This document shows positions 1-64,000 of a DNA stretch of 64,000 nucleotides, in pieces; within the stretch, counting starts at the first letter, position 1; each line of letters opens with the position of its first letter. The notes under the pieces were generated by a model. The model worked only from the letters and a program-made list of their open reading frames with translations, was not told the DNA's origin and did no database searches. The stretch is from Methanobacteriota archaeon. Lineage in GTDB: Archaea > Thermoplasmatota > Thermoplasmata > RBG-16-68-12. The stretch spans positions 25,724 to 89,723 of the forward strand of contig CAMTUI010000023.1 in the NCBI GenBank assembly GCA_947084985.1, written 5' to 3'. A program made the translations under genes and the position numbers.

Positions 1-1
1 C

Positions 2-520
2 GTGCAGATCGACATCGTCCGGAGACGCGCGATCTCCCTCTCCCTTGACACGGGGACCGGGGTCTACGACGGACGCTTCCTGAACTACACGGTCACGATC
101 CGGAACTCCGGGAACGCTCGGGAGACGGTCTACGTCGAGATCACGAATCCGGACGACCTCGCGGCCGCGGGATGGGTCGTTCGACTCGGGAAGCTAGGCG
201 AGGCCGCGACCCTGATCCGCCTCCCGGACATCGCGGTCGAGCCGAACGCGACGGCCCAGGTGCGCCTCCAGGCCCGGACGACGGGCGGCGCGGGCGGCGC
301 GTCCGTCGTATTGGAGACGACAGCCCAGGACGCGCAGGGCGTCACGGCGAACACCGTGTTCACGTTGCGACTGCCGCAACTTGAATCGCCCGGCGGGATC
401 GGCGTCACAGGTCCGAACATCTTTGAGCAGCCGACGCTGAACCAGCCGCTCCTCGCGGTGGTGGTCGGAGCGGCCGTGGCTGTCGCCGTCGGCCTCGCCC
501 TGACCCGGAGGAGGCGCTGA
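2..520 (+). CDS. Cell-surface protein, C-terminal fragment (5' truncated by window edge); C-terminal TM anchor plus basic tail
   Basis: ORF runs to window start. Ends with hydrophobic helix LLAVVVGAAVAVAVGLAL followed by RRRR. Upstream region is beta-rich, CARDB-like (NYTVTIRNSGNARETVYVEITN). Confidence 0.5.
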   Translation: MQIDIVRRRAISLSLDTGTGVYDGRFLNYTVTIRNSGNARETVYVEITNPDDLAAAGWVVRLGKLGEAATLIRLPDIAVEPNATAQVRLQARTTGGAGGASVVLETTAQDAQGVTANTVFTLRLPQLESPGGIGVTGPNIFEQPTLNQPLLAVVVGAAVAVAVGLALTRRRR

Positions 521-521
521 C

Positions 522-1289
522 ATGGCCCGACTCTTGCCCCTGGTGGCAGTAGCGGTCTTCCTGGCCCTCCTCGTCCCGCTCGCGATCGGATCCGCGGCGG
601 GGCCGCTCTACGCGGAGATCACGGGGCCCGCGGCCCTTGGGCCCGGCCAGTCGGGGTCGTACAACGTCACCTTGCTTGGCGGGCCCGTGGGTGCCGTGAA
701 CTACACGGTCGAGTACTACATCACGGGGACCGACGTCACGGGCGGGCAGCCCCTGCCGACGGCCCCCTCGCGGGCCTCGGGGAACGTGACCCGGATCCGG
801 CTGAACGTCACGGCCCCGCAACGGGAGCAGACGATCACACTCGTCGCGAAGGTCTCCGCGAGCGCAGGGGGGACGACCGAGAACACGACGGTCGAACGAT
901 CGATCGTCGTCGTCACGGCGATCGTCCTGTCCGCCGCGTTCCGCAACGCGGAATCGACCGCCGCGCTGAACGTGACCGTCCGGTTCTATGTGGACGACGC
1001 CCTCGTTGGCACGCAGAAGATCGCGCGTATCGAACCAAACGGGCAGGTCACTGTGACGTTCAACTATCTCCCGGTCGGGTTGCAACCGGGCGGCCATCGC
1101 GTGCGGGTCGAGGCGGACCTCGACGGGAACGGCGTGATCGACCCGGCGAAGGGCGAGGCGTTCGTGTCGGAGATTTTCTATCGCGAGACCGCGCCACTCA
1201 ACACGGGATGGTCTGTGGTGATCGGGATCGCGGTCTTCGTGCCCGTGTTCCTGTTGACGGTCGCCTTGCGACGTCGCGAGCGCGCGTGA
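522..1289 (+). CDS. Secreted/surface protein with CARDB-like repeats, N-terminal signal peptide and C-terminal TM anchor
   Basis: N-terminus MARLLPLVAVAVFLALLVPLAIGSAAG is signal-like. Repeats such as YNVTLLGG..NYTVEYYITG. C-terminal VIGIAVFVPVFLLTVAL plus RRRERA. Confidence 0.55.
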   Translation: MARLLPLVAVAVFLALLVPLAIGSAAGPLYAEITGPAALGPGQSGSYNVTLLGGPVGAVNYTVEYYITGTDVTGGQPLPTAPSRASGNVTRIRLNVTAPQREQTITLVAKVSASAGGTTENTTVERSIVVVTAIVLSAAFRNAESTAALNVTVRFYVDDALVGTQKIARIEPNGQVTVTFNYLPVGLQPGGHRVRVEADLDGNGVIDPAKGEAFVSEIFYRETAPLNTGWSVVIGIAVFVPVFLLTVALRRRERA

Positions 1290-1901
1290 TCAGGCGGACT
1301 CTAGGAGCCATACATCCGCGTGGTTTCGCAGCAGCATGCCGAGCTTCGTTCTCGTGATCCCGCCGCGCTTCAGCAGGCTCTCGAGCTTCGACTCCTCGGG
1401 CATCTGGACCTCGCCGTCGACCCATGCCGAGGCGACGGGCTCGTACCGCACGGGCTCACGGCCGACGCGCACGCGCGCGGCCGCGGCGTCCCGGAACGTG
1501 TGCAGCACGACGTGGACGGAGGTGACCGCCGCGGGTCGGACCTTGTGGTTGTAGTATGCTGCGACCTCCCGGTGGACCGGGGCGAAGGCGCCGACACGTT
1601 TCGCGTACTCCCGCCAGCCTCGTTCGAACGGGGACCGTGGGGTGGACATGCAATGCTCCGTCACCGGGCGAACCTCCTCGAACGTTGCGAGGATCGAATG
1701 CCCCTCCCGCAAGGCCTCGAGGAACTCATCCCACGTGGCGTACTCCTCGCGGGGCATCGCGTTCGCGAGGTTCTTCGCGAGGGACACGAGGTAGTTGTTC
1801 AGCCCGGAGACGCCCACCTTCGTCGCGATGTCCTCGAGGAAGAGGTGCGTCGCAATCTCGACGAACGGGTTGCTCTCGGGGATCCGCGTCTCCGCCGCCA
1901 T
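1290..1901 (-). CDS. Hypothetical protein, ~204 aa, paralog of the upstream gene (unknown function; possible V4R- or MEDS-like small-molecule-binding fold, unverified)
   Basis: Starts MAAETRIPESNPFVEIATHLFLEDIATKVGVSG..NLANAMPREEY. ATG at 1901-1899 overlaps the stop of the upstream gene (ATGA). The long six-frame ORF 1290..2390 continues out of frame through the neighbour. Confidence 0.6.
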   Translation of the reverse strand: MAAETRIPESNPFVEIATHLFLEDIATKVGVSGLNNYLVSLAKNLANAMPREEYATWDEFLEALREGHSILATFEEVRPVTEHCMSTPRSPFERGWREYAKRVGAFAPVHREVAAYYNHKVRPAAVTSVHVVLHTFRDAAAARVRVGREPVRYEPVASAWVDGEVQMPEESKLESLLKRGGITRTKLGMLLRNHADVWLLESA

Positions 1902-2521
1902 CAGCGCTCTCCCTTGATCCGAGCGCCGCGCATCACGAGGGCGTACACGCATTCGTAGTTCCGCAGGAGCGCCCGCATGTGCTCCTCGTTGATGTTGACC
2001 TGCGCGACGTTCTTGGAGGAGATCTTCGCCTCGCCGCTCCAACCCCGGGTCGCGAGGAGGAAGCAGACGAGCGAGTTGCCGGAGACCGTGATGTTCTTCG
2101 CGATCTCCTCCCGGAACCTCTCGTGGAAGACGCAGAAGTTGCAGACGGCGATGTTGTGGACGTTCTTGTTGTACTCGTCCGTCACGATCTTGTCCGCAGG
2201 ACTCATCCGGCCGACCGCGAAGCGCGTGCGGAAGATCGTGGGCACGTAGCAGCACTGCCGCATCGCGTACAGGTAGCCGACGACGTCTCCGTCGACGTCC
2301 GTGATCGCCATGTCCGTGAGCGGCGTGACCTCCCCCTCGATGCTGAACGCGGTTCGGCTCTCCCGCACGGCGACGTTGAAGGACGTCCAACCGAGGTAGG
2401 CCTCCTTGCCCATCCGGCTCGCGAGGTTGTCCCCGACCCGTTGCCAGAACTCCACGACCCCGTCGGGCCCGGCCTTCTCGATCATGTCCTCGATCAGGGA
2501 GGCGAGGGCGACGTCGATCAT
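1901..2521 (-). CDS. Hypothetical protein, ~206 aa, paralog of the downstream gene; Cys-containing C-terminal half
   Basis: MIDVALASLIEDMIEKAGPDGVVEFWQRVGDNLASRMGKEAY aligns with the N-terminus of the 1290..1901 product. Cys motifs RQCCYVP and VCNFCVFHE. Confidence 0.6.
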   Translation of the reverse strand: MIDVALASLIEDMIEKAGPDGVVEFWQRVGDNLASRMGKEAYLGWTSFNVAVRESRTAFSIEGEVTPLTDMAITDVDGDVVGYLYAMRQCCYVPTIFRTRFAVGRMSPADKIVTDEYNKNVHNIAVCNFCVFHERFREEIAKNITVSGNSLVCFLLATRGWSGEAKISSKNVAQVNINEEHMRALLRNYECVYALVMRGARIKGER

Positions 2522-2546
2522 GTGAGGGGACCTCGGGCCATGGGCA

Positions 2547-3335
2547 TCACACGAACGACGTGAGGACGGTTTTCATGTGCGTCCGCCATTCTCGGTCCGC
2601 CTTCTCGGCGACCGCGTCGCCTTCCAGGACGCGCAGCTTCTCGATGCAGAGGGAGACGAACCGATCCCAGTGAGCGGCCGTCATGTAGGGCGCCTTCGTC
2701 CCGACCTCGTTGTACGCCATCGTGACGATCTCTTCGACCTGCCCGGGCCCGAGGAGGGCGGAGAGCTTCGACACGATGTACCCTGCGATCTCCTTGTTCT
2801 TCCGGAACTCCTTCGTCTCCCCGAACTTCTCGACGAACAGGATACGGGTGAGCCGCTTCAGTTCGCCCGCGACGGCCTCGTCATAGGAGGCGAGGACCTC
2901 CGGTGTGATGGGTTTCGATTCGAACAGGTGCCGCACGACGATCGACGTCTTCACGACATTCGACAGGACGCCTTGCATCTTCGTGATCTCGACGGGCTTC
3001 GTCGTCAGGAAGACGAGGAACGCGCGGTCCCCGACGCCGGAGATGACCATCGTGCCCGCCTCGAACTGCTGGACGGACATCATCATGTTCTGCCCGCTCA
3101 GCTGGTTGCAGATGTGCGCGAGGTTCCGCTTCATCAGGTTGAGGAGGCGGTATTCGCGGGGATCGAGCTGATTCGGAATCGAGGACGCGAAGATCCGCCC
3201 GTCGACGCCGAGGAACATCGCGATGCCCAGGTCGTTCTCCTCCCGCGCACGGCCGAGCTCCGTCTCGAGGAGATGCTTGAGATGGCCGACCGTGGCGGCC
3301 CCCATCGTCTTGTCGACCTGGCCCGCGTAGGGCAT
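2547..3335 (-). CDS. Roadblock/LC7 (MglB-like) domain protein with ~130-aa C-terminal extension
   Basis: N-terminal half (GIAMFLGVDGRIFASSIPNQ...GDRAFLVFLTTKP) has the roadblock pattern and resembles the stand-alone roadblock at 25970..26335. The start abuts the KaiC-like gene stop at 3336. Confidence 0.55.
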   Translation of the reverse strand: MPYAGQVDKTMGAATVGHLKHLLETELGRAREENDLGIAMFLGVDGRIFASSIPNQLDPREYRLLNLMKRNLAHICNQLSGQNMMMSVQQFEAGTMVISGVGDRAFLVFLTTKPVEITKMQGVLSNVVKTSIVVRHLFESKPITPEVLASYDEAVAGELKRLTRILFVEKFGETKEFRKNKEIAGYIVSKLSALLGPGQVEEIVTMAYNEVGTKAPYMTAAHWDRFVSLCIEKLRVLEGDAVAEKADREWRTHMKTVLTSFV

Positions 3336-4226
3336 CTAGCCGCCCCGCTTCAGTCCGTACGAGTGGAAGATGATCTGGAGGGCTTCTTCCGGGGAGTAGT
3401 CGTAGTCCCAATGCTTCTGCATCCGCCTGATCCGCTCGATGATGCGGGGCGGCGCCTTCATCGCCTCCGCCGTCTTGATCGCTTCCTCGAAGACTTTCGC
3501 GTGGCTGCGCGTCTGTTCCTCCGGCAACGTCGCGGGGCTCGCCCGTACGACGATCCCGACGCCACGGGCGAAGAGGTACGGATACACGCCTTCCCCGTGG
3601 TGGACCGCGCGCATCTTCAGGAGCTTCAGGGTGCGGTTGAACGCCCCGCCGATTGGATAGTACTCCAAGTGGATCGCGCCGTCAGACAGGTAGATCGGCA
3701 GGAGGACATCCTCGCCGATCGTCTCGCCGGGACGGGCGTGCTCTTCGACCGTGCAGAGGACGACGCCGAGTTCCTTGAGCGTGTAGAACAGCTTGCCGAT
3801 CAGCTCGCGCTGCTCGAGCTTCTCCGCGGTGGCCCAGATGACCGGGGTCATCGGATCGATCACCACGCGAGTCGGGATGTTGTAGTCCGCGCGCGCCTTG
3901 ACGAGCTGAGGCAGCTGCTCCTCGATCATCTTCTTGAAGTTGCGGCCCTTGAGATGGATGAAGAAGAGGCTCTTCTCGTAGTACTTGCGCATGTCGAGGC
4001 CCATGAGGTCCGCCTCGCGCATGATCTGCTCCGGCGCCTCCTCAAGGGTCACGTAGAGGGCCTGCTCCCCGTTCTCGATGCCCTCCATGAGGAATTGGAT
4101 CGCGAAGGTCGACTTCCCGGTACCACTCGACCCGAGGATGACCACCGTGGACTTCGGCCAGAAGCCGCCTTCGATCAGGTCGTCGAGTCCAGGGATCCCG
4201 CTCGGCACTCTCTGTATGTCGGCCAT
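3336..4226 (-). CDS. KaiC-like RecA-superfamily ATPase (single domain) with ~60-aa C-terminal extension
   Basis: GIPGLDDLIEGGF motif, Walker A GSSGTGKST, Walker-B-like VVIDPMTPV. KaiC/RadA-like architecture. Confidence 0.8.
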   Translation of the reverse strand: MADIQRVPSGIPGLDDLIEGGFWPKSTVVILGSSGTGKSTFAIQFLMEGIENGEQALYVTLEEAPEQIMREADLMGLDMRKYYEKSLFFIHLKGRNFKKMIEEQLPQLVKARADYNIPTRVVIDPMTPVIWATAEKLEQRELIGKLFYTLKELGVVLCTVEEHARPGETIGEDVLLPIYLSDGAIHLEYYPIGGAFNRTLKLLKMRAVHHGEGVYPYLFARGVGIVVRASPATLPEEQTRSHAKVFEEAIKTAEAMKAPPRIIERIRRMQKHWDYDYSPEEALQIIFHSYGLKRGG

Positions 4227-4355
4227 GGTCGTGCGCCCCTTCCCGAGGCCTGCATCACATGGACGGCGAGGCCTCGCTCTGGGTGGATTACGCGATTCGA
4301 TGCCTGCGGCTTTTTAAGTGAGTTCCGACCTGGGAATCTACCCTGATAACGACCC

Positions 4356-4973
4356 TCAGAGTTTCTCGCGGACCGCGTCGAGCTTGTCCGCGAGTTCCTG
4401 GCTGCGGGCGGCGACGGCGACCTCGCCGCGCGTCTTCTCGATCAGGCTCCGCGCGACGTCCTGCTTCCGCTTCAAGGCCACGAGCGCGGTCGGGTAATCG
4501 AACCGCATGAGTGCGTCGAGGATCCGCTCCATCTTCTCGAGGAACGCGGAGGCCGGGTGGATCTCCCCGCGCCGAAGGTGCTCGAGCGCAAGGCGTCGCA
4601 GCTCGCCGACGACGTCCCCGAGGCCCAGGAGGTACGCGGTGTCCGTGACGCCGAGTTCCTTCGGGCTGGGGAGTGGTTCCGCCTCGATGATCGCGTGGAC
4701 GAGGAAGGCCTCGCACGCCTCCTGCATCGCGTTCTCGACAATCCCTGCGTGGAACAGGTCCGGATGGTCTTCGAGGAGGCTCTTCAGCTTCAGGACCTCC
4801 TCGCGGGTCTCGTGCAACTGCGTGCTGACATCTGCGCCGCGATGGAGCGCTTGAATCACGCTGCCGCTCAGGCGCGCGATCGTCCGGGACGACTTGATCG
4901 TGAGTTCGCGGACCTCGTCCTTCTCGTCGAGGCGGGACTCGATCTCGCCGATCACGTCGTCCAGGTTCTTCAC
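4356..4973 (-). CDS. Translin-family protein (start uncertain, putative GTG)
   Basis: All-helical ~205 aa. The DTAYLLGLGDVVGELRR motif resembles the translin/TRAX Y-L-L-G-x-A-D-L-T-G-E-L-x-R signature. The N-terminal 70 aa of the six-frame ORF are Arg/Pro-rich and likely not translated. Confidence 0.5.
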   Translation of the reverse strand: MKNLDDVIGEIESRLDEKDEVRELTIKSSRTIARLSGSVIQALHRGADVSTQLHETREEVLKLKSLLEDHPDLFHAGIVENAMQEACEAFLVHAIIEAEPLPSPKELGVTDTAYLLGLGDVVGELRRLALEHLRRGEIHPASAFLEKMERILDALMRFDYPTALVALKRKQDVARSLIEKTRGEVAVAARSQELADKLDAVREKL

Positions 4974-5049
4974 GTCGCGCGGATGGACGACCGTGTTATT
5001 TGAGGGTTGGCCCGCAGGCCACGCAGACCGATGTACATCGAGCGATGCG

Positions 5050-6375
5050 TCAGCGACCCGCTCGAATGGCCCGCATCCGCTCGACCTTCGCCTGGACGGA
5101 CACCGGCTTGCCGATGTCCCGTCGCGCGTAGTAGCTCCCGGACACGAAGGCGAGCGCCTCCTCGGACAAGGACTCCGCGTCGCCGAGATTCGCCGCAACG
5201 CCGACGACTGCGAGGGCCCGGGACGTCGTCGTGTAGAGGTGGCCGGCCTTCTCGTCGACGCTCGCGTAGTAGAGCTTCGCCCCCGCTCGGCGGATACTCT
5301 CCTCGTCCACCTTGATCAGCTCGCCGGCCTTTGGATGCGTGCCGTATCCTGCGGGCACGATGTACTTGCAGACGGTGGCCATGCGCGCGAACCGTGCGCT
5401 CCCGGGCAACCGTCCTTCCGAGAGCCGGACACAGATGTCCAGGAAATCGTCTTCGAGGATCGGGAGGACGTTCATCGATTCCGGGTCCGCGAAGCGCACG
5501 TTGTACTCGAGGAGCTTTGGCCCGTCTTTGGTCGCCATGAAGCCGCCGTAGAGGATGCCTTTGAACGGCGTGCCGCGCGCCGCCATCGCCTCGACGGTCT
5601 TCGTCATCGTCTCGAGCGCGCGGCCGTGGTCCTCCGCCGTCACGAAGGGTAGCCGTCCGTCCGCGTCGCTGTACGACCCCATGCCGCCCGTGTTCGGTCC
5701 CTTGTCCCCCTCGTACGCGCGCTTGTGGTCCTGCGCGAGCGGCATGGGCACGAGCCGCGTCCCGTCACAGAAGGCCTGCAGCGAGAACTCCTCGCCGACG
5801 AGCTTCTCCTCGACGAGGAAGCGGGCGATGCCGCCGATGTTCTTCTCGAGGATTTCGCGGCCATACGCGAGGGCTTGCGGTTTCGACGCGAAGTGGTCGC
5901 CCCAGACCTTCACCCCCTTCCCGGCGGTCAGGCCGAGCGGCTTGATCACGAACTCGAAATCGGAATCGTTCACGAATTCCTCGAAGGCGCCGAGGTGGTC
6001 GAAGGCCCAGTATTGCGGCAGCCCGGGAATCCCGTGGTCCCGCATGAGCTCCCGGGTGAACTCCTTGTTTGTCTCGAGCTGGGCGGCGTCGCGGTTCGGG
6101 CCGACGCAGGGGATGCCTGCGGCCTCCAGCCCGTCGACGATGCCTGCGGCGAGCGGGGCCTCGGGACCGATGACCGCGAGCTCGACGCCGCGGGCCTTCG
6201 CCCACTCCGCGATGCGTTCGACGGAGGACACGTCGCCCAGGAGGACGTCTTGCGCGGCGCGGCGGATTCCGGGGTTCTGGTTCGCCATCGCCGCGTACAA
6301 CTCGGCGCGACTGCGCCGGAGCGCCTCGACGATCGCGTGCTCGCGTCCTCCTCCTCCCACGACGAGGACCCGCAT
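5050..6375 (-). CDS. purD: Phosphoribosylamine--glycine ligase
   Basis: MRVLVVGGGGREHA N-terminus, ATP-grasp core, and C-terminal LYTTTSRALAVVGVA motif. The real start at 6375 is internal to the longer six-frame ORF. Confidence 0.9.
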   Translation of the reverse strand: MRVLVVGGGGREHAIVEALRRSRAELYAAMANQNPGIRRAAQDVLLGDVSSVERIAEWAKARGVELAVIGPEAPLAAGIVDGLEAAGIPCVGPNRDAAQLETNKEFTRELMRDHGIPGLPQYWAFDHLGAFEEFVNDSDFEFVIKPLGLTAGKGVKVWGDHFASKPQALAYGREILEKNIGGIARFLVEEKLVGEEFSLQAFCDGTRLVPMPLAQDHKRAYEGDKGPNTGGMGSYSDADGRLPFVTAEDHGRALETMTKTVEAMAARGTPFKGILYGGFMATKDGPKLLEYNVRFADPESMNVLPILEDDFLDICVRLSEGRLPGSARFARMATVCKYIVPAGYGTHPKAGELIKVDEESIRRAGAKLYYASVDEKAGHLYTTTSRALAVVGVAANLGDAESLSEEALAFVSGSYYARRDIGKPVSVQAKVERMRAIRAGR

Positions 6376-6545
6376 GGACCGCCCCGCGGTCGCAATCACG
6401 ACGTGCGTTAAAGTGATTTGCTCGCGTGGACGAGCGCACCGACGCTTGTTTCCGGTCTCGTGGAATGACGCCTCTGCAGCCGCAATACGGAGGAGGGCCG
6501 CCGGCACGGCGGCCCTGACCTCCGCCGGACTCTTCCCTTCTGCGA

Positions 6546-7430
6546 CTAAAGAGCGCCCGACGCCTCGGCCGCATGCACCGTATTGGAGAGGAGCATCGCG
6601 ATCGTCATCGGGCCCACGCCGCCTGGGACCGGCGTGATGGCCCGAGCGACCTCACTCACCTCGGAGAACTTCACGTCTCCCGCGGTCCGGAAGCCCTGCG
6701 TCTTCGATGGGTCCGGGACGCGGTTGATCCCGACGTCGATCACGACCGCCCCGGGCCTCACCATGCTGGCGGTGACGAACTCCGGCTGGCCCATCGCGGC
6801 CACGAGGATGTCGCCCGTCCTGGCGACGGCGGGCAGATCGCGCGTCGCGGAATGGCACACGGTCACGGTCGCGTTTGCGCCCTTCGCCTTCTGCATCAGG
6901 AGGGCCGCGAGCGGCTTCCCGACGATGTTGCTCCGGCCGAGGATCACGACGTGCTTCCCGCCCGGGTCGTTCCCGCTCCGCACGAGGAGCTCGACCACGC
7001 CTGCGGGCGTCGCGGGCGCAAAGCGTGGCCTGCCAATCAGCACGAGCCCGACGTTCTCGGGATGGAAACAGTCCACGTCCTTCGACGGCGTCACGGCGGA
7101 GATCGCGGTCGCGACGCGGATCTGAGATGGCAGCGGCTGCTGGACCAGGATACCATGGACCTTCGGATCGCGGTTGAGCCGATCCAGTTCCTCGAGGAGC
7201 CGCGATTCGGACACGTCGGCGGGGAGCTCGACCGTCCAATGGGCCATGCCCATCTCCTCGCATGCCTTCCCCTTCATCTTCACGTACAGCCGCGAGGCCG
7301 GGTTGTCCCCCGCGAGGATCGCCGCGAGGCCCGGCACGACGCCGCGCGCCGCGAGCGCCGCAAGCCGGGGCTTGAGCTCCGACCGGATGTCGTCGGCAAT
7401 CTTCTTGCCGTCGATCACCTCGGCGACCAA
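6546..7430 (-). CDS. folD: Bifunctional methylenetetrahydrofolate dehydrogenase/cyclohydrolase
   Basis: GILVQQPLP, HVVILGRSNIVGKP and TVCHS motifs typical of FolD. Confidence 0.9.
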   Translation of the reverse strand: MVAEVIDGKKIADDIRSELKPRLAALAARGVVPGLAAILAGDNPASRLYVKMKGKACEEMGMAHWTVELPADVSESRLLEELDRLNRDPKVHGILVQQPLPSQIRVATAISAVTPSKDVDCFHPENVGLVLIGRPRFAPATPAGVVELLVRSGNDPGGKHVVILGRSNIVGKPLAALLMQKAKGANATVTVCHSATRDLPAVARTGDILVAAMGQPEFVTASMVRPGAVVIDVGINRVPDPSKTQGFRTAGDVKFSEVSEVARAITPVPGGVGPMTIAMLLSNTVHAAEASGAL

Positions 7431-7608
7431 CGCAGCACCCGCGGCGGGTAATGGTCCGCCACGTATAGCCTTTGACGGAGCGTGTCGGACGCGTCCGACA
7501 AGGCCATACGGCGTGCGACCGGAACGGGCCGTTTCGCGTCAGACAGCCCGCGCGCCATTCTCAGAAACAAAAACACTTAAGACGGGTCACGAGCTTAGCC
7601 CCTTCGGG

Positions 7609-8136
7609 ATGCACTCAAACGATTGGTCTCGCCTGCTTACCGAACGGCAGCGGGAGGTCCTGTCGATCGTTGTGGAGAACAAGGTCTACCGGAACCGGGA
7701 TTCGAAGATCTCGGAGCTCGCGGCCCAGATGGGGATCGCGCCCGCCGCGGTCGCAAAGCACCTACTCGAGATTGAGAAGACGGCGTTGCTGAACGTCGTC
7801 GTGACGCCGTCCGAACAGGGGAAGCGCGCGTACGAGCGGATGTCCCTCGAGCCGCGACCCACGCGCAAGCAGACGTCTGAGGTCCTCGAACGGGAGAAGC
7901 TCGGAATCCTCGAGTTCTTGCGGCACCACCCGGACGCGAGCGCGACGGAGATCGCGGAAGAACTCGACCTGTCGGAATACACAACGGTGAACAGCCTGCG
8001 TGTGCTGACCGCCGTGCAACTCGTCACGAAGCAGCGGGGTCCCGCGATGCGGCGAGGCGTGCCTCCATACGTGTATCGACCGACACCCCACGGCCGGGAC
8101 CTCCTCGACCGGTTCCTCATCGTCCCGAAGGCATAA
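7609..8136 (+). CDS. Winged-helix transcriptional regulator (two wHTH modules)
   Basis: ISELAAQMGIAPAAVAKHL and ATEIAEELDLSEYTTVNSL HTH-like segments. ATG at 7609 lies inside a longer spurious ORF. Confidence 0.6.
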   Translation: MHSNDWSRLLTERQREVLSIVVENKVYRNRDSKISELAAQMGIAPAAVAKHLLEIEKTALLNVVVTPSEQGKRAYERMSLEPRPTRKQTSEVLEREKLGILEFLRHHPDASATEIAEELDLSEYTTVNSLRVLTAVQLVTKQRGPAMRRGVPPYVYRPTPHGRDLLDRFLIVPKA

Positions 8137-8171
8137 GGCCGAAATAGGGAGGGACCCCTCTCCCGCACGGA

Positions 8172-9323
8172 TTGTTCGACGCCGCCATTGTCGGGGCAGG
8201 GCCCGCGGGGGGAATGGCCGCGCGTCAGCTTTCGGCCTCGGGCTTCCGCACGATCATCGTGGACAAGAAGAAGGTCATCGGCGAGCCCGTGCAGTGCGCG
8301 GAAGGCGTGAGCGAGTTCGGCCTCGCGTCGAACGGTCTCCGGGCGGACGATGAGTGGGCCGTCCAGCGCGTGGCGGGCGCGAAGTGCATCGTACCGGACG
8401 GACACTGGTTCTATATCACACGTCTCCCGGGGTACGCGATCGACCGTCCGGCGTTCGATCGATGGATCGTGCAGGCCGCCGTGGACGACGGCGCCGTGCT
8501 CCGCACGTCAACTCGAATCACCGGAATCTCTCGACATGAATCCGGATGGCGGCTTCATGCGAACGGGGATTCCATCGACGCTCGCGTCGTCGTGGCGGCG
8601 GACGGTCCGCCGAGCCTCCTCGCGCGCCAGGTGGGCCTCGTACGGAGCCTCGAGCGAATCGTCGCGTACGAATACCGATTCCGGACCTCGGATGTGCCCG
8701 ATCTCGATCGGGATTTCTTCCGGCTCTACATCAGCGAATCGTACGACGGCGGATACGCGTGGATCTTCCCAAAGGGCGATGCCGTGAATGTGGGCGTGGG
8801 AGGTCACATCGATGCCCACGCGGCGACGGCGGCCTTCTGCCGCCTGAAAGGTATCGACATGGACCGGCGGATGCAGGTCATCGCCGGCTCCATCCCATAC
8901 CGCTACGATCTCTCAGCCTTCGCAATCCCCGGGTTCGCGGTCGCCGGCGACGCGGCCGGCATCACGAACCCGATGAACGGCGCCGGAATCCATCCGGGAG
9001 TCTTCAGCGGGCGTCTCGCCGGCGAGTTCGCCGCGGTCGCGTTGGGTTCCGACGACCTGACGTCGATGGTGGGATACGACCGGGCCATCCGGAATTCCCC
9101 GTTCCTCAATCCGCTCCTGGGGTGGATGATCGGACGCGTGCGCCGCTGGACGAATCGCTTCATGAACGAGGTCGGCGCAGAGCTCCACGAACGCGAATGG
9201 CGAGCCGTGGACGTGCGGATGGCCTTGTCCGTCCTGGGCCGTAAGCCGTGGTTCGCCCTGCACGCACGAGAATTGTATCGGATGATTCGCGCGCTCGAGC
9301 TGTGCGATCGCTACGGATGGTAA
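8172..9323 (+). CDS. Geranylgeranyl reductase family FAD-dependent oxidoreductase (TTG start)
   Basis: FDAAIVGAGPAGG dinucleotide-binding motif. Overall GGR/flavin reductase-like. Confidence 0.8.
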   Translation: MFDAAIVGAGPAGGMAARQLSASGFRTIIVDKKKVIGEPVQCAEGVSEFGLASNGLRADDEWAVQRVAGAKCIVPDGHWFYITRLPGYAIDRPAFDRWIVQAAVDDGAVLRTSTRITGISRHESGWRLHANGDSIDARVVVAADGPPSLLARQVGLVRSLERIVAYEYRFRTSDVPDLDRDFFRLYISESYDGGYAWIFPKGDAVNVGVGGHIDAHAATAAFCRLKGIDMDRRMQVIAGSIPYRYDLSAFAIPGFAVAGDAAGITNPMNGAGIHPGVFSGRLAGEFAAVALGSDDLTSMVGYDRAIRNSPFLNPLLGWMIGRVRRWTNRFMNEVGAELHEREWRAVDVRMALSVLGRKPWFALHARELYRMIRALELCDRYGW

Positions 9324-9387
9324 GCGAAAAATATCTTTCGCGCGCGGACCGAAGGCTACATACGATTCCCCGGCATCCCCCGCCGCA

Positions 9388-10344
9388 ATGGCGGCAGAGG
9401 TGGGCGTGCGCACGTTACGCGCGGGAAGTCGCTTAGAACGGATCCTCGCCTCGGGCGAGTTCGCCGTGACCGCAGAAATCGCGCCGCCCGCATCCGGGAG
9501 CTCCGACGAGATCCGTCAGCAGGCGGCCATGTACCGCGGGATCGCGGACGCCTGCAACGTCACGGACTGCCAACGGGCCCTCGTCAAGATCTCGTCCCTT
9601 GCCGCTGCGACGATCGCGCTTCAGGAAGGCGTAGAGCCGATCATGCAGATGGTCCTGCGCGACCGGAACCGCATCGCGCTCCAGGCGGACCTCCTCGGTG
9701 CATCCGCCCTCGGGATCCGCAACGTGCTCTGCCTCTGGGGCGACCCACCGACGGCGGGGAACGAGAAGGACGCGAAAGGCGTGTTCGATCTCAACACAGA
9801 AGAATTGATCTCGACGTTCCGCACGTTGCGGGACACGGGCGTCTTGCGGGGCGGCGACAAGGTCGAACACCCACCGAAGGTCTTCATCGGAGCCGCCGCG
9901 GATCCGTTCCGCGGGACGAAGGAAGAATCGTTCGAGAAACTCCGCGGCAAGGTCACGGCGGGCGCCGACTTCATCCAGACCCAAGCGGTGTACGACGTCG
10001 ACGCGTTCGAGGAATGGATGCGCCTCGTGCGGAAGGAATGGCTCCACACGCACGTCCACATCCTGGCGGGCGTCATCCCGCTACACTCCGCGAGGATGGC
10101 GAAGTTCATGGTCGAGAAGATCGGCGTGGTCATCCCGAAGCACATCATGGACCGCATGGAGAAGGCGCCGAACCCGAAGGCGGAGGGGATCAGCATCGCG
10201 TTGCGCACGATCAAGGCGATGCGAAAGATTGAGGGCGTGCGGGGCGTCCACATCATGCCGATCACCTGGGATGAGGTCGTGCCGGAACTCGTGAAGGAAG
10301 CGGGCCTCCACCCTCGGCCGACGCCTCCCGATGCAGACGCGTGA
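9388..10344 (+). CDS. Methylenetetrahydrofolate reductase (MetF) family protein
   Basis: TIM-barrel MTHFR-like sequence (CLWGDPPTAG, FIQTQAVYD). Confidence 0.7.
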   Translation: MAAEVGVRTLRAGSRLERILASGEFAVTAEIAPPASGSSDEIRQQAAMYRGIADACNVTDCQRALVKISSLAAATIALQEGVEPIMQMVLRDRNRIALQADLLGASALGIRNVLCLWGDPPTAGNEKDAKGVFDLNTEELISTFRTLRDTGVLRGGDKVEHPPKVFIGAAADPFRGTKEESFEKLRGKVTAGADFIQTQAVYDVDAFEEWMRLVRKEWLHTHVHILAGVIPLHSARMAKFMVEKIGVVIPKHIMDRMEKAPNPKAEGISIALRTIKAMRKIEGVRGVHIMPITWDEVVPELVKEAGLHPRPTPPDADA

Positions 10345-10419
10345 CACGCCCACGAGCGGCTCTTCAAGATTCCTATGAACCTTTAATTGCACCGTCTCCA
10401 TTGCGACTCGGTAAGCAGG

Positions 10420-11955
10420 ATGGTTTCCCCCCGGCGCGCCCTGCTGAGCGTCTCGGACAAGGAGGGCCTCGTGGACTTCTGCCGGGGCCTGCGCGAACTT
10501 GGTTTTGAGCTGCTCGGCACGGAAGGGACCGCGAAGACGCTCCGCGAGGCCGGCCTGCCCGTGACGACGGTTGCGGATTACACAGGGCTCCACGAAGGCC
10601 TCGGGGGTCGCGTGAAGACGCTGCATCCGCGCATCTTCGCGGGTATCCTCGCGCCGCGCGGGGACGAGAAGGACTTGGAGGACCTCGGAGCGAAATCGAT
10701 CGACCTCGTCGTGGTGAACCTCTATCCGTTCGAGGCCACCGTCGCGAAGCCCGGAGTCGGTCTCGAGGAGGCGATCGAGAACATCGACATCGGCGGCGTC
10801 TCCCTGATCCGCGCAGCGGCGAAGAACGCCTCTCGCGTGGCGGTCGTCGTCCGACCGTCCCGCTACGCGGACGTCCTAAAGGCCCTCCGGCTCGAGAAGT
10901 CCGTGCCCGCCCGCCTGCGCGAAGCGCTCGCCCTCGAGGCATTCGAATGCACATCCCGCTACGACGCGGCGATTTACAACTATCTCGCCAAGAAGCAGGG
11001 CCACGCCCTCCCGCCGGCCCTGCGGCTCGCATACGAGAAGATTGCGGACCTCCGCTATGGGGAGAACCCGCACCAGAAGGCGGCCCTCTACCGAGAGCCG
11101 TTCCCCCACGCTGCGACCGCCACCGCGGAGAAACTCCAAGGTAGGGAGCTTTCGTACAACAACCTCATCGACCTCGACGCGGCGCTGCGCGTCGCGACGG
11201 AGTTCGAGAGGCCAACGGCGGTCGTAATCAAGCACACGAATCCCTCCGGGGTGGCGGTGTCCTCGCGCCTCGCGGAGGCGTACGAAGCGGCCCACGATGC
11301 GGACCCGATCTCCGCCTACGGCGGCGTCGTCGGCCTGAATCGCACGGTTGACATCGCGACGGCGCGGAAGATGAAGGGGGACGTGCTCGACGCGGTAATC
11401 GCGCCGGGCTACGAGCCGGAGGCCCTCGAAATCCTGAAGGCGAAGAAGAAGGGGACGTTCCTGATCCTGCGGACGAGCGGAGAACTCCGGAAGGACCACG
11501 GAGTCGACATGGTCCGCGTCCTCGGCGGCGTCCTTCTCCAGACGACCGACTTCCCCGAGCTGCGTCCCGAGCTTTTCAAGGTCGTCACGAAAGTCGCGCC
11601 GACGGCGGACCAGATGAAGGAGATCGTGTTCGGCATCCGCGTGAGCCGCTTCGTCAAGTCGAACTCAATCGTCCTCTCGAAGGGCGAGCGGACCGTGGGC
11701 ATCGGCGCAGGGCAGATGAGCCGCGTCGACTCGTGCCGGATCGCCTGTGCCAAGGCGGAAGACAAGGCGCGAGGCAGCGTCGCGGTGAGCGATGCGTACT
11801 TCCCGTTCCGCGACGGACTCGACGCGCTCGCGAAGGCCGGCGTAGCGGCCGTCGCCCAACCCGGTGGATCGATCCGCGACGCGGAGGTCATTGCCGCCGC
11901 GGACGAGCACGGGATTGCGATGGTCTTTACGGGAGTTCGCCTGTTCAAGCATTGA
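10420..11955 (+). CDS. purH: Bifunctional AICAR formyltransferase/IMP cyclohydrolase
   Basis: MGS-like N-domain (ALLSVSDKEGLVDF). AICARFT domain (YGENPHQ, PGGSIRD). C-terminus MVFTGVRLFKH. Confidence 0.9.
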   Translation: MVSPRRALLSVSDKEGLVDFCRGLRELGFELLGTEGTAKTLREAGLPVTTVADYTGLHEGLGGRVKTLHPRIFAGILAPRGDEKDLEDLGAKSIDLVVVNLYPFEATVAKPGVGLEEAIENIDIGGVSLIRAAAKNASRVAVVVRPSRYADVLKALRLEKSVPARLREALALEAFECTSRYDAAIYNYLAKKQGHALPPALRLAYEKIADLRYGENPHQKAALYREPFPHAATATAEKLQGRELSYNNLIDLDAALRVATEFERPTAVVIKHTNPSGVAVSSRLAEAYEAAHDADPISAYGGVVGLNRTVDIATARKMKGDVLDAVIAPGYEPEALEILKAKKKGTFLILRTSGELRKDHGVDMVRVLGGVLLQTTDFPELRPELFKVVTKVAPTADQMKEIVFGIRVSRFVKSNSIVLSKGERTVGIGAGQMSRVDSCRIACAKAEDKARGSVAVSDAYFPFRDGLDALAKAGVAAVAQPGGSIRDAEVIAAADEHGIAMVFTGVRLFKH

Positions 11956-11964
11956 GGAGATCCC

Positions 11965-12606
11965 GTGGCCCGCATCAAGGTCGGCGTCCTGGCCTCCGGG
12001 AGGGGCACGGACTTCCAGAGCCTCGCGGACGCGCGGGATCGCGGAGAACTCGACGTCGAGCTCGCAATCCTCGTGTGCAACGTGCCGGGCGCGCCCGTCC
12101 TCGAGCGGGCGAAGAGCGCCGGTGTGCCCTCGACGGTCGTCGACCATCGGCCCTTCGGCAAGGACCGCGAAGCGTTCGAGCGGGAGGTCGTGAGTGTCCT
12201 CAACGGGAAGCACGTGGACCTGGTCGTCTTCGCGGGATTCATGCGCCTCGTGACACCGTACTTCGTGAAGGCGTTCCCGAACCGGATCATGAACATCCAT
12301 CCGTCCCTCCTCCCCGCGTTCCCCGGGGCGAACGCGCACCGGGACGTCCTGGCGGCCGGGGCGAAGGTCTCCGGCTTGACGATTCATTTCGTGGATGCCT
12401 CGTTGGACGGAGGCCCGATTATCCTCCAGAAGGCCGTCCCGGTCCGGGACGACGACACGGAGGACATGTTGGCCGCGCGAGTCCTCGAACAGGAGCACAT
12501 CTTCCTCCCGCTCGCGGTGCGCTTGTTCGCGGAGGGACGACTTCGCGTGGAAGGACGCCGTGTGGTCATAGACCGCCGCGGGATCGATCTCCCGCCGATG
12601 GCCTAA
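11965..12606 (+). CDS. purN: Phosphoribosylglycinamide formyltransferase (GTG start)
   Basis: IKVGVLASGRGT and NIHPSLLPAFPG motifs. Confidence 0.9.
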   Translation: MARIKVGVLASGRGTDFQSLADARDRGELDVELAILVCNVPGAPVLERAKSAGVPSTVVDHRPFGKDREAFEREVVSVLNGKHVDLVVFAGFMRLVTPYFVKAFPNRIMNIHPSLLPAFPGANAHRDVLAAGAKVSGLTIHFVDASLDGGPIILQKAVPVRDDDTEDMLAARVLEQEHIFLPLAVRLFAEGRLRVEGRRVVIDRRGIDLPPMA

Positions 12607-13343
12607 CCGAACTCCTCGAGGACCGCGGGGATTTCTTCGAGTGTGCGCACCTTCACGTCCGGATGTACGTCATCCGGAAGAAGATTGTGGACCCGGCGCA
12701 GCCAATCGACGGACCGCGGATCCGGCGGATCCCGAGGCACGCGTTCGAGGAGTGCGGTCCTCAGGCCGACGCCCTTCGCTCCGAACACGTCGGGCACGAG
12801 CTGATCGCCCACGTGGAGAACCTGCTTCGGCAAGAGGGAGAGCCGCGTGAGCAGCTCCTGGAAGACGACCGGGTGGGGTGCCGCATGGCGGGTCTCGCGA
12901 GTCGAGATGACGACATCGATCCAGGGCGAGATACGTTGCTCCCATGACGTGCCCAGCGGGAAGGACGAATCGTCCACCAACGCGACGCGGTATCCGGATT
13001 CATGGAGGGAGTCGAGCGTGGGCAGGGTATCGGGACGCCATTCGATCGACGCGGCGAGGGATTCGGCGGCGGCGGTCAGGACGCGCTCGATCCCATTCGC
13101 TTGGTCGGGGAACGAACGCGCGAGGACGGACTCCAGAGGCTCCTCTGTGAGATCCGACCAGCGCGCTTCGAGGCGGCGCGACTCCTCGCGCTGCCAGGAT
13201 GCGAGGAACGCCTCCCGAGACGGCGGCGCGCCGCGGGACTCGAGCGCGGCGTGGATCGCAAGAGGGACCGCATCGGGCGGGTGGGTGCGACGGAGCGCGG
13301 CACGGGACGAAAGGCTCACGACTCGGATGTCGCGGACCCACAT
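12603..13343 (-). CDS. HAD-like hydrolase (class IA-like; motif I not evident)
   Basis: HAD motif IV-like VLHVGDQLVPDV. No DxDGT motif is seen near the chosen start; start uncertain. Confidence 0.5.
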   Translation of the reverse strand: MWVRDIRVVSLSSRAALRRTHPPDAVPLAIHAALESRGAPPSREAFLASWQREESRRLEARWSDLTEEPLESVLARSFPDQANGIERVLTAAAESLAASIEWRPDTLPTLDSLHESGYRVALVDDSSFPLGTSWEQRISPWIDVVISTRETRHAAPHPVVFQELLTRLSLLPKQVLHVGDQLVPDVFGAKGVGLRTALLERVPRDPPDPRSVDWLRRVHNLLPDDVHPDVKVRTLEEIPAVLEEFG

Positions 13344-13423
13344 GGACGCCGACCCAGGGAAGGGGTGTGCGATGAACGTTTCGAAAACGCGCGATCGGAA
13401 AGAAAGGGCCGTCCAGGAATCCT

Positions 13424-13453
13424 GAACGGCCTCGTTTGTGGAGGGATGCTTGT
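13424..13453. repeat. 30-bp direct repeat copy A (GAACGGCCTCGTTTGTGGAGGGATGCTTGT)
   Basis: Copy B at 13591..13619 differs by one T indel. Confidence 0.55.
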
Positions 13454-13460
13454 CTAAGCG

Positions 13461-13497
13461 TCTCGACAATAGCGAGACGCTATAAAACGCTTTTCGA
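13461..13497 (-). promoter_or_regulatory. Palindrome GCGTCTCG-ACAATAG-CGAGACGC abutting a BRE/TATA element (minus-strand CTTCGAAAAGCGTTTTATAG)
   Basis: 8-bp perfect inverted repeat immediately next to TATAAAA/CGAAAAG. Confidence 0.4.
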
Positions 13498-13590
13498 AGT
13501 ACCCGGTTCTGGGCGAGTCGGCGGACCGGAGATAACATCCGGCCTTAGGAGAAAAAGGGCAAGGCCGTTCGCCGTTTCAGGAAAAGGAGG

Positions 13591-13619
13591 GAACGGCCTC
13601 GTTGTGGAGGGATGCTTGT
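13591..13619. repeat. 30-bp direct repeat copy B
   Basis: GAACGGCCTCGTTGTGGAGGGATGCTTGT. Confidence 0.55.
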
Positions 13620-13776
13620 AATGACTCCTAGCGGGCCGTTGTATATCAATTTTAGCCATCTCGATTCGGGGCCTGTTCCCATGGAGGCGGACCGACTCGC
13701 CGCGGCGCGGAGCAAGTCCACACCGGCCGTCGGAAGGCTTATGGCAGCCGGGACGCTTCGACGGGACGGAGCGGGC

Positions 13777-14274
13777 ATGAAGGGCGTCGGGAAGTTCGGT
13801 GAGGTCCTGGCCGGGGAGAAGGGCAAGGTCAGCTACGACGAGGTCGCCACGCGCTTGGAGAAAATCATCCGCTCCGGGAGCCAGAGGAAGGCGATCACGG
13901 ACTTTGTCTGCCGCGAGCTCCGGAAGATCCCCCACTACACCTGGGTCGGGATTTACTTGGTCGAAGGACCGGAACTCGTCCTTGCCTCCTGGTCCGGGCC
14001 GTCCGCCACCCTGCACACCCGAATCCCGGTGGGCCAGGGGATCTGTGGCGCCGGCGTGACGGAGAAGGCCACGGTCATGGTCCCCGACGTGAACAAGGAC
14101 CCGCGGTACCTGCAATGTTTCATCAACACGAGCTCGGAGATCGTCGTGCCGCTCCTGAAAGACGGCGTTCCCGTGGCGGAAATCGACATCGATTCGGACC
14201 AGCTCGATGCCTTCAACCCGACGGACAAGACGTTCCTCGAGTGGGTTGCTCAGGAACTCGTCGCGGTCCTGTGA
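13777..14274 (+). CDS. GAF domain protein (free Met-sulfoxide reductase-like GAF)
   Basis: GAF pattern (HYTWVGIYLVEG...GQGICGAGV...SEIVVPL). Start taken at MKGVGKF because the 5' part of the six-frame ORF has AT-rich, promoter-like codons. Confidence 0.7.
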   Translation: MKGVGKFGEVLAGEKGKVSYDEVATRLEKIIRSGSQRKAITDFVCRELRKIPHYTWVGIYLVEGPELVLASWSGPSATLHTRIPVGQGICGAGVTEKATVMVPDVNKDPRYLQCFINTSSEIVVPLLKDGVPVAEIDIDSDQLDAFNPTDKTFLEWVAQELVAVL

Positions 14275-14433
14275 GACAACTCCCGTCGTCTTGGCGACGA
14301 GACGGGTCTCGTGGGGGCGGCACGTCCCTTTGACTATCACGTTTCGACGTCCGTCCAATAATCCATTAATCCGCCCGACGCGCGTCGATCCGCAGACGCG
14401 GGACGCGCCGTCCCAGTCCTTGGTGCATCGCTC

Positions 14434-15510
14434 ATGTCCCTGCCACCGCCTCCGACGGACCCGGCCGCCCTCGCCGCGCAGCAGCGCCGGGTGGGGCGGA
14501 ACCGCGCGATCCGCGCCGTGTTCCTCTCCGCCGTCGTCGTCGGATCCGTCGTCGCGATCTGGGCCCTCTCCGCGGGGGAAGTGCCCACGAGGTCCGAGTG
14601 GGCGTTCCGGATGACCCAGGTCCGCGATCTGCAGGATGCGGGCCTCGACGGACGCGGGGAGGTCGTCTGCCTCGTCGACACAGGGATCGATCCGGGCCAT
14701 CCGGATCTGTCGGGGGTGCCGATCCGAGGATGGCGGGATTTCGTGCGAGGCCGCGCGGACCCGTACGATGACGACGGGCACGGGACCGCGATGGCGGGGA
14801 TTATCGCCGCACGCGGTGCGCTCACGGGTGTCGCGCCCGCGGTGGCCCTGATCGTCGCGAAGGCCCTCGACGCGCACGGCATGGGGACGAGCGCTGGCCT
14901 CGCGTCGGCAATCGACTTCTGTGTCGATCCGGACGGCGATGGGAACCGGACGGACGGGGCCGACGTCGTGAGCCTTTCCCTCGCGGCCGCGTCGAACGTC
15001 ACGCTGGGTTCCGACGTGACGGCGGCCGTGACGGCCGCCTTGAGCTGGGGGGTCGTGATCGTCGCGAGTGCGGGCAACGATGGTCTGGCGGATGACGGGG
15101 ACGTGCAGAACCCCGCCTCCATCGAGGGCGTGATCGCGGTGGGTTCGGTCGACGAGTTTGGCGCGGTCGCCCTGTTCAGCTCGAAGGGCGCCTCCGTCGG
15201 TCGGACAGATCCGAACCGCAAACCGGAACTCGTCGCGCCGGGCGTGGACCTACTCACGACGGCGCGGGGCGGGGGCTATCAGCTGGTGAGCGGTACGTCT
15301 GCGTCGGCCGCCTTTGTCTCCGGTATCGTAGCCCTCCTCTTGGAAGCCCATCCGAACGTCGGTACCGCCGCGAACTTCGCGATGATCCTCTCTCTGAAGA
15401 CCGCCCTGATGGACGCGGCACACGAGGCGCTTGGGCAAGTCGCGCCGCATGACCCGCACTACGGCTATGGGGTCGTCGCCGCGGCGAGCGCCAGCGTCTT
15501 GCTCCCTTGA
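14434..15510 (+). CDS. Subtilisin-like serine protease (peptidase S8), membrane-anchored via an N-terminal TM
   Basis: Catalytic triad contexts DTGID, HGTAMAG, GTSASAAF. N-terminal hydrophobic helix AVFLSAVVVGSVVAIWAL. Confidence 0.85.
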   Translation: MSLPPPPTDPAALAAQQRRVGRNRAIRAVFLSAVVVGSVVAIWALSAGEVPTRSEWAFRMTQVRDLQDAGLDGRGEVVCLVDTGIDPGHPDLSGVPIRGWRDFVRGRADPYDDDGHGTAMAGIIAARGALTGVAPAVALIVAKALDAHGMGTSAGLASAIDFCVDPDGDGNRTDGADVVSLSLAAASNVTLGSDVTAAVTAALSWGVVIVASAGNDGLADDGDVQNPASIEGVIAVGSVDEFGAVALFSSKGASVGRTDPNRKPELVAPGVDLLTTARGGGYQLVSGTSASAAFVSGIVALLLEAHPNVGTAANFAMILSLKTALMDAAHEALGQVAPHDPHYGYGVVAAASASVLLP

Positions 15511-15512
15511 CA

Positions 15513-17213
15513 TTAGTGGCCGTTCGTCGGCGGGAACGCCCCGAGAGGCGACACGATGGAAGGCCGGGCGGACCATCCGATTGCGGCGAGGTCGAGGGCG
15601 AGCTGCACCCGCCGCTCCGGAGGCACGGAGGATGCCCCGAGGGCCTCGATTGCGCGAAGGCGCGGGAGAAGACCCGCACGATTCGCATTCTGGATCTCGA
15701 GACCTGGCCGACGGTTGATCTCGAGGACGACCGGACCGTACCGCGCATCGAGGACAATGTCCACGCCGGCAAAACCGAGGCGCGAGGCCACCTGGGCCTC
15801 CGACGCGATCTCCAGGATATCGCGCCACTGGGGGATGAGGAATCCTTCGATCCGAACGCCGGTGTCGGGATGGACGTCCACGCGCACGCCGTCCCACACG
15901 GCGGAGGTGATTCGCCCGGTGGACAGGTCGATCCCCGCGCCGACGGCGCCCGCATGGAGGTTCGCACGACCCCTGGACATCTTCGTCGGGAAGCGGGCCA
16001 TGGCCATCACCGGGTGGCCGAGGAGGCAGACGATCCTTACGTCGGCGACCCCTTCCGGGGTGAGCGGTTTGAGCCGCGGGTCGGGATCGAGCAGTTCCTC
16101 CAGAATCGCGACGTCCGGACGGCCGTCGTTGAATTCGCCGTCGACGATCCGCTGGATATGCTTCAGGAGTTCCTCGTTCGTTTCCACGTGCCCGTTGACG
16201 AGGAACTTGTCGGCCCTGCGACCGCGTACGAGGACGATCCCTTCGCCTCCGTAAGCCGACGCGGGCTTGATGGCGGCGCTCTGCAGGCGATCCAGGAGGG
16301 CGGACGCCTTTGCGAGGTCGCTCCGACCGCGGACGTACAGATAGGTGCGGGGCATGGGGACGCCGTCGGGGACAAGGATTTCCTTGACGCGCGCCTTGTC
16401 GAGGCTCGCGAGGAGGGCCGGAGGGTTGTATCGGTCCACGAAGTCGCGGTTCCGGAGGTTCATCGTGAGAACGCTCCCGCCGAGACGTGAGTCGTCCTCG
16501 TCCGGCCGGGCGCCGCGGAACCGGAAGCGCTCGGACAGGCGGAAACGTACTTGGGTGCCGAGGAGCCAGTTCAAGACCACGAGGCCGGTCCACGCGAGTG
16601 GGTTCAGGATCACGAAGGTGACCAAGGCCGTCTGGACCATCACGACGTACGAGACGACGATCGCGACGACCGTGTACGACAACGCCCGGAGCCCGGGATA
16701 CCAACCCACGCGGGTGACCTCCTCGACGAACCGCTCCGCGAACCACGCGGTGATCAGGATCGGGAAGAGGGCGACGTAGGCGAGGCCGGGGACGAACGTG
16801 AACGCGCCGAGGAGGGTCCCGGTGACGGCCGCGAGCCCGACGACGGTGATGAGGATCGCGACCCGATGCGATTCCTGGACGCTCTCATGGAGCAACGAGG
16901 CACGCGCGAGGACGACCACGACGAGCATGAACACGAAGATCAGGAATCCGAGGAACGGGCCGGCGACCACCATGGAAGCGGCGACGACCACCGCACCGAA
17001 GGTCCCGTACGTCTTCAGACCGACGACGTTCCGGACGGCGGCGACCAGGGTCGCTCCCAGGGCGATCTGGAAGAAGATGTGGAGTGAGAGGAGCGGTGTG
17101 GCGAGAGCAGCGACATGCCACTGGAGCCACCCTGTGAGCGCGGTCAGAACGAGAAGGAAAGCGGCGAAGGGTACGTGGCGAAGCCGATTGTTCGTCAGTG
17201 ATACCGCTCCCAA
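15513..17213 (-). CDS. 7TM membrane domain fused to an ATP-grasp (alpha-L-glutamate-ligase/RimK-like) domain
   Basis: About 7 predicted TM helices in the first 230 aa. C-terminal ~330 aa has an ATP-grasp pattern (KPASAYGGEGIVLV, VLEINRRPGL). TTG start. Confidence 0.7.
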   Translation of the reverse strand: MGAVSLTNNRLRHVPFAAFLLVLTALTGWLQWHVAALATPLLSLHIFFQIALGATLVAAVRNVVGLKTYGTFGAVVVAASMVVAGPFLGFLIFVFMLVVVVLARASLLHESVQESHRVAILITVVGLAAVTGTLLGAFTFVPGLAYVALFPILITAWFAERFVEEVTRVGWYPGLRALSYTVVAIVVSYVVMVQTALVTFVILNPLAWTGLVVLNWLLGTQVRFRLSERFRFRGARPDEDDSRLGGSVLTMNLRNRDFVDRYNPPALLASLDKARVKEILVPDGVPMPRTYLYVRGRSDLAKASALLDRLQSAAIKPASAYGGEGIVLVRGRRADKFLVNGHVETNEELLKHIQRIVDGEFNDGRPDVAILEELLDPDPRLKPLTPEGVADVRIVCLLGHPVMAMARFPTKMSRGRANLHAGAVGAGIDLSTGRITSAVWDGVRVDVHPDTGVRIEGFLIPQWRDILEIASEAQVASRLGFAGVDIVLDARYGPVVLEINRRPGLEIQNANRAGLLPRLRAIEALGASSVPPERRVQLALDLAAIGWSARPSIVSPLGAFPPTNGH

Positions 17214-17303
17214 CGACCGCTATATTCCCGCGGAAACGGTCGCAGCTCTGCGTACGGACCCGGGGTATTAAGGATTCATTGAACGGTTTTCGAAGTTCGC
17301 GGG

Positions 17304-17861
17304 TCAGAGGCGGAACTCGCCCCAGACGCGGATGAACGTATCAATCTGGTCCGGCGTCGCCAGCTCGTACGTCGCCATGATCCGTGCGATCGCCTTCGGG
17401 TCCGAGACCCGATAGCCGTGTTCCCTCGGCTCCGCGTGCTCGACCAAGCCAGCGCCCTGAATCTTCTTCAGGTGGTGCGACAGGGTGGACGCAGACACGG
17501 GCGTGTGCTCGAGGATCTCCTTGTGGGTCGCGGCTTCCCGCTCCATCAGGAACGCGAGGATGCGGAGGGGCACCGGCTGCCGCAGGAACGCGAGAATCTG
17601 CTTCTCCTGGTCAGTGAGGGCAGGCCGCTCGTCGGCGCCTCGGGGCATGGATCGCGGGTAGAACCGCTTGTATTCTCCGTCCATCGAGGACGCGATCAGC
17701 TCGTGCTTCTCGAGGAAGCGTAGATGGTAGTCGGCCAGGGTGATCGACAGGCCGAGCGCTCGTGCGACCTCACGCAAGTGGAATCCGGGGTTCTTCCGCA
17801 CGAAGTCGTACAGGTCCTTCCGTTTCTTGACCGCCAGGACCTCCTCGTCCATGGAGACCAC
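17304..17861 (-). CDS. ArsR-family-like wHTH transcriptional regulator (two wHTH repeats)
   Basis: Two helix-turn-helix segments (FHLREVARALGLSITLADYHLRFLEKHELI, ATHKEILEHTPVSASTLSHHLKKIQGAGLV). Confidence 0.7.
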   Translation of the reverse strand: MVSMDEEVLAVKKRKDLYDFVRKNPGFHLREVARALGLSITLADYHLRFLEKHELIASSMDGEYKRFYPRSMPRGADERPALTDQEKQILAFLRQPVPLRILAFLMEREAATHKEILEHTPVSASTLSHHLKKIQGAGLVEHAEPREHGYRVSDPKAIARIMATYELATPDQIDTFIRVWGEFRL

Positions 17862-17868
17862 GCGGCCT

Positions 17869-18135
17869 TCAGCGGCGCAGGGTGAACCCGTAGAACAGGG
17901 CGAGGATCACCAGGTCGAGGGAACCGGACAGGATGAACAGGTCCGTCAGGCCAATCGAGCCCGCGAACAGGGCGAGGGTCAGGAGCAGGCCTTTCACGAA
18001 GAACACGCCGAACGCGGCCGCCAGGAACACGATATGGATGTCTCGCGTGCGTCGGAACGCGAGGATCGCGATCCCGCTCAGGGCCAAGGCGAACACTGAC
18101 ACGGCGCCGACGAGGATGTTCTCGATGGCCACCAT
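17869..18135 (-). CDS. Small membrane protein (3 predicted TM)
   Basis: Hydrophobic 88-aa ORF lying 8 nt beyond the regulator gene start. Confidence 0.4.
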   Translation of the reverse strand: MVAIENILVGAVSVFALALSGIAILAFRRTRDIHIVFLAAAFGVFFVKGLLLTLALFAGSIGLTDLFILSGSLDLVILALFYGFTLRR

Positions 18136-18183
18136 GGGGACGACCGTTTCCCGTAAAGGAGCGTGATGTTAAGGATTCCGGCC

Positions 18184-19254
18184 CTACTCTTCGCGCTTCT
18201 TGCGCCGCCGGTTCGCGAAGACGATCGTCCCGATGACGAGGACCGCCATCGCGGCGAGCGTCCCGCCGTAAAGAAGGAAGTCCGCCTGCAGCAGGGGGGG
18301 ACGGCTCACGACGTCCTCGAAGGCCGCGCTGCGCACGCCGATCGTCGGATCGTGGACCAGCTGGACAACCGACTGACCGCCGGTTAGGTAAAACAGATAC
18401 AGATCGTACTCGCCCGCCTCGCTCCCGGAACCGGTCATCCAGTCCACCGGGATCCGGCTCCCATCCACGGTCGCAGTCTCCGCCCAAGAGAAGAACGCGA
18501 GCGAGGGCGCATTCGGTGGACCGCCCGTCACATTCATCGCGGCGTCGTCGACCGCGAAGCCGTGCAACTCGTCCCAGGTCACGTCGGAATACTCCACGTC
18601 CTCCCCGGTTTCCATCCGGAATTCGATTCCGATGTACGCACCGACTTGCATCGCGGGGCGGTTGATCTCGATGTCCACCTTGACCTCCATGGGGGTGAGA
18701 ATCCGATTCGCGGACAGGCGCATGAACCGCTCGGCGACTGTGAGGTTCAGGCTCACGAGCCCGGTCCGGCTCGTGACGTTCAGGTAGTGTACGCGGCCGC
18801 CATCCTCGTTTGGCATTTCGACATGGCTACTGTTCACGTCGCCGAACGCGGAGCTCCCGAGGGATTCGGATGGGACAATCTCTCCGTCGTCCACAAGACC
18901 ATTTCCGTTCTCGTCCAGCCACTGAACGAGGCTCTTTAGCTCGAGCGTGTAGGAGACACCGCCACCGCCGGGCTTCACGTAGTACACGTCGAACTTCCCG
19001 TCGGAGAAGGAGACTCCGAACTGGTCCTCGGAAGGTGCGCTCACTAGCCGGCTCGTGAAGCTCAGCCCACCTCGCTGGGCCACCGCGCTGACGACACGCT
19101 GCGTCGCGGTCTCGACCGCGTCGGGGACGGAGTCGTTGTCGGCGTCATGGGCCTGGGATTGCGCGACGCCGGACGCAAGGGCCAAGGCGAGGGCGCTGGA
19201 GAAGGCGAACGCCCAAATCGCGCGGCTGTGCCGGGTCACGGAGAACGTCCTCAC
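18184..19254 (-). CDS. Secreted surface protein with signal peptide and C-terminal TM anchor
   Basis: N-terminal AFAFSSALALALASGVAQSQA. C-terminal LAAMAVLVIGTIVFA then RRRKKREE. A BRE/TATA promoter lies about 30 nt upstream. Confidence 0.5.
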   Translation of the reverse strand: MRTFSVTRHSRAIWAFAFSSALALALASGVAQSQAHDADNDSVPDAVETATQRVVSAVAQRGGLSFTSRLVSAPSEDQFGVSFSDGKFDVYYVKPGGGGVSYTLELKSLVQWLDENGNGLVDDGEIVPSESLGSSAFGDVNSSHVEMPNEDGGRVHYLNVTSRTGLVSLNLTVAERFMRLSANRILTPMEVKVDIEINRPAMQVGAYIGIEFRMETGEDVEYSDVTWDELHGFAVDDAAMNVTGGPPNAPSLAFFSWAETATVDGSRIPVDWMTGSGSEAGEYDLYLFYLTGGQSVVQLVHDPTIGVRSAAFEDVVSRPPLLQADFLLYGGTLAAMAVLVIGTIVFANRRRKKREE

Positions 19255-19267
19255 GTCTCGGATGGAG

Positions 19268-19310
19268 GCGACGATATATATGGAGCTTATTTTACGGTTT
19301 TCGAAGCTTC
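19268..19310 (-). promoter_or_regulatory. BRE/TATA promoter (minus-strand CTTCGAAAACCGTAAAATAAG) about 30 nt upstream of the 18184..19254 gene
   Basis: CGAAAA purine-rich BRE followed by an AT-rich box at leaderless distance from the start at 19254. Confidence 0.45.
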
Positions 19311-19375
19311 ACGCCTGCCCCCTTGACGCTCATGCTGGCCGACCGCGAACAGCCATCCAACCTCCCGGCGCGGCA

Positions 19376-19597
19376 TCACTCGCGGACGACTTCCCCGAAC
19401 GCCATGCGCCGGTGGACCTTGGTAATTCGGATCTTCACTTCGTCCCCGATCTTCGTGCCGGGGACGAACACGACGAAGTTCTGAATCCGCGCGAGTCCGT
19501 CGCCCTCTCGTCCGATGTCCTCGATCTTGGCCTCGTAGACCTTCCCCTCCTCCACGGGCACATTCACAGGTCGCGGGCCACCCCCCGAATACGACAT
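19376..19597 (-). CDS. TRAM domain protein
   Basis: YEAKIEDIGREGDGLARIQNFVVFVPGTKIGDEVKIRITKV is the classic small archaeal TRAM pattern. Start taken at MSYSGGG. Confidence 0.7.
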   Translation of the reverse strand: MSYSGGGPRPVNVPVEEGKVYEAKIEDIGREGDGLARIQNFVVFVPGTKIGDEVKIRITKVHRRMAFGEVVRE

Positions 19598-19704
19598 CCG
19601 TCTCCCCATGCGGCGACCGTCGTCGCCGACGCGTTCGCATCGGTGTGTGCGGTATTTAACGATATAGGGGGTGGCCTCAGCGGCCACAAGAGGGCATGAA
19701 CGCC

Positions 19705-20163
19705 CTACGACTCCCGTAGCGCGCTGAGGTCCTTCTCGACGTCGGAAGGGCGCGCAAAGCGAAGGGAGAGGATTAGCAAGACGATTCCGACGATCAATAC
19801 GATCAAACCGACCGCCGTCACGAGACGATTCACCGGGCCGAAGACATCGAACGCCAGATACTCACCGAATGGGATGCTCAGGACGTCGTGAAGCCACGAG
19901 CCGAGGGCAATCCCGGGTCCGCCCAGGAGGATCAAGAAAATCCCGGCGTAGAAAAGGAACTTTTCACGGAATCCGGCGCGGCGCTCGGAAGCATCCTCGT
20001 CCTCCGCTTCCGAAGCGTCTTCGACCGGCGCCGTCGAGTGAACGGGCTCAGAGATGAGCTCTTGCTCGAAAAGCTCCCCGCACTGCGGGCATTCCGAGGC
20101 TTCGAGCGGCACGACCGCCTTGCAGGTCGGACATTCCGCCATGAGAGCCTGCGACTGAGCCAT
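19705..20163 (-). CDS. Zinc-ribbon membrane protein
   Basis: CPTCKAVVPLEASECPQCG zinc ribbon, acidic linker, then 3 TM helices. Confidence 0.5.
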   Translation of the reverse strand: MAQSQALMAECPTCKAVVPLEASECPQCGELFEQELISEPVHSTAPVEDASEAEDEDASERRAGFREKFLFYAGIFLILLGGPGIALGSWLHDVLSIPFGEYLAFDVFGPVNRLVTAVGLIVLIVGIVLLILSLRFARPSDVEKDLSALRES

Positions 20164-20330
20164 TTCGATGCGTCCCCGCTCCTGACGTTCGAGGGTATAG
20201 TCATTTGCTCCCGCCTATCCAAATTGAGAAACGGTAACTGGGAACGACGAGCGCCGCATCTAATCCGGCGGCTCTGACCATACAGGAAAAGCGGAAGGGC
20301 CCGGGCGCACGGACACCCGGGCGTGCGCTC

Positions 20331-20702
20331 TCAGCCCGCCTTGAAGGCCTCGGCAATCGCTTCGGAGACCGGCGGCCAGACGAGTAGAGTGGCCACGAGC
20401 ATGAGGACCATGAATACGCCGAACCACTTCTTCACGCTGACCTCGCGTCGCCGCAGGACGAGGTGGAGGACAACCCAGCTCCCGAACCAGCCCGCGAACA
20501 GGAAGACCTCCTTCCCGCTGTAGGGTCCGATCCCGGAGTTCAGGGTGATCGCTGCCTTGAAGCCCGTGTCGATCGCCGAGTAGATGTTCGCGAGCCCGAG
20601 GCTGAGCAGTCCGATCGCCGCCGCGAGGAGAGCTGCCATCGCTGCGCCCGTCGGAAACTTCAGAGCCGGAGGCTCTTGGTATGCCTCAGATACCGTGTTC
20701 AT
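20331..20702 (-). CDS. Membrane protein, unknown function
   Basis: 3-4 predicted TM helices. 4 nt downstream of the next membrane gene. Confidence 0.45.
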   Translation of the reverse strand: MNTVSEAYQEPPALKFPTGAAMAALLAAAIGLLSLGLANIYSAIDTGFKAAITLNSGIGPYSGKEVFLFAGWFGSWVVLHLVLRRREVSVKKWFGVFMVLMLVATLLVWPPVSEAIAEAFKAG

Positions 20703-20705
20703 CGC

Positions 20706-21335
20706 TCACACCCCCCGGAGCTTCGTGATGGCAGCCCCGAGGACGTACGCGAGGATCATGTAGACCCAGCCCAGTAGGACAGAGAGGGACGCCGCGGCCC
20801 GGAGCTCCTTGTGCTTGACGATCCCCGGTCCGTACCGCCAGAGGAGGAACGTGGCTGCGAGCATCATCGGCAAGGTGAAGAGCGCGATGAACTCCTTGAA
20901 CTCGAAGAAGATCTCGTGGATCTCGGGCAGCGTCCCCAGGAAGTAGCTTCGCGGTCCGCCGGCCGCGCGGTACGCGATGTAAATCCAGTTCCCGAAGGCA
21001 ATCGTCACGGCGGACATGACCGCCGAGAAAGCGGTGAGCCATTTCAGGTCCCGGAAGGCCGTGAGCTGGCCTGTGTACAACCGCCATGCGAGATACGTGG
21101 CGATCGTCGATCCCAAAAGGAAGACCGTTGCACCGAGTCCATGAAACGCACTGACAAAGTGCCACTGCGTGTCGCCGACGAGATCCGTGACGGGCGCCGT
21201 AATCGCAGCCACCAGACCAATGACCGCGATCGCGCCGACCGTGAGGATCAGCAACGTCGCCAGCGAAGGCTCCATCCGCCGAATGCGGTTGATGATGGGG
21301 ATTTCCATCCGCTTCTCCCTCGGCGGAGGGGACAT
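20706..21335 (-). CDS. Membrane protein, unknown function
   Basis: 5-6 predicted TM helices. A TATA-like element lies about 35 nt upstream of the 21335 start. Confidence 0.5.
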   Translation of the reverse strand: MSPPPREKRMEIPIINRIRRMEPSLATLLILTVGAIAVIGLVAAITAPVTDLVGDTQWHFVSAFHGLGATVFLLGSTIATYLAWRLYTGQLTAFRDLKWLTAFSAVMSAVTIAFGNWIYIAYRAAGGPRSYFLGTLPEIHEIFFEFKEFIALFTLPMMLAATFLLWRYGPGIVKHKELRAAASLSVLLGWVYMILAYVLGAAITKLRGV

Positions 21336-21425
21336 AGGCGTTCGTCTATGTACGTTCAGCCCTTAGTGTATATTCAGGGCTGCATATGCCATTGGTGTAC
21401 GCGGCCCCGCGAGGGCCGGAGGGCT

Positions 21426-21716
21426 TCACAGGGCCGGCCTCGGCTTCGCGAGCCAGGGCACGTGGACCTGGCCGACGAGATCGCGCCACTCCGCGGGCAT
21501 CGGTTGACCGGATTCGTCGCGCCGGTACCAGTCGGTCACCTGATCGACCTTGACGTCCCGGCCCGTGATCGTGATCATGAGGGCGTTTCGGACGTTCGCG
21601 GCGGCCTCCGCCGCAATCTGGTTCTCGAAGATCGCGGCATAGGGCGTCTGGGACATCCACCAGAGGACGAGGTAATACGTCTTCCGGGCGGGACTCCGGG
21701 GGCGTTTCGATTTCAT
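21426..21716 (-). CDS. Hypothetical protein (96 aa)
   Basis: ORF with genome-typical codon usage; no recognisable motif. Confidence 0.35.
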   Translation of the reverse strand: MKSKRPRSPARKTYYLVLWWMSQTPYAAIFENQIAAEAAANVRNALMITITGRDVKVDQVTDWYRRDESGQPMPAEWRDLVGQVHVPWLAKPRPAL

Positions 21717-21826
21717 CTCGGGTTGGAATCCTTTCGACGGGGGTGGGCCCGCCGACGGGATAGAAAGACGAGGTGGTGCGATAAAGCGCTTATTGGACGG
21801 TTCTCAATAACGATACGTAAGCGGCG

Positions 21827-22426
21827 TCAGTCCTCGAACCAGGCGCCGCAGGTGCATTGGACCGCATCGAGGGCCACGTGGGTGCCGCATCGCGGGCACG
21901 CGTACGCGACATTCTCCGCCCCGGGTTCGAACTCCACGCCGCACACCGGACAGGCGTCCTCCAGGATCGGCACAAGGGAGCCGCACTCCGGGCACGCGGA
22001 CGTGGCCGACGTCGAGGCCGCGAACCGCACACCGCAGGCGCACGACGTCGCCTCCTCGGAAACGAACCGGCCGCACGCGGGACACTGGAACAGCTCGATC
22101 GTCTCTTCTTGCACCGCCGGCGGTCGGGGGGCGATCTCCTCGGAGACGTCATGGATCTTCTGCAGGTCCGCGAGCAGCTCCGCAAGGCTCCGGGGTGGCG
22201 CAGGAGGTTCCGCCTTCGGCACCGGGATCGACCGGAACCCGGCGCGCCCGGAACCGTATGCGCCCCCCGTGCTCCCGGCGAACGCGGTGCCACAGTGCTG
22301 GCATCGATCGAGCTCGAACGGCGTGAGCTCCCGGCAGCTCCAGCATAGGATCCGGGGAGCGCCGTGTGCGCTCTCACGACCGTCCCGTGGAGGCGAACCC
22401 GAGCGATCGACCGTTTGCGTCACCAT
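21827..22426 (-). CDS. Multi-zinc-ribbon protein (4 tandem CxxC-x9-11-CxxC modules)
   Basis: ATG at 22426. Modules CWSCR..CQHCG, CPACG..CACG, CPECG..CPVCG, CPRCG..CTCG. The 1105-aa six-frame ORF extending upstream is antisense to metG. Confidence 0.6.
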   Translation of the reverse strand: MVTQTVDRSGSPPRDGRESAHGAPRILCWSCRELTPFELDRCQHCGTAFAGSTGGAYGSGRAGFRSIPVPKAEPPAPPRSLAELLADLQKIHDVSEEIAPRPPAVQEETIELFQCPACGRFVSEEATSCACGVRFAASTSATSACPECGSLVPILEDACPVCGVEFEPGAENVAYACPRCGTHVALDAVQCTCGAWFED

Positions 22427-22600
22427 GGAACCGGATCCCCGAGGGCCGGGGCGCATCACGGTCTGCGACCATAACAGATTAGTCAAGACTTGCATGCCGT
22501 GATAATCAAGTTCGAGTCCGGTCCGCGAGTGCGCTCGGCCGCGCCGCGCTCCCGCGGACCGCGAATGATTTAAGTGGCGGCCCTCCTTGGAGTCGCGGTC

Positions 22601-24736
22601 ATGGCGAAGATTCTCGTGTGCGTCGCGTGGCCTTACGCCTCCGGACCGAGGCACCTCGGCCACGCTGCCTCCACTTTCATCCCGGCGGACGTCGTCGCGC
22701 GCTACCACCGCATGACGGGGGACGATGTCCTCATGGTCGGTGGGAGCGACATGCACGGTACCCCGATGATGGTCCGAGCCGATGAGGAGGGCGTCACCGC
22801 GCGGGAGGTCGCGGAGCGGTACCACGCCCTTCACGCGAAGAACATCGAGCAGCTCGGGGTCCGGTACGACCTGTACTGGAACACGGCGGCGGACGACCAC
22901 AAGGCGTGGGTCCAGGAGATCTTCCTCACGCTGAGGTCGAAGGGCCACGTGTACGAAGCCACGATGACCGCGCCGTTCTGCACGACGGACAATCGCTTCC
23001 TGCCGGACCGGTACGTCGAGGGCACCTGCCCGAACTGCGGCTTTGAGCGGGCCCGCGGGGACCAGTGCGACAATTGCGGAAGGCTCTGGGACCCGTTCGA
23101 GTTGAAGGACCCGCGCTGCCGCATCCACGGCACGACGCCGATTCCGAAAGACACGAACCATTTCTTCTTTCGGCTGAGCGCGTTTGAGGAGCCGCTGAAG
23201 CGATGGCTTGCTTCGGGCAAGGAAGATTGGCGTCACCACGTCCTGACGTTCGCGCGGAGCTGGCTCGAGGAAGGCTTGAAGGACCGCCCGATCACGCGGG
23301 ACCTCGATTGGGGCGTGGAGGTGCCCGTCCCGGGCTACGAGTCGAAGCGCATCTACGTGTGGTTCGAGGCCGTGATGGGCTACCTGACCGCGACGAAGGA
23401 ATGGTTCAAGCTCCACGGCACGCCGGACGGCTGGAAGGATTTCTGGTATGAGCGCGAGGCGCGGCACTACTACTTCACCGGGAAGGACAACATCGTCTTC
23501 CACACGATCATCTGGCCCGCAATCCTCCTCGGATACGACGACAAGCTCGATTTGCCCTACGACGTGCCGGCGACGCAGTACCTGAACTTCTCCGGGGAAC
23601 GGATGAGCACGGGGCGCGGCCGCGGGGTCTGGCTGCCGGACCTCCTCGCGCAGTTCGATCCGGACCAGCTGCGCTACTACGCCCTCGCGACGATGCCGGA
23701 GACGAAGGACACCGACTTCAGCTGGGAGGACTTCGCCCAGCGGAACAACAGCGAGCTCCTGGCGATCTACGGGAACTTCGCGCACCGCGCGCTGACGTTC
23801 GCCGACAAGAACTTCGACCACAAGGTCCCGGCCGCGGGATTCCTCGACGCGACGGACAAAGCGATGGTCCGGTCGATCGAGCAACAGTGGACGAAGGTCG
23901 GGCAGAACCTCGAGTACGTGCACCTCAAAGACGCGACGCGGGAGGCGATCCAGCTCGCCCGCCTCGGGAACCAGTACTTCGACCAGAAGGCGCCCTGGGA
24001 TCTCATCAAGAAGGACCGCGCGGCCTGTGGGACCGCGATCCACGTCGCGCTCCGCGTGAGCCGCGCCCTCGCGATCCTCATGGCACCGTTCCTGCCGGCA
24101 AGCTCGGCGCGCCTCTGGTCCGCCCTCGGTTACGATTCCGACGTCCACACGATGCGCTGGGACGACGCGCTCGAGGACGTCCACGCGGGCCAGACGCTCC
24201 GCGTCGGGAAGCCTCTCTTCGCGAAGATCGAGTTCGAGGAGGCGAAGGAGGATCCGACCGAACGATTCGATGTCCGCGTCGCGCAGATCGTGGACATCAA
24301 GGAGCATCCGAATGCGGACAAGCTCTACGTCCTTCAGGTGGACCTGGGGGACGAGAGGCGGCAGATCGTCGCGGGGATCCGTGAGAACTACCGGATCGAC
24401 CAGCTGAGGGGCCGGAAAATCGCCCTCCTGGCGAACCTCGAGCCGGCGCGGCTGCGGGGGATCGAGAGCCGCGGGATGCTCCTCGCCGGGGAGGACGACA
24501 AGGATGTCGGCCTCGTCCTGCCTCCGGAGCATGCGCCCGTTGGCACTCAGGTCCTCGGCGTCAAGGGCGCCCCTCCGCTCCCCTTCTCGGAATTCCAGAA
24601 GTTCAGGCTGCAGGTCGGGGACGGAGGCGGCGTTCTGTTCCTCGGCAGGGACGGCGAGGTCCGCATCCCGCTCCGAGTGGGCGATTTCCCACTCCGCGTC
24701 GACAAGGGTCTCCCGGACGGCACGCGGGTCCACTGA
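22601..24736 (+). CDS. metG: Methionyl-tRNA synthetase with C-terminal tRNA-binding domain
   Basis: HLGHAAS (HIGH motif), CPNCG..CDNCG zinc knuckle, KMSTS-like ERMSTGRG, and a C-terminal Trbp111-like domain. Confidence 0.9.
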   Translation: MAKILVCVAWPYASGPRHLGHAASTFIPADVVARYHRMTGDDVLMVGGSDMHGTPMMVRADEEGVTAREVAERYHALHAKNIEQLGVRYDLYWNTAADDHKAWVQEIFLTLRSKGHVYEATMTAPFCTTDNRFLPDRYVEGTCPNCGFERARGDQCDNCGRLWDPFELKDPRCRIHGTTPIPKDTNHFFFRLSAFEEPLKRWLASGKEDWRHHVLTFARSWLEEGLKDRPITRDLDWGVEVPVPGYESKRIYVWFEAVMGYLTATKEWFKLHGTPDGWKDFWYEREARHYYFTGKDNIVFHTIIWPAILLGYDDKLDLPYDVPATQYLNFSGERMSTGRGRGVWLPDLLAQFDPDQLRYYALATMPETKDTDFSWEDFAQRNNSELLAIYGNFAHRALTFADKNFDHKVPAAGFLDATDKAMVRSIEQQWTKVGQNLEYVHLKDATREAIQLARLGNQYFDQKAPWDLIKKDRAACGTAIHVALRVSRALAILMAPFLPASSARLWSALGYDSDVHTMRWDDALEDVHAGQTLRVGKPLFAKIEFEEAKEDPTERFDVRVAQIVDIKEHPNADKLYVLQVDLGDERRQIVAGIRENYRIDQLRGRKIALLANLEPARLRGIESRGMLLAGEDDKDVGLVLPPEHAPVGTQVLGVKGAPPLPFSEFQKFRLQVGDGGGVLFLGRDGEVRIPLRVGDFPLRVDKGLPDGTRVH

Positions 24737-24771
24737 GACCGATGGCATGAACCGCGCGGAGGTCCGGGCAT

Positions 24772-25224
24772 TCACGCAGCGCCGGCGGCGGTCACCGCGA
24801 TCACCCATGCCTGTGCCCGGAGCGCGAGCCCAAGGGCGAGCTCCCTCTCGATCGGACGGAGCTCCGGGTCCACGTATGTGAGTCTCACGCCGCTCCAGGT
24901 GGTCTTGCCCTCCACGGCGGGTCGGACGTCGTCGACGATTCGCACACGACCCGCGAACGCGGACTCGATCCGGTACCTCCGACCGCGCCACGTGAAGGTC
25001 GTGTTCCTCCATCGGAAGCGGATCTCGAGCAGCCCGGCGGGCGAGTCGATGTGGATACGGTCCCGCATCGAGTCGTACCGCACGCGACCCGGAGGCACGC
25101 CGGACGGGCCCTCCACGAGGTGCCAGCCCCCGCGGCCCCGCCACACCGCGCTCGATGCGCCGTCCACGAGGACCCGATGGTGGAGCAACCCCACCCGCGC
25201 CTCGACGACCACGGACGGGCGCAT
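24772..25224 (-). CDS. Hypothetical protein (150 aa)
   Basis: Beta-rich sequence with hydrophobic C-terminus. Start MRPSVVVEAR at 25224. Fills the gap between metG and the PHP gene. Confidence 0.4.
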   Translation of the reverse strand: MRPSVVVEARVGLLHHRVLVDGASSAVWRGRGGWHLVEGPSGVPPGRVRYDSMRDRIHIDSPAGLLEIRFRWRNTTFTWRGRRYRIESAFAGRVRIVDDVRPAVEGKTTWSGVRLTYVDPELRPIERELALGLALRAQAWVIAVTAAGAA

Positions 25225-25306
25225 GTCGCCGCGGTCCGATAAAGACCGTGCGGGAATGCCCGGCCCCAAGGCTTTAAGCGACCCGTCCGGTTTGCGGCCC
25301 TCCTTC

Positions 25307-25969
25307 ATGCTCCTGGACCTCCACAACCATACGCGATACTCCCCGGATTCCCGTGTAGCCCCGCCGGACCTCGTCTCGCTCGCGCAGCGCATCGGCCTCC
25401 ACGGTCTCGCGATCACGGACCACAACTCCGTCGGGGGCATCGCGGAAGCAGAGGCCGCGGCGGGGCCAGATTTCCTCGTCATCCCGGCCGTCGAAATCTC
25501 CACCCGATCCGGACATGTCCTCGGCTATGGCGTCCGCGAGCTGATCCCGCGCGACGCGTCCGTGGCGGAAACGGTCGAGCGGATCGTGGCCGCCGGCGGC
25601 ATCGCGGTCGCCGCCCACCCGTACCGCTTCTGGTCCGGCCTCGGAGAGGCGGGCATCTCGGCGACGACCTTCCCGGCGTACGAGACCTGCAACGGACGCA
25701 CCCTGCGTCGAGGGAACGAACGTGCGCGTGCTCGCGCGCGTGCGCGGAAGGTCGGCGAAACGGGTGGGAGCGACAGCCATTTCCTCGATGAGGTCGCCAG
25801 GGCGGTGACCGCCGTGAACGCGGGATCCCTTCGCCTGGACGACGTCCTGCAGATGATCGGCCAAGGCAGGACGAAGGCGCAGGGGATCGATCGCGGCGCC
25901 ACCGCGACCCCACGCTACGTGACGAAATGCGTGGGCGAATGGATCCTGCGCGGGATGCGCAGGATCTGA
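25307..25969 (+). CDS. PHP-domain phosphoesterase
   Basis: LDLHNHTRYSPDS N-terminal PHP motif, plus AITDHN and GGSDSH. Confidence 0.75.
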   Translation: MLLDLHNHTRYSPDSRVAPPDLVSLAQRIGLHGLAITDHNSVGGIAEAEAAAGPDFLVIPAVEISTRSGHVLGYGVRELIPRDASVAETVERIVAAGGIAVAAHPYRFWSGLGEAGISATTFPAYETCNGRTLRRGNERARARARARKVGETGGSDSHFLDEVARAVTAVNAGSLRLDDVLQMIGQGRTKAQGIDRGATATPRYVTKCVGEWILRGMRRI

Positions 25970-26335
25970 CTACAGGTTCTCTTCGATCCGGCCGAGGAAC
26001 TTCTCGAGGGCGGGCTTCATCCGCGCGACGTCCGACGAGGCGGAGGTGCGGAACACGAGCAGAGCCTTCGGACCTGCGTGGACGATCACGATTTTGCTCG
26101 CCGGGGAGTTGATGACGACGTTGTCCAGGGGTTCCTTGAGCTCCGACGTGGCGTTCTCCGCCGCACCGAGCAGGATCGCGAACATCGCCGCGAAGGTCTC
26201 CACGTGGACCCCCTTCGGCACGGAGCCACCGATGTACGTGCCGTTCCGGGACACGAGAATCGAGTCCTGGACGCCCTCGCTGCGCTCGAACTCGTGGAGG
26301 ATCGCCTCGAGGGCGGTGACGTCGGCCATGGTCAT
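25970..26335 (-). CDS. Roadblock/LC7 domain protein (stand-alone, 121 aa)
   Basis: LVSRNGTYIGGSVP...KALLVFRTSAS roadblock pattern. Confidence 0.7.
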   Translation of the reverse strand: MTMADVTALEAILHEFERSEGVQDSILVSRNGTYIGGSVPKGVHVETFAAMFAILLGAAENATSELKEPLDNVVINSPASKIVIVHAGPKALLVFRTSASSDVARMKPALEKFLGRIEENL

Positions 26336-26412
26336 GCCTCGTGGGAGGGCTAGCCCGGATGGAAGCCTCTCGGGATTAAACCTTTCCGCTGTGAATTTCA
26401 GGCGGAGAATCG

Positions 26413-26820
26413 TCAGAGGCCACGGAGGAGTTCGTGCATTGCGAGAGCCGCATCGACCGCGTCACCGCCCTTGTCGACCCGTGCCATCGCCTGGTCGTCC
26501 GTCATCCCGGGTCCCGTGATCGCGAGGCCGACCGGCTTCCCGGTCCGCAGGCCGATCTCGATGAGGGCCTTCGGGACCGCGGCCATGAGCGCCTCATCGT
26601 GGAGGGTCTCCCCCTTGATCACGGCGCCGATCGCCACCGCGCCGTCGACGTCCGCACGGTCCAGAAGGCGGGACACGGCCCACGGGATCTCGAACGTGCC
26701 GGGCACCCGGACGACGGACGTCACGCGGATCCCGCGTTCCTTCGCCCGGGCAAGCGCCCGCTCGACCATGATGTCGGTCACCTCACGGTTGAAGTCCGCC
26801 GCGACGACGACGAGCCTCAC
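26413..26820 (-). CDS. ribH: 6,7-dimethyl-8-ribityllumazine synthase (GTG start)
   Basis: RLVVVAADFNREVTD...VPGTFEIP...GAVIKGETLHDE. The last gene of the riboflavin operon. Confidence 0.85.
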   Translation of the reverse strand: MRLVVVAADFNREVTDIMVERALARAKERGIRVTSVVRVPGTFEIPWAVSRLLDRADVDGAVAIGAVIKGETLHDEALMAAVPKALIEIGLRTGKPVGLAITGPGMTDDQAMARVDKGGDAVDAALAMHELLRGL

Positions 26821-27383
26821 GGGACCTTCACCCGCAGCGGCCCGGCGTCCGAGAATCCCTCCCGTTGACCCGTCCCCGCGCGGGCGCGGATCGCATGCGG
26901 ACGGAACAGGAGGTCGTACGCGTTGATCGCGTGTTCCCGCGTGCGCCGGTCGAAGAGCCACGCAAGCTGCGCCTCGTCTGCGGCCTCCTCCTCGTGGACC
27001 ATCACGCCCAGGATGTGCTTGCCGACCTGCGCCTGGACGAACTGCAGCCCGAAATCGGCCGCGAGGGCGCAGTCCTTGTCGACCTGCTGCCGTCCGACCA
27101 TGCCGAGGGCCAGCACGAGATCGCATCCCCGGTCGAAGAGGATCTTCGCGCCTGCGGCGAGGTCCTTGATCCCGGGGACCGTGTATCGCTCGACGAGGAA
27201 ACCGCCGCCCTGTTGCTGGAGTTCGTCGATCGCGGACGCCGCCATGTCGTACCGGGAGAAGGACGTGTCCACGATCCCGATGCGCTTCAGGCCCGCCGCT
27301 TTCGCTTTCGCGACGTTGCCCTTCCGTCTCCGCGCGGATTCGCGCGGGCGCCGCGTGCCGGCCCTTTTTGAAGAGCGAGCCAT
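26817..27383 (-). CDS. ribC: Archaeal-type riboflavin synthase (start uncertain)
   Basis: KRIGIVDTSFSRYDMAASAIDEL matches the N-terminus of archaeal riboflavin synthase. The only in-frame ATG gives a 33-aa basic N-extension that overlaps the ribL 3' end. Confidence 0.7.
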   Translation of the reverse strand: MARSSKRAGTRRPRESARRRKGNVAKAKAAGLKRIGIVDTSFSRYDMAASAIDELQQQGGGFLVERYTVPGIKDLAAGAKILFDRGCDLVLALGMVGRQQVDKDCALAADFGLQFVQAQVGKHILGVMVHEEEAADEAQLAWLFDRRTREHAINAYDLLFRPHAIRARAGTGQREGFSDAGPLRVKVP

Positions 27384-27778
27384 TCCCCCACCTTCCTCAC
27401 GATCTTCCGCGTGCCGTCCAGGTCGCCTTCGAACCGCGGGAGGCGCACCACGTCCGTGCGGAGACCGCGCCGGCGGCACTCCTCGATGATCCGCTCCTCG
27501 TTGTGGATCTGATCGAACCCGAGGACGATGATGTCCGGACGGATCTCGTCCAGGATGTCGTAGATGTTCCCCTCGTGGCCGAGGAGCGCGCGGTCCACGG
27601 GCTTGAGGGCGTCGACCATCTGGAGCCTCGATTGCTCGGAGGTGATCGGTTCGTGCTTGAACTTCCGCGCAGTAGTGTCCCGCGCCACGACCACGACGAG
27701 CTCATCGCCGAGCTTCCGCGCCTCGCGGAGGAAATACACATGACCGGGATGGAGGAGATCGAAGACCCCCGTCGCCAT
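27287..27778 (-). CDS. ribL: FAD synthetase (FMN adenylyltransferase), archaeal RibL type
   Basis: GVFDLLHPGH nucleotidyltransferase motif. ATG at 27778 overlaps the ribB stop. Basic C-terminal tail. Confidence 0.8.
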   Translation of the reverse strand: MATGVFDLLHPGHVYFLREARKLGDELVVVVARDTTARKFKHEPITSEQSRLQMVDALKPVDRALLGHEGNIYDILDEIRPDIIVLGFDQIHNEERIIEECRRRGLRTDVVRLPRFEGDLDGTRKIVRKVGEWLALQKGPARGARANPRGDGRATSRKRKRRA

Positions 27779-28476
27779 TACGCGGACCACGAACGCCACG
27801 CTCGGACGATGTCCTGCCCTTCCAGGAAGACGAGATTCCTATCTCGCGCATATGCCTTTGCATCCTCCTTGGAGAGGGCCCGTCCATCGTCCGCCATCAT
27901 CTCGCAGATCGTCGCTGTGGGAGCGAGTCCCGCCATGGCCGTGAGGGCCGTAGCGAGCTCCGTGTGGCCGCGCCGGTCGACCAGGAGAGGGTCCGACGCG
28001 TTCAGCAGGGGCACGTGCCCGGGCGAACGGAATTCGCGCGCGAACACGTGTGCCGCCCATCCGTTCTCGCGCTTGATCGCTTCCCTCGAGATCTCCGCGA
28101 GGCGGGCGATCGTCCTCGCGCGGTCGATGTCCGTCACGCCCGTGAACGTGTCGCGGTGGTTCACCGTGATCGAGAAGGCGCTATGCCGATCGTACCGCAT
28201 GTCCTCCGTCGAGACTTCGCCGAGGATGGGGTACGCGGCCCGCGCGCTTCGCAGGACGTCGGCCATGTACGGCAGCCCGAGGCGGGAGTGGAGCTCCGCG
28301 GCGAGGGTCACGCAGATCAGGCCGCCCGCTTCCTTCCGCAAGGTGCGGATCGCGGCCGGAGACACGAACTCGCTCGCGATCGTCAGGTCCGTCTCCTCCT
28401 CGCGACCGTCGCCGTCATAAATCAGGACGAATTCCCCGCGGCGGAGCGCGGCGAGGGCCGGCTCGAGATCAGCCAC
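27778..28476 (-). CDS. ribB: 3,4-dihydroxy-2-butanone 4-phosphate synthase (GTG start)
   Basis: LIYDGDGREEETDLTIASE and the remaining DHBP synthase sequence. TATA-like GAAATATC about 25 nt upstream of GTG 28476. Confidence 0.85.
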   Translation of the reverse strand: MADLEPALAALRRGEFVLIYDGDGREEETDLTIASEFVSPAAIRTLRKEAGGLICVTLAAELHSRLGLPYMADVLRSARAAYPILGEVSTEDMRYDRHSAFSITVNHRDTFTGVTDIDRARTIARLAEISREAIKRENGWAAHVFAREFRSPGHVPLLNASDPLLVDRRGHTELATALTAMAGLAPTATICEMMADDGRALSKEDAKAYARDRNLVFLEGQDIVRAWRSWSA

Positions 28477-28573
28477 GGTCGATGGGAGCCTGCCGCGATA
28501 TTTCAAGATTATTGTAGAAACCAGGTTATTGGTAAAATCGACCGAAGGCACAGGCCTTATCCTGACGGGGCCG

Positions 28574-29635
28574 ATGCGGAACGAGATGCTCGAAGCGGAC
28601 GCGGTCGCGCGGAACGACCCGGGCAAGATGCGCGACATCATCGCGTCGCTGCCGGAGCAGCTCGTGTCGGGGATGCGCCTAGGCCTCGGCTCCGCCGTGG
28701 AGCTGGGCGAGGCGCAGCGCGTCTTCCTCGTCGGCATGGGCGGGTCCGCGATCGCGGGGGACGTGTTCGCGGCGTGGGTCGCGGACCGGTCGAAGGTCCC
28801 GATCCAAATCGTGCGTGACTACCGCTTGCCCTCATACGCGAGATCGGAGGATGTCCTCGTGGCCGTGAGCTACTCCGGAAAGACGGAGGAGACCCTCGCG
28901 GCCGCGACGCAGGGGATGAAGCTCGGATGTCGGATCGTCGCGATCACGTCGGGCGGTGCGCTACGGGATCTCGCTCGCAAGAACCGCATGCCCCTATTTG
29001 AGGTGCCGCCCGGACTGCCGCCGCGCGGGGCCTTTGGCCATCTCTTCGGCATCCTTCCCTCCATCGGGGAGGAGTGGGTCTACGGGGACCTCCGAGGGGA
29101 ACTCGACCGGGCCGTCGGGCATCTGCGGGAGCTGCGCACGCGCTTGCACCCAGACGCGGGGATCCGTTCGAATCGCGCGAAGTCCCTCGCGGTGCGCCTC
29201 CGTGCCTCCGTCCCGACGATCTACGCGGCACCTCCCTTCACGCCGATCGCGAAGCGATGGCAGACGCAGTTCAATGAGAACGCAAAGGTGCTCGCCTTCT
29301 CCTCCTCGTTTCCTGAGGCGGACCACAACGAGCTCGTGGGATGGTGTGAGGATCCCCGCGCGCGCCGCTATTCCCCGATTCTGATCCGCGATCGGGACGA
29401 ATCCCCGGAGTTGCGGAAGCAGCTCGACATCACCGTCGCGCTCATGTCACGCCACACGACGGTCCTCGAGGTTGAGGACGATGGGGAGACGCTCCTCGCG
29501 AGACTCCTCGGGTCGTTGTTCCTGGGGGACTATGTGAGTCTCTACCTCGCGGCCCTGCGTCGGGTCGACCCGCTCCCGCTCAAGCCGATCACGGAACTGA
29601 AGTCGAAGCTCGCCCGCGGCCATCGAAAAAACTGA
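28574..29635 (+). CDS. Bifunctional phosphoglucose/phosphomannose isomerase (SIS domain)
   Basis: SIS motifs VFLVGMGGSAIAGD and VAVSYSGKTEET; archaeal PGI/PMI-like. Start could be the upstream TTG at 28529. Confidence 0.7.
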   Translation: MRNEMLEADAVARNDPGKMRDIIASLPEQLVSGMRLGLGSAVELGEAQRVFLVGMGGSAIAGDVFAAWVADRSKVPIQIVRDYRLPSYARSEDVLVAVSYSGKTEETLAAATQGMKLGCRIVAITSGGALRDLARKNRMPLFEVPPGLPPRGAFGHLFGILPSIGEEWVYGDLRGELDRAVGHLRELRTRLHPDAGIRSNRAKSLAVRLRASVPTIYAAPPFTPIAKRWQTQFNENAKVLAFSSSFPEADHNELVGWCEDPRARRYSPILIRDRDESPELRKQLDITVALMSRHTTVLEVEDDGETLLARLLGSLFLGDYVSLYLAALRRVDPLPLKPITELKSKLARGHRKN

Positions 29636-29669
29636 ACGCCGGGAGGGAGACTTTCAGGCAGCCGTCACC

Positions 29670-29757
29670 AGAGCGGCGGGGGGCCCTTTGAACTCCCGAG
29701 GGCTCGCGCCCACCAGCTCTCCATGTTGGCGCCCTACCGGACTATCCCGGCCAGCCT
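29670..29757 (-). pseudogene. Degenerate tRNA-Ser-like sequence (D-arm-like and T-arm-like segments preserved, no complete cloverleaf)
   Basis: Minus-strand GGGATAGTCCGGTAGGGCGCC vs tRNA-Ser D-arm GCCTAGCTCGGTAGGGCGCG. CTCGGGAGTTCAAAG vs T-arm CTCGGGAGTTCGAATC. About 24/32 identities over the 3' half. Confidence 0.3.
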
Positions 29758-29911
29758 TACGGGAGCGGAAACGTCCAGTTTGAACCGCCCAAGGACTGAT
29801 ATTTGTAGCAGAATAGGCCAAAAGCGAGACAGTCCCGGCCCGTCGCCCCGAGCGGATGGATAAGGAAGTTGCCACCTCCGTTCGAGCGAGCACGTCACGA
29901 CGACGTCTTGA

Positions 29912-30511
29912 TTGGGTTTGGGACCATCGCGCACAGCCGTGTGGTCTCTCGCGTACGTCACCCTACTTGGATTCCCCTCGGTCGGCGTTTTGGCGGCTTA
30001 CGCCGCAGCGCTGCACTCTTGGCAACGGACTCTGATCAGATTTCCGCCGAGTCCTGATGTCCGAGGCTCTCGGGGCAAGATAACTGCCCTCATGGCGCTC
30101 CCGATTCCTTTGGTCGTCTTCGGGATCGTTCTTTTGTTTCTACTATTCGGAGAGGAGATCCCTGAGACCGTGGCCCAGCCCGCCGCCCTGGCCTACGGGG
30201 TCCCGGCGTTTCTCTCCGGAACAGGCATCGCCATCATCTACACGCGGATCTTCACGCCTGCGGTGTTCACGAAGGAAGGGTATGGCCGGGTCATGCCTCT
30301 GGCCGTGATGCCCCTCACCTCGGCGATATTTGGCCTCGTCATCTCCTTCCTATTGATTGGCGGTGCGTCGAACCCTGCCAAGTCCACAGCGTGGACCACC
30401 GAGACGGTGTGGCTGGCATCGGCTCTCCATGATTGGGGGCATCGGGAGTCCTGTCAGTGCTTGGTTCGCAGTTTCGGCGTGGGACTTCAAGACCAAGGAA
30501 ACGTGGCCTAG
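29912..30511 (+). CDS. Membrane protein (4-5 TM); may continue in another frame into 30357..30698 (possible frameshift)
   Basis: Hydrophobic ORF. An overlapping +1-frame ORF, 30357..30698, continues the membrane-protein character. Confidence 0.4.
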   Translation: MGLGPSRTAVWSLAYVTLLGFPSVGVLAAYAAALHSWQRTLIRFPPSPDVRGSRGKITALMALPIPLVVFGIVLLFLLFGEEIPETVAQPAALAYGVPAFLSGTGIAIIYTRIFTPAVFTKEGYGRVMPLAVMPLTSAIFGLVISFLLIGGASNPAKSTAWTTETVWLASALHDWGHRESCQCLVRSFGVGLQDQGNVA

Positions 30512-30698
30512 GGCTCTCGCGGGGTCGGCACACGGTGGTTATGTCACTGTGGTTTGCCTCGCCCTTGCGATGGCCCTGCTCCGGCAGTGGCTCCTCTTGC
30601 TTTTCATGGTCCTCTACTTTGGAGCTGCCATCGCGCTCGGGATAGGGCTGTTCTTCCGAGCCCGACACAAACGACTGCGAGCGATGCGACCCTCGTAA
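30357..30698 (+). CDS. Membrane protein fragment; possible 3' part of a frameshifted gene with 29912..30511
   Basis: 113-aa hydrophobic ORF overlapping the previous ORF by 155 nt in a different frame. Confidence 0.3.
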   Translation: MAVRRTLPSPQRGPPRRCGWHRLSMIGGIGSPVSAWFAVSAWDFKTKETWPRALAGSAHGGYVTVVCLALAMALLRQWLLLLFMVLYFGAAIALGIGLFFRARHKRLRAMRPS

Positions 30699-30767
30699 TG
30701 CGGCCGTACAAGGCACCACGCTCACGCGCCCCGAGCGGACTCGACCGTCACCGCGACTAGGAGGCGA

Positions 30768-30874
30768 CGCCGCGGGGGAGATTCGAACTCCCGAGGCCTT
30801 GCGGCCACGGCGTGGCTGGCGGCGGTTTGCCGCCGACTCCAGCGCCGCGCCCTACCGAGCTAGGCGACCGCGGC
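30768..30874 (-). tRNA. tRNA-Ser (anticodon GGA), type II, with ~23-nt intron at the canonical 37/38 position
   Basis: Acceptor GCCGCGG/CCGCGGC with discriminator G. D-arm GCC-TAGCTCGGTAG-GGC. Anticodon stem CGGCG...CGCCG only after removing TCGGCGGCAAACCGCCGCCAGCC. Loop CTGGAG|A. Variable arm TGGCCGCAAGGCCTC. T-arm GGGAGTTCGAATCTCCC. No encoded CCA. Confidence 0.7.
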
Positions 30875-31018
30875 ATGTTTTGCTAGGATTCCGTTCCACA
30901 GGACCATTGGGAAGGAGAGTCGGGCGGAATCTATCGGACCAGGCGACCTCGGCACCCAGCATCGCGCCCATCGGCTCCGCCGTAATAAAGATTCTCCGCG
31001 ACCGCGCGAGCGCGAGAA

Positions 31019-31975
31019 TCATTTCCAGAGTTTCGGGTACGTCCCGGGGTCCATGAGGACGCGTTGCGTGTCTGCGGACACGCCGGATTTCGCGATCACG
31101 ATCTCGTCCGTCGTCATGAGGGCCTTCGCGAGCGCGACCGCCTCCCCTTTCCCCGTGTACACGCCGACGGAGTCCCCGCGGCGGATGTGCGGCGAGAGCT
31201 TCGCGACTCCGGGGACGGCGAGGTTCGCCCCGTGGCAGAGCGCGTCGACCGCGGTGTCCTTGATGACAATCGTCGGGAGATGCGCGAGGAGGGATTCGAC
31301 CGGGCGGAGGAGCGCGCGGACGGGCTCCGAGTTCCCGTCGTCCTTCCAGAACGTGAGCGCATCCCGGAAGTCATTCAGCGGATGGGCCTCCGCCTCCGCG
31401 AAGGTCGCCGTGCGCGTGCGTCGCAGGTCCACCATGTTTGCCCCGACGCCGAGGGCGTCCCCGATGTCCACGCACAGGGTGCGGATGTACGTGCCGGATT
31501 CGCACCGCACCCGGAACAGCACGTTGCGTCCATCGATCTCCAGGGGCTCGAGGTCGTACACGTGGCGCGTCCGTTGCTCCCGCTTGACCGCCGCGCGGAC
31601 CGGCGGAGTCTGGTAGATCTCTCCGACGAAGCGGGCGATCATCGACCGGATGCGGCGCTCCTCGACGTCTTGGTGAAGCTGCATCACGCCGACGTACTCC
31701 TTGTCTCCCGCGAGGACGGCCTCGAGGGCCCGGGTGGCATGCGCAAGGCCCACCGGAAGGACGCCGGTCACACGCGGGTCCAGCGTCCCCGAGTGCCCGG
31801 CCTTCGGAACACCGAACATGTCGCGCACCCACGCGCTGACCTGGTGCGACGTCGGCCCGGCGGGCTTGTCGACCACGGCGACGCCGAGGCGGATCCGTTC
31901 TTCGATCGTCCGCTCTTCGGGACGCTTCCCGTGCTTGGAATCCGGGGTATCGTGCAGGATGACGAGGTCGCTCAT
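31019..31975 (-). CDS. cbf5: tRNA pseudouridine synthase B / H/ACA RNP catalytic subunit with PUA domain
   Basis: TruB motif HSGTLDP, PUA domain at the C-terminus. ATG at 31975 overlaps the cmk stop (ATGA). Confidence 0.9.
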   Translation of the reverse strand: MSDLVILHDTPDSKHGKRPEERTIEERIRLGVAVVDKPAGPTSHQVSAWVRDMFGVPKAGHSGTLDPRVTGVLPVGLAHATRALEAVLAGDKEYVGVMQLHQDVEERRIRSMIARFVGEIYQTPPVRAAVKREQRTRHVYDLEPLEIDGRNVLFRVRCESGTYIRTLCVDIGDALGVGANMVDLRRTRTATFAEAEAHPLNDFRDALTFWKDDGNSEPVRALLRPVESLLAHLPTIVIKDTAVDALCHGANLAVPGVAKLSPHIRRGDSVGVYTGKGEAVALAKALMTTDEIVIAKSGVSADTQRVLMDPGTYPKLWK

Positions 31976-32511
31976 CCCGCCACCCGGGACGCGATGAGGG
32001 CGACGATCTCGTCGGGGGTCTTGCGCGCGGAGTCGATCACGACGTCGAAGAGGCGCGTGTCCTTCAGGTCGATTCCGTAGATCGACTTGTATCGGGCGCG
32101 CTCCGACCGCTCCCGTGCCGTGATCTCGCTCTTCGCCGCCTCGACCGATTTCTTCTCCCGACCCGCGATCCGCTCCGCGCGAACGTCGAGGGGGGCGTCG
32201 ATGAGGACCTTGAGGCACTCGACATGGCGTTGTGCGAAGAGGTACGCCTGGATCCGACCGTCGACGACCACGTTGCGCCCGTTCGACGCATTCGACTCGA
32301 TCTCCTCGTACACCGCGCGATCGAGAGATCGATCGATCTCCGGGTCGGCCTCCGCGAGGCGCCCGAGCTCCTCGAGGGACAGGCCGCGCTCCTTCGCCAT
32401 CGCGCGGAACCGCATCCCCGCGCTCACGAGCGCGTACCCGCGAACCTTCGACCAGCGTTCCGCCACCGTCGTCTTGCCGCTGCCGGGCGGTCCTCCGATC
32501 ACAAGGATCAT
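31972..32511 (-). CDS. cmk: Cytidylate kinase (archaeal type)
   Basis: P-loop ILVIGGPPGSGKTT. Confidence 0.85.
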   Translation of the reverse strand: MILVIGGPPGSGKTTVAERWSKVRGYALVSAGMRFRAMAKERGLSLEELGRLAEADPEIDRSLDRAVYEEIESNASNGRNVVVDGRIQAYLFAQRHVECLKVLIDAPLDVRAERIAGREKKSVEAAKSEITARERSERARYKSIYGIDLKDTRLFDVVIDSARKTPDEIVALIASRVAG

Positions 32512-32521
32512 CCGCGACCCC

Positions 32522-33352
32522 TCAGGCACCGTCGCCCGCTTCCGCACGGAGCGGCACACCCATCGACTCGAGGCGCCGCTTGAAGCGGATGTACTTCAGG
32601 ACGCGGGTGATGATCTGCCCAAACGGGATCGCGAGGAGGGAGTAGAGGAGGACCCATGATGGAAAGACGTACACGGAGTTCAGGTACACGTGGTTGGACC
32701 AGGGCACCGCAATCCATTGGTTGCCGAGATCCAGGAGGACGATGTCGACGAAGAGCCGGAGCCACGTGAAGATCACGATGAACATGAACATCGTCCAGGC
32801 CATGGACTTCAGGGGCGTCGTCTGCATCTCCATCGAGTCCTTGAGGAACCCTTGCTGGGCCTCCTTCAGCTTCTCCAGCTTCGTCGTCTGCCCCTTGCGG
32901 ACCGCGTCCATCTGTTCCTTCCGCCACGCGGACATGATTTTCTGCGTCCGGGCCATCTTCACCCAGTTCGTGTAGTGGTCCCGGATGATCGAGGAGACCG
33001 TCGTCGTTAGCATCCCGGCGAGGAGGATCGTCAGGACCGGGAGGGTGCCCCCGAAGCCGATCGCGGGCATCAGGGCGACGTTCGCGATCGCGGCGAAGGC
33101 CTTGCCCAGCTCTTGATCGATGAGCGCCCAAACCGCGAGGAGGCCCAGAAAGATCATGATGAAGCGCGAAAGGCTGGGCCGGTTGAACTTCAGCGCGGGT
33201 CGTGCCGCTTCCGTGGGTTCCGCCGTCTCCGCCGAGCCCGGATCATCGGCCACGGGTTCGCCAATGGACCTCGCGATATAAGGATTGTGCAACCCGAGTG
33301 GAATTCCTCGTATGGCGGGAGAGAATTCTAATCTCTGCAGATGCCTCGCCAT
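32522..33352 (-). CDS. DUF106-family membrane protein (archaeal YidC/Oxa1/EMC3-like insertase homolog)
   Basis: 3 TM helices with a coiled-coil cytoplasmic loop (KMARTQKIMSAWRKEQMDAVRKGQTTKLEKLKEAQQ), typical of DUF106. Confidence 0.65.
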   Translation of the reverse strand: MARHLQRLEFSPAIRGIPLGLHNPYIARSIGEPVADDPGSAETAEPTEAARPALKFNRPSLSRFIMIFLGLLAVWALIDQELGKAFAAIANVALMPAIGFGGTLPVLTILLAGMLTTTVSSIIRDHYTNWVKMARTQKIMSAWRKEQMDAVRKGQTTKLEKLKEAQQGFLKDSMEMQTTPLKSMAWTMFMFIVIFTWLRLFVDIVLLDLGNQWIAVPWSNHVYLNSVYVFPSWVLLYSLLAIPFGQIITRVLKYIRFKRRLESMGVPLRAEAGDGA

Positions 33353-33365
33353 GCCCGGGACATAG

Positions 33366-33671
33366 ATGATTGCGCGCCTATGGCATGGACGGACGGCGGC
33401 CTCGCGAGCGGATGACTACTTCGAGTACCTCAAGCGGATGGGTCTCGACGACTACTCGAGGACGGAGGGGAACCGCGGCGTTTACGTCCGGAGACGGATC
33501 GAGGGGGGCCATGCGGACTTCCTCCTCGTCTCCCTTTGGGACTCAATCGAGGCGATCCGCCGCTTCGCGGGGCCGGACATCGAGAAGGCCGTGTACTACC
33601 CCGAGGACCGGGACTTCCTGACGGAACTGAAGCCGAACGTGTCCAACGACGAAATCCTCGCCGCGCCCTGA
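33366..33671 (+). CDS. Small ABM-like (antibiotic biosynthesis monooxygenase fold) protein
   Basis: 101-aa ORF; ferredoxin-like alpha+beta pattern. Weak call. Confidence 0.4.
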   Translation: MIARLWHGRTAASRADDYFEYLKRMGLDDYSRTEGNRGVYVRRRIEGGHADFLLVSLWDSIEAIRRFAGPDIEKAVYYPEDRDFLTELKPNVSNDEILAAP

Positions 33672-33686
33672 CGCCGACGGGAGTCG

Positions 33687-34055
33687 TCAACCGCCTTCGG
33701 GGGTCGCTGGAGGCCCGCCCAGGGCCGCCTGGATCTTCTCGCCGAGGCCCTCGTACCGCTCCGCGAAGGATTTCTCCTGCTTCTGGAGGGATTTCACGCG
33801 GATCGTGAGGGTCTCCTTGTGCTCTTCGAGTTCCTTCTTCAGCGCGTCCCGGTCGTCTTGGCGGACGAGGAGCATGCCGATGCTCTTGTAGATCGGCGTG
33901 TCGCCGGAGATCTTGTTCAACTCTTCGAGCGTCCCGTCGATCTCGCGCAGCTTCGCTTCGAGCTGGACGCGCTGCGAGGCGAGGACCTGGAGTTGCTGCT
34001 GGAGTTGCTGGTACTGCGCGATCTGGTTCTGGAGCTGCGGGGAGAGTTCCTTCAT
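33687..34055 (-). CDS. pfdB: Prefoldin beta subunit
   Basis: Coiled-coil QLQNQIAQYQQLQQQLQVL ... beta hairpin ... coiled coil; 122 aa. Confidence 0.8.
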   Translation of the reverse strand: MKELSPQLQNQIAQYQQLQQQLQVLASQRVQLEAKLREIDGTLEELNKISGDTPIYKSIGMLLVRQDDRDALKKELEEHKETLTIRVKSLQKQEKSFAERYEGLGEKIQAALGGPPATPEGG

Positions 34056-34285
34056 GAGGTCACCTCGCGGCGCACGCGGGCGGCCACGTCGGCCCAGCGA
34101 AGATACGAATTCACAGCGGCGCGCAGCGCGCTCGTGTCTTCGGCGTCGATCGTCAGCGTGAGGCGGTTCCGGGCGTATCGCATGGAGACGCGGGCCTTAG
34201 GCACGTCGCGTCCCGTCTCCGGTCGGAGAACCTCGTGTACGATCCGCGCATCGGGACCTTCGACGAGGATCGTTGCGCGTCGCAT
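34052..34285 (-). CDS. pcc1: KEOPS complex subunit Pcc1
   Basis: About 77 aa. TSALRAAVNSYLRW motif typical of Pcc1/CTAG. Conserved position next to prefoldin and rpoP. Confidence 0.6.
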   Translation of the reverse strand: MRRATILVEGPDARIVHEVLRPETGRDVPKARVSMRYARNRLTLTIDAEDTSALRAAVNSYLRWADVAARVRREVTS

Positions 34286-34287
34286 GG

Positions 34288-34422
34288 TCACCGCGCCTTG
34301 ACGATCTTCTTGACGTTCGGCCGCTCCTTGTAGAAGATCTTGGACCCGCACCGCTCGCACTGGATCCCGACCGTGTTGATGTTCGTCCGAATCGGCTCGA
34401 GGCACTTCGCGCACTTGTACAC
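34288..34422 (-). CDS. rpoP: DNA-directed RNA polymerase subunit P (Rpb12/RPC10), GTG start
   Basis: VYKCAKCLEPIRTNINTVGIQCERCGSKIFYKERP zinc ribbon. GGAGG sits 7 nt upstream of the GTG. Confidence 0.85.
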   Translation of the reverse strand: MYKCAKCLEPIRTNINTVGIQCERCGSKIFYKERPNVKKIVKAR

Positions 34423-34424
34423 GC

Positions 34425-34712
34425 TCAGGCCTCCTTTGACTTGGCCTCGGCGCCCTCGTCCGGCTCCTGAATCTCCCGCTTGAACGACGTCGTGATGATC
34501 GGTCGGTACGCTCCGCCCGCGAAGACGTGGCCACAGTGCCGGCAGGCCCAGACGCCGGTCGACTTGCGGCGCACGGCGACGGCCTGGCATTTCGGACACG
34601 TATGGCGGGTCCTCAGGCCCTCCTCGATCTCCTGCACGCGCCGCCGGATGCGGACGCCGTAGCGGGGCCCGAACCGGGCCACGATGCCGGACTTCCGAGT
34701 GCGACGAGCCAT
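34425..34712 (-). CDS. rpl37ae: 50S ribosomal protein L37Ae (eL43)
   Basis: MARRTRKSGIVARFGPRYG...CPKCQ...CRHCG. Confidence 0.9.
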   Translation of the reverse strand: MARRTRKSGIVARFGPRYGVRIRRRVQEIEEGLRTRHTCPKCQAVAVRRKSTGVWACRHCGHVFAGGAYRPIITTSFKREIQEPDEGAEAKSKEA

Positions 34713-34720
34713 GATCGACC

Positions 34721-35500
34721 TCAAGAGGGCTGAAGGAACGGACGAATCGATCGACCGACGCGCTGGCTGATCTCGATAATCCGCTTGACTTCGTCGTAAG
34801 TGAAGCTTCCACTTAAGCCTTTTTGCATCGCCCGGACATCACCGTTTTCATCCGTCGTCACGGTGAGGCGCGCGTCGGCCATCCGCCCCTCGTCGAGGTT
34901 CGGATCCACGAGCAGGACGTCCTTGATCTTCGACACGGTCACGCTCACCGGCCAGTGCTGGACGGGCAGCGGGAAATCGTCGCCGACGCCAAAGTTCTTC
35001 GCGGGGACGATTGTCGACCCGAGGGCCGCCGTGGCTGCGTACGAGCAGGCGTCGAACAAGTTTCCGTCGTAGTCGAGGACGTGAATGTCGATGAACATGA
35101 CCCAGACCTTCTCCTTCGGGATGATGCACATCTTCTTCATGTCAACCATCTTCGACTCGCGGATGCCGCGGTCGACGACACGGGCGAGCTCGATCGCTTC
35201 GGGCCGGGGCGGGCCCGCTTCGAAGGTCGGGCTGGCCATGGGGATGAGCTCGACGCTCGTCGACAGCACGCCCGAGTTTGGGGTGTCGGGATAGGGTTCC
35301 CCGACGGACATCTTGATGCCCACCAGGACGTCCGTGTTCCCGAGGCGCACGCGGGCGCTGCCTTCCGCGGTCTTCACGAAGGCCCGCTCCACGGTGACCT
35401 TGCGGGGCTCGTCGAGCGCGCGGCCGTCGAGCCGCTGGCCCGTCGACGCGAGGCGGTACACGTGGGCGCGCATGAGTTCCGAGACGACTTCTTCGGCCAT
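34721..35500 (-). CDS. rrp42: Exosome complex component Rrp42 (RNase PH-like)
   Basis: RNase PH fold, RLDGRALDEPRKV N-terminus. Confidence 0.85.
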   Translation of the reverse strand: MAEEVVSELMRAHVYRLASTGQRLDGRALDEPRKVTVERAFVKTAEGSARVRLGNTDVLVGIKMSVGEPYPDTPNSGVLSTSVELIPMASPTFEAGPPRPEAIELARVVDRGIRESKMVDMKKMCIIPKEKVWVMFIDIHVLDYDGNLFDACSYAATAALGSTIVPAKNFGVGDDFPLPVQHWPVSVTVSKIKDVLLVDPNLDEGRMADARLTVTTDENGDVRAMQKGLSGSFTYDEVKRIIEISQRVGRSIRPFLQPS

Positions 35501-36331
35501 TCAGATCCCCTCCGGGCCCAGGTCGAAGTCCGACGGGGCCGGTTCCATCCGCTCTCCTGACGGCGCGGCAGGAGGCGATTCCTTCAGGATGTCCTCAAGC
35601 GTCACGGAATAGCGGCGGCGGAGCGCGTCCCGCTGTAAGTCGTAGATGCGGTGCGCTGCGGCGATCGAAAGGTCCATCGCCTTCTGGAACTCCTCGTACG
35701 TCAGATGGCCGTCCATCTGCAGCAGGACGATCTCGCCGGTGCGGGGGACGATTGCCATGGGACAATCCGCGTCTCCGAAGTTGTCCTCGTCCTTGTTCAG
35801 GTCGAGGCACACGATGCCTTCGATTTTGCCGCTCGCGCACGAGGTGACGAGGTCCCGCATCGGCACGCCGGCATCGGCGAGGGCGACGCTCGCGGCCGTG
35901 AGGCCGGCGCAGCGGGTCCCGGCTTCCGCTTGGAGGACCTCGATGAAGATGTCCACGGAGGTGCGGGGGAACTGCTCCTTGAACACGACGGCGGAGAAGG
36001 CCTCCGAGATGACCTTCGAAATCTCGACGGACCGTCGGTCCGGGCCGGGTCGCTTGCGGTCGGAAACACTGAACGGCGCCATGTTGTACCGACACTGGAC
36101 GAGGGCGCGAGCCGGATCCTGGAGATGCCTCGGGTGGGCCTCCCGCGGGCCGTAGACGGCCGCGAGGACCTTGTTCCCGCCCCATTCGATGTACGCGCTG
36201 CCGTCCGCGCGTCGCAGAACGCCCGCTTCAATCCGGATCGGGCGCAGCTCGTCGAATTTGCGGCCGTCCAAGCGCCGGCCGGAGTCGTCGATCAATTTCA
36301 CTTGTTTCTCTATGTGCTCGATATCTTCCAT
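35501..36331 (-). CDS. rrp41: Exosome complex exonuclease Rrp41
   Basis: [44 protein letters not shown]. Confidence 0.9.
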
Positions 36332-36344
36332 GCATGTCACTTCC

Positions 36345-37043
36345 TCAGGTGGCCCTCGGCCCCGCCTGTCCTCGCTGCACCCGCTCGATCAGCTCGCGGA
36401 CCGCTTCCGTGAGCCCGTACGCCTGCGCGCGTTCCTCGATCAACCGGATCGCCATCGCGGCGACCGCCGCGTTGCGGTCCTCTCCATCCAGCCATATCCG
36501 ACCGTTCTGGCCGACGTAAATCTGGCAGCGTGTCATGTCCTTGATCATCGAGACCATGCTCCCCTGCTTCCCGATCACGCGGGGCACTTTCGTCGGCGAG
36601 ACCTCCATCAGCATGCCGCCCTGGAGGCGGCGCGCCTCGCGGTCCGCCATCGTGAGCTGGACCCGCTTGATCTCGTCGACGCTGAGGACATGGCAAAGGA
36701 TCGCATCGCCCACTTTCAAGTAGCGTGCGGTGTCGCCGAACTCGACGCGCCACGGGCTCTCCGTGGCGTGAAGCGGCGCGGGATAAGGGGAATTGATGTC
36801 CACGAGCCAGTGAGATGGACCGAAATCTACGATCTCGCCGACGATCGCGTCGCCCGGTTGCGGGATGTACCGCCCGGCGAGGGGGATGACGCTTACCCGC
36901 CCGTCGCGCTCGGTTCGAACCCCGAGCTGCGCCGCGAAAATCTGTCCGTTGTCGCTGAACGTCCCGGATCCCGGTTTCAGCCCGGGGCCGCCGACGGCTT
37001 CGCCTGGAATGACAATCGGGCGAAGCGAGCCGCTACTCTGCAT
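36345..37043 (-). CDS. rrp4: Exosome complex RNA-binding protein Rrp4 (S1 + KH)
   Basis: [10 protein letters not shown]-terminus, S1 domain, and a KH segment ([21 protein letters not shown]). Confidence 0.85.
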
Positions 37044-37119
37044 TGGTTTTGCTCACACACGCGGCGCGTCCAAACGACGGGGGCTACTTGAGGTTTTGGG
37101 TGCGCGGTGCGCGGAGCCT

Positions 37120-37860
37120 TCAGACCCTCTGGTCCGCCTTCAGAATGCGGGTCTCGAGGTTCCCCTTCGTCTTTGCGTTCAGCCGCTCGAGGAACTCGGT
37201 CTGCATCCCAGCGGGCATCTCGACCACGCCGATCCACGCTCCGCTCGGCGACCACTCCTCCTTCAGAATCGAGCCGAAGGACTTGATGTCACCATAGCAC
37301 TTCGCGCTGTCCTCCGCGCTGAGCTTGACCGCGATGCGGGTCTTCTCGAAGCGAATCGGGATGAGCGGGCGGAGGGCATCGAGGACGTCCTTCACCTGCT
37401 CCTCGAGGCCCTTGAACGGATCCACGTGGACCTTCGCCTCCTCCATCGCGATCTCGATCCGCTGCGGGGGATGCGGCGTGCCCGTCTGCGGGTTAATCGC
37501 GTTCGCCGCGATGTACTGGACGATCTGCTTGCGCTTCGCCTCGAGCATCTGGCGGCGCTGTTCCGTCGTGAGCTGGATCTCCCCGCGAAGGATGATCTGC
37601 TTCGCGACCGCGAGCGGTTCCGTGGTCCCGAAGAGCTCCGCCATCTTCTCCTCGGAGGCTTTCGAGCCCTTGTGGGCGTCTCGGAAGATTTCGTCGATTG
37701 CGAGCTCCCGCAACAGGTCGACGTCTTTGCCGTCCCGCATCCGCTGCACGGCGTCGGGCTTCACGAGGACTTCGAACTTCTCGCCCGCCTTCTCGATACG
37801 CGCGACCACATATTCCTTGAAGATATCGTCGCGACGGTCCGTGCGGAGCTCCTTCGGCAT
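37120..37860 (-). CDS. sdo1: Ribosome maturation protein SDO1 (SBDS family)
   Basis: SBDS N-domain ([19 protein letters not shown]) and a C-terminal ferredoxin-like domain. Confidence 0.85.
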
Positions 37861-37868
37861 GACCTCGC

Positions 37869-38594
37869 CTAGGACGCCGTCGGGAGCCGGCGGAGATACT
37901 CGCCGACTTCCGGCTCGCTGAGGCGGCGGAACTTCTCCCCTTCGACGATCAGGCCGACCTCGATCGCTCGGGCATCGAGCTTCTCCCCCTCGGATGCCTT
38001 CTGGAGCGCCTCGAAGCCGAGGAGCATCGCGTCGTCCTGGGCCATGCCATCCTTATACTTCTCCTCGAGGAGCTCCATCACCGCCTGACGGCCCTGCCCG
38101 ATGCTGCCCGCCTTGTACGACACGAGCGCGCCGCTCGGGTCCGTCTCGAACAGGTGGGTGCCGAGGTCGTCCACGCCGGCGACGAGGAGCGCGGTCCCGA
38201 AGGGCCGCACGCCGCCGTACTGGGTGTAGTTCTGCTTGTAGTCGCAGATCCGTTTCACGAGGATGTCCACGCCGATTCGCTCGCTGTACGTGACCTTGTT
38301 GATCTGAGCGACGAGCCTGGCGTAGTCGACCAGGACCCGGGCGTCGGCGACGAGGCCCGAGGTGGCCGCGCCGACGTGCTCGTCGATCTGGAAGATCTTC
38401 TCGATGGACGAGGTCTCGACGAGCCTGGACCCGATCTTCTTGTCGGCCAGGAGGACGATCCCGTTCTTGAACTTCAGGCCGACTGTGGTGTTCCCGCGAG
38501 TCACGGCGACGCGCGCGTATTCGACCTGGAACAAGCGACCGTCGGGACTGAAGACCGTAATCGCCCGGTCATAGGCCATCTGGCCCGGCTGCAT
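37869..38594 (-). CDS. psmA: Proteasome subunit alpha
   Basis: [21 protein letters not shown] alpha-subunit signature. Confidence 0.9.
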
Positions 38595-38626
38595 ATGATA
38601 AACCTCGCGGGCGCCTAATAAGGCGG

Positions 38627-38956
38627 TCACTTAAAAGGTTTGTTTTCTGACTCACGCGTTGGACGACGCCGCGGCGTGAGGAACTTCCGGGTCGCGGCGC
38701 GGATCGTGCCCGAGGTGCCAATCGTGACCAACCGTATGCGTTCCCCGCCGACCGTCTCGATGGCCCGGAGGGCCTGGATCGCCTCGTCCTTCTCGACGTT
38801 CGTCGTTCGGACGAGGCCTAGGGTCCCGTCGAACTCCACGAGCCAGAGGCGACCGGGTGCCGTGCGTAGGGCGGCCGACATCTCGGTCCGCTGGAACGAC
38901 CGGGGACCCTCGACCCGGATTGCGATGTAGCGGTTCCGCGGCGGCCTAGGGCTCAC
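38627..38956 (-). CDS. rnp2: RNase P protein component 2 (Pop5/Rpp14 family)
   Basis: RYIAIRVEG...LWLVEFDGTLGLVRT pattern. Canonical position at the head of the exosome superoperon. Confidence 0.6.
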   Translation of the reverse strand: MSPRPPRNRYIAIRVEGPRSFQRTEMSAALRTAPGRLWLVEFDGTLGLVRTTNVEKDEAIQALRAIETVGGERIRLVTIGTSGTIRAATRKFLTPRRRPTRESENKPFK

Positions 38957-39010
38957 GCTCGCGACAAGAGAAGGAACAAGAAAAAGGTTGGGGATAAAAA
39001 GAGGAGGAGG

Positions 39011-40147
39011 TCAGTGTACTTCGTCCACATCGGAGGAGGTCCGCACCGGACCTGTGTAGACCTCCTTGCCGAGCAAGGCTTTCGACCGGACGCCCGTGAT
39101 CACGAGGAGCACCCGGACCGTGTTCTGCAGACTGTCGTCGACGGTACAGCCCCAGATGATCCGCGCCTGGGGGTTGATCTTCTGTCCGACAACCTCCGCG
39201 GCCCGCTCCGCCTCGGACACCGTGAGGTCGGGGCCGCCGACGACGCGCACGAGCGCTCCGCGGGCGTGGGTCAGGTCGACCTCGCCAAGCAGCGGCGATT
39301 CGAGCGCCTCGTTGATCGCGTACTCGATCCGGTCCCGCTCTTCCTCGCTCTCGCCGATGCCGATCATCGCGACCCCGCCGCCCTTCATTATCGTCATCAG
39401 GTCGGCGTAGTCGAGGTTGACCAGACCGGGCTTCGTGATGATCTCCGTCATGCCCTTGATCGACTGCATGAGGATCTCATCCGCGACCTTGAAAGCGGCG
39501 TTGATCGGGAGCCGGGGGACGAGCTCGAGCAGCTTGTCGTTGTAAATCACGATCGTCGTGTCGCAGAACTTGCGGAGCTTGTCGAGGCCGGCCTCGGCGT
39601 TTTCCATGCGGATTCGGCCTTCCGACTTGAAGGGCATCGTGACCACGCCCATCGTGAGAGCGCCCTCTTCCTTCGCGACGCGGGCGACGTACTGTGCGGA
39701 GCCCGTGCCGGTCCCGCCGCCCAGGCCCGCGGTGATGAAGACGACGTGGGCCCCGCGGAGGAAATCGCGGATCTCCTCCTCGCTCTCGCGGGCCGCCTGC
39801 TCTCCTACCTCCGGCAGGGCGCCGGCCCCGAGGCCCTTCGTGAGCCGCTTCCCGATTAGGATCTTCTTTGCCGCGTGCACGGAGAGGAGGTGCTTCGCGT
39901 CCGTGTTCACGGCGCACATCTGCGCGCCCGTGACCCCGGCCTCCGCGCATCGGCTAATCGTGTTCGATCCGCCGCCGCCGCAGCCGACGATCTTGATCGA
40001 GACGTTGATCAGTTCGACGATCTTCTCGATCTCTTCGTCTTGTTCGGATACCTTCTTCGTCTCCGGCTTTGACTTCGCGGCCTGTTTCTTGTCCTGCTCT
40101 TCGGCCTCGGCGTGTCGGGCCAGAGCCTCGTTGAGAAGCGATTTCAT
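39011..40147 (-). CDS. ftsZ: Cell division protein FtsZ
   Basis: GGGTGTG tubulin signature, NTDAKHL, a C-terminal acidic tail. Confidence 0.9.
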   Translation of the reverse strand: MKSLLNEALARHAEAEEQDKKQAAKSKPETKKVSEQDEEIEKIVELINVSIKIVGCGGGGSNTISRCAEAGVTGAQMCAVNTDAKHLLSVHAAKKILIGKRLTKGLGAGALPEVGEQAARESEEEIRDFLRGAHVVFITAGLGGGTGTGSAQYVARVAKEEGALTMGVVTMPFKSEGRIRMENAEAGLDKLRKFCDTTIVIYNDKLLELVPRLPINAAFKVADEILMQSIKGMTEIITKPGLVNLDYADLMTIMKGGGVAMIGIGESEEERDRIEYAINEALESPLLGEVDLTHARGALVRVVGGPDLTVSEAERAAEVVGQKINPQARIIWGCTVDDSLQNTVRVLLVITGVRSKALLGKEVYTGPVRTSSDVDEVH

Positions 40148-40276
40148 TGTGCCATCCCATCCCGATGGAATCTGACGGACGGACGAATCGAGATGGGGGT
40201 ATTTAAAAGTAGTCATACACTTGTCTGACAAACCCCGCGTTGACATTCCGCGCGACCGGATCGCGCGGATGGACGG

Positions 40277-41053
40277 TCACAGCGCGGCGGCAGTCTTCGC
40301 GGACGAGAGGACGCTGACCCCGGCGTTCGTGATCTCGAACGGGTACACGGACTCGTCGTGGCTCGAGCCCTTGTACTTCTCCACGGAGATGAAGCGCTTG
40401 ATGCCGCCCTCGTCGCGGAGCTTGTGCAGGCGGATCTCCCCTCGTGCGAGGAACGCCTCCGGAGGGACCTCGCCCTCCTCCGGCAGCTCGAGGATCAGGA
40501 GGGACGTCAGCTTGGCCTCCGCGAGGTATCGCATGAACGACTGCGTCGTCACGGCTTCCTCGAACTCCCGCATGCAGAAGTACCGCAAGGCGGTCATCGA
40601 ATCGATCACGACGCGCTCGTAGTTCTTCTTCACGAAGAGGTTCTTGAGGAGCTGCTGCAGCGAGTGGACCGTGACCTCCTTGCTCTCGAAGTCCGGCGTC
40701 TTGCGGATCCGCTCGTTCAGGGCCCGCATCTTCGCAGGCTCCTCCTCCGTCGAGATTTCGAGGATCGGGGTGGGCTCGAAGCGCCGGATGTCCGAGTTCG
40801 CGTCGAGCACGTCGAGGTCGTCGAGGTTCCAGCGGAACGAGCGCATGTTGATCTTCAGCTCGTTCGGCGGCTCCTCCAGGGCGACGAAGAGGCAGCGTTC
40901 CCCGCCCTCCAGGCCTTCCCGCAGGAACTGCATCGAGAAGATCGTCTTGCCCGCGCCCGGCGGGCCCGAGAGGATGTACGGCCGCCCGGGCAGCAATCCG
41001 CCGTGGAGCATCTTGTCCATACCCGGGACGCCCGTTCGGATCTTGCCCGACAT
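40277..41053 (-). CDS. KaiC-like RecA-superfamily ATPase (258 aa)
   Basis: GVPGMDKMLHGGL, Walker A GPPGAGKT, VVIDSMTAL. Its ATG shares 1 nt with the stop of the upstream KaiC-like gene. Confidence 0.8.
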   Translation of the reverse strand: MSGKIRTGVPGMDKMLHGGLLPGRPYILSGPPGAGKTIFSMQFLREGLEGGERCLFVALEEPPNELKINMRSFRWNLDDLDVLDANSDIRRFEPTPILEISTEEEPAKMRALNERIRKTPDFESKEVTVHSLQQLLKNLFVKKNYERVVIDSMTALRYFCMREFEEAVTTQSFMRYLAEAKLTSLLILELPEEGEVPPEAFLARGEIRLHKLRDEGGIKRFISVEKYKGSSHDESVYPFEITNAGVSVLSSAKTAAAL

Positions 41054-42141
41054 CAGCGGACGACCTCCGGAGGCTTGGGCGGCGCCGTGGCGGGGGGCGG
41101 GGGCGGCACCGTGCCGAGGCGCTGCTTCAGGTCGGAGTCGCACGTGAGGGCGAGCTTCATCGCCTTCTGGTAGTGCCGCCGCTGGAAGTGGAGCATCGCG
41201 CGGGAGAGGGACACCTCGACGTCCTTTACAGGGATCTGCCGGCGGTGGGCCTCTTCGATCCCGCGCATGACCGCCTCGACCAGGTTCGAGACCTCGTCGA
41301 TGATCCGCGCCTCGAGGAGGGACTCGACCGGCTTCGGACCCTGCTGTCCGGTGTGGGCCTGGGCGACCGCATCGACATGGACGACCATGCCCTTCGACAC
41401 GATCGACACGGGGCGCATCTGGTCGTCGAACGACGATCCGCGGAACTTCTCGATCGACAACGCGCGGCGGATCATGCTGCCGTCGAGCCACTTGTGCAAC
41501 CGGATCTCCCCGCGAGCGAGGAAGAACTCCGTCTCGAGGGTGCGCCGATCGAGGTGCTCGGACACGATGAGGCTCGTCGCCTCGAGCTCGGAGAGAAACC
41601 GCAGGAACGATTGGATCAGGATGCGGCTGTCCTGGCCCCCCATCGAGAACATCTTCAGGGCGGTCATCGAATCGATGACGATCCGCTTGTACCGCTGCTT
41701 CGTCCGCTCGAGATGCCCGAAGAACTCCTGTTTGATCATCTTCTGCACGCTGTGCACGTTGACCTCGAGGGCCCGGATCTGCGACGACTGCCGGATCTCC
41801 GTGACCTGTTCCATGTCCCTCACGTCGAGGGACGTACCGACGTCGATCACGGACCGCGTGCGCTTGTGCGCGCGCACGTCCGGCGTCGCGTCGAGGATCT
41901 TGAGGCGGTCCAGGTTCCATCCGAACGAGGCCATGTTCGACTTCACGTCGATCGGTGGCTCGTCCAGGGTCACGAGCAAGCAAGGCTCCTGCTGCTGGAG
42001 GCCCTCCAGGAGGAAGTGGGCCGCGAGGATCGTCTTGCCGCTCCCCGTCGGACCCGAGATGATGTATGGACGGGCGGGTAGGAGGCCCCCTTGGAGCATG
42101 GCATCCAAACCCGCGACGCCGGTCTTCACGCGATCCATCAA
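41053..42141 (-). CDS. KaiC-like RecA-superfamily ATPase with ~110-aa helical, Pro-rich C-terminal extension
   Basis: GVAGLDAMLQGGL, GPTGSGKT, IVIDSMTAL. C-terminal ...PPPPPATAPPKPPEVVR. Confidence 0.8.
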   Translation of the reverse strand: MMDRVKTGVAGLDAMLQGGLLPARPYIISGPTGSGKTILAAHFLLEGLQQQEPCLLVTLDEPPIDVKSNMASFGWNLDRLKILDATPDVRAHKRTRSVIDVGTSLDVRDMEQVTEIRQSSQIRALEVNVHSVQKMIKQEFFGHLERTKQRYKRIVIDSMTALKMFSMGGQDSRILIQSFLRFLSELEATSLIVSEHLDRRTLETEFFLARGEIRLHKWLDGSMIRRALSIEKFRGSSFDDQMRPVSIVSKGMVVHVDAVAQAHTGQQGPKPVESLLEARIIDEVSNLVEAVMRGIEEAHRRQIPVKDVEVSLSRAMLHFQRRHYQKAMKLALTCDSDLKQRLGTVPPPPPATAPPKPPEVVR

Positions 42142-42234
42142 ACGGCCTGCCGCGACCGCATCGACCCGGTCCCACCACGATAAACGTTGCGTCGTGAGAA
42201 TCAGGCCAGGGTCGTCCGCACTCCGAGGGAATCC

Positions 42235-42258
42235 GGTTAACCTTGAACAAGGTTAACT
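42235..42258. promoter_or_regulatory. 24-bp near-perfect palindrome GGTTAACCTTG-AA-CAAGGTTAAC about 95 nt upstream of the tandem KaiC-like operon
   Basis: Arms are reverse complements (10/11). Lies within a 390-bp intergenic region. Confidence 0.4.
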
Positions 42259-42534
42259 CGTTGCGGTCGCGTGAGTCGACCGCATGGCCTCGATGGAAAA
42301 CGCCGCCTGTCCGAGCCTCGGCCGGATAGCGGGGGATGGAAATCCCGGGTCCGAGGCGTGTCCTCGCAGCCCTTTTGAACCATCGATCTCCGGGTGTCTC
42401 ACCGGGGACCTGGGCGTCCCGAGCTATGAGCCCGACGGGATATCCTGGCTACCCCACCCCGCTGCGTGGCGGCGGCGCGGAAGGCGGTTGACCGTCCGCA
42501 TTGGACCGTGTCGGATAAACCTATCGCGCGGCAT

Positions 42535-42864
42535 TCAGAAGAACTTCCGAAATCGCGCGAGGTCCTCGAGACTCCCCTTCAGCTTGATGCGGCCCGTCGC
42601 ATATGCCTTGAACGGACCGATCTCGCGGAGGATGAGCGAGCGCAGCGTTTCGCGGTCCGTGAGGATCGTGATGGCCGGGTTGTCGACGCCGCCATCCATG
42701 AGGCCGGCGACCTTCTGGTCCTTCAGCGTGAAGTGATATCTCGTGCCGTCCTTGAGGTCGATCAGCACGGTCTTCGTGAGATCTCCGAGCTCCGCGCGCA
42801 GGGCCGGGTCCGCCGCGACCTTCGCGTTGAACTTGTGGATGAGATCCTCCAGCAATTCCTTCAT
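42535..42864 (-). CDS. SCP-2 sterol-transfer family protein
   Basis: Resembles SCP2 domain (DLTKTVLIDLKDGTRYHFTL, GRIKLKGSLEDL). Start taken at MKELLEDL. Confidence 0.6.
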   Translation of the reverse strand: MKELLEDLIHKFNAKVAADPALRAELGDLTKTVLIDLKDGTRYHFTLKDQKVAGLMDGGVDNPAITILTDRETLRSLILREIGPFKAYATGRIKLKGSLEDLARFRKFF

Positions 42865-43517
42865 TCCTTGACACCGCCGAACTCGTCGAGCTTGCGATTC
42901 CGCGACTCCGCGAGCAGCCGCCGGGCGGTGTCCCACGAGGTCCGGGTGTGGGGCGGCAGAGACCCCGTCTCCCTAATCCACTTTTCCAGGAATGCAATCG
43001 TGTCCGCGTCCGCGGGATAGCCGGAGCCGACGGGCACGCCGAACTCCTCACCGATCGCGCGCATCTCGCGATCCCGCCGGACCTTCGCGAGGATCGACGC
43101 CGCGCTGACGACAGGAAAGAGCTCGTCCGCGTTGTGCTGGGACACGACCTCGACGTCGAAGGGGATCTCCCGGAGCACGGCCTTCTTGAATTCGATCTCG
43201 TCGACGTCCGCCGCGTCGACGTACGCCGTCTCCGGGTGGAGCGCCTCGATGATTGACGCGAAGAGCTTCGCCTCGAAGTCGTTGAGGGACATCTCCGCGC
43301 GCATCACGTCGATCCGCTCCGCCGGTATCACGATCAGCTCGTACTTGCATAGGCGCTCGATCTCCGGCGCCATGGCCTCCCGCCGTTCCGGCGTGAGCTT
43401 CTTTGAGTCCCGGACGTTCAGCTGGCGCAGGGCCACGTCGGATTCGACGCCCACGCCCGCGACGACGAGCGGACCAAGGACGGGACCGCGGCCCGCTTCA
43501 TCGACGCCGACAATCAC
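42861..43517 (-). CDS. rnhB: Ribonuclease HII
   Basis: MIVGVDEAGRGPVLGPLVVAGV N-terminus; SKKL. Confidence 0.9.
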   Translation of the reverse strand: MIVGVDEAGRGPVLGPLVVAGVGVESDVALRQLNVRDSKKLTPERREAMAPEIERLCKYELIVIPAERIDVMRAEMSLNDFEAKLFASIIEALHPETAYVDAADVDEIEFKKAVLREIPFDVEVVSQHNADELFPVVSAASILAKVRRDREMRAIGEEFGVPVGSGYPADADTIAFLEKWIRETGSLPPHTRTSWDTARRLLAESRNRKLDEFGGVKE

Positions 43518-43520
43518 TCC

Positions 43521-44810
43521 TCACACCCCGTATAGTTCGTGCGCGGTCTCCTGCGCCCTCGCGATGACGTCCCCCTCGTCCACGGTCCGCACGACGCCCC
43601 CGGCCATGAGCACATGGCCATCGACAATCGTCGCTTGGACATCGCTCCCCCGGGCGGCGTAGACGAGGTGGCTCAACACGTTGTCCGGATAAAAAGGAGT
43701 CGTGTGTGCGCCCCGTAACGACACGACGGCGAGGTCCGCGCGCTTTCCCACCTCGATCGAGCCGAGGTCGCGGTCCACGCCGAGGCCCTTCGCGGACCCG
43801 ATCGTCGCAAGGTCAAGCGCGGTCTGCGCGGGGACCGCGCGGGCATCCCATCGGGTCGCTTTGTGTAGGAGTGCGGCGACTTTCATTTCCGCGAAGAGGT
43901 CCATCCCGTTGTTCGAGATCGGGGAGTCGGTCCCGAGGCCGACCGGCACACCCTCCTGGAGCATTTCCGGGACTGGCGCGACGCCTCCCGAGGCGAGCTT
44001 CATGTTCGAGACGGGACAGTGGGCCACGGACACGCCATGGCGTGCGAGGGTCCGCACCTCGTTCATCGTCAACCAAACGCCGTGCGCTGCCGTCACGCGG
44101 TCGCCGAGGAAGCCGATCTTTTCGAGCCATTCCACGGGCCGCAGTCCGGTCTTCTTCCGATGGCCCTCGACTTCTCCCCGGGTCTCGGATAGATGCGTGT
44201 GGAGCCTCACCCCGTGCGTCGCCGCGATCTCCTTCGCCCTGGCGTACGTTTCCTCGGATGCCACGTAGACGCCCTGGACGCCGACGGATGGGGTGACGAG
44301 CGGGTCTCCCTTATGCCTCGAGACGAAGTGGTCCGCGTTCTTCAGCGGACTCCCGTGCTGCGTCGTGAACGCCTCGTCTAGGGTGACCCAGGACAGGAAG
44401 CCCCGCATGCCGGACTCGCGCACGGCGCGGGCGACCTCGTCCTCCCAGTAGAAGAGGTCGTGCACGCTCGTCGTGCCCGAGCGAATCATCTCGACGCACG
44501 CGAGGAGCGCGCCGATCTGCACGTCCCGCCGCGTGAGCTTCGCGTCGATCGCAAACGCCTTCTCGAGCATCTGCTCGAGCGGCACGTCGTCCGCGACGCC
44601 GCGGAGGAGCGTATTCGCGACGTGATGATGCAGGTTGATCAGGCCGGGGATGACCGCGCACCTGCCGCAATCGATGATCTCGTCGGCCGAGGCGTCGACC
44701 TGCCCGACCGCGGAGATCCGGCCGCCTTCAACGAGCACGTCCCCTGAGAGGATCCGCCGCTCCGGGCCCTGGGTGACGATGAGACCGCCGCGCAGAAGGA
44801 CCGAGGACAT
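43521..44810 (-). CDS. Amidohydrolase, 5-methylthioadenosine/S-adenosylhomocysteine deaminase (chlorohydrolase) family
   Basis: PGLINLHHH metal-binding motif, HTHLSET, GLGTDS. Confidence 0.8.
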   Translation of the reverse strand: MSSVLLRGGLIVTQGPERRILSGDVLVEGGRISAVGQVDASADEIIDCGRCAVIPGLINLHHHVANTLLRGVADDVPLEQMLEKAFAIDAKLTRRDVQIGALLACVEMIRSGTTSVHDLFYWEDEVARAVRESGMRGFLSWVTLDEAFTTQHGSPLKNADHFVSRHKGDPLVTPSVGVQGVYVASEETYARAKEIAATHGVRLHTHLSETRGEVEGHRKKTGLRPVEWLEKIGFLGDRVTAAHGVWLTMNEVRTLARHGVSVAHCPVSNMKLASGGVAPVPEMLQEGVPVGLGTDSPISNNGMDLFAEMKVAALLHKATRWDARAVPAQTALDLATIGSAKGLGVDRDLGSIEVGKRADLAVVSLRGAHTTPFYPDNVLSHLVYAARGSDVQATIVDGHVLMAGGVVRTVDEGDVIARAQETAHELYGV

Positions 44811-44872
44811 CGTAGCCCGGTCGATGGAGGGCTGATTAGAAAGGTTTTGCGGGAAGGCGCGGATACGTACTC

Positions 44873-45817
44873 GTGGATCCCGACTTTGACACTGCGCTGA
44901 CGACGTGCCTGCGTCGAGTTCCGCGCGGACAGGTCGCGACGTGCGGCGTCGTCGCAAAGGCGCTCGGAGACGTTCGCGCGGCCCGAGCGGTCGCCGAGTG
45001 GCTCGCGGTCCGACCGCGCGTAGAGGGAGCGCATCGGATCGTCCGGGCGGATGGAAAGCCCGTGGTCCCGAGTGCGATCACGATCCTGCGCAAGGAAGGA
45101 GCCCGGATCTCGCGCGATCTCGTTCGCGAGGACGCCTTCCTTGACCGACTGCCCGCGGTTCCTTTGCTGGGAGCACTCCGGGAGGAGCAGCGACGACTAT
45201 CGATGAAGGTCCGGGGGGACGACGACTTCCCGTCGCTCGATCGGATCGCGGGCGTGGACGTCGCGTATTCGGGCGACCGGATGTACGCGGCGGCGGTCTG
45301 TCTTCGGACGCGAGATCTGACCCTGCTCGAGGTCGTCCATATTGAGCTGCGAGCGAGCTTTCCTTACATTCCAACCTATCTCGCGTATCGCGAGTTCCCC
45401 GGAATTGCGGCCGCAGTCTCCCGTCTCTCGACTCGACCGGACGTCCTTCTGATCGACGGACACGGCCGCCTGCACCCCGCGCGGTTCGGCGTCGCGTGCC
45501 ATGTTGGAGTCCGACTCGACGTTCCCGCGATCGGCGTCGCGAAGCACTCGCTCGTCGGGAAACCGAGCCGCGAGCCCGCGTCGAGCGGTGCGATCCCGAT
45601 CGGGCTCGAAGGTCGGACCGAAGGATACGCGTGGGTCCCGCCGGGTCGCGCTCGAGCGATCTACGTGTCCGTGGGACATCGGATTTCCCTGGAGAGGGCA
45701 TTGTCCGTCGTACAGCGCGCGACGGTTCAGGGATATCCTGAGCCTCTTCGCCTTGCAGATCGGATGTCGAAAGAAAGGAAGCATATGGAAAAACGGAAAA
45801 AGGGTGCAAAGCGGTAA
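44873..45817 (+). CDS. nfi: Fusion protein: MGMT-like DNA-binding domain + endonuclease V
   Basis: N-terminal ~90 aa resemble the MGMT C-terminal wHTH (VPRGQVATCGVVAKALG), without an obvious PCHR active site. C-terminal EndoV motifs (AGVDVAY, LLIDGHGRLHPARFGVACHVGV). Confidence 0.75.
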   Translation: MDPDFDTALTTCLRRVPRGQVATCGVVAKALGDVRAARAVAEWLAVRPRVEGAHRIVRADGKPVVPSAITILRKEGARISRDLVREDAFLDRLPAVPLLGALREEQRRLSMKVRGDDDFPSLDRIAGVDVAYSGDRMYAAAVCLRTRDLTLLEVVHIELRASFPYIPTYLAYREFPGIAAAVSRLSTRPDVLLIDGHGRLHPARFGVACHVGVRLDVPAIGVAKHSLVGKPSREPASSGAIPIGLEGRTEGYAWVPPGRARAIYVSVGHRISLERALSVVQRATVQGYPEPLRLADRMSKERKHMEKRKKGAKR

Positions 45818-45864
45818 TGCGCTAGGGCGCATCATCCCGCAAGGGTTGCTTGGGCAAGCGATCT

Positions 45865-45898
45865 ATCTCTTCTTTTTCTTGCCCTTCTTCCCTTTCTT
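45865..45898 (+). terminator. Pyrimidine/T-rich tract downstream of the nfi fusion gene (archaeal oligo-T terminator candidate)
   Basis: ctcttctttttcttgcccttcttccctttcttgg begins 48 nt after the stop codon. Confidence 0.45.
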
Positions 45899-46037
45899 GG
45901 CCACTGGGTTCCTCCCGGTCAACGGTATGGTATCGAGACCTTTTAAAAGTAGCGAACGTCGTCGAAAATCGCACTTTTTCAAAAATATAAAAATCGAACG
46001 ATGCGAAAACGGCTCCGAAACTGTTTTTTCCACGTCG

Positions 46038-46970
46038 ATGCATGCAACGTGCGTGGAGATTCTCGTCTTCGGTGCGGGTGCGATCGGATCGTTTTTCGGC
46101 GGACTCCTCTCGCGACGCAATCATGTGACGCTCATCGGGAGGGCAGACCACGTCGATGCGATCCGCCAGAACGGTCTGAAAATCTCCGGAAAGACATCGA
46201 TGATCGCGAAGCCGGATGCTGCGACGAAGGTCCCGCACGCGGCGAAACCAGAGATCGTCCTCGTAACGACGAAGGCGTACGACACGGAAGCCGCGATGCG
46301 ATTGCTCGCGCCGTTCGGAAAGACGAGTCTCTTCGTCACGCTACAGAACGGACTCGACAATGCGGACGCGATCGCGCGGACCGCGAGTCGCGTCGTCGCG
46401 GGCACGACCGCGCACGGCGTGACGTTCATCGCGCCAGGCGAGGTGCGTCATGCGGGCGTGGGAGAAACGATTGTGGGCGAGTGGACGGGCGTCGGAGAAT
46501 CGGAACTTGTGCGTCTGCGTGACATCCTCGTCGATTCGGGCATCCTCACGCAGCTCACGAGCGAGATTCGCTCGGAACTTTGGGCGAAGCTCGTCGTGAA
46601 TGCGTCGATTAATCCAGTCGCCGCACTCGCGGCCGTGCCGAACGGTCGGATCGCGAAGGATCGCCGGCTCCGGTCCCTCTCCGAAGCGGTGTGCCGCGAG
46701 GCCGCGGCCGTCGCGAAGGCCGCAGGCGCGCAGATCGACGCAGACGAGCTCGTGCAGCGTACGATCCTCGTCACGAAGCGGACGGCCGCGAACCGCCCGA
46801 GCATGCTCCAGGACCTCGACCGTCACCGGCGCACGGAGATCGATGCGATCACGGGGGCCGTCGTGCGGGCGGCCGAACGGCTGAAGCTGGCCGCCCCGCT
46901 GAACGAGGCCCTGTTTGCCCTCGTGAGGGCGCGGGAGACCGCCCTCCGGAACGCCGCGCCAGGTCCATGA
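46038..46970 (+). CDS. panE: 2-dehydropantoate 2-reductase (ketopantoate reductase, ApbA/PanE family)
   Basis: ILVFGAGAIGSFFGG Rossmann motif, a C-terminal KPR domain. Confidence 0.8.
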   Translation: MHATCVEILVFGAGAIGSFFGGLLSRRNHVTLIGRADHVDAIRQNGLKISGKTSMIAKPDAATKVPHAAKPEIVLVTTKAYDTEAAMRLLAPFGKTSLFVTLQNGLDNADAIARTASRVVAGTTAHGVTFIAPGEVRHAGVGETIVGEWTGVGESELVRLRDILVDSGILTQLTSEIRSELWAKLVVNASINPVAALAAVPNGRIAKDRRLRSLSEAVCREAAAVAKAAGAQIDADELVQRTILVTKRTAANRPSMLQDLDRHRRTEIDAITGAVVRAAERLKLAAPLNEALFALVRARETALRNAAPGP

Positions 46971-47095
46971 GAAACGGCATCCGTTCGACTCCCCTCGGGC
47001 GCACGTTCGCGCCGAACCTTTATAAAGGGATATTTAACTCCCCTCCCCGCCGACGCGCCCGGGCGCTTGTCCGCGGGCGATCGGAGGTGTTCAAC

Positions 47096-47644
47096 GTGGC
47101 CAAGATTAAGATCGAGAACGTGGTCGCATCGACCTCCCTCGGGGAGCAACTCGACCTTCAGGCGATTGCCCTCGCCCTCGGCGGGGCGGAGTACGAACCG
47201 GAGCAGTTCCCGGGCCTGATCTACCGCCTGAAGGAGCCGAAGACGGCGACCCTCCTGTTCCGGAGCGGCAAGGTCGTTTGCACGGGCGCGAAGAGCCTCG
47301 AGCACGTCAAGACGGCCATCGACACGGTGGCGAAGCAGATCGAGGCCGCGGGCATCCCGATCAAGAAGAACCCGGAGATTGAGGTCCAGAACATCGTCGC
47401 CTCGTCCGACCTCGGCGCGCAGATCAACCTGAACGCGATCGCGATCTCCCTCGGCCTGGAGAAGGTCGAGTACGAGCCGGAGCAGTTCCCGGGCCTCGTG
47501 TACCGCATCGACGAGCCGAAGGTCGTCGTCCTCCTCTTCGGCAGCGGCAAGCTCGTCTGCACGGGCGCACGAAAGCCGCAGGACGTCGAGCAGGCCGTCG
47601 AGAAGATCACGCAGGAACTGAAAGCGGCCGGGCTGCTGCGCTGA
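47096..47644 (+). CDS. tbp: TATA-box binding protein (GTG start)
   Basis: Two TBP repeats (ENVVASTSLGEQLDL...; QNIVASSDLGAQINL...). GGAGG 8 nt upstream. Confidence 0.9.
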   Translation: MAKIKIENVVASTSLGEQLDLQAIALALGGAEYEPEQFPGLIYRLKEPKTATLLFRSGKVVCTGAKSLEHVKTAIDTVAKQIEAAGIPIKKNPEIEVQNIVASSDLGAQINLNAIAISLGLEKVEYEPEQFPGLVYRIDEPKVVVLLFGSGKLVCTGARKPQDVEQAVEKITQELKAAGLLR

Positions 47645-47725
47645 CCGTAACGACCCGCGCGTGAGGTACGTGCGAAGAGATTATCGTCCTCCCTCGGATA
47701 GGTCGGGCGCTCGGGGGAAGCGACC

Positions 47726-48574
47726 GTGGTCCGCGCGCTGCCGATCTTCGACAACCACATTCACTTGCGCCCGGAGTTCCAGGGGGTCGAGGCCGCGAAG
47801 GTCTTTGAGAAGGCGGGCGGGACGGCGCTCCTCCTCACGCACACCCCGTACGACGACATCCCGGTGAACCGCGCGGAGGATTACGAGCGCGCGTACCGGA
47901 AGACGCTCGACATGGCGGACGGGGTGCGGACCGCGACGTCCCTCAAGGTGTTCGTCGCCCTGGGGCCGTATCCCATCGAGTTCCTGCATCTCAAGGAGGT
48001 CCACGGTCTCGAGGGCGCAATCGACGAGATGCAGAAGGCGGTCGACATGGCGGCGCGACACATCGCGCAGGGACGCGCGATCGCTTTCGGCGAGATCGGG
48101 CGGCCGCACTTCCCCGTCGGCCAGGAGATCATCCGCGCATGCAACGACCTCCTCGCGTACGCCATGGAAGCCGCGAAACGCCTCGGGTGCGCCGTCATCC
48201 TGCACACGGAGGACCCGACGCCGGAAACGTTCGCGGAGTTCGCCGGGATCGCGTCACGGGCTGGACTCGACCGGAATCGCGTCGTGAAACACCATTCGAC
48301 GCCGCTTACGCGGCCCGAGGACAACCACGGGCTCGTGCCGTCCATCCTGGCGAAGGAGGATCTCGTCGTCGAGGCGCTCAAGGGCGGCCCGCGGTTCCTC
48401 CTGGAGACGGACTACATCGACGATCCGCATCGGCCCGGCGCGGTCCTGGGACCCGCGACGGTCCCGAGGAAGACGAAGGCGTGGATCGAGAAAGGGCTAC
48501 TGACCGAAGAGCAGGCATGGACGATCCATGCGGACCTGCCCGAGCGGACGTACAGGATCGACCTGCGCACCTAG
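47726..48574 (+). CDS. TatD-related metal-dependent hydrolase
   Basis: IFDNHIHL HxH motif at the N-terminus; TIM-barrel amidohydrolase pattern. Confidence 0.7.
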   Translation: MVRALPIFDNHIHLRPEFQGVEAAKVFEKAGGTALLLTHTPYDDIPVNRAEDYERAYRKTLDMADGVRTATSLKVFVALGPYPIEFLHLKEVHGLEGAIDEMQKAVDMAARHIAQGRAIAFGEIGRPHFPVGQEIIRACNDLLAYAMEAAKRLGCAVILHTEDPTPETFAEFAGIASRAGLDRNRVVKHHSTPLTRPEDNHGLVPSILAKEDLVVEALKGGPRFLLETDYIDDPHRPGAVLGPATVPRKTKAWIEKGLLTEEQAWTIHADLPERTYRIDLRT

Positions 48575-48718
48575 CGCGCGCCGGGGGGCGAAACCTCGGT
48601 GATCTCCCCGTAACCGGTGAGGGCCATGATCAACCCGATCAGGGCGAGGATCAGGATGACAATCGCGGCGATGGTCGTGCCGCCACTCATGGGGAAAGGC
48701 AGCCCGACGAGGGCGAGC
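48571..48718 (-). CDS. Possible small hydrophobic peptide (39-49 aa), convergent with and overlapping the tatD-like stop
   Basis: VLALVGLPFPMSGGTTIAAIVILILALIGLIMALTGYGEITEVSPPGAR. Below the ORF-track length cutoff; low confidence. Confidence 0.2.
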
Positions 48719-48842
48719 ACGATCGCGAGGAGCAGAAGCGAAATTCCCGTCAGGATTCGAGCAAGACCCCGCCGGAACGCTGCATCAACGGGCTGGCCAT
48801 CGTATCACCAACGGAACGACGCGGATAAGAATTGCGGCGTCC

Positions 48843-49118
48843 TCAGTGCCGCACGTGGAACCCTTCGACCTCTCCCTGCACCTCGGCCCACGAGACCTCG
48901 ACGCCCGAGACGCGCGCATACGGCTGCGAGGTCTTGTTCCACTCGATGCACTTCTCGATCGCGGCTCTGTCTCCCTCGAAGATGGCCTCGACGCTCCCGT
49001 CCGTCAGGTTCCGGACGTATCCGTCGAGTCCGAGGGACTGCGCTCTCTCTGCGCAGTGCGCCCGGAAGTACACACCCTGGACGCGCCCTCGGAAGATCAC
49101 GACCGCGCGGACCCGCAC
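48843..49118 (-). CDS. acyP: Acylphosphatase
   Basis: VIFRGRVQGVYFR signature. Confidence 0.85.
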   Translation of the reverse strand: MRVRAVVIFRGRVQGVYFRAHCAERAQSLGLDGYVRNLTDGSVEAIFEGDRAAIEKCIEWNKTSQPYARVSGVEVSWAEVQGEVEGFHVRH

Positions 49119-49147
49119 GGTCGCGAGGGAAAGGGGGCGCGCAAAAG

Positions 49148-49160
49148 AACCTTATTATAG
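49148..49160 (+). promoter_or_regulatory. TATA box (ccttattatagcg) about 40 nt upstream of the CBS-domain gene
   Basis: AT-rich hexamer in a GC-rich context, at the expected distance from ATG 49200. Confidence 0.4.
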
Positions 49161-49199
49161 CGCGGGCCGATATGCGCTCCTCCCTGTAGCAGGGTTCTC

Positions 49200-50349
49200 C
49201 ATGAAACGGGACAAGGTCCAGGATTGGACGGTCTCCGACTTCATGTCGACGGACCTTGTGACCGCAACGCCCGATGAGACGATCGCGGACGCGCGCGGGA
49301 AGATGAAGACCCACGACGTCCACGAGTTGCCGGTCCTTGACGGGAAGAAGCTCGTCGGCGTTGTGACGATGCGCGAGCTGATGCGGCGAAAGAACATCTC
49401 GCCCGCGACGAAGGTGTCGACGGTCCTCCAAGCCGCCCCGGACGTCACGCCAACCATGCGCCTCCCGGAGGTCGCCGAGCGGATGATCTCGAGCGGCTTC
49501 CGCGCGATTCCGGTAATCAAGGACAAGCGCCTCGCCGGAATCCTGTCCCGCTCGGACCTCGTGCGCGCCCTCGTCCAGGCGAAGAGCCTCGAGGGCCTCA
49601 AGGCGAGCGAGTTCATGACGCCGAACCCGCAGTGCGTTGCGGAGGATGACACGGTCGAGCACGCGGTCCAGACCATGCGGTCCCTCGGCGAGCGGTCGAT
49701 TCCTGTCGTCGACAAGAACCGGCGTCTGAAGGGCGTCCTCGGACTGAAGGACGTCGTGGACCTGTTCTCGAAGCCGAAGGTGCGGGAGCAGTACGGGGAC
49801 CGCGTGGGGCGCGAGGAGAAGGTGACCCTCGACGTGAAGGGCGTCATGCGGTATCCGCCCGTGACAATCGGGCCCGAGGCCACGGTCCATCGCGCGGGGG
49901 AGCTGATGGTCAAGAACCGGATCTCCTCGATCATCGTCACGGACAAGGACGAGCCCGTAGGGATCATCACGACACAGGACCTCATGCAATTCGTCGCCGG
50001 GTTGCGGGAGCGGGAGCAGCTCTTCGTCGAGATCGGCGGGTTCGACGACGACCCGCGCGACGAATACGACATGATGTACGACGTGATCCAGAAGGAGATG
50101 CGGCGGATCGCGCAGCTCGTGCGGCCGCGAACCCTGACAATCCATGTGCAGAAGTACAAGCCGGAAGGAGACCGCTGGAAGTATTCCCTCCGGGCCCGCT
50201 TCACGACCTCGCACCGGATCTACTACGCGCACCATTTCGACTGGGATCTGCACCTCGCGCTGAGCGACCTCCTCGAGACCCTGTACAAGCGTATCGTCAA
50301 GGAGAAGGAGCGCAAGGTCACGGAGAGGAAGCGGGGCCGGTCAACGTAG
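49200..50349 (+). CDS. CBS-domain protein (4 CBS repeats) with ~100-aa C-terminal domain of unknown function
   Basis: Repeated CBS patterns (VHELPVLDGKKLVGVVT, FRAIPVIKDKRLAGILS, RSIPVVDKNRRLKGVLG, ISSIIVTDKDEPVGIIT). Confidence 0.8.
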
Positions 50350-51348
50350 GTTCCAGAAGGTCCGGTGGACCGCCATCGTCGCCTCGATGGCCGCGCGTCC
50401 TCGGCCCTTGTCGTCGAGCACGTCTTTGAGCCGGAACTCGAGGGAGCGGCCCTGGAACCGGGCGGCAATCCCCGCCACGACCTCCGCGACCGCATCCAGG
50501 TGGTAGCCGCCCTCGAGGGCCACGACGAGGCGCCCGTTGCAAAGGCTCGACGCAGCAGCCGCGCTCCGCGCCACGAGCTCCACGTACCCGGGCGAGGACA
50601 GCGCGAGGGACGTGAGCGGGTCCCGGTAGTGGGCGTCGATCCCGAGGCTCATGAGGATCGCCTCGGGCCTGAATTCCCGCAGGATCGGTTCGATTAGCGT
50701 GTCGTAGGCGATGAAGTACGACGAATCCCCGCAGCCCGCGGTGAACGGGATGTTCACGGTGAACCCGCGGCCGTCGCCCTTACCGACGTCCGCCGCGGGG
50801 CCCGTCCCCGGATAAATCCCGTACTGGTGCGTCGAGATGTAGAGGACGGACGCCTCGTCCGAGAAGATCTCGCTCGTGCCGTTCCCGTGGTGCGCGTCAT
50901 AGTCCAGGATCGCAACGCGCCGACCCTCGGCGACTTGTTCCGCCGCCGCGGCGGCCACGTTGTTCAGGTAACAGAACCCGCCGCCGTAGTCGGGTCCCGC
51001 ATGATGGCCCGGAGGTCGGACCAGGGCGATCACCGGCTGCCCCTCCCGGATCGCCGTACGCGTGGCCTGCAGGGTCGCCCCGGTCGCCAGGAGCGCGATG
51101 TCGAACGTCTCCGGATGGACCGCCGTCTCCGGATCCAGGAAGCCCTCGGTCAGGGTCCGGAAGTACTCGATGTACGTCTTCCGGTGGACCCTCTCGACGT
51201 CCGGAATCGACGCGGGCGCGGGCTTCGCGACCTCCGAGAACAGCCGCTCGGCCTTCAGGCGGTCCACGATCGCCCCGAGGCGCTCCGGCCGCTCCACGTG
51301 GAGGGGCGAGGAGACGTGCTCGAGAAATCGGGGGTCGTAGACGAGCAT
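50341..51348 (-). CDS. Histone deacetylase family protein (AcuC/HDAC-like)
   Basis: PPGHHA, FCYLNN, DYDAHHGNGT and SLGIDAH motifs. Confidence 0.85.
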   Translation of the reverse strand: MLVYDPRFLEHVSSPLHVERPERLGAIVDRLKAERLFSEVAKPAPASIPDVERVHRKTYIEYFRTLTEGFLDPETAVHPETFDIALLATGATLQATRTAIREGQPVIALVRPPGHHAGPDYGGGFCYLNNVAAAAAEQVAEGRRVAILDYDAHHGNGTSEIFSDEASVLYISTHQYGIYPGTGPAADVGKGDGRGFTVNIPFTAGCGDSSYFIAYDTLIEPILREFRPEAILMSLGIDAHYRDPLTSLALSSPGYVELVARSAAAASSLCNGRLVVALEGGYHLDAVAEVVAGIAARFQGRSLEFRLKDVLDDKGRGRAAIEATMAVHRTFWNLR

Positions 51349-51537
51349 GCGCGTGGGAACGGCCGGGCGGACTTCAAGGCATCGTACCCCGTCCCACGGA
51401 GGAATCCGGCGTCGCGCGCAGGGCCTTCCGGCAAAATATCACCGCTGAAAATCACCCCGCGAAACATCTGAGAATTATGTCGGCACCCTTAAGCAAGTTT
51501 GAATCATATCTTTCGGAATCAGCGGAACGGAGCCGGG

Positions 51538-53514
51538 ATGAGGCACTTTTCCTCCATGAGCGTTGCAGCGATCCTCCTCGTGGGGGCCCTCGCCGCGGCC
51601 GGTTCCGTGAGCCTCATCCGCCCGACCGCGCATCCGACCCGGGACGAAGGGATGAGCTTCTGGGAGGGTGCCGCGCGCGGGCTCGTGCGCGTGACGATGG
51701 TCGACGTGACGTACGAGCGGGGGGACCACACGGTCACCGCGCCGGTCGGCGTCCGCGTGGACAACGCAGCCGACGTGCCCGTCGTCATCCCGGAGGAAGC
51801 GCTCCTGATGAATCCGCATCCGCTGCAGGCACCTCCCGATCCGGCAAGCACGACGCAGGACGCGGTCCTCCCCGTACACACGGTCCCCGCGGGCGGTTCC
51901 GTGCTCTTCTCGTTTGGAGAGGAGGTGCTCCGCGGATTCGTCGACGGACCTCCGTGGTGGTGCTCCGAGGAGTTCCAGTTCACCCATGCGGACGTCGAGT
52001 TCCGTGTCCGTGGCGAGACGCTCCCATTCGCCTTGCGGCCTCTCCTGGCCGACGAGTACTACGACGGCCCGGACGCGAACACGCAGGCGGACTTCTGGCG
52101 GTACATGCGGGAGCACGCGACCGTCGTCGTCGGGAAGGATCCCTTGTGGACGGCAATCGATGCGTCCCCGGGCCAGCGGATCCCCGTGACGCTCGCCGCG
52201 ACGAACCTCGCGATCTACACGTTTGAGGACGACCTCGCGGTCGACGTGAACGTGACCGCCGGGGTCCTCGAGGACGACATTCCTGCCGGGTGGGCGGTGG
52301 AGGAGGGGAGCTACTCGACGATGCCGGACGAGGTCGCGGTCCACGACGACGGCTCGATGACGATCCGCTGGGCCGTCGATCTGCCGGCGGCCCTCGAGAG
52401 CGATTCGGACGACCCGACGTTCCCGACGGACTACGAGGCGGTCACGCGGTCGTATGTCCTCGTATCGCCGCAGCTCTCGCCGGGCCGCGTGGAGCTGCCG
52501 CGCGCGCGCTCCGACACGAATGCCGACGGCGAGGCGGATGCGCACAGCGCGCCGGCCCTCGTCGACGCCGTCCTCGCGGGCGCGCCAATCGCCGACGCGG
52601 GCGGGCCGTACGAAGGGATCGAAGGGGACACGATCGTCCTGAGCGCCATCGGGTCGACGGATCCACAGGGGGACCCGCTCCAGTACCGATGGGACTTCAC
52701 GAACGACGGGACCTTCGACACGGACTGGTCGCCGGACCCGACCGCGGACGCGCGGTACACGGACGACTTCGCCGGCGTTGCGGCGGTCGAGGTGACGGAC
52801 GGCACACATGTCTCCGGGGACTTCGCTTCCGTGCGGATCGATAACGCCGCGCCGGAGATCCGCTCCCTCCTGGCGTTCGTCCAGGCGGCCTTCCGTCTCG
52901 AGGTGGCTGGGGAGCGCTGGCATGACATCCGCCTGACGTTGACGATCGGGGCGGAAACTCTCGCGAGCTTGGAGGTCATCCGGGAGCCCGGATCTCCGAG
53001 CGCCCAGGCCGCGGAGACAGATGTCCTCACCTGGGGCCTCGACGAGGAGGCCGCCCTCACGATCGAGTACACTCCCCTGGACGATCGCGTGAACGGGCGA
53101 CCTCCGGGCGACAACCCGGTGTGGCTGCACATCCTCTTCCCGGACGGACGCGACCTCCGCATCGCGCACAACTTCAACACGCAGCACCCGTCCACCTGGG
53201 TTTGGACCTACGATGACCTGACGGCGTTCTTCCTCCGAGAGGGCATCACGTTCCGCGCGGGCCTCTACGACGCGGGGAGCGACGACCTGACGGCGGGGTG
53301 GGACTTCGGCGACGGGGAGACGGACACGAGGACGTACTTCAACGACGGAATCGAGCCGGACAGACCCGAGAGCCAGGGCGGGATCGCACCGTTCCATCCG
53401 TATGCGACCGCGGTCCACGGATATCGCGGCGCGGGGACGTACGTCGTCGTGCTCACGGTCCGCGACGACGACGGAGGCGTTGCAGAGATCCGCAGGACGT
53501 GGGATCTCCGCTGA
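51538..53514 (+). CDS. Secreted protein with two PKD domains
   Basis: Signal peptide MSVAAILLVGALAAAG. PKD motifs (PLQYRWDFTNDGTFD; AGWDFGDGETD...YVVVLTVRDDDGG). Confidence 0.7.
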   Translation: MRHFSSMSVAAILLVGALAAAGSVSLIRPTAHPTRDEGMSFWEGAARGLVRVTMVDVTYERGDHTVTAPVGVRVDNAADVPVVIPEEALLMNPHPLQAPPDPASTTQDAVLPVHTVPAGGSVLFSFGEEVLRGFVDGPPWWCSEEFQFTHADVEFRVRGETLPFALRPLLADEYYDGPDANTQADFWRYMREHATVVVGKDPLWTAIDASPGQRIPVTLAATNLAIYTFEDDLAVDVNVTAGVLEDDIPAGWAVEEGSYSTMPDEVAVHDDGSMTIRWAVDLPAALESDSDDPTFPTDYEAVTRSYVLVSPQLSPGRVELPRARSDTNADGEADAHSAPALVDAVLAGAPIADAGGPYEGIEGDTIVLSAIGSTDPQGDPLQYRWDFTNDGTFDTDWSPDPTADARYTDDFAGVAAVEVTDGTHVSGDFASVRIDNAAPEIRSLLAFVQAAFRLEVAGERWHDIRLTLTIGAETLASLEVIREPGSPSAQAAETDVLTWGLDEEAALTIEYTPLDDRVNGRPPGDNPVWLHILFPDGRDLRIAHNFNTQHPSTWVWTYDDLTAFFLREGITFRAGLYDAGSDDLTAGWDFGDGETDTRTYFNDGIEPDRPESQGGIAPFHPYATAVHGYRGAGTYVVVLTVRDDDGGVAEIRRTWDLR

Positions 53515-53554
53515 TCCGGGAAAAGCTCTTGTAACGGCCCGCTGTCTCGGGAGC

Positions 53555-54106
53555 ATGCTCGAGGCGCGTCGGGTCCTGCGTGGGACGCGCGTCGTCCTCC
53601 GGCCCCTCGCGGCATCCGACCTTCGCCGGTGCGTGAAGTGGTTCTCCGATCCGCAGGTCATCCACTTCCTCGGGCGGAGTCACCCGGTGACCCTGGCCGG
53701 GGAGGAGCGGTGGTTCCGGGATTACGAGCGCCGGGCGGACGAGCAGATCTTCGCGATCGAGGTCGACGGGACCCACGTCGGCAACCTTGGACTCCACCGG
53801 ATCGACCGGACGCACCGCAAGGCAGAGATCGGGATCGTGATCGGCGAGCCGGACTACTGGGACCGCGGGTTCGGGACGGAGGCGATGGACGTCGCGCTGC
53901 GATATGCGTTCGGCGTCCTGCAGGTTCACAAGGTCTCCCTTGAGGTCCTCGAGTACAACCAGCGGGCGCTTCGAACCTACGAGAGGCTAGGCTTCCAGCG
54001 GGAGGGCGTGCACCGCGAGGACGTGTACAAGGACGGGCGGTTCGTCAACGTCGTGCGGATGAGCCTCCTCGCCGGGGAGCAACGCGGCGCGTCGGCCGCT
54101 TCGTAG
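53555..54106 (+). CDS. GNAT family N-acetyltransferase (RimJ/RimL-like)
   Basis: HVGNLGLHRID...AEIGIVIGEPDYWDRGFGTEA...YERLGF. Confidence 0.75.
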   Translation: MLEARRVLRGTRVVLRPLAASDLRRCVKWFSDPQVIHFLGRSHPVTLAGEERWFRDYERRADEQIFAIEVDGTHVGNLGLHRIDRTHRKAEIGIVIGEPDYWDRGFGTEAMDVALRYAFGVLQVHKVSLEVLEYNQRALRTYERLGFQREGVHREDVYKDGRFVNVVRMSLLAGEQRGASAAS

Positions 54107-54117
54107 ACGCGGGCGTG

Positions 54118-55209
54118 TCACAGCTCGATCAGGTCGCGCGGCGCCGTGCTCATGTACGTCGGCTCGCGCCGGCCAATCAGCACGTCGTCCTCGATCCGGA
54201 CGCCCCCGAAGCCCGGCACGTACACGCCGGGCTCGTTCGTGAACACCATGTTCGGCCGCAGGACGACGTCGGTCGACGGGTTCAGGGCGCCGCCGTCGTG
54301 CACCGCGAGGCCGATCGAATGCCCGAGGCCGTGGATGAACCGGCCCTTGTACTTCGTGCCGTCAATCAAGCGCCTCGCGGCCGCATCGACCGCCTTGCCG
54401 CGCACACCGGGCCTCATCTTCGCGAGGGCAGCCGCTTGGGCGCGCGCGACCGTGCTGTGCATCGCTCGCTGCTCGTCGGAGGCCTTCCCGACGACGACCG
54501 TCCGCGTGACGTCGGAGCAGTACATGTCGTACAGCGCCCCGAAGTCGATGACGATCATGTCGCCCCCCCGAATCTTCCGCGGCCCCGCCGTGTAGTGCGG
54601 CACTGCGCCGTTCGGGCCCGAGCCGACGATCGTGCGGAACGACGGGCCTGTCGCCCCGTTCCTCTGCATCCGGTAGACGAGCTCCGCGGCGATCTCCGCC
54701 TCCGTGACCCCGGGCTGGATGAACGGCAGGAGGGCCTGGAAGGACTGGGACGCGATGTCGCAGGCCCTTTGGATGAGCTCGAGCTCCTTCGCGTCCTTCA
54801 CGAGACGCGCCTTGACGACCGAGTCGGAGACGTCGGCGAAGCGCGCGGACTTCGGCGCGAGCTTCCGGAGCCGCTCGAAGGCGGCGTGCGTCAGCTCGCT
54901 CGCATTCACGCCAATCCTCCGATGACCGCGAAGGAGATCTCGCATGTGCTCCGTCGACTCGTCCCGCGTCCGGAACACGCGAAGCGGGAGGCCGGTCTTC
55001 TTCGCCTCCTCCTCCTCCAGGGCGGACGTTGTGATCTGGCAGCCGCCGTCGGGCGTGAGCCACGCGGCGCAGCTTTCGAACAGGCCGTCCGTCAGGCCCG
55101 TCGCGTAGAAGAACGACATGTCGATGTGCGGCTCGACGGAGTTAAGGAAAACGATCAGATCGAGGCCGTCGTCCACGTTGCGGAAGATTCGCTTCACCCG
55201 ATCCCGCAT
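54118..55209 (-). CDS. Xaa-Pro aminopeptidase/dipeptidase (peptidase M24B)
   Basis: Creatinase-like N-domain plus pita-bread fold (HGLGHSIGLAVHD, NMVFTNEPGVY). The 779-aa six-frame ORF extends out of frame through the rpr2 and permease regions. Confidence 0.85.
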   Translation of the reverse strand: MRDRVKRIFRNVDDGLDLIVFLNSVEPHIDMSFFYATGLTDGLFESCAAWLTPDGGCQITTSALEEEEAKKTGLPLRVFRTRDESTEHMRDLLRGHRRIGVNASELTHAAFERLRKLAPKSARFADVSDSVVKARLVKDAKELELIQRACDIASQSFQALLPFIQPGVTEAEIAAELVYRMQRNGATGPSFRTIVGSGPNGAVPHYTAGPRKIRGGDMIVIDFGALYDMYCSDVTRTVVVGKASDEQRAMHSTVARAQAAALAKMRPGVRGKAVDAAARRLIDGTKYKGRFIHGLGHSIGLAVHDGGALNPSTDVVLRPNMVFTNEPGVYVPGFGGVRIEDDVLIGRREPTYMSTAPRDLIEL

Positions 55210-55320
55210 CGAAGTCCCTTGACGAAAGAGGGCCGCGATAGTTAAAGATTCGTCGGGCGCCAAGGGTTTTATGGCCGCATACGCGTCCACGGTCCTGTGC
55301 CGAAGCGCCGCCACCGGGGG

Positions 55321-55647
55321 ATGGAGCGACGGATCGCCCTCGAAAGGATGACGACTCTCTTCCGGCTCGCGGAGTCCGAAGCGATACAGGAACATCCGGA
55401 GCGGGCGCGCCGCTACGTCGAGCTCGCACGGAAGATCGGCATGCGGTACAACGTTCGCACCCCTGCAAACTTCCGGCGGTCGTTCTGCAAGTCGTGCCGC
55501 GCGTACCTCGTGCCCTCCCGAAACGCCCGCGTCCGCGTGGACGAAGGGCGGATCATCGTCACGTGCGGCGCGTGCGGCGCGGTCCAGAGGCGACCGTATC
55601 GGCGGGAACAGGCGGCCCGGCGGAAGGCGCGCGCACGATCTCAGTAG
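55321..55647 (+). CDS. rnp4: RNase P protein component 4 (Rpr2/Rpp21 family)
   Basis: CKSCRAYLVPSRNARVRVDEGRIIVTCGACG zinc ribbon; basic N-terminal helix. Confidence 0.7.
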   Translation: MERRIALERMTTLFRLAESEAIQEHPERARRYVELARKIGMRYNVRTPANFRRSFCKSCRAYLVPSRNARVRVDEGRIIVTCGACGAVQRRPYRREQAARRKARARSQ

Positions 55648-56492
55648 GAGGTCGTCATGTCGATCTTGCCCGCCTTCCGGGCGAAATACTCGCCCATCTT
55701 GAAGATCAGGATGCTCAGGACGAAGAACGCGAGCGACGAGACGAGCAGGAGCATCAGGATCCCCAGGTCGTCGTACCCCTGGAGCGTCGTGTCGATGTCC
55801 AGGCTTGGCGAGATGAGCCGTCGGGTGATGTCGAACCAGTACGTGAGCGGAATCGCACGACCGGCGGCTTGGCCCCAGTCCGGGAGGACGGACAGGGGGA
55901 ACAGGACCCCGCAGAAGACGTAGAAGAGGCCGGGGATTCCCTCCGCGAGACCGTGCGTGTGCTTCGCCGTGAGGAACGAGATCCCCCCGAGGCAGATGCC
56001 GATCGCGAGGAGGACCGCGAGGCCCAGCACGAGGCTCACGAGGAACATCGGGAGGCTCACGAGGGAGAGGTGAATCTGGACATCGAGGAACAGGACGCCG
56101 AACAGGAGGGTGATCAGGACCGCGAACGCGGCCACGGCGATCTTCGACGCCGCTCGGCCCAGGATGTATACGTAATAGGAGATGGGCGAGATGTACACGT
56201 AGCGGATCGTCTGGTACCACTCCCGGTCCGCCTGAATCACCTGGAACGTCCCGAACAGCGTCGAGGCGACGAAGATGAAGAACGAGTTCCCCACGTACAT
56301 GTAGGAGAAGGCGGAGAGGTCCGTGCGCCCGAAGAGGATCGCGAAGACCGTGTACATGAGGACGAGGATGAAGGCGCCCGCCACGGGCTTCACCACGGAG
56401 TAGACCATGAAGAGCCATGGCTCCGTCCAGTTCGAGTCCATCTCCCAGCCGAGCCACGCGGCCGTCTTGAAGGTCCGCCAGTACGTGTTCAC
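55641..56492 (-). CDS. ABC-2 type transporter permease (GTG start overlapping upstream stop, GTGA)
   Basis: 6 TM helices, ABC-2 family pattern. Confidence 0.7.
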   Translation of the reverse strand: MNTYWRTFKTAAWLGWEMDSNWTEPWLFMVYSVVKPVAGAFILVLMYTVFAILFGRTDLSAFSYMYVGNSFFIFVASTLFGTFQVIQADREWYQTIRYVYISPISYYVYILGRAASKIAVAAFAVLITLLFGVLFLDVQIHLSLVSLPMFLVSLVLGLAVLLAIGICLGGISFLTAKHTHGLAEGIPGLFYVFCGVLFPLSVLPDWGQAAGRAIPLTYWFDITRRLISPSLDIDTTLQGYDDLGILMLLLVSSLAFFVLSILIFKMGEYFARKAGKIDMTTSY

Positions 56493-57460
56493 TGATGCCG
56501 TGACGTCAGCTTCCCCTCTCGCTTCGCGAGCATCTCTAGGTACGCGAGGCTGTACCTTGCGAGGATCAAGAAGACGATCGCCATGGCGAGCAGGATGTAC
56601 AGCTCCGTCTTCGCGTCGAAGATCCAGAATTGGCCGCCGAAGGCCGTCGTGCCGAGCGTGAGCTGGCGGAGCGCGTCGAGTCCGAATGTCGCGGGGACGA
56701 AGGACCCCGCAATCGCGACGATCGGACCCCATCCCGGCACGCGGAACAGCCCTGCGACGGGGAAGTAGAAGCCGCTCGAGAAGAAGATCGGCTCCTCCAT
56801 GAGGGCGGACAGGTTCCAGGCCTCCCGGCCCCACAGGAGGTACAGGGAGGCGAACATCATGCCCAGGCCGTACAGGGCCGTCAGGGCGACGAAGAAGACG
56901 GCGAGGAGCAGGAAGACGTCGACGACCTGGAAAACGACGCCGAAGACGACGACGCCGGCGACGAGCGTCGAGACGGCGCGGAGGGACGTCATGAACATCC
57001 CGCCGACCGCCATGCCGCCGAGGAGGGCCATGCGGTTCATCGGGGCCATCATGTAGAGCTGCAGGTTCCCGATCTCCTTCTCCCAGTACAGCTGGCTTGC
57101 CATCGACCACAGGACGTTCAGCCAGAAGGCGACCATCGTACCGCCCAGGACGACGGATGCGATGAGCGCGTTCGTGTTCGCCTTAGCGACCGCGAGGTAC
57201 GCGGCCTGCTCCGCCGCGTCGACGCACGCGTGGTCCGCGCACGTCCCGCCCAGGATCGCGGCGATTGCGCGGTCGCCGAACGCCTGGTAGACGAACACGT
57301 ACGCGGCGATGCCGAGGAGCGGAAGGAAGGCCTCGAAGAAGATCCACGAGGGCTCGCGGTTCGCGCCAATCACGCGCGGGTACGCCCGGCCCACGACCGC
57401 ATGGAGGTTCAGGGAGATCCGCGCCCGGAGGTCCGTCCGGCGGACGCTCGCCGTGCTCAC
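56489..57460 (-). CDS. ABC-2 type transporter permease
   Basis: 6 TM helices. GTG start overlaps the ATPase stop (GTGA). Confidence 0.7.
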   Translation of the reverse strand: MSTASVRRTDLRARISLNLHAVVGRAYPRVIGANREPSWIFFEAFLPLLGIAAYVFVYQAFGDRAIAAILGGTCADHACVDAAEQAAYLAVAKANTNALIASVVLGGTMVAFWLNVLWSMASQLYWEKEIGNLQLYMMAPMNRMALLGGMAVGGMFMTSLRAVSTLVAGVVVFGVVFQVVDVFLLLAVFFVALTALYGLGMMFASLYLLWGREAWNLSALMEEPIFFSSGFYFPVAGLFRVPGWGPIVAIAGSFVPATFGLDALRQLTLGTTAFGGQFWIFDAKTELYILLAMAIVFLILARYSLAYLEMLAKREGKLTSRHQ

Positions 57461-58473
57461 TCGAGACCCCTCCCGACCATACTGATGAAGACGTCCTCCA
57501 GGGTCGGCTCTGACTTCTGGAGGGAGTGGACTTTCGCGCCCTGCGTCATGATCGTGCTCAGGATGTCCGCCACGGGTCCCTCGTCCTCCAGGATGAAGGT
57601 CAGGTTCGTCCGGCCCTTCGCGAGATCGTCCTTGTGGGAGAAGTTCTTGACGCCCCGCAATCCGGAGAAGGCGGACGTCTCCCGGAGGGTGTCGACCTCA
57701 AGCCGGAACGTCGTGTCGTGGCGAATCATGCGCTTCAGGTTCTCCGGCGTGTCGCACGCAAGGATGCGCCCCTTGTCGATGATCGCGATCCGGTCGCACA
57801 TCTCGTCGGCCTCCATCATGTAGTGCGTCGTCAGGAGGACCGTCTTCCCTCTCCGCTTCTTGACCCAGTTCATCACGTAGTCCCGGATGACGCGCGCCGC
57901 GTTCACGTCGAGGCCGAGGGTGGGCTCGTCGAGGAAGAGGATGTCCGGGTCCGTGACGAACCCGCGGATCATGTTCATCTTCTGCCTCTGGCCCGACGAG
58001 ATCATGCGGACCTTCGCATCCCGTTTGTCCCACAGGCCGAAGATGTGCATGAGTTCATCGATGCGGACCTTCGCAACTTTGGACGGCACTCCGTAGAACT
58101 GGGAGAACATCCAGATGTTCTCGCGCACGGTCAGGAGTCCGTATCCCGACGTCTCGCCGCCGGACACCATGTTGATCCGCTGGCGGATCGGGAACGGGTC
58201 CTTCGCGACATCGTGGCCGGCGACGAGGGCCTGGCCCGAGGTCGGCAGGAGGAGCGTCGCGAGGATCTTGATCAGGGTCGTCTTGCCGGCGCCATTCGGG
58301 CCCAGAAGGCCGAACAGCTCCCCATCCCGGATCTGCAGGCTCGCGCGATCGAGGGCGGTGACCGGCCCCTGGCTATCCTCCCCGCCGTTCGGGGTGGCCT
58401 TGCGGCGGAGGCGGATCTTCTTCTTTCCGGAGAAGACCCGGGTCAGGTCGCGTATCTCGACAGCGTAGGACAT
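57457..58473 (-). CDS. ABC transporter ATP-binding protein
   Basis: Walker A GPNGAGKTT, signature SGGQRQK, Walker B ILFLDEPT. Confidence 0.9.
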   Translation of the reverse strand: MSYAVEIRDLTRVFSGKKKIRLRRKATPNGGEDSQGPVTALDRASLQIRDGELFGLLGPNGAGKTTLIKILATLLLPTSGQALVAGHDVAKDPFPIRQRINMVSGGETSGYGLLTVRENIWMFSQFYGVPSKVAKVRIDELMHIFGLWDKRDAKVRMISSGQRQKMNMIRGFVTDPDILFLDEPTLGLDVNAARVIRDYVMNWVKKRRGKTVLLTTHYMMEADEMCDRIAIIDKGRILACDTPENLKRMIRHDTTFRLEVDTLRETSAFSGLRGVKNFSHKDDLAKGRTNLTFILEDEGPVADILSTIMTQGAKVHSLQKSEPTLEDVFISMVGRGLE

Positions 58474-58526
58474 GGGAAGCCGCGTCCGATCGCCCTCGGA
58501 CCGGAGGCGCAAGACGGAACGGAGGT

Positions 58527-58718
58527 TCAGGCGACCGATCGTTTGCGGTATCGGGTGATGTACCCGGCGATCCGGTTGCGCATCAAGATGCTCCGGACGT
58601 CCGAGAGCTCCGACACCTTGCGCTTGTTGTGGTCGAAGTCGTCCGTGAATTCGTTCGGATAGAGCTTCGCGAGTTCAATCGCGACGCGCTTGATGTAGGT
58701 CGGCCGGACGTTGCCCAA
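58527..58718 (-). CDS. rps17e: 30S ribosomal protein S17e (TTG start)
   Basis: [34 protein letters not shown]. Confidence 0.8.
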
Positions 58719-58926
58719 CGTTTCACTCCGCGTTCCAGCTGAGAGGGGAGCGTGCGAAGAGGAGGGACGTAGATAAAGGTTCTCAGGAGCGGCGCGACGA
58801 GGCGCGGGCACGCGTCCCTCGAGCCGACGTGAGACGCGCGGCGCATAACGAACCGGCAACTCTTAAATAGGAACCCCTGTTACGCCCGGTTTAGAACGGG
58901 CACGCCCCGCCGGTCCCTCAGGAGCG

Positions 58927-59098
58927 GATGCGGATGGAAGAAAGCCTTGTGAACGTCGAGTTCCTGAAGAGTTCGAACAGCTTCATCGCCCGCATTCAAA
59001 GCGAGCTCGGCGGGATGCGGGAATACCGCAGCTCCTCCTTCGAGGAGGTCCTCGAGCAGGTCGTCATCGACCTCCAAGAGGAGTTCGAGTCCTACTGA
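58927..59098 (+). CDS. Small acidic hypothetical protein (~57 aa), not in the ORF track
   Basis: M(RM)EESLVNVEFLKSSNSFIARIQSELGGMREYRSSSFEEVLEQVVIDLQEEFESY. Preceded by TCTTAAATAGG about 50 nt upstream. Confidence 0.3.
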
Positions 59099-59107
59099 GC
59101 CTGCGAA

Positions 59108-59886
59108 TCACGAGCCGGTCCAGGCGGGCTTCCGCTTCTCGATGAAGGCCTTCATGCCCTCCGCCTTGTCCTGCGTCGAGCCGACGACGCCGAACGCGGC
59201 GGTCTCGAAATCCAGGCCCGCGGACAGGGGCATTTCCTGAGCGGCCCTCAGACACGCCTTCGCGATGGCGATCGCGGCGGGACTCTTCTCGAGGATCCTC
59301 CGGGCGAGAGCCTTCGCCTCGTCGAGGAGGCGGTCCGCCGGCACGACGCGGTTCACGAGCCCGATCCTCTCCGCGGTCGCCGCATCGATCGCGTCCCCCG
59401 TGAAGATCATCTCCGCCGCCCATCCCGGCCCGACGAGGCGCGGCAAGCGCTGGCTCCCGCCGAACCCCGGGATGATCCCGATGTTCACCTCCGGCTGTCC
59501 GATCTTTGCCTGGTCGGACGCGATTCGGATGTCGCACGCGAGGGCGAGCTCACATCCGCCGCCGAGCGCGTAGCCGTTGATCGCGGCGATGATCGGTTTG
59601 TTGCACGCCGCCATCGCGTCCCCGAGTCGGCGGCCGATCTCGGAGAAGCCGCGCATCTCGAGCCCGGACAGGTTCGCCATCTCCTTGATGTCCGCCCCCG
59701 CGACGAAGGCCTTGTCCCCCGCCCCGGTCAGGATGATCGCGCCGATGTCCTGGGCCAACGAAACGTGCTCGAACGTCATCGCGAGCTCCCGCAGGACGAT
59801 CGAGTTGAGGGCGTTCCGCGCGTCCGGCCGGTTGATCGTCACGATCGCGAGGCGATCCTCCATCTCCACCTTCACGAGGTCGGGCA
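59108..59886 (-). CDS. Enoyl-CoA hydratase (crotonase family)
   Basis: ILTGAGDKAFVAGADI, ALGGGCELALACD. Confidence 0.85.
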
Positions 59887-59995
59887 TGGTCTCGACGCCT
59901 GGGAAGGGGATGGACGTCGATGAACCTTCGGTACGGATGTGCACGCACGCAGGGTCGGAGGAACACCGAGGAAAAGTATTTCTCCGGAGGTCCGG

Positions 59996-60961
59996 ATGGA
60001 TACTCGAGGCCGAGGGATGCCTTCGTACCGCCGACTTCTCCCGCTCGGATTGGCAATCGTGGTCGTCAGCGCGCTCCTCCTCGTCGCGCAGCCTGCCCGC
60101 GCGGACGCGGCCCGGCCGACGTGGTCCGTCGGCGACTACTGGGAATACGACATCCTTGGGGCCATCTCCCCGTCGGGCGAGGCGGGGACCCTGCGCCTCG
60201 ACGTCGTCGGGCAGGACTCCCTGTCCGTCGGCGCGGCGACGTACTCGACGCATCGCACGAACCTGACGTTCAACGTGACCCTCCTCGGGACGCCGTACGA
60301 GATCCACGGAAACGCGTGGTTCCGGACGACGGATCTCGCGCTCGCCAAGCTGAACTTCTCCATCACGGTCTTGGGGTTCACGTCCTCCATCGCGATCACG
60401 AACGAGCCGCCCCTGTCGATCCAGTGGCCCCTGACCGCAGGGAGGACGTGGGACGTCGCGAGCACGGTGACCGTGGTGACGGAGATCCCGGGCTTCCCGC
60501 CAGGGACGGATACATCCCTGGTGACCGCCACGGCCCTCGTCGGGGCGGACGAGACGGTCGTCGTGGCGGCGGGGACGTTCACCGCGACGCCGCTCCGGCA
60601 GACGGCGCCGGACGGGAACTACTCGAAGAGCTATTGGTCCGACGAGGCGGGCAACTCCGTCGAGGAGAAGTCGTACAACTCCACGGGCGCGGAGACGAGC
60701 TCGATGGAGCTCCGGTCGTACAGCTACACGCCGCCTTCCGGGACGACCGGCGCCGACACGATCCTCGGGTTGCCGTGGTACCTCTGGATCGTGTTCGTCC
60801 TGATCGGGGTCTTCGCGGTCGTCGCGTTCCTCATGATTCGCCGCAAGCCGCCGATGCCGATGCCCGTACCGCCGGGCGCGCCGCCGCCGATGCAGCCCAT
60901 GCCGCCGACCCCGCCGCTGGAGCCCGGGCCGCCGGGCGGCCCTCCGGGCTCGCCGCCCTGA
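59996..60961 (+). CDS. Secreted surface protein with C-terminal TM anchor and Pro-rich cytoplasmic tail
   Basis: Signal peptide LGLAIVVVSALLLVAQPARA. TM LWIVFVLIGVFAVVAFLMI. PPMPMPVPPGAPPPMQP tail. Confidence 0.5.
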   Translation: MDTRGRGMPSYRRLLPLGLAIVVVSALLLVAQPARADAARPTWSVGDYWEYDILGAISPSGEAGTLRLDVVGQDSLSVGAATYSTHRTNLTFNVTLLGTPYEIHGNAWFRTTDLALAKLNFSITVLGFTSSIAITNEPPLSIQWPLTAGRTWDVASTVTVVTEIPGFPPGTDTSLVTATALVGADETVVVAAGTFTATPLRQTAPDGNYSKSYWSDEAGNSVEEKSYNSTGAETSSMELRSYSYTPPSGTTGADTILGLPWYLWIVFVLIGVFAVVAFLMIRRKPPMPMPVPPGAPPPMQPMPPTPPLEPGPPGGPPGSPP

Positions 60962-60966
60962 GCGGG

Positions 60967-61845
60967 CTACGCCTTCGCGTAGTCGTACACGCCGCGGCCC
61001 GTCTTTCGTCCGAGGCGGCCCGCGCGCACGTACTTCCGCAGGAGCGGCGAGGGCCGAAACTTCGGGTCGCCAGTCTCGCGGTACAGGACCTCCATCACGT
61101 CGAGCCCGATGTCCAGCCCCGTGTAGTCCGCGAGCTCGAACGGCCCCATCGGCATGTTCGTCCCGAGCTTCATCGCCTTGTCGATGTCCTCCGCGGTCGC
61201 GGCGCCTTCCATCAGGAGGTTGAACGCCTCGTTCATCATCGGCACGAGCAGGCGGTTCACGACGAACCCGGGGCTCTCCCGGACCTCGACGGGCTCCTTG
61301 CCCAGCCTCGTGGATAGGTCCATGATCAGCTGCACGGTCTCGTCGCTCGTCTCCGAGCCGCGGACCACCTCGACGAGCTTCATGACCGGCGCGGGGTTGA
61401 AGAAGTGTAGACCGACGACGCGGTCCGCGCGCTTTGTCGTATTCGCCATCTCCGTGATGCTCAGGGACGACGTGTTCGACGCGAACACGACCCCGGGCGC
61501 GCAGAGGCCGTCCATCTCCGCGTACAGGGCGCGCTTTAGGTCCATCTTCTCGAGGATCGCCTCGATCACGACGCCCGCGCCGTCGAGGGCCTCCCGCAGG
61601 TCCACGGTCCCCTGGATGTTCGACAGGATCGCGTCCACGTCGGCCTGGGCCATCTTCCCCTTCTCGACGCGTTTCATGAGCGGCTCGCGGATCCGTTGGA
61701 AGCCGCCTTCGACAAAGCGCGGCTCGATGTCCCTCATCGCGACCCGGAATCCCGCAGCCGCGCACGTCTGCGCGATCCCCGCGCCCATCGTTCCCGCGCC
61801 GATCACGGCGATCTTCTTCACGTCGGCCAAGCGCATGCGTCCACC
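60967..61845 (-). CDS. 3-hydroxyacyl-CoA (3-hydroxybutyryl-CoA) dehydrogenase
   Basis: IAVIGAGTMGAGIA Rossmann motif, HFFNPAP, a C-terminal dimerisation domain. Confidence 0.85.
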   Translation of the reverse strand, partial: GGRMRLADVKKIAVIGAGTMGAGIAQTCAAAGFRVAMRDIEPRFVEGGFQRIREPLMKRVEKGKMAQADVDAILSNIQGTVDLREALDGAGVVIEAILEKMDLKRALYAEMDGLCAPGVVFASNTSSLSITEMANTTKRADRVVGLHFFNPAPVMKLVEVVRGSETSDETVQLIMDLSTRLGKEPVEVRESPGFVVNRLLVPMMNEAFNLLMEGAATAEDIDKAMKLGTNMPMGPFELADYTGLDIGLDVMEVLYRETGDPKFRPSPLLRKYVRAGRLGRKTGRGVYDYAKA

Positions 61846-61929
61846 GTCGGCGAGCGAATGCGCGGACGACCATAGAGCTTTGCGGGGGCCGCAGGCGTTA
61901 CATAGGCCGGTGCGGGTGTCCCGGTCCGC

Positions 61930-62847
61930 ATGCGCGGCGGCCCGTACGCGGCGATCGCCCTCGCCGTCGTGTCGGTGAGCTTCAGCGCGATCTTCATCAC
62001 ATGGAGCACGTCGCCCTTCATCACAATCGCCCTGTACCGCCTTGCCCTCGCCTCGCTGATCCTCGCACCCTTCGCCCTCCTCGATCCGCGCAAGCCGCTG
62101 CGCGCGATCCCGCGGCGCGACCTCGCCCTCATGGCCGGGATCGGCGTCATCCTGGCGTTCCACTTCGCTCTCTGGATCGGATCCCTGAAGATCGAGGCGG
62201 TCAAGGTGAGCGTCGCGAGCTCCGTGATCCTGGTCACGTCTCACCCGCTCCTCGTCGGTCTGCTGTCCCACTTCGTCATGAAGGAGCGATTGAACGCCTG
62301 GATGGCCCTCGGGATCGGCCTCGGGTTCAGCGGCGTCGTCGTGATCGCCTTCGCGGATTCCCAAGCCGCGAGCGCGACCGTCGTCGGGAACTTGCTCGCG
62401 TTCCTCGGCGGGATCGCGGCGGGCTTCTATTTCCTCGCGGGGCGGCGGCTGCGTCCACGGGTGCCCTTGATCGCGTACGCGTTCGTCGTGTATGTGACCG
62501 CGACAGGCACGCTGCTCATCCTGACAATCGCCCTGGGAGACAGCCTCGTCCCCGTCGGCGACGCGGGCCGCGAGATCCTCCTGTTCCTCGCGATGGCTGT
62601 AATCCCGCAGATCGGTGGGCACACCCTGTACAACTGGTCCCTCCGCTGGGTCACCGCGCCCGTCGTGAGCCTGAGCCTCGTCGGCGAACCGATCGGATCG
62701 AGCCTCCTCGCGTGGGTCCTCCTAGACCAGGTGCCCGGGGCGGCGGTTGCGGTCGGCGGCGTCCTCGCCCTCGCGGGGATCTACCTCACGGCCACGGGGC
62801 AGAGCGCGCGGACGCGGGAGGCGATTGCCGCGCGGGACGTCGAGTGA
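61930..62847 (+). CDS. EamA/DMT-family transporter
   Basis: 10 TM helices in two EamA halves. Confidence 0.8.
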   Translation: MRGGPYAAIALAVVSVSFSAIFITWSTSPFITIALYRLALASLILAPFALLDPRKPLRAIPRRDLALMAGIGVILAFHFALWIGSLKIEAVKVSVASSVILVTSHPLLVGLLSHFVMKERLNAWMALGIGLGFSGVVVIAFADSQAASATVVGNLLAFLGGIAAGFYFLAGRRLRPRVPLIAYAFVVYVTATGTLLILTIALGDSLVPVGDAGREILLFLAMAVIPQIGGHTLYNWSLRWVTAPVVSLSLVGEPIGSSLLAWVLLDQVPGAAVAVGGVLALAGIYLTATGQSARTREAIAARDVE

Positions 62848-63110
62848 GCAGGATACCTCCAAGTAGAGGTATGAACCGCGGCGGAGACGAACCGCTCGAT
62901 ACGTGCCCACCGACGGGCGATCTCCTGCTCCGCCCTGCGGTGGTGTGCGGCCATACGCCGGAGAAGTGCCCCCTTGGTTTTCGGAGCCCCGAAGCGGCCT
63001 ACATAGTCCTCCCTGCGAACGAATCGCCCGCCCTGCCGCTCGTATTGCCAGAAGTAGACGTACCGGCGTCCGCCGAAATCGCGGACCCGGGTCTCACAGC
63101 CAATCTCCAT
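62781..63110 (-). CDS. Hypothetical ORF (109 aa) with lower GC3 than neighbouring genes; possibly spurious or foreign
   Basis: Starts inside the second palindrome and ends inside the eamA 3' end. Many A/T-ending codons. Confidence 0.25.
   Translation of the reverse strand: MEIGCETRVRDFGGRRYVYFWQYERQGGRFVRREDYVGRFGAPKTKGALLRRMAAHHRRAEQEIARRWARIERFVSAAVHTSTWRYPAHSTSRAAIASRVRALCPVAVR
62853..62872. repeat. 20-bp perfect palindrome ATACCTCCAAGTAGAGGTAT, 6 nt after the eamA stop
   Basis: Self-complementary. Near-identical copy at 63116..63135. Confidence 0.6.
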
Positions 63111-63115
63111 GTTTC

Positions 63116-63135
63116 ATACCTCTAAGTAGAGGTAT
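63116..63135. repeat. 20-bp perfect palindrome ATACCTCTAAGTAGAGGTAT, 45 nt after the DNA ligase stop
   Basis: Self-complementary; a 1-nt variant of 62853..62872. Confidence 0.6.
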
Positions 63136-63180
63136 ACGCAGGGGGTCTCATCCTCGTTCCCGTGGGGTGTGTGAAACTGC

Positions 63181-64000
63181 TCAGAGGTCGCCCGGCCCTC
63201 GTCCCTTCCTCTCGAACTGTTTCGCGTACAGGTCCTTGAGCCGCGCATACGTGTCAACATCTGCCGGTGCCTTGTCGTCCCGGATCCGCACGATGCGGGC
63301 GAAGCGGAGCGCAAAGCCGCTCGGGTAGTGCGGACTCCTCTGGATCTCGTTGTACGCGACCTCGACCACGGCCTCGGGGCGGACGTGGAATCCCCACCGC
63401 TCCTCCGACGTCGCAAGGCCGCGCAGGCGCTCCGTCATCGCCCCGAATTCCGCATCCGTGAGGCCCTTGAACGTCTTCCCGATCATCTGGAACTCGCCCG
63501 TGCGGTCGTCCCTCACCGCGAGCCAGTAGTTTGACAGCCAGCCCTCCCGACGACCGGAGCCCCACTCCGCCGCAACGATCGCCAGGTCGAGATGGTCCGC
63601 GGGCTTGATCTTGAACCACTTCTTCCCCCGCTTGCCGACGGAGTACGGGGCGTCGAGGTGCTTCGCCATGAGGCCCTCGTGGCCCGCCTCCAGGGCCTCC
63701 TGCAGGAACGACTCGATCTCTTCCTTCGTCCGCACGATCCGCCGCGCGGTCAGCAGGTCCCGGGGCACGAGCCGCTCCAGGAGCTCCCATCGAACGCGAT
63801 ACGGCTCGTCAATCAGCGTGCGCCCATCGAGATGCAGGAGGTCGAACAGGAAGAGCTTCAGGGGGATCTCCTCCTGGGCCGCGTCGATGTCATGCACGCG
63901 GCGGAAGCGGCGCATCAAGTCCTGGAACGGCAGCGGCTTTCCTTCGTGGTCCGTCGCGACGACCTCGCCTTCGAGGAGGAACGCCCGTGCCTGAAGGGAC
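63181..64000 (-). CDS. lig: ATP-dependent DNA ligase, C-terminal part (N-terminus beyond the window end)
   Basis: Adenylation-domain motifs (LFLFDLLHLDG, EGLMAKHLDAPYSVGKRG..WFKIKP), OB-fold C-terminus. Confidence 0.8.
   Translation of the reverse strand, partial: SLQARAFLLEGEVVATDHEGKPLPFQDLMRRFRRVHDIDAAQEEIPLKLFLFDLLHLDGRTLIDEPYRVRWELLERLVPRDLLTARRIVRTKEEIESFLQEALEAGHEGLMAKHLDAPYSVGKRGKKWFKIKPADHLDLAIVAAEWGSGRREGWLSNYWLAVRDDRTGEFQMIGKTFKGLTDAEFGAMTERLRGLATSEERWGFHVRPEAVVEVAYNEIQRSPHYPSGFALRFARIVRIRDDKAPADVDTYARLKDLYAKQFERKGRGPGDL

Follow-up and report, generated by a model that had tools for sequence, protein, structure and literature searches.

A conserved four-gene cassette of Thermoplasmata encodes a KaiC-family ATPase with a predicted roadblock protein and a pair of predicted V4R/Bet3-like paralogs

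Introduction

Several switch NTPases have a partner platform that reads or sets their nucleotide state: MglA has MglB, Rag has Ragulator, and Rab has the TRAPP longin pair. In the TRAPP core, Bet3-family subunits accompany this longin pair on Rab1/Ypt1, and Asgard archaea encode a TRAPPC3 of their own as well as roadblock proteins and small GTPases. V4R domains occur in PoxR, MopR, DmpR and MJ1460, and that of DmpR/PoxR is a ligand-binding input controlling an AAA+ ATPase. KaiC and other KaiC-family proteins form ring ATPases, and the KaiC-like ATPases of archaea are an abundant class with few known partners.

A role as signalling hubs has been put forward for archaeal single-domain KaiC-like ATPases (Makarova, Galperin and Koonin 2017, as cited in PMC5847659). 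In Thor-TRAPPC3, as in PoxR, a bound Zn ties the sheet to a helix (PMC10933270). Tran et al. (2024, PMC10933270) report that GTPase genes of MK-D1 generally do not share operons with those for RB, longin or TRAPPC3. Here we describe a cassette from a Thermoplasmata archaeon, neither an Asgard archaeon nor a eukaryote, whose parts, in contrast to those of the MK-D1 GTPases, are hard-wired in one operon.

Results

The minus strand of the window, that is, the whole 64,000-nt stretch of DNA analysed here, carries four co-directional, tightly packed genes (Table 1), the last two labelled here ParA and ParB; the open reading frames are as in an initial annotation of this DNA. Direct reading of the sequence also agreed with its account of the first two junctions: the TAG of gene 1 abuts the ATG of gene 2 at 3336/3335, and a 25-nt spacer (2522-2546) with GAGGT inside separates gene 2 from ParA. 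The third junction, annotated as an ATGA overlap, reads instead as TGATG, in which the A at 1901 is the sole base shared by the ParA stop and the ParB start; the tight translational coupling of both genes stays implied by this arrangement. Hence ParB begins at 1901, not at 1904, and its 203 aa are identical to database protein P0241.

Table 1. Features of the cassette and of the region directly upstream of it
Feature	Position (nt)	Strand	Length or basis
KaiC-family single-domain RecA-type ATPase (gene 1)	3336..4226	-	296 aa
Roadblock/LC7-fold protein, predicted (gene 2)	2547..3335	-	262 aa
ParA, first paralog (gene 3)	1901..2521	-	206 aa
ParB, second paralog (gene 4)	1290..1901	-	203 aa
Conserved non-coding promoter block (putative), directly upstream of the KaiC-like gene	4296..4350	-	alignment, 26 relatives
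GTTATCA, promoter-block element	4344-4350	-	
GATTCC, promoter-block element	4333-4338	-	
GGTCGGAA, promoter-block element	4323-4330	-	
TTAAAAAG, TATA-like promoter-block element	4310-4317	-	
GGCATCGAA, promoter-block element	4296-4304	-	

In other species-level genomes, DHVE2 and Methanomassiliicoccales-labelled MAGs included, every locus of sufficient length (72 of 72) has all four genes in the same order; the remaining 8 of the 80 related loci are cut by contig ends. This gene order is therefore far beyond chance, which rules out fortuitous synteny, and the four genes are shown to be inherited as a unit across Thermoplasmata; the conserved neighbourhood on which the initial annotation had made its reading depend thus exists throughout the class. 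Identities of the four proteins fall in parallel across lineages, conservation is very high, and no locus examined holds a second copy of the cassette.

The surroundings are less constant. Upstream neighbours vary between lineages (a translin-family gene occupies this place in 36 loci), a membrane-anchored CARDB-domain protein is the convergent downstream neighbour in 48 of the 80 loci, and conserved metabolic genes are absent from the vicinity of the cassette, whose GC content is uniform with its surroundings. In most lineages outside the window's clade an additional gene, hereafter gene X, lies between genes 2 and 3; its product is a coiled-coil protein of 426-960 aa whose C-terminal part holds one or two winged-helix domains, to which many lineages add an N-terminal C2H2-type zinc finger. 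Gene X is absent from the locus in the window's clade, and a search of the 64-kb window for a relocated copy yielded none (best match E=0.002, at 22055-22306). Comparison by hhalign of the gene X core with ParA/ParB and with the roadblock protein was negative, and its sequence-profile search against the PDB returned nothing usable. Neither a DNA-binding domain (Pfam and NCBIfam scans) nor a recognisable output domain is encoded by the window's four genes.

When the 150 nt that precede the KaiC start were aligned for 26 relatives, a block of elements (Table 1) emerged that is kept despite a differing upstream neighbour gene. By archaeal TATA-box conventions, we infer that this block acts as a promoter; the TATA box of the block is preceded by a conserved, palindrome-like element, and a G-rich Shine-Dalgarno-like run is found nearer the KaiC-like ATG than the block elements.

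The KaiC domain of gene 1 spans residues 7-228 (nt 3543-4208; Pfam PF06745, E=1.6e-44, 152.5 bits versus a cut-off of 26.6). As the initial annotation had noticed, KaiC-type motifs are readily read in the translation, that is, Walker A GSSGTGKST, the catalytic Glu pair in LEE (61-63) and Walker B VVID; they align with those of KaiC CI/CII, and by these motifs the protein is predicted to be a catalytically intact member of the family. Against the PDB, KaiC CI/CII matched with E of about 1e-44 and the single-domain proteins PH0186, PH0284 and SSO2452 matched too. In the Pfam and NCBIfam scans RadA or RecA gave E of at least 1e-4, far weaker than the KaiC domain match. Orthologues from the most distant lineages are 66-75% identical to the window protein; over residues 81-200 the identity per position is about 0.9. 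The C-terminal tail, previously estimated at about 60 aa, measures 68 aa (residues 229-296, nt 3339-3542); it has no Pfam match and is kept among orthologues (55-68% identity to the window protein, 67 sequences), its motif WDYDYSPEEAL being found again in locus L044.

Gene 1 does not reach the cut-off of any named KaiC subfamily in NCBIfam, the best match being TIGR03880 (KaiC_arch_3). It is not an archaellum ArlH/FlaH (52 bits versus an equivalog cut-off of 215), nor a circadian KaiC, as its single domain of 296 aa differs from the duplicated CI+CII and its circ_KaiC score of 74 stays below the cut-off of 546. The KaiC phosphosites S431/T432 fall, in the CII alignment, on non-phosphorylatable residues. 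Like ArlH, GvpD and Pyrococcus PH0186/PH0284, gene 1 thus encodes a single KaiC/RecA domain with intact Walker A/B and catalytic glutamates and, as in archaeal single-domain KaiC-like ATPases, has operonic putative sensor/output partners; it differs from them in its distinctive conserved tail and its position below the named subfamily cut-offs, and in that the partners are a roadblock protein and a V4R-like pair.

Gene 2 had been read as a roadblock-like N-terminal half plus an extension, and its structure model agrees: residues 17-138 (nt 2922-3287) adopt roadblock topology, with the order alpha-beta-beta-alpha-beta-beta-beta-alpha superposable on MglB/LC7, followed by an unassigned C-terminal domain of six helices at residues 145-259 (nt 2559-2903). 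At the sequence level, Pfam Robl_LC7 (PF03259) does not match gene 2 even at E<=10, a sequence-profile search against the PDB returned nothing usable, and the roadblock assignment appears only as JGI's COG-based label on some homologues. The model nonetheless indicates a genuine roadblock domain. As in MglA/MglB (MglC) of Myxococcus and Rag-Ragulator, the roadblock gene directly follows that of the presumed NTPase; unlike these systems, the cassette has no small GTPase, its roadblock protein is extended by the helical domain of 115 aa and ends in an invariant S-F-V tripeptide, and two V4R-like subunits are added.

The paralogy of genes 3 and 4, already apparent to the initial annotation, is unambiguous (BLASTP, 25% identity over about 200 aa, E=2e-13; hhalign of both profiles, probability 99%, E=5e-18). 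Two methods assign ParA, a two-layer alpha/beta protein with a 4-stranded sheet and N-terminal helices, to the V4R/Bet3/BcsD/H-NOX superfold, and ParB is predicted through homology to share the V4R/Bet3-type fold, as had been surmised. The alternative surmise, a MEDS fold, was discarded: neither paralog matches PF14417, the ParA fold is not P-loop-like, and the only MEDS match, a weak one (E=6.6e-4), falls in the KaiC-like protein itself. Pfam and NCBIfam scans of ParA and ParB gave no match, V4R PF02830 and TRAPP Bet3 PF04051 included; a ParA sequence-profile search against the PDB returned nothing usable, and hhalign of both profiles against neighbouring canonical V4R proteins, a comparison of low sensitivity with single-sequence templates, was negative.

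ParA identity is at least 60% across the class, and C90, C127, C130, H133 and C191, the presumed metal ligands, are invariant in 81 of 81 sequences. C90 lies just after strand 2, C127/C130/H133 are at the start of helix 129-142, and C191 opens the last strand; compared by secondary-structure position, this cluster sits in the region matching the Zn site of Thor-TRAPPC3/PoxR. At the equivalent positions ParB has S/H/L/H/D in the window lineage. A tally across 77 genomes revealed the canonical C-C-H-(C/D) in 24, the window type S-H-x-x-(D/E), with Leu-His as the middle pair in most, in 36, S-D-I-Q-(A/S/G) in 15, and two others, so that the metal-type site of ParB appears variable and degenerate. 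ParA shares with the V4R domains of PoxR, MopR, DmpR and MJ1460 the two-layer alpha/beta fold with N-terminal helices and, presumably, a Cys-built metal site. In contrast to them, ParA and ParB are separate polypeptides forming a paralog pair, have no PF02830 match, and their partner ATPase is of KaiC type, not AAA+.

An exhaustive profile search recovered only 109 representatives of the ParA/ParB family among 1.84 billion, and a metagenome scan with a narrower family alignment only two loci, both stand-alone. The family has no Pfam model, its signature is CPF...PFC-x2-H-x3-R...C-x-Y, and V4R, TRAPP and HNOB models gave 0 matches to 44 distant members. Some members are fused to a KaiC domain (P0441), an Arf-like GTPase (P0467) or a winged helix (P0457), and the DUF7343 winged helix is among the domains fused or adjacent to distant ParA-like proteins; Hodarchaeales and Thorarchaeota hold multidomain members. 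A roadblock profile (hhalign) and a Pfam scan detected nothing in the middle regions of P0467 and P0453, where a roadblock/longin-like domain had seemed possible. Among neighbours, P0407 has, in two contexts, a KaiC-like/DUF7504 gene directly before and a winged-helix gene directly after, Robl_LC7 genes directly precede P0409 and P0429, and a Pfam V4R gene directly follows P0421. Locus L089 aligns in a row an Arf/Ras GTPase, Robl_LC7, V4R (PF02830) and a ParA-like protein, to all appearances the architecture of the cassette with a GTPase as NTPase; the ParA motif C...C-x2-C-x2-H...C differs from the C-terminal Cys cluster of the canonical V4R protein of this locus. Two of the 11 distant contexts examined have no NTPase, roadblock, V4R or winged-helix partner. 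By gene content, the distant family thus seems repeatedly linked to switch NTPases and roadblock proteins, and these fusions and neighbours, with KaiC-like, GTPase, roadblock and winged-helix proteins, support a functional linkage of the cassette parts.

Discussion

We propose, with a probability of roughly one half, that the four genes encode subunits of one nucleotide-driven regulatory complex; the regulatory function itself is what we infer from the data above. The KaiC-like protein would form a ring ATPase whose ATP/ADP state is the switch, and the roadblock protein would dimerise into a platform reading or setting this state. ParA and ParB would pair through their N-terminal helices as an asymmetric heterodimer, like Bet3-family and V4R proteins, and their invariable adjacency may point to dimerisation of the Bet3-Trs33 type. 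In this heterodimer, ParA would hold a structural Zn-type site shaping a ligand pocket and ParB would be the degenerate partner; the pair would therefore supply a small-molecule, metal or redox input, by analogy with the V4R domain of DmpR/PoxR, or a scaffold surface to the ATPase. The output in most other Thermoplasmata lineages would probably be the gene X protein, and, since gene X is absent at the locus, this partner would be unlinked or dispensable in the window's clade. Very high conservation and the lack of a second copy are more in keeping with a housekeeping machine than with a sensor tied to a particular environment.

By analogy, the parts list resembles that of TRAPP, Ragulator or MglAB with a KaiC RecA-fold ATPase in the small-GTPase slot. 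Paralogous Bet3/V4R subunits, a platform and an NTPase are common to the cassette, the TRAPP core and Asgard TRAPPC3; ParA further recalls Thor-TRAPPC3 in its Cys-rich presumed metal site in the sheet-to-helix region, and remote relatives of ParA/ParB are found in multidomain proteins of Hodarchaeales and Thorarchaeota and in the Arf-GTPase fusion. However, the NTPase of the cassette is not a Ras-superfamily GTPase and its platform is roadblock, not longin. With no GTPase, Rab/Ypt or other, in the cassette or the flanks inspected, it is not a TRAPP complex proper. Doubtful as we consider it, the cassette could encode a true TRAPP/Ragulator-like heteromer, in which a Bet3/V4R heterodimer on a roadblock dimer controls the nucleotide cycle of a hexameric KaiC, and a Bet3-like pair plus a roadblock/longin platform would be an ancient NTPase-agnostic chassis outside Asgard; eukaryotic TRAPP and the Asgard GTPase-linked versions would then be its small-GTPase specialisation.

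It is unlikely that the cassette, joined in other lineages by the coiled-coil protein, builds a structural or cytoskeletal scaffold, intracellular or membrane-proximal. ParA/ParB would assemble in the manner of BcsD, an octamer-forming protein that builds beads-on-a-string filaments with BcsH, while the KaiC-like ATPase assembles or remodels the structure and the roadblock protein is an adaptor, with no ligand sensing. The long coiled-coil protein of the ancestral cassette, a conservation level suggestive of a core cellular structure and the membrane-anchored CARDB neighbour agree with such a scaffold, but the other four genes remain strongly constrained in the window's clade without the coiled-coil gene at the locus, the distant family adjoins switch NTPases, roadblock and winged-helix proteins rather than filament or secretion genes, and the ParA Cys/His cluster resembles the Zn site of V4R/TRAPPC3, the proteins that the comparison covered.

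Also improbable is a DNA or chromosome machine, with the RecA-superfamily ATPase and gene X acting in locus-specific transcription control or chromosome organisation and the roadblock and V4R-like proteins as accessory regulators. Against the winged helices and zinc finger of gene X, the winged helices fused or adjacent to distant ParA-like proteins (P0457, DUF7343) and the palindrome-like element upstream of the TATA box stand the four genes of the window, devoid of DNA-binding domains, an ATPase far closer to KaiC than to RadA/RecA, and the lack of nuclease, helicase or SMC partners; if gene X is a mere transcriptional output, this explanation overlaps with the regulatory complex.

We regard as very unlikely that ParA/ParB are catalytic, their ATPase and roadblock neighbours regulating or maturing the pair, and that the ParA Cys/His cluster is catalytic or holds a cofactor. 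The V4R/Bet3 superfold clan does include an enzyme, ATC hydrolase, and V4R was named for a proposed 4-vinyl reductase. MetOD1, a V4R relative that might be enzymatic, shares a Cys cluster with ATC hydrolase (Galperin et al. 2018, PMC5847659), the five invariant ParA residues exceed the need of a four-ligand structural site, and a His/His/Asp set occupies the ParB site in the window's clade. Nevertheless, conserved metabolic genes are missing nearby and upstream neighbours differ by lineage, whole lineages freely lose the ParB site, and the solved relatives PoxR and Thor-TRAPPC3 use such a site structurally. Finally, a mobile defence or accessory island, that is, an anti-phage or stress module with a P-loop ATPase, is effectively refuted: nothing but a weak, generic P-loop hit between the ATPase and PADLOC mad8 (E=6e-6, 24 bits) speaks for it, and against it stand 0 PADLOC matches for the other three proteins, flanks that partly persist (translin-family, CARDB), a parallel fall in identity of the four highly conserved proteins and uniform GC.

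Returning to the regulatory complex, every testable part of the initial annotation's reading held. It had not recognised the combination as a described system, and a KaiC ATPase with a roadblock protein and a V4R-like pair was not found in the literature searched, which lay outside the 2017 KaiC survey, where a KaiC-roadblock neighbourhood may be mentioned. The cassette gives one KaiC-like ATPase of archaea a concrete, conserved set of partners encoded in its own operon, and it brings to light a family that structurally belongs with V4R/Bet3 and is apparently linked to switch NTPases and roadblock proteins. Such hard-wired cassettes name the proteins to co-express, whereas Asgard GTPases mostly have no operonic partners. 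The family, which has members in multidomain proteins of Hodarchaeales/Thorarchaeota and in operons with GTPase, roadblock and V4R genes, bears on a current question of eukaryogenesis, namely the wiring of TRAPP-like and Ragulator-like modules before eukaryotes arose.

A four-gene cassette with conserved order in Thermoplasmata

The initial annotation described an operon coupling a KaiC-like ATPase to a roadblock protein and two paralogs, here termed ParA and ParB. In this G+C-rich window (~65%), the TAG stop of the KaiC-like gene abuts the ATG of the roadblock gene, and 25 nt including GAGGT lie between the roadblock gene and ParA. The ParA stop and ParB ATG overlap as TGATG with one common base at 1901, and ParB therefore extends from 1290 to 1901 and encodes 203 aa. 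This junction had been wrongly recorded as ATGA/1904, the sole error in a description that otherwise holds. In the 129 nt preceding the KaiC-like gene, several blocks are shared with 26 relatives, also when the neighboring upstream gene is a different one, and this region is probably a promoter belonging to the cassette itself. Just upstream of the TATA-like TTAAAAAG lies a palindrome-like element (GATTCC-N4-GGTCGGAAT in relatives), a candidate operator through which a transcription factor may control the cassette.

Coordinates and arrangement of the cassette, its neighbors and related modules (window positions unless a locus is named; P-numbers, database proteins; L-numbers, other loci)
Feature	Position	Strand	Remarks
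KaiC-like gene	3336-4226	-	ORF
Roadblock gene	2547-3335	-	ORF
S-F-V end of roadblock gene	2547-2555	-	last three codons
ParA gene	1901-2521	-	ORF
ParB gene	1290-1901	-	ORF, 203 aa, same as P0241
Conserved upstream blocks	4296-4350	-	GTTATCA; GATTCC...GGTCGGAA; TATA-like TTAAAAAG at 4310-4317; GGCATCGAA
CARDB-domain protein	522-1289, plus partial ORF 2-520	+	converges on ParB
Translin-family gene	4356-4946	-	Pfam PF01997, 40 bits, above cut-off; directly upstream of cassette
Gene X	L034-L080, e.g. L044 4008-5738, L076 1320-2657, L066 3357-5999		absent from window 2522-2546
L089 module (metagenomic contig)	L089 2-2204	one strand	Arf/Ras GTPase, Robl_LC7, V4R (PF02830), ParA-like, consecutive
P0441			KaiC domain fused to ParA-like domain
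P0467			Arf-family GTPase fused to ParA-like domain; adjoins another Ras/Arf GTPase
P0457			winged helix (DUF7347) fused to ParA-like domain
P0453, P0458			~500-aa multidomain proteins, Hodarchaeales and Thorarchaeota
P0407			after short KaiC-like/DUF7504 gene, before winged-helix gene; two different contexts
P0409, P0429			each directly after Robl_LC7 gene
P0421			directly before Pfam V4R gene
ICMT/PEMT-family methyltransferases	L083 1-543; L084 1372-2001; L085 3018-3887		membrane proteins
DUF2226 protein	L092/L093 3134-3640		followed by Robl_LC7 gene, then ParA-like gene

To assess synteny, we took one genome per species and fetched the best 80 of 134 genomes with a ParA relative. All 80 were Thermoplasmata-type MAGs, including DHVE2/Aciduliprofundum-like genomes, Methanomassiliicoccales-labelled bins and the RBG-16-type soil/sediment lineage, which is the closest to the window. 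In this set, tblastn recovered the KaiC-like, roadblock, ParA and ParB genes in the same order in every sufficiently long locus (72/72); contig ends interrupt the cassette in the remaining eight. The KaiC-like protein of the most distant lineages is 66-75% identical to that of the window; the corresponding ranges are 60-64% for ParA, 46-52% for ParB and 36-47% for the roadblock protein.

In 35 loci, which make up the window's clade, the roadblock gene is immediately followed by ParA. In the others, the gap is filled by one gene (gene X) of 426-960 aa where the full ORF was recovered, and shorter or ORF-interrupted in L034, L036 and L038 (about 340 aa of matching sequence). Its product combines coiled coils with a strongly conserved ~130-aa core (KIPPxILExVY...TSGSELF...LISAKQ...KNFRAMIK.KSQE), for which no homologue was detected, and carries one or two winged-helix domains at its C-terminus; an N-terminal C2H2-type zinc finger is frequent. 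No gene X homologue was found within the 64-kb window; in the window's clade, the gene has been lost or has moved elsewhere. At the ParB end of the cassette, the stop codon of a CARDB protein, which has a signal peptide and, at its C-terminus, a membrane anchor, abuts that of ParB at 1289/1290. A homologue converges at the same place in 48/80 loci, DHVE2 bins included (24-30% identity), which may reflect either a functional link to the cassette or merely conserved gene order. The translin-family gene lies immediately upstream of the cassette or slightly farther away in 36/80 loci, mainly in the window's clade, and is outside the conserved module in distant lineages; purD-like and folD-like ORFs were recognized further upstream of it by inspection only.

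The ATPase and the roadblock protein

Residues 7-228 of the KaiC-like protein match Pfam KaiC (E=1.6e-44) and both KaiC domains in PDB (E about 1e-44), with Walker A, the catalytic Glu pair and Walker B all intact. The protein scores below the cut-off of every NCBIfam KaiC subfamily, ArlH included, and belongs among the KaiC-like proteins of archaea for which a role as signalling hubs has been proposed. With only one domain, and with none of the KaiC phosphosites when aligned to PDB KaiC, it is not part of a circadian KaiC system. Its tail (residues 229-296) yielded no family match and is kept in orthologues, including a WDYDYSPEEAL motif.

The roadblock protein has no Pfam match. Its AlphaFold2 model (pLDDT 78) shows residues 17-138 in a roadblock topology, with a six-helix domain after them. 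The C-terminal S-F-V never varies among 31 aligned homologues, and its conservation across 71 loci is 97%, against only about 39% for the 40 residues before it; this contrast suggests a docking peptide.

ParA and ParB form a separate family within the V4R superfold

ParA and ParB are indeed paralogs (BLASTP E=2e-13; profile-profile probability 99%), and searches of Pfam, NCBIfam and PDB sequences gave no match to either. ParA was modelled with confidence (pLDDT 88, pTM 0.85), and the top 50 Foldseek matches of the model all fall in one superfold, V4R/Bet3; the predicted likeness is remote but consistent between two methods. ParA/ParB is a separate family inside this superfold and not strict V4R (PF02830).

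Residues C90, C127, C130, H133 and C191 of ParA are invariant in 81/81 sequences and map in the model after strand 2, at a helix start and to the first residue of the last strand. In Thor-TRAPPC3 and PoxR, zinc in the corresponding region tethers sheet to helix (PMC10933270). The equivalent site of ParB is evolutionarily labile: among 77 genomes, it reads as the canonical C-C-H-(C/D) in 24, S-H-x-x-(D/E) in 36 (mostly with Leu-His in the middle, as in the window) and S-D-I-Q-(A/S/G) in 15, and no ligand is left in DHVE2 lineages. In the window's clade, Cys/Cys/His/Cys has become Ser/His/Leu/Asp, with a new His one residue past the lost one (site positions plus new His are residues 90, 130, 133, 134 and 196, true numbering); this leaves a His/His/Asp set, which may be either a metal site of another kind or a dead site. 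Because the ParA site is invariant and that of ParB labile, the two proteins look like the constrained and the degenerate subunit, respectively, of an asymmetric heterodimer.

Relatives of the paralogs outside Thermoplasmata

Only 109 paralog-family proteins emerged when 1.84 billion cluster representatives were searched exhaustively with a profile. The remote members keep the signature CPF ... PFC-x2-H-x3-R ... C-x-Y, and none of them matches the Pfam V4R, TRAPP or HNOB models. The contexts of P0416 and L096 revealed none of the NTPase, roadblock, V4R or winged-helix partners seen around other members. L089 has the same architecture as the window cassette, except that its NTPase is a small GTPase and one member of the pair is a canonical V4R protein. 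Operonic GTPase-roadblock-V4R modules of this kind are reported to be mostly missing from MK-D1, a cultured Asgard archaeon whose GTPase genes do not, as a rule, share operons with roadblock, longin or TRAPPC3 genes (Tran et al. 2024, PMC10933270).

Membrane methyltransferases of the ICMT/PEMT family were also found near ParA-like modules: immediately upstream in L083, separated by just a 49-aa ORF from a KaiC-like/DUF7504 and ParA-like pair in L084, and two genes upstream of a Robl_LC7 and ParA-like pair in L085. This family takes in isoprenylcysteine carboxyl methyltransferase, and eukaryotic ICMT processes prenylated small GTPases; the proximity may be coincidental. In L092/L093, a protein of DUF2226, an archaeal family whose function is not known, may be the NTPase-slot component.

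A putative ATPase-driven switch

The anatomy and comparative genomics of the cassette are solid; what we infer is its function, namely that proteins encoded together also assemble, sense and switch. The most economical reading is one complex formed by all four products. The KaiC-type ring ATPase would act as a nucleotide-dependent switch, and the roadblock dimer as a platform facing the NTPase, a role established for roadblock/longin proteins in MglB-MglA, Ragulator-Rag and the TRAPP longin pair with Rab. The ParA-ParB heterodimer, with its predicted V4R/Bet3 fold, would either supply the input, by responding to a ligand, a metal or the redox state, or serve as a scaffold, and gene X is probably the output in lineages carrying it.

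Other readings are kept open, namely that ParA/ParB are a BcsD-like structural scaffold or a metalloenzyme pair, or that the cassette is a DNA-directed machine. By parts list, the cassette is akin to TRAPP, Ragulator and MglAB; a TRAPP complex is ruled out because GTPase, longin subunit and TRAPP-model match are all lacking. A defence island was rejected, since PADLOC reported nothing beyond a generic P-loop match and inheritance looks vertical. Full-text searches found no paper describing KaiC, roadblock and V4R-like operons, a passing mention in a 2017 KaiC survey being possible. The cassette is relevant to how TRAPP-like modules evolved before eukaryotes.

Follow-up and report, generated by a model that had tools for sequence, protein, structure and literature searches.

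The DNA examined here, from a soil archaeon of the Thermoplasmata, raises the question of why two genes for divergent KaiC-like ATPases, hereafter kaiL and kaiS, stand in tandem directly upstream of ftsZ, i.e. whether the two proteins work together and whether their work concerns cell division. The window, meaning the whole stretch of 64,000 nucleotides that was analysed, was compared with about 50 species-level Thermoplasmata genomes, in which 55 loci were found to contain both kaiL and kaiS.

On the minus strand, kaiL (41053-42138) encodes a protein of 361 aa when read from the ATG at 42138, or of 362 aa when read from the alternative TTG start at 42141, and kaiS (40277-41053) encodes a protein of 258 aa. 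The TGA stop codon of kaiL and the ATG of kaiS have one nucleotide in common (TGATG, 41051-41055), as the earlier note on this DNA had read it. The same note had described the products as single-domain KaiC-like ATPases of 362 and 258 aa, and this is borne out by their matches to the Pfam KaiC family PF06745 (cut-off 26.6 bits), with 137.7 bits and an E value of 5e-40 over positions 1-228 of the 231 of the model for KaiL and 153.3 bits and 8.5e-45 over positions 1-229 for KaiS. The two proteins are 45% identical. The active site of KaiL combines a GPTGSGKT Walker A motif, the catalytic pair D59-E60, an IVIDS Walker B motif and K231-F-R233, and that of KaiS a GPPGAGKT Walker A motif, an E-E catalytic pair, a VVIDS Walker B motif and K-Y-K, the position of the arginine finger being occupied by a Lys. 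Walker A, Walker B and the catalytic acidic pair are intact in 51 KaiL and 55 KaiS orthologues, with D-E replacing E-E in KaiL. A third KaiC-like gene is located elsewhere in the window (3336-4226).

The comparison of relatives indicates that the two genes belong together. Indeed, kaiL adjoins kaiS in 55/55 loci and the pair is never separated. At every locus where both gene ends are readable, the junction consists of an ATGA, GTGA or TGATG overlap (4 or 1 nt) or of a gap of 0 to 5 nt, the one exception being a gap of 22 nt in the distant locus L053; conserved overlaps or minimal gaps of this kind characterize a translationally coupled pair. Furthermore, the proteins bear reciprocal signatures that hold over orthologues of 50-99% identity, namely DEPP (51/51) and K-x-R (essentially all orthologues) in KaiL, and EEPP (about 50 of 55) and K-x-K (about 52 of 55) in KaiS. 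In some relatives both are joined into single-chain fusions of 529-537 aa, in which an L-type N-terminal domain is followed by a basic linker and an S-type C-terminal domain. Because the genes are inseparable and coupled, the signatures reciprocal and the fusions ordered L then S, kaiL-kaiS is probably a two-gene operon whose products are the halves of a single hetero-oligomeric ATPase of the KaiC type, a "split KaiC". The heteromeric assembly that had been put forward on the window alone thereby receives indirect support from comparative sequence data.

In such a complex, translational coupling would cause KaiL and KaiS to be produced in equal amounts and, by homology, the two proteins would assemble as a ring. 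Since the fusions run L then S, the likeliest form may be two stacked tiers comparable to the CI and CII rings of KaiC, a single ring of alternating KaiL and KaiS subunits being the alternative. The ATP sites would be unlike, with the D-E acids and the Arg finger brought by KaiL and the E-E pair and a Lys at the finger position by KaiS.

KaiL additionally carries a C-terminal extension of about 105 aa, close to the 110-aa helical and Pro-rich extension noticed before. It comprises a three-helix bundle (residues 270-342, 41113-41331 on the minus strand; AlphaFold model, pLDDT 92) and then a proline-rich tail, PPPPPATAPPKPP (41068-41109, minus strand), delineated by alignments and modelled with low pLDDT. 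The tail is predicted to be disordered and is kept within the clade. Foldseek returned no PDB fold match for the bundle (best E = 2), and no credible Pfam family was found for the C-terminal domain, the sole match being under threshold; an MIT-like identity was dropped for want of any match whatever. The same bundle module recurs in the distant homologues P0126, P0128, P0144 and P0146, where it is accompanied by Pro-rich tails or zinc ribbons. Bundle and tail look like a docking module for some partner, to which the KaiL subunits of the complex would display them.

The nearest solved relatives of KaiL and KaiS are the CI domain of KaiC and PH0284 (2DR3), both of which are hexamers. With cyanobacterial KaiC, which gives the best PDB sequence match, the two proteins share the KaiC domain of the RecA superfamily with its Walker A and B motifs, its acidic pair and its Lys/Arg pair contributed in trans; their predicted fold agrees with the CI domain, and the two KaiC domains in fixed order have a counterpart in the single-chain fusions found among relatives. 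In contrast to KaiC, the domains are encoded by separate genes and are both nearer to CI than to CII, KaiL adds its helical and Pro-rich C-terminus, and an insertion of about 35 aa separates the 'ILDA' strand from Walker B. The circadian KaiC equivalog models were not reached (NF006799 and TIGR02655; 106.2 and 113.2 bits vs 408, and 74.5 and 69.2 bits vs 546). There is no kaiA or kaiB nearby, and no KaiB-like gene occurs within 7 kb on either side at 54 loci.

The pair is an ordinary further member of the archaeal KaiC-like ATPases. It resembles the single-domain proteins PH0284, PH0186, ArlH and CirA-D of Haloferax in architecture, in archaeal distribution and in the presence of several paralogues per genome, and the fold is the same (TM 0.81 to 2DR3), the predicted structure of KaiL matching PH0284 and the KaiC CI domain. 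It differs from them in being lineage-specific and obligately paired, with reciprocal signatures and a KaiL-specific C-terminal module. Both proteins fall below all cut-offs of the NCBIfam archaeal KaiC models (thermo_KaiC_1, KaiC_arch_3, KaiC_arch_4 and ArlH); for an ArlH/FlaH identity the scores are 22.8 and 18.2 bits vs 215, and no archaellum genes are found nearby. A known defence system is not at hand either, since PADLOC gave just a weak P-loop match to mads_8. Archaeal KaiC-like ATPases were reportedly proposed by Makarova, Galperin and Koonin in 2017 to form a 'signal transduction hub'. By analogy, the most likely role of the KaiL/KaiS complex would be that of a hub, driven by ATP, for regulation or signalling.

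As the exchanges of D for E and of K for R are conservative, both proteins may be fully active alone as homo-hexamers, and the two genes could then encode independent ATPases that are adjacent only through a recent tandem duplication. KaiL and KaiS, 45% identical, are indeed each among the other's nearest relatives, and the single-domain archaeal PH0284 crystallises as a homo-hexamer, with six chains in 2DR3. However, the duplication is old, orthologues diverging down to about 50% identity, and yet the close stop/start coupling persists throughout, each paralogue has its own signature fixed and KaiL-KaiS gene fusions occur. We regard this independence as unlikely.

Another reading, and quite an unlikely one, takes KaiL and KaiS for a heterodimer of RadA paralogues, similar to aRadC or to Rad55-Rad57, that would act in recombination or repair and form no KaiC-type ring. 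That paralogous RecA-like proteins can pair as heterodimers is known from Rad55-Rad57, relatives of the pair are named "KaiC/GvpD/RAD55 family" or "RAD55 family ATPase" in databases, the Sulfolobus RadA paralogue SSO2452 is among the PDB matches, and the RNase HII and endonuclease V genes are only a few genes away on the upstream side. Against this, the matches to the KaiC CI domain and PH0284 (E about 1e-30) are far stronger than those to SSO2452 and RecA (about 1e-13 to 1e-18), and the NCBIfam RadA(sms) and RadB models score 17-27 bits vs cut-offs of 172-403. Moreover, the upstream repair genes belong to other transcription units, beyond a tRNA gene.

This tRNA gene lies in the 390-bp region upstream of kaiL, which had been considered non-coding. 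On the minus strand, an initiator-type tRNA-Met(CAT) gene occupies positions 42327-42463, with three exons (42463-42425, 42395-42374 and 42340-42327) that are separated by an intron of 29 nt at position 37/38 (42424-42396) and a second one of 33 nt at position 59/60 (42373-42341). After in-silico splicing, ARAGORN recognizes a tRNA-Met cloverleaf whose anticodon is CAT. In it, A1 pairs with U72 and the anticodon stem contains three G:C pairs, both being archaeal initiator features that we take as marks of tRNAiMet. In the raw window, ARAGORN reported no tRNA and Rfam nothing at the gathering threshold, and only cross-species conservation together with in-silico splicing brought the gene out; it is because of its two introns that this essential tRNA is invisible to standard finders. 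Orthologous loci have two, one or zero introns with identical exon junctions, which are confirmed by intron-less orthologues at the same position in L049 and L050. Multi-intron tRNA genes and those with non-canonical introns are best known from Thermoproteales. Among the tRNA genes of archaea, those with multiple introns or with introns at non-canonical positions are reviewed in PMC4090602. The present gene resembles them in associating a canonical 37/38 intron with a T-loop intron at 59/60 and in the gain or loss of introns among relatives. It differs from them in that it comes from soil Thermoplasmata, encodes the initiator tRNA and was overlooked by standard tools.

Between the tRNA gene and kaiL, the palindrome GTTAACCTTG-AA-CAAGGTTAAC (42236-42257) is located 94 nt upstream of the TTG at 42141 and 97 nt from the ATG at 42138. 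The earlier note had placed a 24-bp palindrome about 95 nt upstream of the pair; the element is real and stands where it was described, and it measures 22 bp, with perfect 10-bp arms and a 2-bp centre. It is present in a single copy in the window, where none is expected by chance according to shuffles, and the consensus of its family has the form 9 + N4 + 9, GTTAACCTT-N4-AAGGTTAAC. The half-sites AACCTT/AAGGTT are 10 bp apart and both arms are altered together in L018-L021, a geometry compatible, as had been suggested, with a putative operator for a dimeric transcription factor.

Such an operator would not be specific for the KaiC-like genes. Of the 34 upstream regions compared among kaiL orthologues, about 18 contain the palindrome, so that it is lacking at about half of the kaiL promoters. 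The promoter-like block located between it and kaiL (42179-42203, minus strand: TGATTCTCA at 42195-42203, CGCAAC, and GTTTATC at 42179-42185) is far more widely conserved, being present in 34/34 aligned regions irrespective of the palindrome. An in-silico search for further copies yielded more than 120 in metagenome contigs. Within the lineage, no fewer than 35 gene families that are unrelated to one another have the palindrome at a promoter. The sites lie 5' of core promoters or overlap them, and 82 of them face 5' ends vs 5 that face 3' ends only. They are accompanied by a second motif: the hexamer ATGGCC (42284-42289, plus strand), toward the tRNA gene, and its mirror cTGGCC (42204-42209, minus strand), toward kaiL, are each separated from the palindrome by 26 nt, and among 197 non-redundant flanks 94 have RTGGHC at 26-27 nt from the end of the palindrome, vs 2.3 expected. 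Palindrome and hexamers together make up a module of 86 bp (GGCCAT-N26-palindrome-N26-ATGGCC). It is possible that the whole module is an autonomous bidirectional promoter. A candidate for a protein that binds it is one of 78 aa, encoded 14 nt from one conserved site, e.g. in L091.

Several other identities for these elements were discarded: RTGGCC is not simply a leaderless start codon (a coding-like ORF begins at just 14 of its 94 occurrences), the centre of the palindrome is not directional (the orientation of N4 is independent of the RTGGCC side), the palindrome is not a terminator (5 sites alone lie between two 3' ends), and a MITE or mobile element does not account for spacers that differ among loci and sites conserved at orthologous promoters. 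In archaea, operators and activator sites upstream of genes are known, as are Lrp-type control regions with several boxes, e.g. those of Ptr2 and Ss-LrpB. The palindrome is similar to these by its dimer-like half-sites 10 bp apart, its proximity to core promoters and its accessory motifs about four helical turns off on each side. It departs from them by its association with so many unrelated gene families and by its sequence, which is unlike any described operator found; our literature search met no mention of the motif.

We now turn to the question of division. The ftsZ gene (39011-40147, minus strand; 378 aa) is identified by TIGR00065 (400.2 bits vs a cut-off of 295.2) and its product by both PF00091 (Tubulin) and PF12327 (FtsZ_C), FtsZ identity going down to about 62% across the clade. 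It heads the run ftsZ-Pop5-psmA-SBDS-Rrp4-Rrp41-Rrp42, and its ATG at 40147 follows the end of kaiS by 129 nt on the same strand, in line with the 130 nt given before. A promoter block is present in this gap (40191-40222, minus strand), made of a TTGTCnGACAA palindrome, GTATGACTAC and, as a BRE/TATA-like element, TTTTAAATA (40191-40199). The block is nearly invariant among 37 aligned loci. Furthermore, the invariant leader element GGGATGGGATGG (40144-40155, minus strand), 5 nt before the start codon, is kept in all loci, the most distant ones included; since its frame relative to the ftsZ start varies between loci, it is conserved as nucleotides and not as coding sequence. These elements point to ftsZ as a transcription unit of its own, and at loci with insertions downstream of kaiS promoter and leader stay with ftsZ, the promoter block directly 5' of it.

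The kaiC-kaiC-ftsZ arrangement is itself conserved in part: among 51 informative loci, the kaiS|ftsZ junction is intact in 37, interrupted in 11 and without ftsZ downstream in 3. With ftsZ having its own conserved promoter and leader, and with the junction broken in 11/51 loci, the co-regulation or co-transcription suggested at the outset is not supported. The kaiL|kaiS, ftsZ|Pop5|psmA and RNaseHII|SCP2 junctions show zero interruptions, insertions being confined to the boundaries of transcription units. The annotated ones between kaiS and ftsZ are genes for a subtilase, for a wHTH protein and for a cytidine-deaminase-like protein, none of them related to division; the other insertions include large ORFs in L049 and L056. 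As the whole neighbourhood is a syntenic housekeeping block (RNase HII, SCP2 and tRNAiMet, then kaiL-kaiS, then ftsZ, Pop5, proteasome alpha and exosome), the adjacency of kaiS and ftsZ says little, and the position of the pair would reflect inherited gene order.

It is therefore very unlikely that KaiL and KaiS are a dedicated regulator of FtsZ-based division, whether as a timer or as an assembly or disassembly factor docked on FtsZ or a division partner through the KaiL tail, with a functional adjacency and some read-through. In its favour, the adjacency appears ancestral to the clade, deep branches such as L047 included, and KaiL carries its docking-like C-terminal module; no oligo-T terminator is present in the gap of 129 nt, in which no T-run reaches 5, and together with an adjacency retained in 37/51 loci this makes read-through or a functional link possible. 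However, the conserved ftsZ promoter follows ftsZ past insertions unrelated to division, and in L003, L040, L041 and L053 the kaiL-kaiS unit (a fused gene in L003) is found without ftsZ downstream. Our literature search retrieved no link between KaiC-like proteins and FtsZ, which also counts against such a role. In haloarchaea, the small regulator gene cdrS is co-transcribed with ftsZ2. The present locus is comparable in that a regulatory gene lies immediately 5' of an ftsZ on the same strand; it differs in that ftsZ is served by a conserved promoter of its own, the upstream genes encode ATPases and no DNA-binding protein, and the synteny breaks between kaiS and ftsZ argue against co-transcription. 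A link of the pair to cell division is not supported, given the separate ftsZ promoter, the tRNA gene in the gap upstream of kaiL and the occurrence of the palindrome at many unrelated promoters. Most improbable is that a split two-tier KaiL/KaiS, docked by the helical and Pro-rich KaiL tail, uses its asymmetric ATP sites to time FtsZ-ring assembly slowly, or to hold it at a checkpoint, in these Thermoplasmata, with the locus embedded in a lineage-wide GTTAACCTT-N4-AAGGTTAAC / RTGGCC regulon; if true, archaea would possess a cell-cycle device that is Kai-like without being circadian.

Adjacency to ftsZ in these genomes is thus no ground for inferring a link to division. The lineage-wide palindrome module and the conserved promoter and leader of ftsZ offer concrete cis-elements for transcription and for division control in uncultured soil Thermoplasmata, and an essential initiator tRNA that escapes standard finders is of practical value. 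If KaiL and KaiS do form a hetero-oligomeric split KaiC, nature would have provided a KaiC whose two tiers are made of different polypeptides, each with a catalytic signature of its own, and this may help to dissect the division of labour within KaiC-like rings and the role of the abundant KaiC-like ATPases of archaea.

On the minus strand, kaiL extends from a TTG at 42141 (362 aa) or an ATG at 42138 (361 aa) to 41053, kaiS occupies 40277-41053 (258 aa) and ftsZ starts with an ATG at 40147, as read from the ORF list and the sequence. Within a TGATG, the stop of kaiL has one base in common with the start of kaiS, and 129 nt separate the kaiS stop from the ftsZ ATG. Pfam assigns a KaiC domain to both ATPase ORFs (E 5e-40 for KaiL, 8.5e-45 for KaiS) and the Tubulin and FtsZ_C domains to the third ORF, whose identity as FtsZ is backed by NCBIfam (400 bits for a cut-off of 295). 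KaiL and KaiS, which share 45% identity, fall far under all curated KaiC, ArlH and RadA/RadB cut-offs of NCBIfam. The coupled KaiC-like ATPase pair that the earlier note placed before ftsZ is thus verified in its ORFs, domains, overlap and spacing.

This pair is a genuine, conserved and translationally coupled two-gene KaiC-like ATPase system. Close KaiL homologues (61-98% identity), all of which keep the C-terminal extension with a PPPPP tract in it, come from uncultured Thermoplasmata of soil, sediment and groundwater, under the source labels "Thermoplasmata archaeon", "Methanobacteriota archaeon" and "Euryarchaeota archaeon RBG_16_68_13". Furthermore, scanning GTDB with a single genome for each species yielded 54 loci with a KaiL identity of 43-89%, all belonging to Thermoplasmata. 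At every locus with both ends readable, kaiL and kaiS overlap by ATGA/GTGA or TGATG or are 0-5 nt apart, a tight junction that is a signature of translational coupling; the gap reaches 22 nt in the distant locus L053.

Alignments of KaiL and KaiS, read together with established knowledge of KaiC, relate their catalytic pair to E77/E78 and their trans-acting Lys/Arg position to K224/R226 of KaiC. Each paralogue keeps a stable signature of its own at these sites. The catalytic pair is D-E in KaiL (51/51) and E-E in about 50 of 55 KaiS sequences; the Lys/Arg position reads K-F-R in KaiL and K-Y/F-K in about 52 of 55 KaiS sequences, with a Lys at the position of the KaiC arginine finger. Four metagenomic proteins of 529-537 aa (P0090, P0095, P0100 and P0104) are natural single-chain fusions, in which an L-type N-domain (DEPP, K-L/F-R) is joined to an S-type C-domain (EEPP/EEPV, K-Y-R or K-F-K) by a basic linker of about 35 aa that takes the place of the KaiL C-terminal module. 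Such fusions, one of them encoded at L003 2215-3828, stand in a different gene context, ftsZ not being nearby. Since the L-then-S order mirrors the CI-CII domain order of KaiC, a two-tier assembly is favored, in which stacked KaiL and KaiS homo-rings would hold one active-site deviation per tier; in an alternating KaiL/KaiS ring, both deviations would meet in one composite site. KaiL and KaiS probably form a single hetero-oligomeric complex, a split KaiC, whose tail would dock a partner.

An AlphaFold2 model of KaiL, based on a 46-sequence alignment, predicts a RecA/KaiC core, for which Foldseek returns PH0284 (2DR3) and the KaiC CI domain, a low-confidence insertion relative to KaiC at residues 87-125, and a C-terminal three-helix bundle followed by a disordered Pro-rich tail. 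Modeled by itself, the C-terminal domain reaches a pLDDT of 92; Foldseek gives it no PDB fold match (best E = 2), and it has no credible Pfam match, the sole hit being below threshold. Among the 131 cluster representatives found at E <=1e-30 by an exhaustive HMMER search, some have the same helical module, with zinc ribbons behind it in P0126 and P0128 and a very long tail rich in Pro and Ala in P0144 and P0146. Proteins built from a KaiC domain, a helical module and a tail are therefore not confined to this clade. Dozens of homologues with about 40% identity (P0141-P0218) have an N-terminal KaiL-type ATPase domain and, after it, 300-1000 residues of low-complexity sequence rich in Pro and Ala, without any Pfam domain. 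The window also holds a third KaiC-like ATPase gene (3336-4226, minus strand, 296 aa, Pfam KaiC E 1.6e-44), followed on the same strand by two tightly packed ORFs without Pfam match (2547-3335 and 1901-2521); this group (1901-4226) looks like another KaiC-like module.

With the window proteins as tblastn queries, most loci display the order endoV, amidohydrolase-RNaseHII-SCP2, kaiL-kaiS, ftsZ-Pop5-psmA. In the window, ftsZ leads an unbroken minus-strand run of Pop5, proteasome alpha, SBDS, Rrp4, Rrp41 and Rrp42 (34721-40147), the classical archaeal exosome/proteasome gene block. The gene order proposed in the earlier note is upheld for kaiL and kaiS, neighbors in 55/55 loci having both, and only in part for kaiS and ftsZ, which are immediate neighbors in 37 informative loci, are separated by 0.5-2.2 kb in 11, and in three loci lack ftsZ within at least 3 kb downstream of kaiS. 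In contrast, RNaseHII-SCP2 (46 loci) and ftsZ-Pop5-psmA (31-36 loci) are never interrupted. The annotated inserts between kaiS and ftsZ encode a membrane-anchored subtilase, a cytidine-deaminase-like protein and an opposite-strand HVO_0163-type wHTH protein, none of them with a division-related function. In some distant genomes, an HVO_0163-type double-wHTH regulator gene lies convergently right after kaiS (L038 8829-9347, L040 2624-3145, L041 8818-9339); its window homologue (17304-17861, minus strand) is 23 kb from kaiS.

Alignment of the kaiS-ftsZ gap from 37 loci reveals a near-invariant block, tTGTCnGACAnnnGTATGACTAsTTTTAAATA, which in the window corresponds to an ftsZ promoter with a conserved TTGTCnGACAA palindrome beside GTATGACTAC-TTTTAAATA (40191-40222, minus strand). 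The ensuing leader ends in an invariant GGGATGGGATGG just 5' of the start codon (40144-40155, minus strand), and the constancy of GGGATGGGAT, despite a frame that varies relative to the start codon among loci, points to a nucleotide-level signal. Promoter and leader element are kept clade-wide, down to about 62% FtsZ identity, and in loci with insertions the promoter block is still directly upstream of ftsZ, regardless of the preceding gene. Judging from these sequences, ftsZ is a separate transcription unit, with some read-through from kaiS possible because inspection of the 129-nt gap finds no T-run of five or more. A link of KaiL/KaiS to division, for which inherited gene order is the only ground, is contradicted by the independent promoter and the insertion pattern, and we consider it improbable.

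Upstream of kaiL, cross-species alignment exposes conserved sequence that looks like an archaeal initiator tRNA split by two inserts. In-silico splicing turns it into an initiator-type tRNA-Met(CAT) gene (42327-42463, minus strand) with introns of 29 nt (37/38) and 33 nt (59/60). The 75-nt spliced sequence is recognized as tRNA-Met(CAT) by ARAGORN; it has an A1:U72 pair, and its anticodon stem contains three G:C pairs. The unspliced gene goes undetected by ARAGORN and Rfam. The gene keeps this position in 43 loci, in most with both introns, in L002, L038 and L039 with the canonical intron only and in L049 and L050 with none, and exon junctions across orthologous loci are exactly as predicted. 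The earlier description, otherwise right, therefore erred in labeling this 390-bp region non-coding, as it did in the length of the palindrome. Downstream of the tRNA, about 45-70 nt before the ATG, every aligned kaiL locus has TGATTCTCA(C/G)G(A/T)CGnAAC-nTTTATC, with or without the palindrome; this block is likely the core promoter of kaiL, next to which lies a TGA-N3-TCA site.

The palindrome itself, GTTAACCTTG-AA-CAAGGTTAAC (42236-42257), is present once in the window, none being expected from shuffles, and is flanked by hexamers on both sides, ATGGCC at 42284-42289 (+) and cTGGCC at 42204-42209 (-). Of 34 aligned kaiL upstream regions, about 18 contain it. The copies in loci L018-L021, which lie about 100-120 nt before kaiL, bear the same substitution in both arms (GTTACCCTT...AAGGGTAAC), suggesting that symmetry itself is maintained; either symmetry or pairing is selected, or binding specificity has shifted in this sublineage.

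The palindrome is not a kaiC-specific operator. A metagenome scan gave at least 120 matches to GTTAACCTT-N4-AAGGTTAAC (contigs L058-L177); among the matches listed, only about eight contigs are kaiL loci, the others being of high GC (0.54-0.71) and from different genomic regions. By exact-sequence look-up, two flanking proteins fall in Thermoplasmata / Methanobacteriota archaeon clusters. A GC3-based gene call on the matches listed puts the sites almost always in intergenic positions toward gene 5' ends (35 between two 5' ends, 47 with one 5' and one 3' end, 5 between two 3' ends). At least 35 unrelated gene families of this Thermoplasmata lineage have the palindrome at their promoters, at a distance conserved inside each family, including HflX, diphthamide synthase, a UbaA/MoeB-like protein, MoaB, Ku, metallophosphoesterase, creatininase, another KaiC-like ATPase and a divergent tubulin-like protein. 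Furthermore, RTGG(C/T)C is found at a spacing of exactly 26-27 nt from the palindrome, at one end or at both, in 94 of 197 non-redundant flanks versus 2.3 by chance, and opens a coding-like ORF in only 14 of these 94. Where it lies relative to the TATA box and the start codon of the gene itself differs among families, so that it belongs to the palindrome module and not to the gene start; N4 orientation and RTGGCC side show no correlation. The module, which finds no mention in the literature searched, may be bound by a lineage-specific global factor over about 86 bp, or may itself be an autonomous bidirectional promoter. On contig L091 (~1514-1750, +), the start of a gene for a conserved protein (about 78 aa, …TTKAIRGRPYLYFWHYEE…, without Pfam match) lies 14 nt from a copy of the palindrome; the gene is transcribed divergently from HflX and has an equivalent position in L066, L080, L100, L125, L141, L167 and L173. 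Being small, basic and encoded directly beside the site, the protein is a candidate palindrome-binding factor, as pure speculation.

Within the well-known archaeal KaiC-like ATPases, KaiL/KaiS are a new member specific to this lineage, and more unexpected in this stretch than the pair are the two-intron initiator tRNA, the palindrome/RTGGCC module and the ftsZ leader element.
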